The translations under genes and the position numbers were made by a program. Below are positions 1-26,984 of a stretch of DNA of 26,984 nucleotides, one piece after another. This DNA comes from a virus. Lineage: Duplodnaviria; Caudoviricetes. Where the stretch lies: IMG/VR virus record IMGVR_UViG_3300042318_000386, positions 1 to 26,984 of that record, one strand, 5' to 3'. Within the stretch, counting starts at the first letter, position 1, and each line of letters opens with the position of its first letter. Below the pieces are notes generated by a model, which had not been told where the DNA came from, ran no database searches, and saw only the letters and a program-made list of their open reading frames with translations.

Positions 1-3000
1 CACCCCAATGACCTAATACAGATAAATCAGCAGCTAATCTTGATGATTGATTCATTCTAAAATTAGCCATATTTAAAAATAGTTTAGCAAGTATCTTTCT
101 ATCAGACCCACTTTTGCTAAACCAAGACCCTGATAATGCACTGTCAGGAGTATTTTGTTGTCTTGATACCATCGTCTCTGCATAGTCTCCTGCCTGCTCA
201 TTTAATTTATGTTTACTATAATCTAAATTTTTAGTATCAATTCCTTGTTTTTTTAGTTCTTGTTCATAATAAGTTTGCCAAGAAGCTCTTGCAATAAACA
301 CATCAGGTTTAACCAAGAATGTTTTTAACCACCACTTATTAGCATTCTCAATTGCTTTCAAAAGTTCTACTTTATTTGATGCAGTCTCAATCTTTTTGTT
401 TAAAGAACTAATCTCTGCTTGAGATTCAATTCCCCTATTTGCACTAGCATATCCGGTATTGTAGAAAAAATTATTGAAGTCAGGATTGAATGCAGCTCCT
501 AATTTTAGTAATGATGATGCATTTACCATAGTATTTACTCCAATTGGAATAGTTTGTTTAATTGCCTGTGTTGGAGAACCTAACGCCATACCTACCCCTA
601 AAGTTGCTAGTTTATCAAGAAATTTCATCATTCCATCTAAATCTTCACTACCATTGTATTCTGCATTTCTAATATTAGATACATATAAAGCAAATCTTCT
701 TTTTAATAAATCCCTATCTTCTGCATTTGGCATTAATTTATCAAAATATTTTGAATTTTTAAATGCATCTAATTGTCTAATAGCAGCACCTGTATGCATA
801 TCAACTAATACATCCCGTAATGAGTTAACATTATTTTTATCAAAAGAGTAATCACGATACATACCTTTTGGTAATTTATCAGGATGTTCTGCTTTCATCA
901 ATCCACCTGCTTCTTTTTTAATTAAAAATTCTCCATCCCTTCCATACATAGGTTGGTCATCTGTTAAAAGTTTATTTTTTTCTTTACTTAATTTAACATA
1001 CCTATCAGGAGAAGAATAATTTAAGTTTTTTTCTAATAATGTATTTCTAACATTTAACATATAGTCAGATATTTCAGGGAAAATATCATCATAGGTTTTT
1101 ATCCAAAGATTAATAGCCTCTAGATTTGTTTTGTCTAACTTTTTTTCTATATCGTTTATATTTTTAGAACCTTTAACTATATTGTCATATACCTTTTGGT
1201 ATATTTTACCTTTCTGCTGTTGCTCATCTGTACCTGTTGAAAGTTCTTCAATGGATTGTTCTAATATTGACTTTCTTCTGTTAAATTCTTTTTGCATTTC
1301 AGACTCAGTGCCAATAACACTTCTCATTAAATCTGAAGCTATACCTCTTTCTGCATCATTGTATGCGGTGTTAAACTTTTCACCATTAGGTTTTGTTTTA
1401 AATAATTTGTCAATATATTCTTTAGTTATATTTTGAATCCTTGTATTTGCAAATGCATTACCATTAACTATTTTGTTGAATCCTGATTTAGTTGCTATGT
1501 AAAGACCTTCTCTAACTCCTTTGAATATTTTAGTAAATACTTCAGGTAAAGGAGTGCCTCCTTCTGTTAAAACTCTTGCTAATGGTTTACTCCATAATTT
1601 ACGTAAAGCAATACCTACTTTGCCTTGTTTTACAAGTGTTTTTATGTTTAACCTTCCTGTGTAATCAGCAAAAACTCCTTCCATTTTAGCTGTTGAATGG
1701 TTTTGTAAAAAAATAGTTAAAGCATCTACTGCTGCAACTGATTCTTTAGCATCTAATAAATCTAAATCCATATCAGCAAAATTGTTTACTAATTCTTTTT
1801 GTTTTTTAGTAAAATCAACTTTTTCTCCCGTAAATGCATCCACCCCTGTTCTAATTGTATTTTTTACAATAGAAGAGTATATTTTAAATGCATTTTTAGC
1901 TTTTTCTTTTATAGACTTTTCATTATTTACTTTAACTTTTTCATCAACATTTAACAAGTCTAACATTTCTTCAGCACTAAATTTAGATGCGTCTACCCCC
2001 ATAAGGTCTTCTATCTCATCAATTCTTTCTTCTTTAATTTTTTTATTTTGAGCATCTATTTTTTCTTTAATATAATTAGATACATCTTTTATATTTACAA
2101 TTTCTGCAAAGTTTATTTCTCCTTTTCTAGTGGTAGATCCTTTTATTGACTCTTTAATTTGAGCAGCAATTTCATTGTACTTTTCTATATCATCTACCAT
2201 TGATGGATCAATCTCAGAAAATTGTCTACCTAACTCTCTTAAATCAGCATTTTTATCTTTATTTCTTGAAAGTTCAGATATGCTTTGTTTTAATTTTTTA
2301 GCTGTAGCTAATTTAGCTATGTAGTCTGCATTTTCAAAAACCTTAGTCATATAATCAGTAAATGAATTGATTGACTTTTGACTAAGCACATTTACTTTAC
2401 TAAACTTGCGAACAACATTTGCTGCTTGGTTGGTATTTAATTTTCCTTGCTTACGCAATTCTTTTACTTCTTTACTTAATTGTTGAGCTGCTGAATAAAT
2501 AGCTTTCTTAGCATCTTTACCTCCTCTTGCCAAATCCTTTATTTGTTTTACAAGACCTTGCTTTTCAGTCATTGTTATTTTGGCAACATCTTTAATGTTT
2601 CCAAGAATCTTTCCTGCTGATGGAGCTGCTACCTCTTTTAATCCAAACATTCTATTTACCTCACGGAATACTTTCTCACGCTGTACATCAGTGGCTTTTT
2701 CATATACTGATGACTTTGCAACATAGTCCATCACATTCTCTTTCACCTTTTCATTAGGTACTCCACGATCCTTTGATTTTTTTACTATACCATCTACCTC
2801 TTGAATCATTCTATCATATCCCGGCAATTCAGTTTCAGAAATAATTGGCTCTATTTTTAAAGAAGCTTCTTTAGCAACAGGAGTTTTTACACCTTCTAAA
2901 GTAGATAATTCTGCATCATTAAAAAGCACTTCTGCATCATAACTTTCTCCTGTCTCTAATTGAATCAAAACTTTTCCTGCAGTTACACCATCTGAATTTC

Positions 3001-5773
3001 TACCTCTAATTTCAAGCAATCTTACTTGTTTAATGTCTGTAGGTTTTTCATCTGCAAAAGATTCATCTTTAATAGCAGACGCTGATATAATAGGTGCAGG
3101 ATTTTCTCCCACCTTATTTAACGTATACTTTTTAGGAACAAAATTGCCTTGTTCATCTTTTTCAATAGTAATGTTTGGAGAAATATCTTTTACTTTTTCT
3201 TTACCCTGTTCAGGAGTGATGACTTCTTCGGTCCCTGTGGTAGTGACTTCAGGTTGGACGTTTCCTTCGCCCATTTCTTGCAATCCCATTTTGGATTGTT
3301 CGCTGAGTAACACGCTTTCATTTGTTGCTTGTTTTTGAATGGCATCTTCGCTTATTTTAGTTAGTGACTCATTAATTTCATTTATTCTATTTTTTTGCGG
3401 TTTAACTAAAGCATCATCTTTTCCAATTATTTGATTTTCTAAATCTCTTTTTTCTTTTAAGAGATTCATAGATTCTTTTTTTGCTTCAGTATCTAATCCT
3501 TCCGGCATAGATTTAAATAAACCAACTGAATTCCTATAGTTATTTAATGTTTCTTTTGCCTGTTCTATAGTAATATCTCCATTATTATATTCGTTTTTAA
3601 GTTTTGTTACAAATGCTTTTTGAATATTCTCATCATTTGCTGCAGCTTCAAAAATTTTAAATGTAGCATCGTCCATTGCTAAAAATCCCTTTTTAGTATA
3701 TGCAGAACTAATAGCAGTTGGCATACCCATAATAAATCCACCAACTGCTTCTTGTGTTCCTGCTTTAACTACTTCTTTTACCCACTCAGCAGTAAATGTT
3801 TCAGGATTATTAAACATTTTAGTTCCTTTAGCTGCATTGTAAATATCTTTTATACCATATTCAGCTATTTGTTGAGCAGCACCTGTCTCAGCCTCTGCAA
3901 GTCCTGCTGCTGTCAATGTAAGAACTCCTTTTGCAATCATACTTTCAACTTCATTCTGAACAAGTTCTTTAAATGTAGTAGCAGTAGTTGTAGCACCTGA
4001 TTTACCAAGTGCTTTTAAAACTAAATTATTCAATAATCCTTTACTTCCTATTGCATTTCTAAAACCAAATTCTTCAAGAACAGCACCTGCTATTCCAATT
4101 GGTAAAATAATAGCAGCCTTTTCATTTTCTGAAATATCTTTAAAATTAGGATTTGATGACATCTCTTGTTCAAGTCCATCACTAATTTGAGAATAAAATG
4201 ATGCAGTTGTTAATGCCCTTCCTCCCAATCCCCCTGCCATTGAAGGAAGTATTGCAGGTAATGATTTTATAAGACCTGCATAAGCTCCTCCCCAAAATCC
4301 TTGTTCTTTTAAACGAGTCCATTCAACAGTTGTTTTTGAATCTCCTAAAACAACTCTGTTACCTTCTCTTATAGTAGGAAGTATATCAGCTTTTACTTGT
4401 TTTTTGCTTAAATCTATTATTTTAGAATCTATTTCATCTTTTTCTGATTGACTTAAAGAATTTAACCATTTCTCATAAGATTGTCCTTCAGTTGGTTGTT
4501 TTATTTTTAGTTCTTTTGAAATACGTAAAGATTCTGACTTTTGTTGTTCGGGAGTCATTAACATATCTGTTGGTAAAAATCCAAGAGTTAAGTCTATAAA
4601 TGAATTAGCTGCACCTGCAGATATATTTGATGCTCCTTCTAATAAAAAATTTAAAGTACCCCCTAACCAAGTACCTTGTTCTGACTTCATATCAGCATAT
4701 TTGCCAACAGCTTTATTTAATTCTTCTTTTGATTTTGGTAACCTGTCTACCTTTTCAGATATAGAAGTTTGTTTGGACTGTATGTCCAACTTCCTTTGTG
4801 TAGCAGACGTTAATTTGTCTAAGTATTCTTGTGTTCCCTTTTGACTTTGTGGAGTATTTTCTAAGTCTTTTAATTCTTTGTCTACATTATTTTTTTCTGC
4901 AATAAAAGACTTTATTTCTAAATTAAGATTTTCTTCACTTAAATTTATTTTCTTTATTTCGTCATCAATTTCTTTTTGATTTAAGAACTTTTTATTTTCA
5001 TTTTGATATTGCTTTTCAATTAAATCTAGACCACTTAATTGAGCAGTATTTTGTTTAATAAAGTTTTTAAGTCGTTTTGATTCGTCTACTGCCTTAGATG
5101 ACATAAATGGGTCCAAGGATATCTCTATACTTTTACCATTAGGAGCAGTAGCCTTCATCCAATCTCCTGTAGCACCTGACTCTTCAAACTTAAATCCTAG
5201 ATCACCAAATTGGTAGTTCATTTGAGGTACTACGTACTCTTCATTTGAGTTTATTAATTCAGGTGTAACTGATTCAATAGACCCCTTTATTTTAGTTGGT
5301 ATCTCCTGCTCTTTTAATTTGGTTTCTCCAAAAACCTTTTTTTGTTCAAATTTTGGAATACCTATGTTAGATATATCACTTGTAACAGGAGGAGCGTATG
5401 GTTTTTTAAAAAAACTATTGTCAGTCCCTGAAGATGGCAACTCCGAAGAAGTATCTTCCAAAGGAGACTCCGTAAAGGGTTGAACTCCGGGTATTCCGCT
5501 TGGTGCTTGCTGTGGAGCCATTGGAAATATTGGCTCTTCTTTTTTTTTTAAAGGAGATTCTTGCCCACTAACTCCAAATTCAGGAAACTTAGCAAACAAT
5601 TCATCTTCTGTTTTATATTTTCCACTATTAGAAGTGGCTACAAAATCTTTTAATACATTAATATCATATCCTTTTAACTCAGGAAATTTAGATAATAAGG
5701 TAGCTTCATCGGGATATTTTCCGCTATTAGAAGTAGCTACAAAATCTTTTAACGCTTGTTTTAAATCCGGCAT
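1..5773 (-). CDS. Giant internal virion / DNA ejection-type protein, at least 1924 aa, 3'-truncated by the window edge (absent from the ORF track)
   Basis: ATG at 5773-5771 after an A/T-rich leader. I read every codon down to position 2 and found no stop (MPDLKQALKDFVATSNSGKY...QSSRLAADLSVLGHWG>). It has Gly/Ala-rich hydrophobic segments (EQGFWGGAYAGLIKSLPAILPSMAGGLGG; AAIILPIGIAGAVLEEFGF; QEAVGGFIMGMPTAISSA) among charged helical regions. Its position after the nozzle, GNAT-like and two smaller internal proteins matches the T7 gp14-16 / P22 gp7-20-16 layout. The ORF is certain; the function is inferred. Confidence 0.85.
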   Translation of the reverse strand, partial: MPDLKQALKDFVATSNSGKYPDEATLLSKFPELKGYDINVLKDFVATSNSGKYKTEDELFAKFPEFGVSGQESPLKKKEEPIFPMAPQQAPSGIPGVQPFTESPLEDTSSELPSSGTDNSFFKKPYAPPVTSDISNIGIPKFEQKKVFGETKLKEQEIPTKIKGSIESVTPELINSNEEYVVPQMNYQFGDLGFKFEESGATGDWMKATAPNGKSIEISLDPFMSSKAVDESKRLKNFIKQNTAQLSGLDLIEKQYQNENKKFLNQKEIDDEIKKINLSEENLNLEIKSFIAEKNNVDKELKDLENTPQSQKGTQEYLDKLTSATQRKLDIQSKQTSISEKVDRLPKSKEELNKAVGKYADMKSEQGTWLGGTLNFLLEGASNISAGAANSFIDLTLGFLPTDMLMTPEQQKSESLRISKELKIKQPTEGQSYEKWLNSLSQSEKDEIDSKIIDLSKKQVKADILPTIREGNRVVLGDSKTTVEWTRLKEQGFWGGAYAGLIKSLPAILPSMAGGLGGRALTTASFYSQISDGLEQEMSSNPNFKDISENEKAAIILPIGIAGAVLEEFGFRNAIGSKGLLNNLVLKALGKSGATTTATTFKELVQNEVESMIAKGVLTLTAAGLAEAETGAAQQIAEYGIKDIYNAAKGTKMFNNPETFTAEWVKEVVKAGTQEAVGGFIMGMPTAISSAYTKKGFLAMDDATFKIFEAAANDENIQKAFVTKLKNEYNNGDITIEQAKETLNNYRNSVGLFKSMPEGLDTEAKKESMNLLKEKRDLENQIIGKDDALVKPQKNRINEINESLTKISEDAIQKQATNESVLLSEQSKMGLQEMGEGNVQPEVTTTGTEEVITPEQGKEKVKDISPNITIEKDEQGNFVPKKYTLNKVGENPAPIISASAIKDESFADEKPTDIKQVRLLEIRGRNSDGVTAGKVLIQLETGESYDAEVLFNDAELSTLEGVKTPVAKEASLKIEPIISETELPGYDRMIQEVDGIVKKSKDRGVPNEKVKENVMDYVAKSSVYEKATDVQREKVFREVNRMFGLKEVAAPSAGKILGNIKDVAKITMTEKQGLVKQIKDLARGGKDAKKAIYSAAQQLSKEVKELRKQGKLNTNQAANVVRKFSKVNVLSQKSINSFTDYMTKVFENADYIAKLATAKKLKQSISELSRNKDKNADLRELGRQFSEIDPSMVDDIEKYNEIAAQIKESIKGSTTRKGEINFAEIVNIKDVSNYIKEKIDAQNKKIKEERIDEIEDLMGVDASKFSAEEMLDLLNVDEKVKVNNEKSIKEKAKNAFKIYSSIVKNTIRTGVDAFTGEKVDFTKKQKELVNNFADMDLDLLDAKESVAAVDALTIFLQNHSTAKMEGVFADYTGRLNIKTLVKQGKVGIALRKLWSKPLARVLTEGGTPLPEVFTKIFKGVREGLYIATKSGFNKIVNGNAFANTRIQNITKEYIDKLFKTKPNGEKFNTAYNDAERGIASDLMRSVIGTESEMQKEFNRRKSILEQSIEELSTGTDEQQQKGKIYQKVYDNIVKGSKNINDIEKKLDKTNLEAINLWIKTYDDIFPEISDYMLNVRNTLLEKNLNYSSPDRYVKLSKEKNKLLTDDQPMYGRDGEFLIKKEAGGLMKAEHPDKLPKGMYRDYSFDKNNVNSLRDVLVDMHTGAAIRQLDAFKNSKYFDKLMPNAEDRDLLKRRFALYVSNIRNAEYNGSEDLDGMMKFLDKLATLGVGMALGSPTQAIKQTIPIGVNTMVNASSLLKLGAAFNPDFNNFFYNTGYASANRGIESQAEISSLNKKIETASNKVELLKAIENANKWWLKTFLVKPDVFIARASWQTYYEQELKKQGIDTKNLDYSKHKLNEQAGDYAETMVSRQQNTPDSALSGSWFSKSGSDRKILAKLFLNMANFRMNQSSRLAADLSVLGHWG
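3190..3345 (-). CDS. Candidate nested small basic protein (51 aa) in the +1 frame of the giant gene
   Basis: ATG 3345-3343 to TAA 3192-3190: MPFKNKQQMKACYSANNPKWDCKKWAKETSNLKSLPQGPKKSSLLNRVKKK. A-rich leader (AACTAAAATAAGCGAAG-ATG), a local GC rise, and atypical C-ending codons in the host frame. Confidence 0.6.
   Translation of the reverse strand: MPFKNKQQMKACYSANNPKWDCKKWAKETSNLKSLPQGPKKSSLLNRVKKK
5421..5552 (-). other. Candidate programmed -1 frameshift cassette (slippery site, hairpin, alternative-frame tail)
   Basis: CCT TTA AAA AAA AAA GAA contains in-phase X_XXY_YYZ heptamers (T_TTA_AAA, A_AAA_AAA) at 5552-5540. A hairpin GAGCCA-N10-TGGCTC follows at 5536-5515. The -1 frame stays open to TGA at 5423-5421. 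Confidence 0.5.
5615..5752 (-). repeat. Direct repeat of 39 nt x2 (37/39 identical, 99-nt period), part of a 33-aa tandem repeat at the N-terminus of the giant protein
   Basis: Copies at 5615-5653 and 5714-5752. Protein: LKDFVATSNSGKYPDEATLLSKFPEL / LKDFVATSNSGKYKTEDELFAKFPEF. Confidence 0.95.
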
Positions 5774-5794
5774 AATTAATTATTTTATTTTGTT

Positions 5795-7675
5795 CTACCT
5801 AGTCTTACCACCTTTTATAGTTCCTGTTCCTGCTTTTTTTGTTGCTGCTTCTTCATCTGCTTTCTCTTCTGCTGTTTGAAATAATTTTGATGCTTTTATT
5901 ACATTATTATCTCTATTCTTTTTAATAAAATCTGCAATTTTATTTGTATTTTTTAAATCATCAATATTTATCCATTCACTCATTGTACCATTAGGTGCTT
6001 TAATTTGTATAACATCATCTCGAGTTATTCCACGAGTTTCTCCTTCAAATGTATAACCTAATTTACCAAAAGATTGTTTTAACTTTTTAACTGTTTCCAC
6101 CGGGTTATCTTCTACAATTGATGTTGAAATTGCTTCATTTGCATAATTGCCTAAATCAGTTCCATAATCTCTTTCTACAATCGCTTTTGTTGAGCTTTTT
6201 GCTGAATACCCTGTTGGTCCTTTCCCTTTTTTCAACTTATCATCCATAGCTTTTACAACTGCTTCTTCAGGCAACTTATCTATATTTAATAATTTAGCAA
6301 TTGCTATACCTACATTATGAGCATTTTTAAATCCTCCATTTTTATCTAATTCAAATTTTCTATTTATTAAATTACCTTCTTTATCAGTAACAGTAAGATC
6401 AAAAGTAAATTCATCTTTTATTGCATTTACTCCCTCAAAAGTATTGAAATAATCAGCAGAAGCTTGAGTTTCTTCTGCATTTTGTCCTGAAACAAAATCA
6501 GCTACTTTTTGTCCAAAAATTAAAGCATCATCTTTTGCTTGTTCAAATCCAATTTCTGCTGCTGTTTTTGCTCTAGGTTCATTTCTATCTAATTGAGCTG
6601 TAGTTTTAATATCTTCTTTGTAATCATATCTACGCCTAAATTCATTACGCATAAAATTATCAGAATCTTTTATTTGTACATCTGAAAAAACAGGTTTTGG
6701 TTTGCCTGAATTTTCGTCTACTTTTATTAATATTTTCTCAGGATTATTTTTTGCATCTGTTTCATCTTCTGTAAATGTATATTGTTTATTATTTTTACTA
6801 CAAAATTTTACACTATTTGTAATAGCAGACATTCTATTAATATCATTGGCATAAACTGATTTTATTCCTTGATTTTCTGCATCTATAAATTTAAAGAGAA
6901 CTTCTTTAGTATCAGGATCAATATCTGTTCTACTTGTGATATCAGCAATACTTGTTATTTGACCCGTTTTGCTTAGTGTAGCAACCTGAGTTGTTGTTGC
7001 TTTTAATTCATCCCCCAATTGTCCAACAAAAGCATTTGCTGCTGAGTTAGTATCGAATTTATCATAAAATCCTTGAATCCAATTTTTTACAGTATTTACA
7101 GTAGCAAATGTGTTAGGATTCTTGTCCATTACATAAACATCTTTACCATCAATATTTTTCAATGTTTTCATTGCTATACTAACAGTACCATCAGTAGGGT
7201 TAATCCTCAAATCAGATTTATTAAAATTAGCCATCATTTCAGATTTTCCCATTAACCATTGTTCAAAATCTTGTGACTTATCAGTTCTATATCTTTCCAT
7301 TTTATCGCCGTACACTTTCTGATAGTCTTTCATAAGAGAAAATGCTACATCAGTACCATCAGTTAAATTTTGTCTTGAAATGGTGTAATCTTTAACTTTC
7401 ATTTGACCTGACTTCAAAAGTTGGTCTTGCATTTTTAAAAATTGAGATGCATTATCGCCAAAACGCAATGTCCACTCATTAGCTCCTGTATGTTCTCCTT
7501 GTGGTGGTTGAGCTAATACTAAACCAAATTCTCTTGATGCAGCATCAATTGCAGCTTTTTTTTCTTCTCTAATTTTTACCTCATCTTTGAGCATATCGCT
7601 CATATCCTTACCAACCTCTGCCCAATTTATTTGAGAATCAGCATTTCTTTCTGCGTATTTATAATATGTTCCCAT
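5795..7675 (-). CDS. Putative internal virion (ejection/cargo) protein, 626 aa
   Basis: Long ORF of charged, helical composition, lying between the small ejection-like protein and the giant protein (T7 gp15-like position). Its C-terminal domain resembles a domain of the giant protein. Confidence 0.7.
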   Translation of the reverse strand: MGTYYKYAERNADSQINWAEVGKDMSDMLKDEVKIREEKKAAIDAASREFGLVLAQPPQGEHTGANEWTLRFGDNASQFLKMQDQLLKSGQMKVKDYTISRQNLTDGTDVAFSLMKDYQKVYGDKMERYRTDKSQDFEQWLMGKSEMMANFNKSDLRINPTDGTVSIAMKTLKNIDGKDVYVMDKNPNTFATVNTVKNWIQGFYDKFDTNSAANAFVGQLGDELKATTTQVATLSKTGQITSIADITSRTDIDPDTKEVLFKFIDAENQGIKSVYANDINRMSAITNSVKFCSKNNKQYTFTEDETDAKNNPEKILIKVDENSGKPKPVFSDVQIKDSDNFMRNEFRRRYDYKEDIKTTAQLDRNEPRAKTAAEIGFEQAKDDALIFGQKVADFVSGQNAEETQASADYFNTFEGVNAIKDEFTFDLTVTDKEGNLINRKFELDKNGGFKNAHNVGIAIAKLLNIDKLPEEAVVKAMDDKLKKGKGPTGYSAKSSTKAIVERDYGTDLGNYANEAISTSIVEDNPVETVKKLKQSFGKLGYTFEGETRGITRDDVIQIKAPNGTMSEWINIDDLKNTNKIADFIKKNRDNNVIKASKLFQTAEEKADEEAATKKAGTGTIKGGKTR

Positions 7676-7689
7676 TGATTATTTTTTAA

Positions 7690-8511
7690 TTACCTTGAAA
7701 ATCCTGCTTGTCTCATTCTTCTTAAATTCCTAACATCTTGTTGAGTCATATAACTTCTAAATGGATCATTCTCCATAGCTCCAACTCCTGATACATTAAA
7801 CCCATAATCAACTCCTGTTCCACCTCCCATTGACTGAACAGCTTGTTGGAATGGCATAGCTACTCCATTTTGCATATATCTAGGGTCTAGTCTATTGTTT
7901 CGAGCAGCAGAAGCATAGTCTGATTGCAATTTTCCAAACTCTTTTGCTGATTGTGATTTCTCATAAAGTGGAGCATATTGAGTTAATTGTTGCCCCAAAC
8001 TTGTAACACCTTGCATCCCCTGTTGCATTGCTTGAGCACCCAATTCTTGAGCATTTGCTGCTGCTAATTGAGCACCTGCAACCTCCTCTAAGTCTAATTG
8101 AGTTCCTACATCACGAAGTCTACTATCTTCTTGAGCACTTAATTTCTCAAGATTGCTTAACTCTTGACCCATTGCAGACCTTATTCCTCCTTGTCCTTCA
8201 TTCATAGCCATTTGTACACGACCTGCAGTTGCTGCTGCACCTCTTTCACTTTCTACACCTGCTTGAATAGCTTGAGCACCTTGAGAAAGAAGAGCCTCTC
8301 TTTCTAATTCATATGGTTCTTTTTGTATAGATAACTTGTCATAATAATTTATCTCAAGTTTTTTTCTTGCTTCTTGCATAGCTTGATCTGCATCTCTTTC
8401 AGCTTGACGTTGTGCTCTTTTTTGATTACCTGCTTGCACAAATGACATAGTAGTAGAAGCTGCAGTTGTTGCTAACCCTATTCCTGCTGCAATGGTTGTA
8501 AATGCTGCCAT
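7690..8511 (-). CDS. Putative internal virion / ejection protein, 273 aa (T7 gp14 / P22 gp7-like position)
   Basis: Hydrophobic Ala/Gly/Thr N-terminus (MAAFTTIAAGIGLATTAASTTMSF) followed by an Ala/Gln-rich coiled coil; directly downstream of the GNAT-like gene. Confidence 0.7.
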   Translation of the reverse strand: MAAFTTIAAGIGLATTAASTTMSFVQAGNQKRAQRQAERDADQAMQEARKKLEINYYDKLSIQKEPYELEREALLSQGAQAIQAGVESERGAAATAGRVQMAMNEGQGGIRSAMGQELSNLEKLSAQEDSRLRDVGTQLDLEEVAGAQLAAANAQELGAQAMQQGMQGVTSLGQQLTQYAPLYEKSQSAKEFGKLQSDYASAARNNRLDPRYMQNGVAMPFQQAVQSMGGGTGVDYGFNVSGVGAMENDPFRSYMTQQDVRNLRRMRQAGFSR

Positions 8512-8512
8512 A

Positions 8513-8923
8513 TTATAATGTTTTTATCATTTCAGTTGTATAAGAATCTCCTTTTATATACCCTAATTCCGTATAGGTATTTATAAGGCTTTCATTTTTA
8601 ATTAATGCGTATATAAATTTATTACCTGTTTTTTCACAAATATTTGTAAGTGCTGATACCAATAACTTAATGGCATCCTTTCTTTGTGGTTTTTTTGTAT
8701 ATTCCCTGTTTGATATTATCCAATCTACCCAAGCTACTTTTGAATTGGTTATGTACATAAACCCTGCACAAACCGGAACATCTTGGTCAAATACTATAAT
8801 ACCACCTTTTCCATTATCAGGGAGAAAATCCCTTTCAGGAGGCAACCATCCCCACTGCTTCCACCATCCTACAAGAATCTCATCATAATCATTTTCGTTC
8901 AGTTCTCGTATATATAACTCCAT
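8513..8923 (-). CDS. GNAT-fold acetyltransferase-like protein, 136 aa
   Basis: N-terminal IRELNENDY, central beta strands (GIIVFD..PVCAGFMY..VAWVDWIIS) and C-terminal N..LINTYTELGY motif typical of GNAT folds. Occupies the T7 gp13 / P22 gp14-like slot between the nozzle and ejection genes. Confidence 0.7.
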   Translation of the reverse strand: MELYIRELNENDYDEILVGWWKQWGWLPPERDFLPDNGKGGIIVFDQDVPVCAGFMYITNSKVAWVDWIISNREYTKKPQRKDAIKLLVSALTNICEKTGNKFIYALIKNESLINTYTELGYIKGDSYTTEMIKTL

Positions 8924-8930
8924 ATTGTCA

Positions 8931-8938
8931 CAAATTTA
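8931..8938 (-). promoter_or_regulatory. Bacteroidota-type -7 promoter box (TAAATTTG)
   Basis: Exact TAnnTTTG match, overlapping the upstream gene's TAA and ending 7 nt before the GNAT ATG. No clear -33 element located. Confidence 0.5.
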
Positions 8939-9721
8939 AGGAAAACTTTTCATTACTTCTGACTGAACTGCAAATAACTCAATTTTATCACTAGAAGTAT
9001 TCTCAATACTAAATGTACAATAATGTCCTAATACCCCGTGAGACTCAGCTACTGAATTTTTTATATATAAGAAAAATGCATTTTGTATAGGTATTGGAGT
9101 AGCTCCCGGAACGGTAGTGTCAATAGTTAATTGATTTATACCATTAGGCAAGTCTACCGTAATAGCTGTAACTTTTCCTGCTAAAACAGGAACAGTATAA
9201 GGAGGCAGTGAAAAATATAATATATCTCCCACACTTATTATACTTCCTATAGCAATTAATGGAGAAACTAAAAATTTAACAATTACTGCTGACCCACTTC
9301 CTGTAACTTGATAACTTCTTCCTATACCATTTACACTTCTAAGAGCAAGTTCACCTAGTGAATTGTTTCTTATAAATGCAAAATAAGAGGCTTCTTTTTT
9401 CTCAAACCAAGAAGCTTGAATAAATCCTGAATATTGCAGGTCTGTTTCTAACGCTGCGGACCAACTTGCATCTCCTTGAAGATTAATGGTTTTAAATAAT
9501 TTGTTCTCTAAAGGGGCTGTATTCAATACACTTTGTAATGTAGTAGGACTAAATTGTCCATAAAATGTATTTCTAGAAGCATTTACATTGTGCCTATATA
9601 GATTGCCTCCTTTAAAAGTATAGAAATAATTATTCATCCCAATCATCCAATCAGGGTAATATGAGTAAAAGGATACCCATCCTGCAACCATATCGCTATA
9701 TGTTAATGTATAATTTGCCAT
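8936..9721 (-). CDS. Tail nozzle/stabilization protein, C-terminal part encoded as a separate gene, 261 aa
   Basis: Begins YTLTYSD..AGWVSFYSYYPDWMIGMNNYFYTFKGGNLYRHN..FYG and ends KIELFAVQSEVMKSFP. From memory these match the C-terminal region of single-chain tail stabilization proteins in Bacteroidota podoviruses. Confidence 0.7.
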   Translation of the reverse strand: MANYTLTYSDMVAGWVSFYSYYPDWMIGMNNYFYTFKGGNLYRHNVNASRNTFYGQFSPTTLQSVLNTAPLENKLFKTINLQGDASWSAALETDLQYSGFIQASWFEKKEASYFAFIRNNSLGELALRSVNGIGRSYQVTGSGSAVIVKFLVSPLIAIGSIISVGDILYFSLPPYTVPVLAGKVTAITVDLPNGINQLTIDTTVPGATPIPIQNAFFLYIKNSVAESHGVLGHYCTFSIENTSSDKIELFAVQSEVMKSFP

Positions 9722-9749
9722 TTTTTTTTATTTTATTATTATTCTATTA

Positions 9750-11099
9750 TTATGGACATCCTATAGAACCACCAACAAAAGTAAAAGGAGTAGATGATGA
9801 TGTACTTGTATATCCTGTTGGTACATAAAAAACATCAGGAATACCTGAAGCATAATACTGACCAAAAGCAGGCGTATTACCCGGTACAACTACAAAATCC
9901 ATACCTACTTGATATTGACAAATTCCTCCAACATTATTCCAAACTTCCATAATAACATTAGTTGCAGCAGGACACGCAGCTTGACACGCACCCAATGTGG
10001 CATATGTACCTGTTCCATCACCCGGATCAGTACAAACACCTAAAACACAATTATACGTTACAGGAAAACAAGCAGCTTGACAAGCTACTAGTGTAGCGTA
10101 AGTACCACTACCGTCACCGGGATCGGTACAAACACCTGAGACACAATTATAGGATACAGGAGGAGGTGGTACGCAAGTACCTAAATCAATTACAACTCCA
10201 TCAGCATCTACCTCAAACCAATCATTCCCACCTATTATTGAACCTGTTGCAAGATAAAATCCTGCAGGTAATTGTGTAGACCCATAAGCATCTGAATACA
10301 CAAAATCATACAACCCAACAATACCCGGAGTATTTGGTAATGATGCATTATAATAAGTAACTGTTTCAGATAGTAAACATACTGCTGCTGAACTTGCAGC
10401 CATTACACTTGAACTAAACCCTGTAAGTAATACAGGACAAGCTACTGACATATCCCACGCTGTTCCTGAACAAGGACCAACTATCTCAAAATTAATTATT
10501 GAAGGAGAAGATGTAAGTTTTGGTATAACCATTAAACAATTACCGGGAGCAAAAGCTCCTAAAGACACATCACCCGGTGCAACAGTTACACTTTGAGTAT
10601 TGCCTGTTGCATAAAATGCCGTACCATCATATAAATATTCAATTAATGCAGGGTAAGTTGTTCCTGATATTCCACAATCACCACCTGTTGATCCTACATA
10701 TGTAAACGATCCTGCATTTGTACTCTCGTGTAACCCGTCTACAGATGATGTTAACTTGTTATACACATTTGCTCCAAGTGTTCCTCTAATACCATCAGGC
10801 ACACTAAAAGGGTCAAATCTAACTATAACTGCACCAACATCACCTACTGCAGTTCCTGTATCTAGGTTTAATAAATATATACCCTGAGTACCACTTGCAG
10901 ATATATTTACACCACAAGGTGTAGCACAAGATGGACAAGTTTGTTGTGGCAATAAGACACAACCTACCTGCTCTCTTGATATAACGCCATCTGAATAGAA
11001 TCCGTCAGTAGCACAAATTAATAATGCACTATCTGTAAATACAGCAGTTGCTGACCCAAGAGAGGGTGCATTTATGTAATATGATGAACTTGTTGCCAT
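9750..11099 (-). CDS. Cys-rich, acidic, beta-rich putative tail appendage / receptor-binding protein, 449 aa
   Basis: By my count 21 Cys and only 2 Lys plus 3 Arg; rich in Gly/Ser/Thr/Val; internal repeats; no signal peptide; lies between the two nozzle parts. Confidence 0.65.
   Translation of the reverse strand: MATSSSYYINAPSLGSATAVFTDSALLICATDGFYSDGVISREQVGCVLLPQQTCPSCATPCGVNISASGTQGIYLLNLDTGTAVGDVGAVIVRFDPFSVPDGIRGTLGANVYNKLTSSVDGLHESTNAGSFTYVGSTGGDCGISGTTYPALIEYLYDGTAFYATGNTQSVTVAPGDVSLGAFAPGNCLMVIPKLTSSPSIINFEIVGPCSGTAWDMSVACPVLLTGFSSSVMAASSAAVCLLSETVTYYNASLPNTPGIVGLYDFVYSDAYGSTQLPAGFYLATGSIIGGNDWFEVDADGVVIDLGTCVPPPPVSYNCVSGVCTDPGDGSGTYATLVACQAACFPVTYNCVLGVCTDPGDGTGTYATLGACQAACPAATNVIMEVWNNVGGICQYQVGMDFVVVPGNTPAFGQYYASGIPDVFYVPTGYTSTSSSTPFTFVGGSIGCP
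9972..10151 (-). repeat. Two tandem 28-aa four-Cys modules
   Basis: YNCVSGVCTDPGDGSGTYATLVACQAAC (10151-10068) and YNCVLGVCTDPGDGTGTYATLGACQAAC (10055-9972), 96-nt period. Confidence 0.95.
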
Positions 11100-11108
11100 A
11101 TGTTTTTT

Positions 11109-14100
11109 TTAAGGTGCTACTCCGCAGTTACAACAAACGTCAAATAAATCTATATTTGAGTAACAAAGTGTAACAGGAACTGATTCTCTGAAATCCCATA
11201 TCAAATATAAATAATCTTCTAGAATTGGAACAGTAAAATCTGCATAATTATATGAACCACTACCTAAATTAGGTGTTGCAGTTGTTGCTAAACCTAGTAA
11301 AGTATTTATATCAACAGTAGTATTTGCATATAAAGTATCTGAAACAAAGTATTTAAACTTGTCATTAGCTGCATCAAATACAAATGTATCAGTTGCAAAT
11401 TGATTTGAAATTAAACTCATTGTACTTCCTGCAGGAGGGAACCCTCCTGTACCAACAAAATCTGTAGTTACATTGTATCTTGATACAAGAGGATTGGTAG
11501 TCCCGTCAGCAAAAATTACAAAACTTGATTGCAATGGAGAAACAAATGCTCCACTAGTAAATCTATATTGAGTATGAATGGTATCTCCTGAATTATAATC
11601 ACTTGTTAAAACAATTTGTACTATGTTTAAAGACTCAGCATTACAACAAGCAGCAAGAACATTTAATGTAATATCTCCTGTGTAATTTATTGTAATAGTT
11701 GCAGTTTCTACTGAAATAGTGTCTTTATTAAATGTTAACGTGCCTGAAGTATTTACCAATCCTGTAGTACCAATGGTTCCGTTATAATCAACAATTATTT
11801 CAAATTCACCTCCTACTGATATAGCTATAACTTCATATGTAATGTCAGTTAATCCTATCGTAGGACCTAAATCAACACAGTATACCATTTGTTTTACCTC
11901 TCCTGCTACCGTTGATAAATTAAATACTTGAGAAATACCACAGTTTATACATTGAGGATTAGATGGTAATTGTATGTCATTGGTTGACAAAACATACTCA
12001 TTCATATATGGATCAAATCCACCCAATTTCTGAGTACTAAATGAATTATTGAAAGTATCTCTAAACCAAGTCCGCATATTCATTTCAGATATGACTTTTA
12101 ATTGGTCATTTGAAACAGAATCGCCTCTTAATTGAAGAACTACACCACGCTTTACATCTGTAAAAAATCTGTCGTATCCCCACTGAATATAACTCTCAGG
12201 ATTAAAACTAATTCCATATTTTTCAGTACGAGCAATTTGGGTTCCCAATACTTCAGGAACTGAGGTTACTGCACCACCACCTGTAGAATCAGATAATAAA
12301 TTTTTACCTGTTAATACATATGATATTTTATCTTCTTGCAAAACAAGGACATCTGTTTGTCTTCCATCCATTATAAATATATCTCCAAACGATGTTTCTA
12401 AATTCTTGTAGTTTAATAATCCTAAATTAAATTCATTTAGCTTATTTATATTTGACTCTGCATTATATACACCACTATAAGTAATGTCTGAGAATCTATC
12501 AGTTGCTTTGTAATCTTGTGCTGATACACTTGTAACTCTATTACCAAAATTAAAAGACCTTCCTATAATTGAGTCACGAATCTTATAACTTTCTGCTCCA
12601 TTTCCAAATGCAAAACAATTAAAAAACTTAGTGTCAACAATTGCAGGTGTAGCCGTCCCTATATTTTGGTTTTGGATATTACCCATATGATTACCATTTT
12701 CAATAGCAAATGACATCTCATTTTCAAAAAATACATCAGGTAAAGCATCAGATGGTTCTGTTTCAAATATTAAAGTATTTTCAGCACGATATACCGTGAA
12801 TTTAGCTTCAACATTAGAAGCACGACTATTTGGGAATCCAATTCCCCAACAACTTGCTGTACCTGTAATCATTAATTCCAACTCATTAGTAGTTGGGTCT
12901 CTATAAAACTGATAATAATTTGTTCCTAAAGCTGTAGGTATAGTTGGACTAAGGAGTCCGGGAATAAATGTATTTACAGAAGGAGTCTCACCACAAGATG
13001 TAGTTACTATAGCATCTTTTAAAATTTGATCAATATTATCTCCTATCCACCAATCATACATATTGTCATAATTCCTAGAAGATATTACAGTTTTTTCTAA
13101 TGTACTTGATCTTTCATAACAACCACATTCTACGCCTACTCTATATTGTTTTATACTCATAATAATCCTACTTCCTGATGGAATACTATAATCAGAATAT
13201 GTCCAAGTAGGATTTAATGGATCAAATCCTGCTGCTCTAGCTATATTCATTGGGTAATGAAGTGTTGGATAATTTCCGGGAGGAAATAAAGGACTTGAAG
13301 CAGTTACAAGTTTTTTGCCGGGATCAATAACAGCTAATTCATCCTGAACAACAGTAAAACTATTTGGATTTACTTTGATATATACTCCTGCAGGTACAGG
13401 TATAAAAACAGTCGGATCTAATTCACTTGGTATTTCAATAAAATTTGATCCTTGAGAAGACTTTTCTAGTACAGTTGTATATACACAACTAGAAGTTGCT
13501 CCATTTGAATCAGCTTTTACAATTAACCTATCACCTACTTCAGTTTTTCTTGCATTCTCACCTTCAAGTAAAAGATATGCATTGTTTGTTAATGGATCTT
13601 GAAAATATATACTACAATAAATTGTCTCATAATTCTCTTCATCAGGTTTAATAACAAACTTATATCTCTTTGCCCAAGCAGGAGGTAATTGTGTCGGTGG
13701 TATAGTTACTTGTATTGAATTTTGATAAGAAGAAAATCCACAAGCTACGTGTTCAGTATTATTAGGACTAACTAAAGCAGTTGTTGCTCTGTTAAACTCA
13801 TCCATATAAACTATACCAATCTCATAATCACGATTACTATGCAAACTTTGTGGACTAGCTATTTTTTGAAAAGTAGCATTTACGTATAATGTTTTATAAT
13901 ACTCATAAAAAGTTTGAGTTGGAGTTACAATATTGTCCACATATTGCATTGCAATAAACTGAAGTCCTATTACACTACTTCCGGGACTTGTTATAATTGT
14001 AACAGGTTGACCAACTGCACTTACACCACTTCCTGATTTTATATATGCATCTAAGTTATTAGGAAGAGCACAATTCACTGAATCAGTAAATGTTATTCCT

Positions 14101-15557
14101 GTACAATAATTAGCAGGTACTGTTTGTATATTAACAGCAGTTCCTATTGCATTTTGAAACTCAACACTTGTTGCTAATTCATATACTGATGCATACGATG
14201 TAGATAAAAAAAATGCAAAATTTAATGGTATTACATCTGTAGTTTCAGTAGGATAAGGTCCATCTCCTGAAAAATCAGAATGAGTTATGGTTACTTCTAA
14301 ATTAAAAGAAGCTCCTTGTACTAAATCTTGCCCTGCTAAATCAAATGTAACTTTAGATTCTGCAATACTTATAGGTATATCAATTGTATAATCACTTGAA
14401 ACTGATCCATCAACAATATCTGAATTTCCTATAGGAGTAGATATTAAATCAGTAGTGTATTCAAGTTTAATAGGACTACCAAATTCATCAACTAAATTAT
14501 ATCCTTCAACATAATTACCATACATTAATCTATTGCCCATAATTGTTTGAGCCTTAGCATATCTAGGTACATTATCATACAATCTTAATAATTCACTTTC
14601 AGCTAATATGGTAAAAATCTTACTATTTGTAAATGTATAATCACGCTCAGTATTATTTGGTATACCTAAATTTGATTTATCTAATTTCTCAATAACCTTT
14701 ATAATATTATTATTAGATTGTTTAAACAATAAATCAATACCAACTACAAGTGGACCACCTGTATTATAAGTTATTATAACTGAATTACAAAAATTAGTCA
14801 TCCCCTCATTTAAAAAACTTTCTATACTAAAACTAAAAGGATTAGGAACAAATGCAGGTTGAGACCATTGTGATGTAGCACTATACTCTCCATCGATATA
14901 TAAGTATCTATAAGCAAAACAAATAAACCTTGTATCTAAATAATTTTCTTGACCATTGGTAACAATAGGTTCAATAGAAGGAGACTCAGTAGGTGGTTTT
15001 TTAATAACAAGTAAAGATTCTGCACTAACTTGATCTATATTAGCAATTGGGTTAGGATAGTTCCTACCCACATTTATAAATCTAGGAGCATTATAATCAT
15101 CAGTAAAAAACAATAACCCATCAATAATGTTAACTCCTGTAATAAGATAACTTGGATTAAAATTTAAAGTTGTATTTAAATTACTTCCATCATTAATACT
15201 AATAACGTGATACGTTAATATGTTTGTAAATATATTAAAAGAAACAATTAAATCAAGTTTCCCTGTAGCTCCAATACCAAAATCATTATCGTGAACAAAC
15301 CAATATATAGTTTCATTTGCACTATCTTCAATAGCACCAATACATCTTGCAGTTGCACTTAATGGCGTACCATCTATATATGTCAATGATGTAAGAGGTA
15401 AATTGCCTTTTGTATTTTCAATTACACCAACTTCAGAATTTTCGGTAGAACCCATTCTGATATTCATAGCATCGACATATTCACCTTCAGGAAGAAGACG
15501 TTGATCAACAACCTTATTCATTCTTCCTGCTATAAAGTTCCTTGTAAAATTTGCCAT
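11109..15557 (-). CDS. Tail nozzle / stabilization protein (tail tubular protein B-like), N-terminal part with a Cys-containing C-terminal extension, 1482 aa
   Basis: N-terminus F.AGRMNK..D.RLLPEGEY.DAMNIR; LFFTDDYNAPRFIN; FAYRY.Y.DGEYSA.SQWS; GNRLMYGNYVEGY; YEIGIVYMDEFNR; YGISFNPES; LGGFDPY. Beta-propeller-like pattern, located after the adaptor genes. Confidence 0.8.
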   Translation of the reverse strand: MANFTRNFIAGRMNKVVDQRLLPEGEYVDAMNIRMGSTENSEVGVIENTKGNLPLTSLTYIDGTPLSATARCIGAIEDSANETIYWFVHDNDFGIGATGKLDLIVSFNIFTNILTYHVISINDGSNLNTTLNFNPSYLITGVNIIDGLLFFTDDYNAPRFINVGRNYPNPIANIDQVSAESLLVIKKPPTESPSIEPIVTNGQENYLDTRFICFAYRYLYIDGEYSATSQWSQPAFVPNPFSFSIESFLNEGMTNFCNSVIITYNTGGPLVVGIDLLFKQSNNNIIKVIEKLDKSNLGIPNNTERDYTFTNSKIFTILAESELLRLYDNVPRYAKAQTIMGNRLMYGNYVEGYNLVDEFGSPIKLEYTTDLISTPIGNSDIVDGSVSSDYTIDIPISIAESKVTFDLAGQDLVQGASFNLEVTITHSDFSGDGPYPTETTDVIPLNFAFFLSTSYASVYELATSVEFQNAIGTAVNIQTVPANYCTGITFTDSVNCALPNNLDAYIKSGSGVSAVGQPVTIITSPGSSVIGLQFIAMQYVDNIVTPTQTFYEYYKTLYVNATFQKIASPQSLHSNRDYEIGIVYMDEFNRATTALVSPNNTEHVACGFSSYQNSIQVTIPPTQLPPAWAKRYKFVIKPDEENYETIYCSIYFQDPLTNNAYLLLEGENARKTEVGDRLIVKADSNGATSSCVYTTVLEKSSQGSNFIEIPSELDPTVFIPVPAGVYIKVNPNSFTVVQDELAVIDPGKKLVTASSPLFPPGNYPTLHYPMNIARAAGFDPLNPTWTYSDYSIPSGSRIIMSIKQYRVGVECGCYERSSTLEKTVISSRNYDNMYDWWIGDNIDQILKDAIVTTSCGETPSVNTFIPGLLSPTIPTALGTNYYQFYRDPTTNELELMITGTASCWGIGFPNSRASNVEAKFTVYRAENTLIFETEPSDALPDVFFENEMSFAIENGNHMGNIQNQNIGTATPAIVDTKFFNCFAFGNGAESYKIRDSIIGRSFNFGNRVTSVSAQDYKATDRFSDITYSGVYNAESNINKLNEFNLGLLNYKNLETSFGDIFIMDGRQTDVLVLQEDKISYVLTGKNLLSDSTGGGAVTSVPEVLGTQIARTEKYGISFNPESYIQWGYDRFFTDVKRGVVLQLRGDSVSNDQLKVISEMNMRTWFRDTFNNSFSTQKLGGFDPYMNEYVLSTNDIQLPSNPQCINCGISQVFNLSTVAGEVKQMVYCVDLGPTIGLTDITYEVIAISVGGEFEIIVDYNGTIGTTGLVNTSGTLTFNKDTISVETATITINYTGDITLNVLAACCNAESLNIVQIVLTSDYNSGDTIHTQYRFTSGAFVSPLQSSFVIFADGTTNPLVSRYNVTTDFVGTGGFPPAGSTMSLISNQFATDTFVFDAANDKFKYFVSDTLYANTTVDINTLLGLATTATPNLGSGSYNYADFTVPILEDYLYLIWDFRESVPVTLCYSNIDLFDVCCNCGVAP

Positions 15558-15558
15558 T

Positions 15559-16482
15559 TTATTTTATTTGCTTGTCCATTCCTCTCATATTCATTAAGAG
15601 TCTGCCGGGATGAATGTTACTGATTCTAATCTTTGCATTATTTAACAATGCTTTTCTTTTTTTACGAGAACGAGCGATAATATATTCTTGTACACCAAGT
15701 TTAGAACTTAATATTTCATATTCAATTGCTGCATAAACATATGCTTCAAATAACTTATTAACAGTAATCAGAGAGTTATCCCCTTGTTCCATACCGTCAG
15801 ATATATATTCAAGTATACAAGATTCTCCTGACATTGACGAATCAAAATTAATAACTCCTGTTTTTCTTTCAATATTAAAAGTAGGATTAAAGTTTGCAGT
15901 CTCTGTATTTAAACCATACGCTGTACCAATGTTGTAATCAAAATACCACATTCCATCATAGTTCCATCCTAACTGACCATTAAATTGGCTTCCTTGATTT
16001 AAGTATATGCTTTTCTTTATATGTGTTAATCTGTCAAGGTCTATACTAGAGTACTGAGGACTTAATGCATTCCCATTTTGATCAAATAAAATTCTACCTG
16101 TATTATCTTGAAGATAAGCCTTTGATGAAAGAGTTTGAATATTTTCAGACAATGGACGTAACCATCCGTTCTTGTATAAAGATACACGAACCCAATTGAC
16201 ATAATCAGATGGTAATATGTATCTTAAATTATCAGGGACTGTTAACTCTAGTATTTTTATCTCTTTAAAAGCATCGTAATTTAATTCTTGAATAGCACGT
16301 TTTGCGTGAAATAATATTTTAAAACGCTCCTCATTATTAACCAAAGAATGGTTGCCGGAATACATTAATAAAAAATTGTTGATAATATCTGTTAAACTAA
16401 CATATTGATATGATCCCCAATTTTTATCTTCAGGTACTACGCCACTATTTTCATAATATTCATATTGTGATATATATGCCAT
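15559..16482 (-). CDS. Putative head-tail adaptor / ring protein, 307 aa
   Basis: AKRAIQELNYD, LPSDYVNWVRVS and LEYISDG motifs with helical termini; lies between the capsid and nozzle genes. Confidence 0.65.
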   Translation of the reverse strand: MAYISQYEYYENSGVVPEDKNWGSYQYVSLTDIINNFLLMYSGNHSLVNNEERFKILFHAKRAIQELNYDAFKEIKILELTVPDNLRYILPSDYVNWVRVSLYKNGWLRPLSENIQTLSSKAYLQDNTGRILFDQNGNALSPQYSSIDLDRLTHIKKSIYLNQGSQFNGQLGWNYDGMWYFDYNIGTAYGLNTETANFNPTFNIERKTGVINFDSSMSGESCILEYISDGMEQGDNSLITVNKLFEAYVYAAIEYEILSSKLGVQEYIIARSRKKRKALLNNAKIRISNIHPGRLLMNMRGMDKQIK

Positions 16483-16493
16483 CTTTAAAATTT

Positions 16494-17447
16494 TTATTGT
16501 TGAATAGCAAATGTAGGTTGTTGAGTTTGTTCTTGAGATAATCCAAATTGAGTTACTTGTATTTCTCTAATTGACATACCACAATACTCAAGTATCTTAG
16601 TTACTAATTTATACTCATCTTCAGTAGGTAACTCAAAGTCTTGATAATCAACTTGAGATTGATCAAATACAGGTTCTCCGTTTGTAAGTGTAACATATGT
16701 CCATTTTGGAACTTTAGGATACCTAAAATAAGTTGCTTCTATTTGACCCTTATTAACTAGAGTAATAGGATAAAAAGTTAATTCATTGCCTTGTAATGCA
16801 TAAACAGGAAACTCAACTGTTGGCTGAGTTAAATTAGAATTAACTAATAAAGAAAGTTTATTATTTATTACTTTTTCAGCTTGAACAACAGTAGCAGAAG
16901 AAATAATAGCGTAAGCATTTCCTACTGCTAAAAATATATTTGAATCTAATGATAAAACTGTATTACTTACTACAGACAATACTGTAGATACTAATCCTGT
17001 AGTTAAATTTGTTACAACATCCCCTGCAGCAATACCATATGTAGTAAATAATGCAGTACTATCAACCAATTGTGAAGCAACTACACTTGTATTTGTACCT
17101 GTTCTAAGGACAACAGGTTTACATTTAACATCCAACAACATATACGTATAGTATCCTGTAGTCGTTGGTGTCGGCATTGAAAATTTATTAGCAGAAATTT
17201 TTGATAGATAATCTGTTCTTAAAAAATATTCTAAAACTTCTGCAATAGGTTGTTCCATATCAGCATAATCTACACCTGATGCACGAGTATTTTCAGCATT
17301 TATAACTTTATTATAATTAGCAAAATACTCTTCAAAAATCTCCATCTGTGAATTAGCTGCATACAGATTAAAATCAGAAGGTGATATATATCCATAATTA
17401 TTCTTATTCAGAACGGATAATACAGCATTTCTTACTCCATTTATCAT
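16494..17447 (-). CDS. Putative tail tubular protein A / adaptor ring protein with an inserted beta domain, 317 aa
   Basis: VL..LNKNNYGYISP.DFNL.A..SQ.EIF N-terminus, Y.RYPK.PKW.Y and FELP motifs; synteny after the capsid genes. Confidence 0.65.
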   Translation of the reverse strand: MINGVRNAVLSVLNKNNYGYISPSDFNLYAANSQMEIFEEYFANYNKVINAENTRASGVDYADMEQPIAEVLEYFLRTDYLSKISANKFSMPTPTTTGYYTYMLLDVKCKPVVLRTGTNTSVVASQLVDSTALFTTYGIAAGDVVTNLTTGLVSTVLSVVSNTVLSLDSNIFLAVGNAYAIISSATVVQAEKVINNKLSLLVNSNLTQPTVEFPVYALQGNELTFYPITLVNKGQIEATYFRYPKVPKWTYVTLTNGEPVFDQSQVDYQDFELPTEDEYKLVTKILEYCGMSIREIQVTQFGLSQEQTQQPTFAIQQ

Positions 17448-17461
17448 TAGTACTTTTTTTA

Positions 17462-17469
17462 CAAATATA
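17462..17469 (-). promoter_or_regulatory. Bacteroidota-type -7 promoter box (TATATTTG)
   Basis: Exact TAnnTTTG match just after a terminator and 14 nt before the ATG at 17447. Confidence 0.55.
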
Positions 17470-17472
17470 CAT

Positions 17473-17501
17473 AAAAAAAAGAGGACACAATGAGTGCCCC
17501 C
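17473..17501 (-). terminator. Rho-independent terminator
   Basis: GGGGGCAC-TCATT-GTGTCCTC (8 bp with two G-U pairs) followed by T8, downstream of the 247-aa gene. Confidence 0.8.
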
Positions 17502-17539
17502 TTCTTTCTTATTTAATCAAACAAAAACAGAGATATTTA

Positions 17540-18283
17540 CTAACCTAAAGATGATTCTAACATCTTTAGAGAGTCAAGACCTTCATCGCTTTGTAAGAAA
17601 TGAGCAACCATATCATAAGGGTCTTCTCCAAATGGAACAGACAACATTTTTTTCTTATTAGTAGTGGTATTAAACCATACTTCTTTTTCTGAATTTCTTA
17701 GTATTAATAGTTTATTTTCAAAAAACAAACGAATTTTTGCTTGAAATTTCAATTCAGGATCATTTAATACATTTAAAAATCCTTTAGGATCAGTTTTTGC
17801 ATACACTAAAATATCCCTTCTTAACTCCGAAGTTGATACTGTTGATGGGTCTTTGCCAAATAAAACTCTTGTTAAAGTCTCAATTTGATCAAGTGTAAGT
17901 TGACGAGCTTCAACTAATGCATCAACCTCTGTATTTAAATCCTCAACCTCTACGCTTGCATCTTTTTCTTTATCTACCTCAACAAAAATGTTTCCATTTA
18001 ATGGATGGTAGTGTAAGAATTGTTGTAAAACAGGATTTGTTCTTGGTACTCTTAAAAATCCATCCTCAAAAATAATTGGTTCAATAATAGCATTCCCATC
18101 TTGTTCATCCTCAAAAGGAGACTTTTGGTTTACTGAATACCTTAAAGCACGGTTTTGATTATTTTTTTCATCAAACCACATTAATGGGAAACGATGATGA
18201 TTTCTAGAAGCTAATGTGTATGAAAGTGGATTACCACCTTTTAATTTATATACTTTGTCTGTACTTACTGTAGTCTTTGCCAT
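17540..18283 (-). CDS. Conserved hypothetical protein downstream of the major capsid gene, 247 aa
   Basis: Clean ORF with an A-rich leader, flanked by two terminators; motif PIIFEDGFLRVPRTNPVLQQFLHYHP. Function not assignable from sequence. Confidence 0.75.
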   Translation of the reverse strand: MAKTTVSTDKVYKLKGGNPLSYTLASRNHHRFPLMWFDEKNNQNRALRYSVNQKSPFEDEQDGNAIIEPIIFEDGFLRVPRTNPVLQQFLHYHPLNGNIFVEVDKEKDASVEVEDLNTEVDALVEARQLTLDQIETLTRVLFGKDPSTVSTSELRRDILVYAKTDPKGFLNVLNDPELKFQAKIRLFFENKLLILRNSEKEVWFNTTTNKKKMLSVPFGEDPYDMVAHFLQSDEGLDSLKMLESSLG

Positions 18284-18310
18284 TTTATTTTATTTAATTT
18301 AATTTAATTT

Positions 18311-18341
18311 AAAAAGGAGAGTGTCTTTAAAGACACCCTCC
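18311..18341 (-). terminator. Rho-independent terminator after the major capsid gene
   Basis: Near-perfect inverted repeat GGAGGGTGTCTT-TA-AAGACACTCTCC followed by T5, 21 nt after the capsid stop codon. Confidence 0.85.
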
Positions 18342-18362
18342 ATATTTGTTTTTTCTTTAATA

Positions 18363-19781
18363 CTATCCGTAACGGAACAATACAAAGTTATTTGCTCCAA
18401 GAGTACATACGCAACGCTCAGAAAGGAAGTTAACCTCCATTGCATCCAAGTCGCTTGTAGCAGCACCACCGGCAGAACCTGTGATCCAAGTCTTATATCT
18501 ACGATCTTCAGCTTCAGAAGCACGGTACCTAACGTGTAAGAAAGGACGTTTAGCATTCTTGCCCATAATCTGATCGTAAACTGAGGTAGAACCTGCAGGA
18601 ACCATCAAACCTGTAATAGTACCTGTTGCAGTTGCAGCAGCACTACTCAAACCACCACGCATTGTTGGGTCATTCAAGTATTTCCAATCAGACTTGTAGA
18701 AATCATAACCTCTACGGAATCCTGTGAAACCTAAGTTTAACGCCATATCAACATCATTGTCAAAAAGACCATATGAAGCTGATTGAGAAGCAACACCTGC
18801 AGCGTAACCGTTTAGTTGAGCCAACATATTGTCGATATCAAAACTAAGACCACGATTTACAAATACTACGTTTTCTTCAATAGCACCTTGCTTATCCAAA
18901 CGAGAAACGATAGAATCCCAATCAGACAAAGTTGTTGGAGTACCACCACCCCATACGTTACCACGATCATTTACTACGTAGAAGATACCTTGAGAACCAA
19001 TGTATCCTGCAGTTGCAGCACCGGAAGTTGTTGCAGCAGGAACTGCTTCAATCATTGCAGTTTCTAGATAATCTTCAAAACGAAGACGAGTCTCGTGCTC
19101 TGATTTCAAATACCACAAGTATCCTGTAGCACCGTTCTCAGTAGTAACTTCAACCCATCCAATTTGAGCCATATCAGAACCATTAACCGCATACTTATCT
19201 TTAATGATAATAGGGTTATTGCTGTAGATATCATCTTCAGACTCTAGAGAACCAACCATTCCGTTAGTTCCTTTTTTAAACTCAGAACCGTAAATGAATA
19301 CAGTACAAGCTGTAGATACTGCAAACGCTTGACCTGCAGTCTCATAATAAGCTACAGTGAAAGTTGTTGCTGAACCTACTGCAGTTACAATAGCTTTGTT
19401 GAAAACACCTGTTGAGTTGTTTTGAATCATCAAAGTTTGTCCAACACGGATAGCTATGTAAGTTACACCGGCATCAGCTACAGTAAAAGTTGCTGTAGAA
19501 GCACCTGCTGCTGCTGCTGAAGTACAACTTGTGTACTTAATGTGTAAACGTCCTTGTTCTGCCCATTTAATTTGATCAGAGTTAGACGGCATCTCTGCTC
19601 CTACCATACGTAAGAAAGATGCGATTGTTCTGTTACCATAACGCTCAAATTCTTTCTCATAAGTATCAGGTAGATACTGATTTAAGAAGTTAAAGTTAGT
19701 AATGTAGTTTGTTTGTAATGCCACCTGTTCTGCAGAAGGCTGCAGGGCGAAGGTGGGATTATTTAATAATGCACTTGCCAT
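18363..19781 (-). CDS. Major capsid protein (HK97 fold expected), 472 aa
   Basis: Follows the portal and an acidic scaffold gene; higher GC and codon bias suggesting high expression; IKWAEQGRLH motif followed by a beta-rich insertion domain; followed by a strong terminator. Confidence 0.85.
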   Translation of the reverse strand: MASALLNNPTFALQPSAEQVALQTNYITNFNFLNQYLPDTYEKEFERYGNRTIASFLRMVGAEMPSNSDQIKWAEQGRLHIKYTSCTSAAAAGASTATFTVADAGVTYIAIRVGQTLMIQNNSTGVFNKAIVTAVGSATTFTVAYYETAGQAFAVSTACTVFIYGSEFKKGTNGMVGSLESEDDIYSNNPIIIKDKYAVNGSDMAQIGWVEVTTENGATGYLWYLKSEHETRLRFEDYLETAMIEAVPAATTSGAATAGYIGSQGIFYVVNDRGNVWGGGTPTTLSDWDSIVSRLDKQGAIEENVVFVNRGLSFDIDNMLAQLNGYAAGVASQSASYGLFDNDVDMALNLGFTGFRRGYDFYKSDWKYLNDPTMRGGLSSAAATATGTITGLMVPAGSTSVYDQIMGKNAKRPFLHVRYRASEAEDRRYKTWITGSAGGAATSDLDAMEVNFLSERCVCTLGANNFVLFRYG

Positions 19782-19803
19782 TTTTTTTAATTTTTAAATG
19801 TTT

Positions 19804-20901
19804 TTAAATCTTTTTTATACTGCGAATTTTTAAGTTTCTGCCTGAATCAGGGTTTATCGCTTTCACCTGCATTCCGTCTGTAGACTTGTTAACTTCGGGT
19901 GCTCTTCTCTCTGACATATTGATGTTTTTGGTTTTACGCATTACATCTTCAGTAGCATCAGATAACCCTTGTTCATAAAAAAACTTAGCAAACCTATCAG
20001 GGTTCATTGCTATAGACAATGATCTGTGATATCCTACAGCATCTTTAATTAAACCTTGCTCATCCAAATACTTGTTTATAAAGTTCTGAGGAGTCGATTG
20101 ATTCTTTTTTAACTCTGAGGCATCTCCGGGAGCAAACGTAATTTTTTTGTTATTGACATTGAACTCAAAACCTTTGAACTCATTTCCAAAAACATCATCT
20201 GTCTTTTGGTTAAACCATTGACGTTTACGATTGTTCTCTTCTTCTATTGTCTTTGCTTGTTTGGTATACTGCTTGTAGCTTTGATACATCTCTTTCTCAT
20301 CATCGGAAACAAATGCCTCACTTGACTCAAGGGGCACTTTGTATTTCTCTTTTTGAGAATTGAAGTATTTTTTAGCCTCAGCAATAACTTTCTTTTTGGC
20401 GATTTTAACTTTCTTTACAGTTAATTCATCGTCAATATCTTCATCAAATCTGTAATCCTCCATTAATGTATCTATATCATTACTATCAAGACCTTCTTGT
20501 GTAGATATAAGATAATCTTTAAGGAGTTGTTCAGAATCTATTGAATCATAATCCTTGTTCAATTTAAGAAAATCTTCAAATCCCCTACCTGTTTCTTTTT
20601 TATATTTCATATAAGCAGAAACATCTTCAGGCAATTGTTCATTTTCTTTACGTTCAGCCATCAACTCATCAAATGAGTTAATTTGCTTATTGTATCTTTT
20701 TCCAATATATGAAAGAACGTCCTCTTCCTTTAACTCCAAATCTGAATTTTGTACAGTGTCGTGTACAACATTTTCAGGTATTTGCAAATCTTCTTGTTCA
20801 TTGCTTAACGATTGCTCGTGTTTTTCGAGTAACTGTGTTTCAACTTCTTGAACGCTTTTCGGTTCAATTACATCTAATGATCTAACTTTTAATAATTCCA
20901 T
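19804..20901 (-). CDS. Putative capsid scaffolding protein, 365 aa
   Basis: Very acidic, low-complexity N-terminus, coiled-coil middle and basic C-terminal tip; lies between portal and capsid genes. Confidence 0.7.
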   Translation of the reverse strand: MELLKVRSLDVIEPKSVQEVETQLLEKHEQSLSNEQEDLQIPENVVHDTVQNSDLELKEEDVLSYIGKRYNKQINSFDELMAERKENEQLPEDVSAYMKYKKETGRGFEDFLKLNKDYDSIDSEQLLKDYLISTQEGLDSNDIDTLMEDYRFDEDIDDELTVKKVKIAKKKVIAEAKKYFNSQKEKYKVPLESSEAFVSDDEKEMYQSYKQYTKQAKTIEEENNRKRQWFNQKTDDVFGNEFKGFEFNVNNKKITFAPGDASELKKNQSTPQNFINKYLDEQGLIKDAVGYHRSLSIAMNPDRFAKFFYEQGLSDATEDVMRKTKNINMSERRAPEVNKSTDGMQVKAINPDSGRNLKIRSIKKI

Positions 20902-20921
20902 TTGATTTGATTTTATTTATA

Positions 20922-20929
20922 CAAAAATA
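20922..20929 (-). promoter_or_regulatory. Bacteroidota-type -7 promoter box (TATTTTTG)
   Basis: Exact TAnnTTTG match in the portal-scaffold spacer, 20 nt before the ATG at 20901. Confidence 0.55.
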
Positions 20930-20948
20930 TATAAAAAATTTGATATTT

Positions 20949-23384
20949 TTATCTAGGCGAAAATTCTGCTAGATCAAACCCATCTAAACTATCCTCATTT
21001 GATTCAAAACTCATTGGAGGAAGATTGTTTTTTCTTTGATTAATTAACTTAGATTGCTCAGTATTTTGTTGGCTAATTCTTTTTGCCTTAGCATCTTCTT
21101 TCTTTTGCTCTCTTTCAGTTAGATTATTAATCTCCATTCCGTGCATTTGTTGACTATATTGGAACTCTTCAGCCATTAATTGAGATTTTAACTCAGCTTC
21201 TTTCTGCATTTTTTCTATTTCAAATGCAATCTCAGCTTGTTTAATCTGCATTTTAGACCTAGTCTCCATATCAATTTTTTGCATTGCCATTTGACCTGCC
21301 ATTTCTTGAGACTTCAATTGTTGTTGAGCAATCATAGCTTGCTTTTGCATAGCCATTTTTTCCTCACGTTCTTGAGTCTTAATGCGCTTCATCTTTAATA
21401 ATTGATTAGCAAGTTTAAGATTCCTTATCTCACGTATATCAATTGCATCTTCAAGATTAATATCACCTTTAGCTAATGCCATTTGAATATTAGCTTCAAG
21501 CTGTGCTTTTTGTTCTTCATCAGGAGAAATCTCAATGAATATACCAAAATCATAAATATAAAGGTCTTTAATATCGTTTAATATAGATACATTGTATTTA
21601 CCAATCTGATTTGTAAATTCATCTTTAAAGTCAGCGTATTGTAAAATATCACCAACCCTATAAGTTAATGCTTCTGCTAATGAACGATATATATACAAAG
21701 AACCATCAAGTATATGTCTTGTGGCTGTATTTGAGTTTAATGCTGCTAGCTTTTGTAAACCAACCAATGAATTAGGGTCAGGATTAGAACCATCTCTTGC
21801 TTCATTAAGACCGGTCACAGACCTAATCATATCCACATAATGGTTCATATTTGTAATAAGCATTTGAGTTTTGCCTGCTCCTGAGTTAGAGTTTAACTGA
21901 GTAATAGGAACTCTTGCATTATTAAAGTCACCATCTTGAGTAAAGCTTCTACCAATTACACTACCTGTTTGGAAGTACAATCTTAAAGCATCTTCAGGAT
22001 TGTAAGCATTACCTGTTCCTAAATCAATTTCACTTAATCCATCTGCATCTATAAATACACCATCAGGAACTGTACGTGCAATAACTTGTTGTAATTTTAA
22101 ATGTGTTATTTGAATTAAATCAGCAAATGGTATCATCCTTCTGCATAATGATTCAATTACTCCTTTGTACATACGTGGAGCACAAGCAACATAGTTTGGT
22201 AGTGCGTGTTGAGTAGATGAACTTGGACGAACCATATTTTCAGATAACCTCCATTGTAATATCATATTTGTACCCATTACCATTATACCCTCATACCAAA
22301 CATCAATTGTTTTCTCTATCTTCTCAAAATTACCTTCCTCCATTTTTTCAGCAGGAGGATTAAATGTATCATCTTTTTCAATAATGCGTGAACCACCACC
22401 TTCAAGATTTTTCTTTTTATAAACTACTTTCTTACTTGTTTTATAGTTGAAATATAAAAGCGTACAAGTATCTCTATAAAACATACTGTTCTCATAAAAC
22501 TGAGCAACATTATAATAATCATACCAAGATTGGCTGTATTGTGTAATTTCTTGTAAATCTTCTTTAGTTAAAGATTGGTCAATTTTCATTAACTCAATTA
22601 TTGGAACTGTTTTAATTTCACCCCAATAAAAACAATCTTTAAAGAATGGATCCTCAGTATAACTATAAACAACATTAGCAGGATCTACATATGAAACCTT
22701 AACACCTGCGCCTTGTAAAAACTCGTGCTTTGCAATTCCTAAACCAACAACTGTAATATCGTAATCAATTCTTTTACGAATATCATCATAATGATTTGCG
22801 TCAAATATTGTATTGATAGCTTCTTCTTCTGCAATCTCAATAGCAGGTTTATAATTTAATTGCATATACAATGACAATTCCTCATCCGTTTCAGGCAATT
22901 TATCAGGATCCATCACAAATGGATTTACTCCTGTCATTTCCTGAATTTTAGTTAGAATAGGTTTACCTGCCATTTGAGTTTCAACCATATCTTGATATCT
23001 ACTTCTTTTAGATTGAGACATCGCATCTTGTGCATAAGCCTTTACCTTAAAAAGTCTATCAGACATACCATTGACAACAATGTCAATAAACTTAGGAATA
23101 ATAGGAACCGGAGTCCAATCTAAATTTAAATAAGATAAATCTCCATCAATCGCTAATTCATTTTTATACTTAGCAATTGACTGTTCGCCACGTGCGTACA
23201 ATCTTACTCTACGAAAATCTCTCCATTGACTATAATATCTACAAGAACTTCCGTCTTTACGAAACCACTCATATTGTATTGCTTGACCTATTTGTAAGCC
23301 AAATTCCTTTGATGCTTTTTCCGAATCAGTTACTAACTGACTTGGAAAAGATGTTGCATTTACTTGTATTGCTATATTTTTCAT
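20949..23384 (-). CDS. Portal protein, 811 aa
   Basis: Directly follows the terminase (ATGA overlap); YLNLDWTPVPIIPKFIDIVVNG and IRSVTGLNEARDGS motifs; long Gln/Glu/Met-rich C-terminal coiled coil like a P22-type portal barrel. Confidence 0.85.
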   Translation of the reverse strand: MKNIAIQVNATSFPSQLVTDSEKASKEFGLQIGQAIQYEWFRKDGSSCRYYSQWRDFRRVRLYARGEQSIAKYKNELAIDGDLSYLNLDWTPVPIIPKFIDIVVNGMSDRLFKVKAYAQDAMSQSKRSRYQDMVETQMAGKPILTKIQEMTGVNPFVMDPDKLPETDEELSLYMQLNYKPAIEIAEEEAINTIFDANHYDDIRKRIDYDITVVGLGIAKHEFLQGAGVKVSYVDPANVVYSYTEDPFFKDCFYWGEIKTVPIIELMKIDQSLTKEDLQEITQYSQSWYDYYNVAQFYENSMFYRDTCTLLYFNYKTSKKVVYKKKNLEGGGSRIIEKDDTFNPPAEKMEEGNFEKIEKTIDVWYEGIMVMGTNMILQWRLSENMVRPSSSTQHALPNYVACAPRMYKGVIESLCRRMIPFADLIQITHLKLQQVIARTVPDGVFIDADGLSEIDLGTGNAYNPEDALRLYFQTGSVIGRSFTQDGDFNNARVPITQLNSNSGAGKTQMLITNMNHYVDMIRSVTGLNEARDGSNPDPNSLVGLQKLAALNSNTATRHILDGSLYIYRSLAEALTYRVGDILQYADFKDEFTNQIGKYNVSILNDIKDLYIYDFGIFIEISPDEEQKAQLEANIQMALAKGDINLEDAIDIREIRNLKLANQLLKMKRIKTQEREEKMAMQKQAMIAQQQLKSQEMAGQMAMQKIDMETRSKMQIKQAEIAFEIEKMQKEAELKSQLMAEEFQYSQQMHGMEINNLTEREQKKEDAKAKRISQQNTEQSKLINQRKNNLPPMSFESNEDSLDGFDLAEFSPR

Positions 23385-25630
23385 CTAATCAATTGACTTG
23401 TTGTACCATCATTTGTATACTTGGCGAAGTTAATAATTAATTTTGATTCTTTTTTCTCCGGCATATACATATGTTTTTGATTTGCCATTATGCATAAACC
23501 TGAACTAATGGAGGCATCAAATTTTGTTCTATCGTTAATGTCAAATTTTGCCCAATCCTCAAGGGTCCTTGTAAATGACATTGTACCCATTTCTTCAGGA
23601 TCTCTGTACTTTGCTTCCAAATCCATCCCCACAAATTTCTCAATATACGACTCAATAGCTGATGCGTGTGCTTGCTTTACGTCTTCAGAAGAGTTGGGTA
23701 TACCCCCAAGTTCACGCTCAGTCTTTGACAGTTTCATTAACTGCTTGTCAGGACGGTTTAAACTGTATCCCCTATAGCCTCTATTTTTAATATGGTATAA
23801 TAGTCTTGGTTTGTTATTCTCTACTAATATTGGCATACCGTAAAATACAATTGCCATCAATACCTCCTCAAAGAATATCTCTGCTGTTTGAGGACGAGCA
23901 ATGTATTCTAGAAAAAACTGATTGACAGGAGCATCGTCCATATGGAACTTAGTCATACCGTGCAATGCTCCATTGGACCCACGACCACCCACCACTGCTG
24001 AGATATCATAAGAGTCACAACCAAAGGAACCAAGATGCTCGTTGCCGGGATACTTAATACCATTTCTTATATGAACATTATTTTGCATATGCTTGGGTGG
24101 AGCCCAACTAATATTGAATCTACCCCTTTGTTCAGGAGTCCATATAACTTGTGTATCTTTTATACCATCTTTCCACGAGAATGACCCACGAGTAAGATAA
24201 TGATCCTTAATCATTGAGTCGTTATAGTCAATTTGCTGATATATCTTAGTTAAGTTAAATAGAGCCTGTTTACTCTCATCTCTGAATGCGTGTGACTCAG
24301 TACGTGGGAACTGACGATAAAACTCATTTAAGGCATCTGCATCACTCTTTAATGACTCAACCTCAGCTTCCCAATAGTCAATGGCTCCATTTTTAATCCA
24401 TCCACCATCTACACCCATTATAGGTTCAGCAGGTTTATGGAATACAGGATGACCGTATCTATCAATAAACCCTTCCATATTCCATTCCATTGGCACAAAT
24501 AAAGCATATAATCCGCTTTTTGTTTGTCCATTTGCATTTCTAACAATTACTTTTGAATCCTCATAAATATCTTTAAAGTTTTGTCCTCCTCTACTTAATG
24601 CATTTGATGTTGACCCCATCATACACTTACCAATTATCTTGCTACCTAAACGCAAACAAGTTTTAGTTACACGCCAATTCTCTTTGATGTTTACAGGTTT
24701 TGTCCATTTACCTGCTTCGTCCGAAGCCAAAAACAATAACTTCTCTCCATCATAGGAGTTGTCTTCTGTATTCTTCCAATCTATTGATGTATCTAGACCA
24801 TCCACATCATTGTCATTGGTCTCATACATATTCTTTTTTGTAATCTTTGCTGCAGGGACCCGGTACGCCAACTCAGTCTTTGGTTTATCCATACCGTCCA
24901 TAATAGGCTTAAAGAAAAAAGGTAGCCTACTATTAATAGGAACTACCTTGTCTGTAAACATCTTTTTAGCATCAGCACCCGTCTTAGACAAGATACCTAT
25001 ACGTGCGTCACGTGCGAGGGTACCTATATTAACGCATTCTGAGGATGACATAAAGGAGAACCCTGAACGCCTAATCTTTAAGTATATCATACCAAATGAT
25101 CTAGGATCAGCACGACAGGCTTCCCAAAATATCCAATAGATTCTATTTGCTTCACGGAAGTCAGGATAGCCTACGTCAATACTAGACCACTGCAGGTACA
25201 TATAGTGAGAACCTGTAATGTATGTTTTTACACCGTTATTGGTAAACCAAAATCCCTGCTCTCTTTTATCAAACTCTTGCTCGATATAATCTACCCACCT
25301 ATCTTTAAATTCTTTTGGTTTATCGTTCCACTGAAATATGGATTGTATTTTAAACAACTCACGAGGCAAGTCTTCTCTCTCCCAATACTGTTCAGCTTTT
25401 GATGGATGTCTTTGAAAACATCTATCAGGTGTGGCAGGCAAAGCAATCTTTAATCCTGATATGTCAATTACTTGACCTATCTGCCCGGTCTTTGATATTA
25501 CCACTACATCATATTGGTCATTATACCCATATATCCACGACCTCACTCTATTTTTATTAGAGATAACGGCTGCCGGTATGTGGTTATCAACTATACGACA
25601 TAAACTATTGCTTTGACCTTCTTTCTGCAA
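23381..25630 (-). CDS. terL: Terminase large subunit, about 749 aa (start uncertain; TTG called)
   Basis: Walker A-like LKIRRSGFS, Walker B LFLASDEAGKW, coupling motif MGST, and an RNase H-like nuclease region (FGCDSYD, ILVENNK, KFDASISSG); directly upstream of the portal. Confidence 0.9.
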   Translation of the reverse strand: MQKEGQSNSLCRIVDNHIPAAVISNKNRVRSWIYGYNDQYDVVVISKTGQIGQVIDISGLKIALPATPDRCFQRHPSKAEQYWEREDLPRELFKIQSIFQWNDKPKEFKDRWVDYIEQEFDKREQGFWFTNNGVKTYITGSHYMYLQWSSIDVGYPDFREANRIYWIFWEACRADPRSFGMIYLKIRRSGFSFMSSSECVNIGTLARDARIGILSKTGADAKKMFTDKVVPINSRLPFFFKPIMDGMDKPKTELAYRVPAAKITKKNMYETNDNDVDGLDTSIDWKNTEDNSYDGEKLLFLASDEAGKWTKPVNIKENWRVTKTCLRLGSKIIGKCMMGSTSNALSRGGQNFKDIYEDSKVIVRNANGQTKSGLYALFVPMEWNMEGFIDRYGHPVFHKPAEPIMGVDGGWIKNGAIDYWEAEVESLKSDADALNEFYRQFPRTESHAFRDESKQALFNLTKIYQQIDYNDSMIKDHYLTRGSFSWKDGIKDTQVIWTPEQRGRFNISWAPPKHMQNNVHIRNGIKYPGNEHLGSFGCDSYDISAVVGGRGSNGALHGMTKFHMDDAPVNQFFLEYIARPQTAEIFFEEVLMAIVFYGMPILVENNKPRLLYHIKNRGYRGYSLNRPDKQLMKLSKTERELGGIPNSSEDVKQAHASAIESYIEKFVGMDLEAKYRDPEEMGTMSFTRTLEDWAKFDINDRTKFDASISSGLCIMANQKHMYMPEKKESKLIINFAKYTNDGTTSQLIR
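23425..23432 (-). promoter_or_regulatory. Near-consensus -7 promoter box (TAACTTCG) inside the terminase 3' end
   Basis: One mismatch to TAnnTTTG, 40 nt upstream of the portal ATG. Confidence 0.3.
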
Positions 25631-25892
25631 ATCCTTGTTTTGTATCTGTTTTACTTATCCCTTTGTCTATTGACTCAAGGTTTTCTTTTTCTGCTTCTAT
25701 TCTACTTAGTATCTCAAATGCATCAAAGATGGCTAACTTCTTAGCTGCTGCTGCATTTTTCATTTTATCTGCAGACACATCAGTATCTGATTCAGTATTG
25801 ATAATATCTTCTTCAGCCACCTTTATAAGATGGTTAACCGCTTTGTATCCTGCTTCAATAATCCTTAGTTTTATCTCTTTAGTATCTCTCAT
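25605..25892 (-). CDS. Small helical protein, putative terminase small subunit, 95 aa
   Basis: Immediately upstream of and overlapping terL; helical with ADKMKNAAAAKKLAIFDAFEIL and C-terminal GFAERRSK. The function is inferred from position only. Confidence 0.55.
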   Translation of the reverse strand: MRDTKEIKLRIIEAGYKAVNHLIKVAEEDIINTESDTDVSADKMKNAAAAKKLAIFDAFEILSRIEAEKENLESIDKGISKTDTKQGFAERRSKQ

Positions 25893-26365
25893 TACTTAGC
25901 TTTTAAAAATATTACTTGCACTAACCTTGCACTTTTATCTTGTCCAAAATTCTCTAGAATGTTTCTTGAATGCGGAGCATCTGAGTCAAAAGCTATCATT
26001 CGATTAAACTTAGAGTGTATGGTAATCAATGAGTTATTGTTCTCATCGTATATTGTAGTGCCATCATTTTCAGGGGCATCCTCGTTTAAATATAAAATAC
26101 AAGTAATGTCTCCCATCATCTCATCAGTGTGGATAAAGTTAGGTTCTACCTGATTGAGTGGTGACTTACGTATAAAATTAAAATTTACACGGAAATCACT
26201 GAATAGCTCGGTAACGTACCGGGCAAACTCATCGTAGTTGTCTCTTGACTGAATGTTCCGGAATGTGTTATCACCGTCTGCCACGTCTTTAAATTCGTGA
26301 GTGTGTATATCGGATACATAGGTTTTGGGGTCTTTAATAACGTCATCAAATGTGATTAGATTCAT
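25892..26365 (-). CDS. 2OG-Fe(II) dioxygenase-like protein, 157 aa
   Basis: HxD (IHTDE), TCILYLN, GTTIY, FNRMIAFD, distal His (PHSR) and 2OG-binding Arg (ARLVQVIF); coupled to both neighbours (ATGA and TAATG overlaps). Confidence 0.8.
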   Translation of the reverse strand: MNLITFDDVIKDPKTYVSDIHTHEFKDVADGDNTFRNIQSRDNYDEFARYVTELFSDFRVNFNFIRKSPLNQVEPNFIHTDEMMGDITCILYLNEDAPENDGTTIYDENNNSLITIHSKFNRMIAFDSDAPHSRNILENFGQDKSARLVQVIFLKAK

Positions 26366-26925
26366 AGTTTAATTGTTATTTGGTGGTCATACATTCTATA
26401 TAACTTCTCATTATCAACTGTAAACTCATACTCACTATCAGGGGAGAAACACACCATATCACCTGCTTTGATGCCACGCTCAATTAAGTACTTATTTGAG
26501 TACTTTATTATCCCCATTAAAGGTTCTTCTGAGAATGGCTTCTTTATATAACTTTCAGTTGCAGCAATAGGCTTTACAAAACAATACTTATCATAAGAGT
26601 TCCACGTGGAACCTTGTTTGTACATAAAAAATTGATCAGTCTCAATAAAGAATATATCATCCCTAAAGAAACTTTTACCACTCCTTTGCCTACCCCTTAC
26701 ATCATTATAAAACTTAAAAGCATTGTGGTGTACAAGTAATGTATCACCCTGTTGAATAGGACCCTTGTAACCCAATGGAACTTCTACAACTTCAGCAAAT
26801 CTATTAGAAAACTTATGGTCTTCCTCAGAAGTACTAACAATAAAGTCAATTCCTCCTATATTTTTTGTGTTGTCGTATCTTTTTCCATTCATTGGTTTGA
26901 CAATGAAATAGAATGGAGACTGCAT
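26362..26925 (-). CDS. GroES/Cpn10-like protein with two tandem GroES-like units, 187 aa
   Basis: Unit 1: FIVKP...AEVVEVP...IQQGDTLLVH. Unit 2: CFVKP...GIIKY...GIKAGDMVCF...YEFTVDNEKLYRMYDHQI, resembling the GroES C-terminal VKVGD.V.F...EVKIDGEEYLI pattern. Confidence 0.6.
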   Translation of the reverse strand: MQSPFYFIVKPMNGKRYDNTKNIGGIDFIVSTSEEDHKFSNRFAEVVEVPLGYKGPIQQGDTLLVHHNAFKFYNDVRGRQRSGKSFFRDDIFFIETDQFFMYKQGSTWNSYDKYCFVKPIAATESYIKKPFSEEPLMGIIKYSNKYLIERGIKAGDMVCFSPDSEYEFTVDNEKLYRMYDHQITIKL

Positions 26926-26984
26926 TATATATTTATATTATATTCGATTGAAATAGGTATAGTAGAGGTAAACTCTTTCCAAAG
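26925..26984 (-). CDS. 3' end of a hypothetical protein starting outside the window
   Basis: LWKEFTSTIPISIEYNINI*, with its TAA overlapping the next ATG (TAATG). Confidence 0.65.
   Translation of the reverse strand, partial: LWKEFTSTIPISIEYNINI

Follow-up and report, generated by a model that had tools for sequence, protein, structure and literature searches.

The internal and core proteins of the phage T4 head are small and charged, are tied to the prohead core and carry an N-terminal capsid-targeting sequence. The phrog_1375 family comprises small basic proteins of unassigned function, and the genes of two members, Barnyard gp9 and Patience gp10, lie in the head module close to its portal end. 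Nested genes are described for the embedded two-component spanins, such as lambda Rz1 inside Rz (PMC6139136).

Here, a 51-aa gene nested in a giant gene of a tailed phage was compared with these systems. The window is the whole stretch of DNA that was analyzed, 26,984 nucleotides in length, and its relevant features are as follows.

2..5773, minus strand, giant host gene of at least 1924 aa, running off the window end
3190..3345, minus strand, nested gene, ATG to TAA, 51 aa, +1 relative to the giant gene
3346..3366, minus strand, leader of the nested gene, unstructured, with A at -3, -11, -12 and -13
18363..19781, minus strand, putative major capsid gene, 46% identical to an Elemovirus protein
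19804..20901, minus strand, scaffold-position gene, between the portal and putative major capsid genes
20949..23384, minus strand, portal gene, the basis of the phage tree
23381..25630, minus strand, large terminase gene, given for context

The original prediction of a complete 51-aa ORF in the +1 frame was confirmed, and its strand, which had not been given, is minus. The nested ATG is at 3345 and the stop codon ends at 3190; the start falls at codon 810 of the host ORF (5773 to 2), from which the giant-gene frame is acidic and polar through the overlap, in line with the acidic linker that had been described. The claimed GC values (26/60 at 3241-3300 and 15/60 at 3361-3420) and the unusual C-ending host codons were also reproduced: such codons make up 13/53 in the overlap compared with 101/1871 elsewhere in the giant gene (Fisher p 6e-6), and any other 53-codon stretch contains at most 7. 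Pfam and PHROG scans of the giant protein gave zero matches; its Elemo counterpart is annotated as "structural protein." The nested product contains 13 Lys and 1 Arg (net charge +12, pI 10.3), with two short helices predicted at residues 6-14 and 22-28 and then a basic tail (structure model pLDDT 72.7). Digestion with trypsin would leave just four peptides of 6-9 residues from this product. A hydrophobic signal is absent (GRAVY -1.34, best 7-residue value 0.31); these hydropathy values, and the lack of Cys in some alleles, led us to reject an Rz1-type o-spanin identity.

Four ATG-started +1 ORFs of at least 40 aa, the nested gene included, are present in the 13 window genes (24,885 nt), so by itself the nested ORF is not above chance; it is above chance because of its conservation among relatives. 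All 80/80 related loci retain the ATG, the +1 nesting and a frame that stays open for 41-52 aa, and one copy was found in each of 6/6 complete relatives. Nesting within the host ORF was seen in 11/17 independently found loci, the misses being loci where the host gene is absent or truncated. For two sets of relatives found via other genes, identity was 0.83 and 0.77 in the small frame and 0.65 and 0.58 in the overlapping host frame. The corresponding pN/pS values, which are simple pairwise counts over non-independent pairs, were 0.17 and 0.24 for the small frame and 1.28 and 1.27 for the host frame in the overlap (1.27-1.30 over all comparisons). Purifying selection acts on the small frame but not on the host frame in the overlap. 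The frame-specific selection check suggested at the outset therefore favored the small frame, and these data bear out the prediction of a real internal gene. Loss of the ATG, stops in the +1 frame, better conservation of host residues and a lack of stand-alone homologues had been named as grounds for abandoning that prediction, and none of these was seen.

The same comparisons bear on whether the frame is no gene at all and merely shadows some conserved feature, either a motif of the host protein or a DNA or RNA signal. Chance +1 ORFs of such length are present in the window, as noted, and the host frame too is more conserved inside the overlap (identity 0.61) than in its flanks (0.18-0.23). 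However, nucleotide variation tracks the codon positions of the small frame (entropy 0.41, 0.28 and 0.77), invariant positions number 15 of 35 in the small frame and 5 in the host frame, stand-alone homologues exist, and a check of RNA structure at the nested start found nothing stable. Frame-specific selection already contradicts the shadow reading, whose probability we put close to nil. The host frame is stop-free in 54/54 overlap cores, and the third codon of nested copies, TTC in 96/96, avoids a host stop; stand-alone copies use TTC in 42/69 and TTT in 23/69. The host would tolerate the nested gene because its off-frame reading is a stop-free acidic, polar spacer.

All 68/68 Elemo records match the nested gene. 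In the cultured Elemo record inspected it is unannotated, as expected from the suggestion that gene callers would miss it. Searches of phi38:1, Panino and phi13:2 gave no match, so the gene is not universal among relatives; 1077 codons of the giant gene in L170 likewise contained no match, and a match in G016 was discarded as spurious because it contains stops.

Translation probably begins at the nested ATG. A Shine-Dalgarno sequence is absent from 3346..3366, and the A residues noted at -3, -12 and -13 are present together with one at -11, supporting the proposed Bacteroidota-type leader; A at these positions promotes initiation in Flavobacterium, according to PMC6847099. A at -3/-12/-13 was found in 54/79 nested leaders but in only 378/5560 other +1 ATGs. 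An SD-like motif was found in 1/79 of those nested leaders compared with 14/18 nested copies of other phages. The nested leaders fit the initiation signal of each phage, and the signals change with phage group. A promoter and terminator scan returned only sigma-70-like matches (7 compared with 3.6 expected), a promoter class that is wrong for the host.

Ribosomal frameshifting from the giant gene would yield a different product, in which the host protein is cut short and ends in a basic tail. The nested frame does lie on the same strand, in +1 and within a translated gene, and the database protein P0019 joins a scaffold-like N terminus to the nested peptide, although that join is probably an assembly indel. 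Against frameshifting, the ATG is kept in 58/58 distinct loci with a median of only 4 open codons upstream in the small frame (in the window, an in-frame stop sits two codons upstream), the leader signals vary by phage group as described above, and the module begins at residue 1 in both stand-alone and fused members. We therefore consider frameshifting very unlikely.

The nested product belongs to a family of 3,358 clusters, and the anticipated stand-alone homologues account for 87/156 matches, with members in cyanophages and actinophages. Ten cases called "nested" were discounted as probable shadow frames: two are N-terminal extensions of terminases, and the other eight are short and GC-rich, at 126-174 aa. 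Where long matches were found, 49/54 begin with the module, and their tails fall into 44 clusters; the module is N-terminal in stand-alone and fused members alike, and the fusion partners are unrelated proteins. The gene is also not bound to the giant, supposed ejection, gene, as had been implied: in a sister clade it sits within the scaffold-position gene, whose orthologue in the window has no nested copy. Alleles with and without Cys have been swapped in place at least 4 times, and the two Cys residues pointed out at the outset are not family-defining because Cys-free alleles fill the same site.

Viral overlaps usually arise by overprinting, with the new frame mostly in +1 (PMC8227390), which would suit a small gene born in the spare frame of the giant gene that later escaped to a stand-alone position; the family trees here are unrooted, so they leave room for that direction. 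The breadth of the family across phages argues the other way, as do host flanks that hardly align and a host codon usage that is odd in the overlap only, which is what a newer host frame should show. A de novo overprinted gene should be confined to some carriers of the host gene and have no outside homologues, and stand-alone homologues were found in unrelated phages; this class was rejected, and a birth inside the giant gene, as "overprinted" had implied, appears highly improbable. The small gene is probably the older frame and the host linker the newer, since its family reaches well beyond the host gene and many members stand alone.

Pfam and PHROG scans with the nested 51-aa protein gave no match. 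Only 2/49 close members touched phrog_1375, at E 0.12 or worse, but 14/14 Cys-free relatives matched it (best E 2.7e-7), and these align to the subfamily of the window protein at 99% probability. Patience gp10, a phrog_1375 member encoded just past the portal gene, matched the family profiles at E 0.005-0.04, and its link to the nested gene takes two steps. DUF3008 (PF11450) was rejected as a name, there being no Pfam match and only a minority share in the Atlas (18% and 14% of cluster members). PDB sequence searches with three profiles found nothing under E 0.3, a PDB Foldseek search gave no match, and a BFVD fold search gave none at E 0.001 or better, its weak rows being Barnyard and 201phi2-1 proteins. 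The best VIA-align rows were HMG boxes at noise level (Z 2.0-2.1, rmsd 4.9-5.7). A literature search, in which subscription journals were poorly covered, found no paper containing MPFKS, DUF3008/PF11450 or phrog_1375 and, among the papers listed, none on the nested gene.

On balance, we favor a conserved +1-frame gene with a probable translation start of its own at the ATG, whose basic 6-kDa product is likely to act in head assembly or to be packaged in the head. The main competing reading accepts a real, separately translated gene but makes its product a non-virion late protein, such as a packaging helper that works on terminase or on the ends of the genome, or a nucleic-acid-binding protein directed at the host. 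The nearest large neighbor is a terminase, portal, connector or head gene at 30/68 stand-alone loci, with no head or packaging neighbor at 38/68 in the same scan. Terminase is nearest at 12 of the 30 head-module loci, the match in Gordonia phage Agatha lies between the two terminase genes, and the member in the cluster B mycobacteriophage inspected (JacAttac) lies among non-structural genes, outside the head genes; all three observations would fit a non-virion role. Patience gp10, a distant member, is expressed: by mass spectrometry it gave 1 particle spectrum compared with 4 and 2 in infected cells, and its basic neighbors gave 30-33 particle spectra, far above gp10. Nevertheless, the Patience authors count gp10 among the virion proteins, the gene is nested at two sites, one in the giant structural gene and one in the gene at the scaffold position, and the related 201phi2-1 gp383 matches the N terminus of two "virion structural protein" families. 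A non-virion role is thus a possibility to be taken seriously, though not the one we expect.

For the head-protein reading, we hypothesize that an older stand-alone head-module gene was captured by an unconstrained linker of the giant gene and that ribosomes start within the late transcript, at the internal leader. The two-helix core could then dock in the prohead, the Lys-rich tail would be a putative DNA binder, and alleles would likely be traded by recombination at the conserved ends. More tentatively, and with considerable doubt, the 40-residue core may be a widespread and so far unrecognized module that targets proteins to the heads of tailed phages, either on its own or as the N-terminal tag of unrelated cargo. 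Its gene would then be a portable cassette that enters linkers of essential virion genes out of frame, passes from one host gene to another and exchanges alleles in place. If the core does target heads, many uncharacterized phage proteins that begin with it would be explained. A very large phage family without assigned function has been overlooked by annotation in both nested and stand-alone form, and the Elemo phages on Flavobacterium sp. BAL314 offer a cultured system in which expression and function are directly testable; in Elemo phage NC_055852 the nested copy occupies 54224-54352.

The nested gene resembles the embedded spanins in that a larger gene contains it entirely, with the small frame at +1 and across a flexible host linker; annotation often misses such genes, and separated forms are known (PMC6139136). 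Unlike the spanin pair, which forms one lysis complex with a lipoprotein as the inner product, the product here lacks a hydrophobic signal and the host gene is exchangeable; one family here has both embedded and separate members, an arrangement not found among embedded spanins in PMC6139136. Gene E within gene D of phiX174 is a same-strand internal overlap likewise betrayed by skewed codon usage, but E is taken to be the frame that arose de novo (PMC8227390), whereas the nested gene here counts its relatives in the thousands and the likely new frame is the host linker. The usual overlap story would thus be reversed, the inner gene being old, the linker around it newly made and the host exchangeable. 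The phrog_1375 proteins are short and basic and share the core of the nested product, but those inspected stand alone, are rich in Arg and carry an N-terminal extension, and the window protein itself does not match them. No sequence or fold match to the T4 internal proteins was found; the likeness would be functional, in that a conserved N terminus on unrelated cargo may act in the same way.

The 51-aa basic ORF that had been proposed to lie inside the giant virion gene was recovered as follows:

3345 to 3190, minus strand: nested 51-aa ORF, read in +1 relative to a host gene that has at least 1924 codons and extends past the window end

The other sequence features of the original prediction were reproduced: GC of 26/60 inside the overlap versus 15/60 outside, an excess of C-ending host codons (13/53 in the overlap versus 101/1871 elsewhere, p = 6e-6), and leader adenines at -3, -12 and -13. 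Four ATG-started +1 ORFs of at least 40 aa occur in the 24.9 kb of window genes, and the length of the nested ORF alone is not unusual. The virus record carries terminase, portal and virion structural genes, and the cultured phages closest to it in capsid protein identity are Maribacter phage Panino (51%), the Flavobacterium Elemo phages (46%) and Cellulophaga phages (24–41%). Elsewhere in the window, a separate 261-aa gene (8936-9721, minus strand) matches the crAssvirus muzzle C-terminal domain (Pfam PF25729, E 9e-15), and an 85-aa ORF (18299-18556, minus strand) runs in a different frame across the 3' end of the putative major capsid gene.

A viral contig scan with the nested peptide gave 257 candidates and 225 relatives, from which 80 loci were kept; the ATG, an open frame of 41–52 aa and +1 nesting were present in all 80. 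Over the same 35 codons of 54 distinct cores, the small frame had an identity of 0.81, 15 invariant positions and a pN/pS of 0.21, compared with 0.60, 5 and 1.30 for the host frame (all pN/pS values here are simple pairwise counts from non-independent pairs). The third frame was interrupted by a stop in 54/54. Because these loci had been found with the nested peptide itself, two independent sets were built. When loci were found via a neighbouring gene, the nested gene was present in 11 of 17; three of the six misses lacked the giant gene, and in three it was truncated after 492, 645 and 1077 codons. The longest of these, L170 (12668-15898), in which no nested copy was detected, is possibly a true loss, or the site may lie further downstream. 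Records chosen solely via the scaffold-position gene (window 19804-20901, minus strand, between the portal and putative major capsid genes) matched in 11 of 17 cases, the six misses being 51–67% complete. Across the whole-record search to which these 17 belong, exactly one real match occurred in 23 of 31 records and two matches in none, and all six complete records contained the nested gene. In these independent sets the small frame was again constrained (pN/pS 0.17 for 14 Cys-type and 0.24 for 7 Cys-free copies, the two allele types), with the host frame at about 1.3 (1.28 and 1.27, respectively). Host-frame identity across 47 hosts was 0.61 in the overlap and 0.18–0.23 in the flanks, and host conservation in the overlap is therefore a shadow of the small gene. 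The nested gene is almost certainly real.

One locus (L289, 4577) encodes a peptide identical to that of L291, yet has a host-frame stop within the overlap, which reflects either an error in sequencing or a split of the host gene. Three database proteins (P0019, P0005 and P0028) cross from the host frame to the small frame or back, probably through assembly indels. The giant gene is a mosaic among relatives L001-L078, with N-terminal, middle and C-terminal blocks matching different relatives.

Adenines at -3, -12 and -13 were shared by 54 of 79 distinct nested leaders in the window's phage group, compared with 378/5560 other +1 ATGs in host genes and 105/328 long-ORF starts; an SD-like motif was present in 1/79. 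Adenines at these positions promote initiation in Flavobacterium johnsoniae, according to PMC6847099. In other phages, an SD-like motif preceded 14 of 18 nested copies versus 92/1049 control ATGs, the 18 being hand-assigned after inspection of the loci and including near-duplicates. The start region is unstructured. The nested frame might instead be entered by frameshift from the host gene, but the invariant ATG and a median of 4 open upstream codons in that frame speak against this.

Among the first 80 loci, the host was the giant gene in 58 and a short gene in 22; 21 of the short hosts are orthologues of the scaffold-position gene, and one is cut short. A single, fully supported change of host site was needed on both the scaffold-position gene tree (33 rows) and the portal tree (25 rows), in which the choice of giant-host rows was guided partly by similarity to the window, and long branches lead to Elemo and phi38:1. 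Between the two sites, cores have as much as 96/108 bases and 34/36 residues in common; the scaffold-position proteins of Elemo and two scaffold-hosting phages are 34–35% identical. Changes between Cys and Cys-free type number four on the portal tree. A single clade for the Cys-free type was rejected (AU p = 2e-68). L166 and L167 agree at 58/60 upstream bases and 21/24 bases of the first eight codons, then at 21/66 over the next 22 codons, a pattern that points to exchange within the cassette.

Homologues were sought in both stand-alone and nested form, as originally suggested, and both kinds were found. A profile search collected 213 proteins, and context scans of loci L082-L323 gave 156 hits (duplicates counted): 87 stand-alone, 69 nested in +1 and none in +2. 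Ten of the 69 are probably shadow frames. Distant nested copies are hosted by DarB-like giant proteins and one internal virion protein. Of 69 distinct stand-alone copies, 18 have an open host-type frame and 30 an open other frame, so +1 nesting does not merely follow the frame that is easier to keep open. We infer that +1 nesting is retained because off-frame reading gives an acidic, polar spacer.

When the Cys-free profile was used in a full search, it returned 3,358 clusters; in the best 150 of these, 54 were at least 100 aa, 49 of the 54 began with the module, and the tails of these group into 44 clusters. The module is fused N-terminally to proteins of 103–718 aa at loci L203, L209, L212, L218, L262, L278, L283, L292, L300, L313 and L318. 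At L242 (3291-5324), the N-terminal extension of a large-terminase ORF contains a family gene in its +1 frame, making the ORF a possible third host or the match a possible shadow. All 68 Elemo records matched the family, and in the record inspected the nested gene is unannotated within a 3694-aa "structural protein." Phage C75C1 and two cultured cyanophages, P-RSP2 and S-CBS2, carry unannotated stand-alone copies of 34–40 aa (L324 6001, L325 6001 and L327 6001), and 023Pt_psg01 and FlowerPower have stand-alone copies labelled hypothetical; phi38:1, Panino and phi13:2 had no family match.

The nested protein has a net charge of +12 and a pI of 10.3, and its model contains two predicted short helices (pLDDT 72.7). 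No hydrophobic signal was found in it, and PDB sequence and fold searches found no solved relative. The nearest large neighbour was a terminase, portal, connector or head gene in 30 of 68 stand-alone loci, with other named neighbours only in 5 and none named in 33, counts biased toward hallmark genes by both the large-ORF choice and the database. The Cys-free subfamily matches phrog_1375 (14/14) and also aligns to the window's subfamily. Barnyard gp9, matched by 471 phage records, and Patience gp10 are phrog_1375 members located in the head module. PMC4324244 lists Patience gp10 among virion proteins, with 1 spectrum in particles and, in infected cells, 4 (30 min) and 2 (2.5 h), and gives its basic neighbours 30–33 particle spectra; these data show that a distant family member is expressed, and its spectra say little about location. 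A non-virion protein with a late role is a possible, though not a favoured, reading of the nested product. We lean toward a basic protein that acts late in head assembly or is packaged. Runs of small Arg/Lys-rich genes lie right behind the portal-position gene in Patience (L439, 6881-7944) and Barnyard (L433, 2120-2468), and three genes of the Patience run are strongly particle-associated in the same source.

Literature searches found no paper describing the nested gene, and passage searches of PMC7077304 and PMC7150772 gave nothing bearing on it. Set against PMC8227390, it does not qualify as a de novo overprinted gene. The system stands out because the host gene is exchangeable, alleles are swapped in place, and the family is very large and without a function. 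Its layout works in the same way as that of Rz1 inside Rz, as set out in PMC6139136; unlike Rz1/Rz, however, the nested gene is no spanin.

Follow-up and report, generated by a model that had tools for sequence, protein, structure and literature searches.

The window, by which we mean the whole 26,984-nt stretch of viral DNA that was analysed, carries on its minus strand a giant gene (2..5773) that starts at 5773, meets no stop before the window edge and extends past it, with a product of more than 1,924 aa. Upstream of it on the same strand are a 626-aa gene (5795..7675; phrog_35506), in a position like that of T7 gp15, and a 273-aa virion gene (7690..8511; phrog_13764) whose product is hydrophobic at its N-terminus, in a position like that of T7 gp14. 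A tandem small-medium-large set (273, 626 and >1,924 aa) is present after muzzle-like genes, and the giant gene is predicted to be the third and largest member of an ejection-protein trio. It occupies the position where an ejection protein is expected, in agreement with the ejection-protein call of an earlier note on this DNA. Pfam and PHROG searches gave no match for the giant gene, and it is named as an ejection protein by no family or fold match, the fold search having covered the N-terminal domain model only. Its positional counterpart in phage phi18:3 is a virion protein by MS/MS annotation; the GenBank note records MS/MS detection of phi18:3 gp120, gp121 and gp123. The first part of the giant gene encodes a helical domain of two repeats and about 66 aa (5576..5773, minus), a predicted docking domain that is common to both products discussed below. 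The model of this domain (pLDDT 84.9) has helices at residues 2-17, 23-29, 38-50 and 56-61, and a viral fold search with it gave no match.

The putative slip site (5540..5552, minus) consists of an in-phase T_TTA_AAA heptamer (5552-5546) overlapping a run of ten A residues (A10, 5549-5540) that supplies two in-phase A_AAA_AAA heptamers. This run lies 75 codons into the giant gene and is the longest minus-strand A-run in the window. The -1 frame then opens a tail of 41 codons plus TGA (5421..5546, minus) that is basic, has few acidic residues and contains no ATG, GTG or TTG of its own; the stop is at 5423-5421, and the shifted product is 117 aa long. Within this tail is a conserved motif, YGxxFG[RK][WY]FFG (here YGVSFGRYFFG; 5442..5474, minus), which presumably forms a strand-turn-strand. 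A 6-bp hairpin, GAGCCA/TGGCTC (5515..5536, minus), starts 6 nt after the first A_AAA_AAA and has a predicted energy of -8.1 kcal/mol, with a z-score of -3.2 for a 31-nt cut but only -0.7 for 86 nt. The heptamers, A10, hairpin, -1 stop, 117-aa length and GC content (33/60) listed in the earlier note are all present on the minus strand. In the +1 frame the product in the window would be 136 aa; open +1 lengths in relatives are 22-49 codons (10th to 90th percentile), and no shared motif was noticed in these unaligned +1 sequences. Strict in-phase heptamers occur 75 times in the 8,806 codons of 17 ORFs, and after four of the 75 the -1 frame stays open for 30 codons or more; three of those four are the A10 site. 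On its own sequence features, the A10 site is mildly unusual only.

Relatives were collected without reference to the motif, using the 273-aa virion gene as bait. This gave 25 distinct genes including that of the window, hence 24 relatives; loci L139, L143 and L150 (3 of 17) were left out because the giant gene was not reached, and L102 (a chance match) and L100 (cut) were dropped too. A run of A9-10 is found in 23 of the 25 genes, that is in 22 of 24 relatives, and it persists even in relatives with an unrelated N-terminal domain and an unrelated giant downstream. One of the 23 genes ends at a contig edge; in the 22 that remain the -1 frame stays open for 16-43 codons, and in 19 of these 22 it encodes [WY]F[FI]G. 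Both the A-run and the aromatic/Gly motif of the -1 frame are conserved, a check that the earlier note had suggested. Further down the same genes, 110,863 bases contain just two runs of A9 or more. Two loci, L141 and L146, have no A-run, which indicates that the run can be lost. The cassette is present in 165 distinct A-run loci (a set for which a run of at least 9 was required by design, and in which lengths range from A9 to A12), and also in the cultured Bacteroidota podoviruses phi38:1, Calle_1 and elemoF. Judged by its conservation, the A10 site is beyond chance. Extension of the cassette to Crassvirales was considered and rejected, ten cargo genes from two genomes, crAss001 and phi14:2, having neither a run of A8 or more nor the motif. 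A 29-kb stretch of Gundel_1 showed no giant gene.

Homopolymer errors do affect the run. In five cultured records (phi18:3, phi13:2, phi19:3, phi46:3 and Panino) the run is A9 and the gene is split, and among 170 distinct cassette-like loci 165 are in frame, four are split and one is truncated; 41 loci classed as "other" were dropped. The locus L166/G001 has the length and junction of phi18:3, and its extra A is the only indel in 20 kb; this A, absent from the A9 record, is carried in 4/4 DNA runs. The notion that slippage is obligatory for making the giant was accordingly rejected for L166/G001, and in at least one Pachyviridae reference the split into a small gene plus a giant gene is a one-base homopolymer error. 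That the A10 site of the window is itself a product of chance, or an assembly error of this contig, is nevertheless scarcely credible: in-frame A10 is the majority form (138/165), and L001, the closest relative, matches the window exactly across the A-run.

Which frame is under selection was examined in 17 distinct 11-codon blocks, which were anchored on the motif and come from relatives that are not independent. Entropy was 1.18 bits at the third position of -1 codons versus 0.57 and 0.58 bits at the other two; 375 of 916 differences were synonymous in the -1 frame versus 74 of 888 in frame 0, and block identity was 0.60 versus 0.40. Within the motif block, conservation is seen for the -1 frame but not for the frame in which the giant is read. 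A motif-only scan of 120 loci found no ATG in the motif frame (0/120), and any of ATG, GTG or TTG occurred there in only 1/105 and 5/165 loci. The alternative frame is under purifying selection and lacks its own start, the pattern that marks programmed recoding. One could suppose that no recoding takes place and that the motif is a by-product of frame-0 constraint, an RNA or DNA element, or a separately initiated micro-ORF, since frame 0 of its codons reads as a Thr/Ser/Asp-rich pattern that recurs, and the GC content of the motif region is high for this genome. We consider this very improbable: the positions that vary, the -1 wobble positions, are second positions of frame 0, start codons are nearly absent, and two unrelated slip signals stand in phase ahead of the motif in different phages. 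Since the A-run and the -1-frame motif are kept and the -1 frame shows coding selection, the short isoform is very likely made, and we hold with high confidence that a 117-aa protein is both made and needed. The hidden frame is judged real, and the giant gene likely undergoes programmed recoding. A search of the literature found no description of recoding at this site.

Database proteins offer a further view of the product. The tail had no match among PDB sequences or Pfam, and residues 1-120 gave none of 0.9 or more in the ESM Atlas. A search for a standalone or fused tail with HMMER, run on 1.84 billion proteins, returned 19 matches, of which 18 are proteins of 76-112 aa made up of the N-terminal domain plus the tail; the remaining one is an unrelated repeat. 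Another search added three proteins to this set, and ten such proteins that were looked up belong to clusters of 1-3 members. They may come from indel-bearing contigs or from slipped transcripts.

The second of the two slip signals belongs to a sister lineage of 63 loci, in which the same tail is reached by in-phase heptamers of the G_GGA_AAG type, without an A-run and accompanied by a 3' stem or pseudoknot. In-phase GGGAAAN is found in 23 of 62 sister loci versus 0.04 expected, and strict heptamers are in phase in 35 of 62 versus 8 and 2 for the remaining two phases, the set of named heptamers having been picked after the data were viewed. Strong stems 4-10 nt downstream are present in 64% of sister loci versus 1% of shuffles. 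Heptamer plus stem or pseudoknot is, by its sequence design, a ribosomal signature. The putative orthology of the sister-lineage gene and the giant gene rests on position and on a shared capsid, which has 51-57% identity in 5/5 sister loci compared. In one of five the distance between cassette and capsid gene differs, neither of the two upstream genes had a match in any of the five, and BLAST gave no link between the A-run and heptamer classes.

For the A-run phages, we lean towards a transcriptional slip, while ribosomal slippage is a substantial possibility; both may act. The longest A-run within the open stretch of 104 motif-only loci has a length of 2-7 in 62 loci and of 9-10 in 42, and never of 8; because run lengths skip 8, slippage by RNA polymerase is slightly favoured in the A-run lineage. 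Passages of PMC5009743 describe efficient slippage in vivo on a run of nine A or T, and passages of PMC4363877 describe ribosome sliding at A9-10 as weak. A ribosomal origin of the 117-aa product of the window, with the ribosome slipping to -1 on T_TTA_AAA or A_AAA_AAA and the hairpin as an aid, we regard as rather unlikely. It would agree with the in-phase heptamers, with the hairpin spacing, with the extension of the stem to 9 bp in L001, with the ribosomal design of the sister lineage, and with the phase bias of the A-run: all three phases occur among the 165 loci, a point in favour of the polymerase, each run including an in-phase A_AAA_AAA, but 117 have NNA AAA AAA AAA. This bias could reflect a mechanism that works at the level of codons, or no more than shared ancestry. 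Against it, A8 never occurs, although seven A residues make a heptamer, and A9 beginning at a third codon position, the form expected from a change to the shift-prone heptamer A_AAA_AAG, is found in just 1/165. The hairpin, which the earlier note had seen as a stimulator, is correctly spaced where present (the window, L001 and L140) but is missing from three of the six closest sequences (L002, L144 and L021); it is not a conserved stimulator and would be at most a local modulator. Nor was a conserved 3' structure found at A-run sites in general (mean z -0.29); strong stems follow 16% of the 165 versus 6% of shuffles, a mild enrichment. The canonical ribosomal design proposed in that note is seen in the sister lineage; in the A-run lineage transcriptional slippage, which the note had named as an alternative, fits at least as well.

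Run length was also read in DNA and RNA of a related phage, using contigs only. The DNA gave A10 in 4/4 runs, and the RNA contigs gave A9 in X12 and X13 and A10 in X15, a difference opposite in direction to slippage that adds one A. None of the three RNA contigs had A11, and there was no second run of at least 9 as a control.

Taken as a whole, the best explanation is probably that the A10 run diverts part of expression into a second protein of 117 aa. RNA polymerase would add one extra A on A10, so that part of expression shifts frame; docking would take place between the N-terminal repeats and the C-terminal peptide of the 626-aa neighbour; with the short isoform seated at docking sites, the bulky giant would be kept out of them and its copy number fixed in this way; and the tail, a basic-aromatic hairpin, would anchor the complex at a membrane or at the portal or capsid interior. 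The functional part of this proposal (docking, copy-number control and a tethering tail) is put forward tentatively. It draws on the last residues of the 626-aa gene (..GGxxR; about 5798-5824, minus), which co-vary with the family of the giant's N-terminal domain. In the window's domain family the upstream gene ends in Arg at 18/18 loci versus 4/173 others; in other families the corresponding C-termini are of GxLD type (14/15 versus 1/176), AP (9/9 versus 1/182) or TYx[WL]N (6/6 versus 0/185), these motif sets having been picked after the data were viewed. The pattern suggests that the N-terminal domain and the upstream C-terminal peptide are a candidate docking pair, but co-variation of adjacent sequences could also come from joint transfer by recombination, without binding. 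A complex prediction for the domain and the upstream C-terminal 32 aa scored 0.19 against a mark of 0.32 and is uninformative either way.

The short protein might instead be no structural filler, but a non-virion assembly chaperone or regulator, or a degradable sink through which the amount of giant protein is tuned. We give this reading about the same tentative standing. In lambda, G and GT have an N-terminal binding domain in common, depend on a fixed ratio and are not in virions, according to passages of PMC5009743, and no observation puts the isoform in the virion; on the other side, a pure sink needs no conserved aromatic motif, and the parent protein of the shared domain has a virion-borne counterpart by MS annotation. 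Returning to the docking proposal, its extension to the Bacteroidota podovirus group is more doubtful still: these phages would have a fourth, unannotated DNA-injection subunit, an adaptor of docking domain plus aromatic hairpin, derived from the giant gene by recoding, that competes with the giant for swappable peptide docking sites on the tunnel protein and so sets stoichiometry and anchoring, and would have switched between ribosomal and polymerase slippage while keeping the same ratio.

If made, the short protein would be an overlooked part of the predicted DNA-injection machinery of this phage group, and it bears on how podoviruses control the copy numbers of ejection proteins. An unannotated protein of 60-117 aa is predicted in cultured Pervagoviridae, Pachyviridae and Elemovirus phages. 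The two signals, an A9-12 run and a heptamer with stem, form a natural interchangeable pair for comparing polymerase and ribosome in Bacteroidota. The well-known cases of phage recoding are in tail-chaperone and capsid genes; here recoding would fall in a predicted ejection-protein gene, which is cut after about 75 codons, with the motif only in the hidden frame.

In gene order, the trio resembles T7 gp14/gp15/gp16 and crAss001 gp45/46/47, each a small-medium-giant tandem after a muzzle-like gene (passages of PMC8954989 and PMC10172136), but no sequence homology of the window trio to these was detected. The proposed docking resembles the T7 ejectosome, where the giant's N-terminus binds the middle protein's C-terminal region (gp16-N and gp15; passages of PMC8954989). 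The word "frameshift" has no occurrence in the main text of PMC8954989 or PMC10172136. As in T7 10A/10B and Shigella mxiE, spa33 and mxiA, recoding would set the ratio of structural or secretion proteins, and slippage in spa33 and mxiA likewise gives truncated products; those are not ejection-protein genes, however, and the passages concerned (PMC5009743) describe no conserved terminal motif encoded in a -1 frame. With lambda G/GT (passages of PMC5009743) the locus shares an N-terminal binding domain common to two products in a set ratio, and the sister lineage shares heptamers of the G_GGA_AAG type. In contrast to lambda, the gene here is of a podovirus cargo type with no tape-measure gene seen, the signal in the window is an A10 run, and the shift is near the 5' end of the giant and truncates the product, whereas that of lambda extends it.

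The dnaX gene offers a further parallel. In E. coli dnaX, the ribosome shifts to -1 at A_AAA_AAG, and the shifted frame stops almost at once. In T. thermophilus dnaX, RNA polymerase slips on a 9-base run (passages of PMC5009743). As with tau and gamma, the long product would come from frame 0 and the short one from recoding, and one outcome would be obtained through polymerase slippage in the first lineage and through a ribosomal shift in the second. The present case differs in being a phage virion gene, with the site about 4% or less into more than 1,900 codons, and in having a shifted frame that adds a conserved motif.

The window, a 27-kb virus record, carries a structural module on its minus strand in the order terminase, portal, a 472-aa virion protein, ring-like and muzzle-like proteins, and then genes of 136, 273, 626 and more than 1,924 aa, the last being the giant gene. 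Identity between the 472-aa protein and its counterparts is 51% for Maribacter phage Panino, 46% for Flavobacterium elemo phages, 41% for Cellulophaga phi38:1 and Calle, whose versions carry the annotation major capsid, and 25% for phi18:3. At the 3' end of this capsid gene, an 85-codon ORF (start 18556) overlaps the capsid ORF in a different frame (18363-18556). The small-medium-giant order of the 273-, 626- and >1,924-aa genes agrees with that of T7 gp14/15/16, as described in PMC8954989, and the phi18:3 counterparts have been annotated, on MS/MS evidence, as virion proteins. From this position we infer that the giant is an ejection protein; no family match backing this identity was found.

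All coordinates and sequences of the slip site in the giant gene (A10 at 5549-5540, minus strand, with an in-phase T_TTA_AAA) were reproduced on re-computation. By the window's own statistics the site stands out only slightly: 8,806 codons contain 75 strict heptamers, of which four have at least 30 open -1 codons, and three of these four are the A-run site. A second in-phase T_TTA_AAA lies at codon 488 of the giant (4313-4187, minus strand), with 41 open -1 codons and without an A-run.

Relatives were gathered without use of the tail motif, the baits being the frame-0 protein of the giant (16 loci) and the 273-aa gene (17 loci, 14 extending into the giant). The earlier note had proposed to ask whether relatives keep the A-run and an open -1 frame with an aromatic/Gly motif. 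An A9-10 run was found in 23 of 25 distinct genes, the window counted; one of these is interrupted by a contig end, and the other 22 have 16 to 43 open -1 codons, with [WY]F[FI]G in 19 and variants in three. The run is kept even with an unrelated N-terminal domain (L002, L014, L015, L148). It is absent from two genes, L141 (7474-) and L146 (7806-), the latter retaining a decayed -1-frame motif; these two offer a natural way to ask if the phage can do without the isoform or produces it differently. Tails are Trp-rich and amphipathic in L007 and L142, and the aromatic motif is doubled in L010, L015 and Panino (L155); these variants show a tail open to remodelling that yet stays aromatic and basic.

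In 17 distinct 11-codon blocks, entropy was 1.18 bits at the -1 wobble position (the giant's second codon position) versus 0.57 and 0.58 elsewhere. In the -1 frame 375 of 916 differences were synonymous, versus 74 of 888 in frame 0. The motif served to anchor the blocks, and the pairs compared are not independent of one another; variation at the wobble position, however, is not something the anchor imposes. The feature is real and conserved, and the giant gene very likely gives rise to a second, short protein.

A scan with the motif only found at least 120 loci, 106 distinct among the matches listed. In these 120 matches no ATG occurs in the motif frame, and the frame offset by one base runs without a stop to the end of the locus in 119 and for 256 codons in the remaining one. 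Two scans with the pattern A9 then WF[FI]G gave 211 distinct loci, which were sorted into 165 in-frame cassettes, four split, one truncated and 41 unrelated. A Gly six residues before the Trp, outside the scan patterns, is present in 155 of the 165 cassettes. The N-terminal domains of 191 loci fall into 159 clusters at 80% identity. In cultured phi38:1, Calle_1 and elemoF, A10 is followed by aromatic/Gly tails that have diverged, and the cassette is absent from ten cargo genes of crAss001 and phi14:2. Of 120 loci from cellular genomes (L395-L514), 101 have the tail pattern in the main frame. A single locus was tested and is a Leu/Phe-tRNA-protein transferase (PF03588), whose flanks are common to most of them; the resemblance to the phage tail is probably convergence. 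Near the end of a gene on a Flavobacteriaceae MAG contig (L449:2184-2666) is the motif segment of phage loci L104/L134 without a slip site, either a captured fragment or a chimeric assembly.

In five cultured records the run reads A9 and the giant is annotated as split or late-starting, separated from its N-terminal domain: phi18:3 (L158:20310-20660), phi13:2 (L159:4119-4400), phi19:3 (L160:5056-5380), phi46:3 (L161:5119-5440) and Panino (L155:31589-31800). For a phi18:3-type record with the same junction (L166/G001), DNA runs X1, X8 and X6 have A10, as does a contig carrying 3,195 of 8,874 depth in DNA run X19. Since the extra A is the sole indel in 20 kb, the split annotation of this record is likely wrong, a record error.

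The 105 motif-only loci kept divide into 42 with A9-10 and 63 without it. In the latter, a sister lineage, GGGAAAN was found in phase in 23 of 62 loci, where 0.04 would be expected, and an in-phase strict heptamer in 35 of 62, against 17 expected and counts of 8 and 2 for the other two phases. Five heptamer types, a set chosen post hoc, cover 59 of 62, with 4 and 1 in the other phases. A strong stem begins 4-10 nt 3' of the heptamer at 64% of 59 sites versus 1% of shuffles. The word GG[AG]TG[CT] follows the heptamer at 39 sites, with a downstream GCA[CT]CC in 17 of these and the matching base in 15 of the 17, pairing as expected of a pseudoknot. The capsids of five sister-lineage records are 51-57% identical to that of the window; no match was found for their upstream cargo genes, so orthology of the giant rests on position. 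Record coordinates put the cassette of one of them (G005, L056) about 49 kb away from the capsid gene, versus 13-18 kb in the other four tested, and gene order may differ.

For the A-run lineage, we lean toward slippage by RNA polymerase. Among motif-only loci, 62 have a run of 2-7, 42 have one of 9-10 and none has one of 8, and conservation of 3' structure is lacking (mean z -0.29; strong stems at 16% of sites versus 6% of shuffles), both of which argue for the polymerase. The hairpin GAGCCA/TGGCTC (5536-5515), which the earlier note placed at the canonical spacing for -1 frameshifting, is present in just three of the six closest sequences and is not the key element. According to PMC5009743, a 9-base run slips efficiently in vivo; PMC4363877 describes weak ribosome sliding on A9-10. 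Slipping by the ribosome has somewhat less than an even chance: the A-run always contains an in-phase A_AAA_AAA, one run length and phase is common to 117 of 165 cassettes, and the window hairpin is well spaced. RNA contigs from one study (L392:14062, G001) have A9 in X12 and X13 and A10 in X15, where DNA runs have A10; the stretch has no indel at three 8-base runs and contains no second run of 9 or more. This change is a loss, not the gain needed, and fits slippage and library stutter equally; contigs conceal minor forms.

No description of the cassette was found in the literature searched, which lay mostly outside subscription journals; the proteomics supplements of Cellulophaga phage papers could bear on novelty. 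The kind of mechanism is already known; the novelty lies in which gene it acts on, in a truncation near the start that brings a hidden tail under selection, and in the exchange of one slip signal for another.

The short protein retains a compact two-repeat helical domain (predicted, pLDDT 84.9), for which no viral fold match was found, and acquires a basic tail; in 90% of 165 cassettes the sequence after the run carries a net positive charge. Across 191 loci each N-domain family (5576-5773 in the window) is matched by a C-terminal peptide of its own in the upstream gene (5795-5824): terminal Arg in 18/18 versus 4/173 others, a GxLD-type end in 14/15 versus 1/176, AP in 9/9 versus 1/182 and TYx[WL]N in 6/6 versus 0/185. 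The mark is weak in the largest family, where 34/45 have a Y/F end versus 36/98 in small families. When the upstream bodies of a pair are unrelated, the similarity of their termini is 8.6 if both belong to one family and 1.7 if they do not. In one family a longer aromatic motif ends the upstream gene and the giant begins with short Pro/Phe repeats. The peptide of the 626-aa protein and the N-domain family co-vary even where the backgrounds have nothing else in common, in the manner of exchangeable docking modules. The pattern suggests a docking pair, but recombination can also move neighbouring sequences jointly. Should the two bind each other, the short form would be a competitor of the giant for docking sites on the upstream-gene peptides and would bring its tail to a membrane or to the portal, a proposal we make tentatively. 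The putative pair resembles T7, in which gp16-N binds the C-terminal region of gp15, as reported in PMC8954989.
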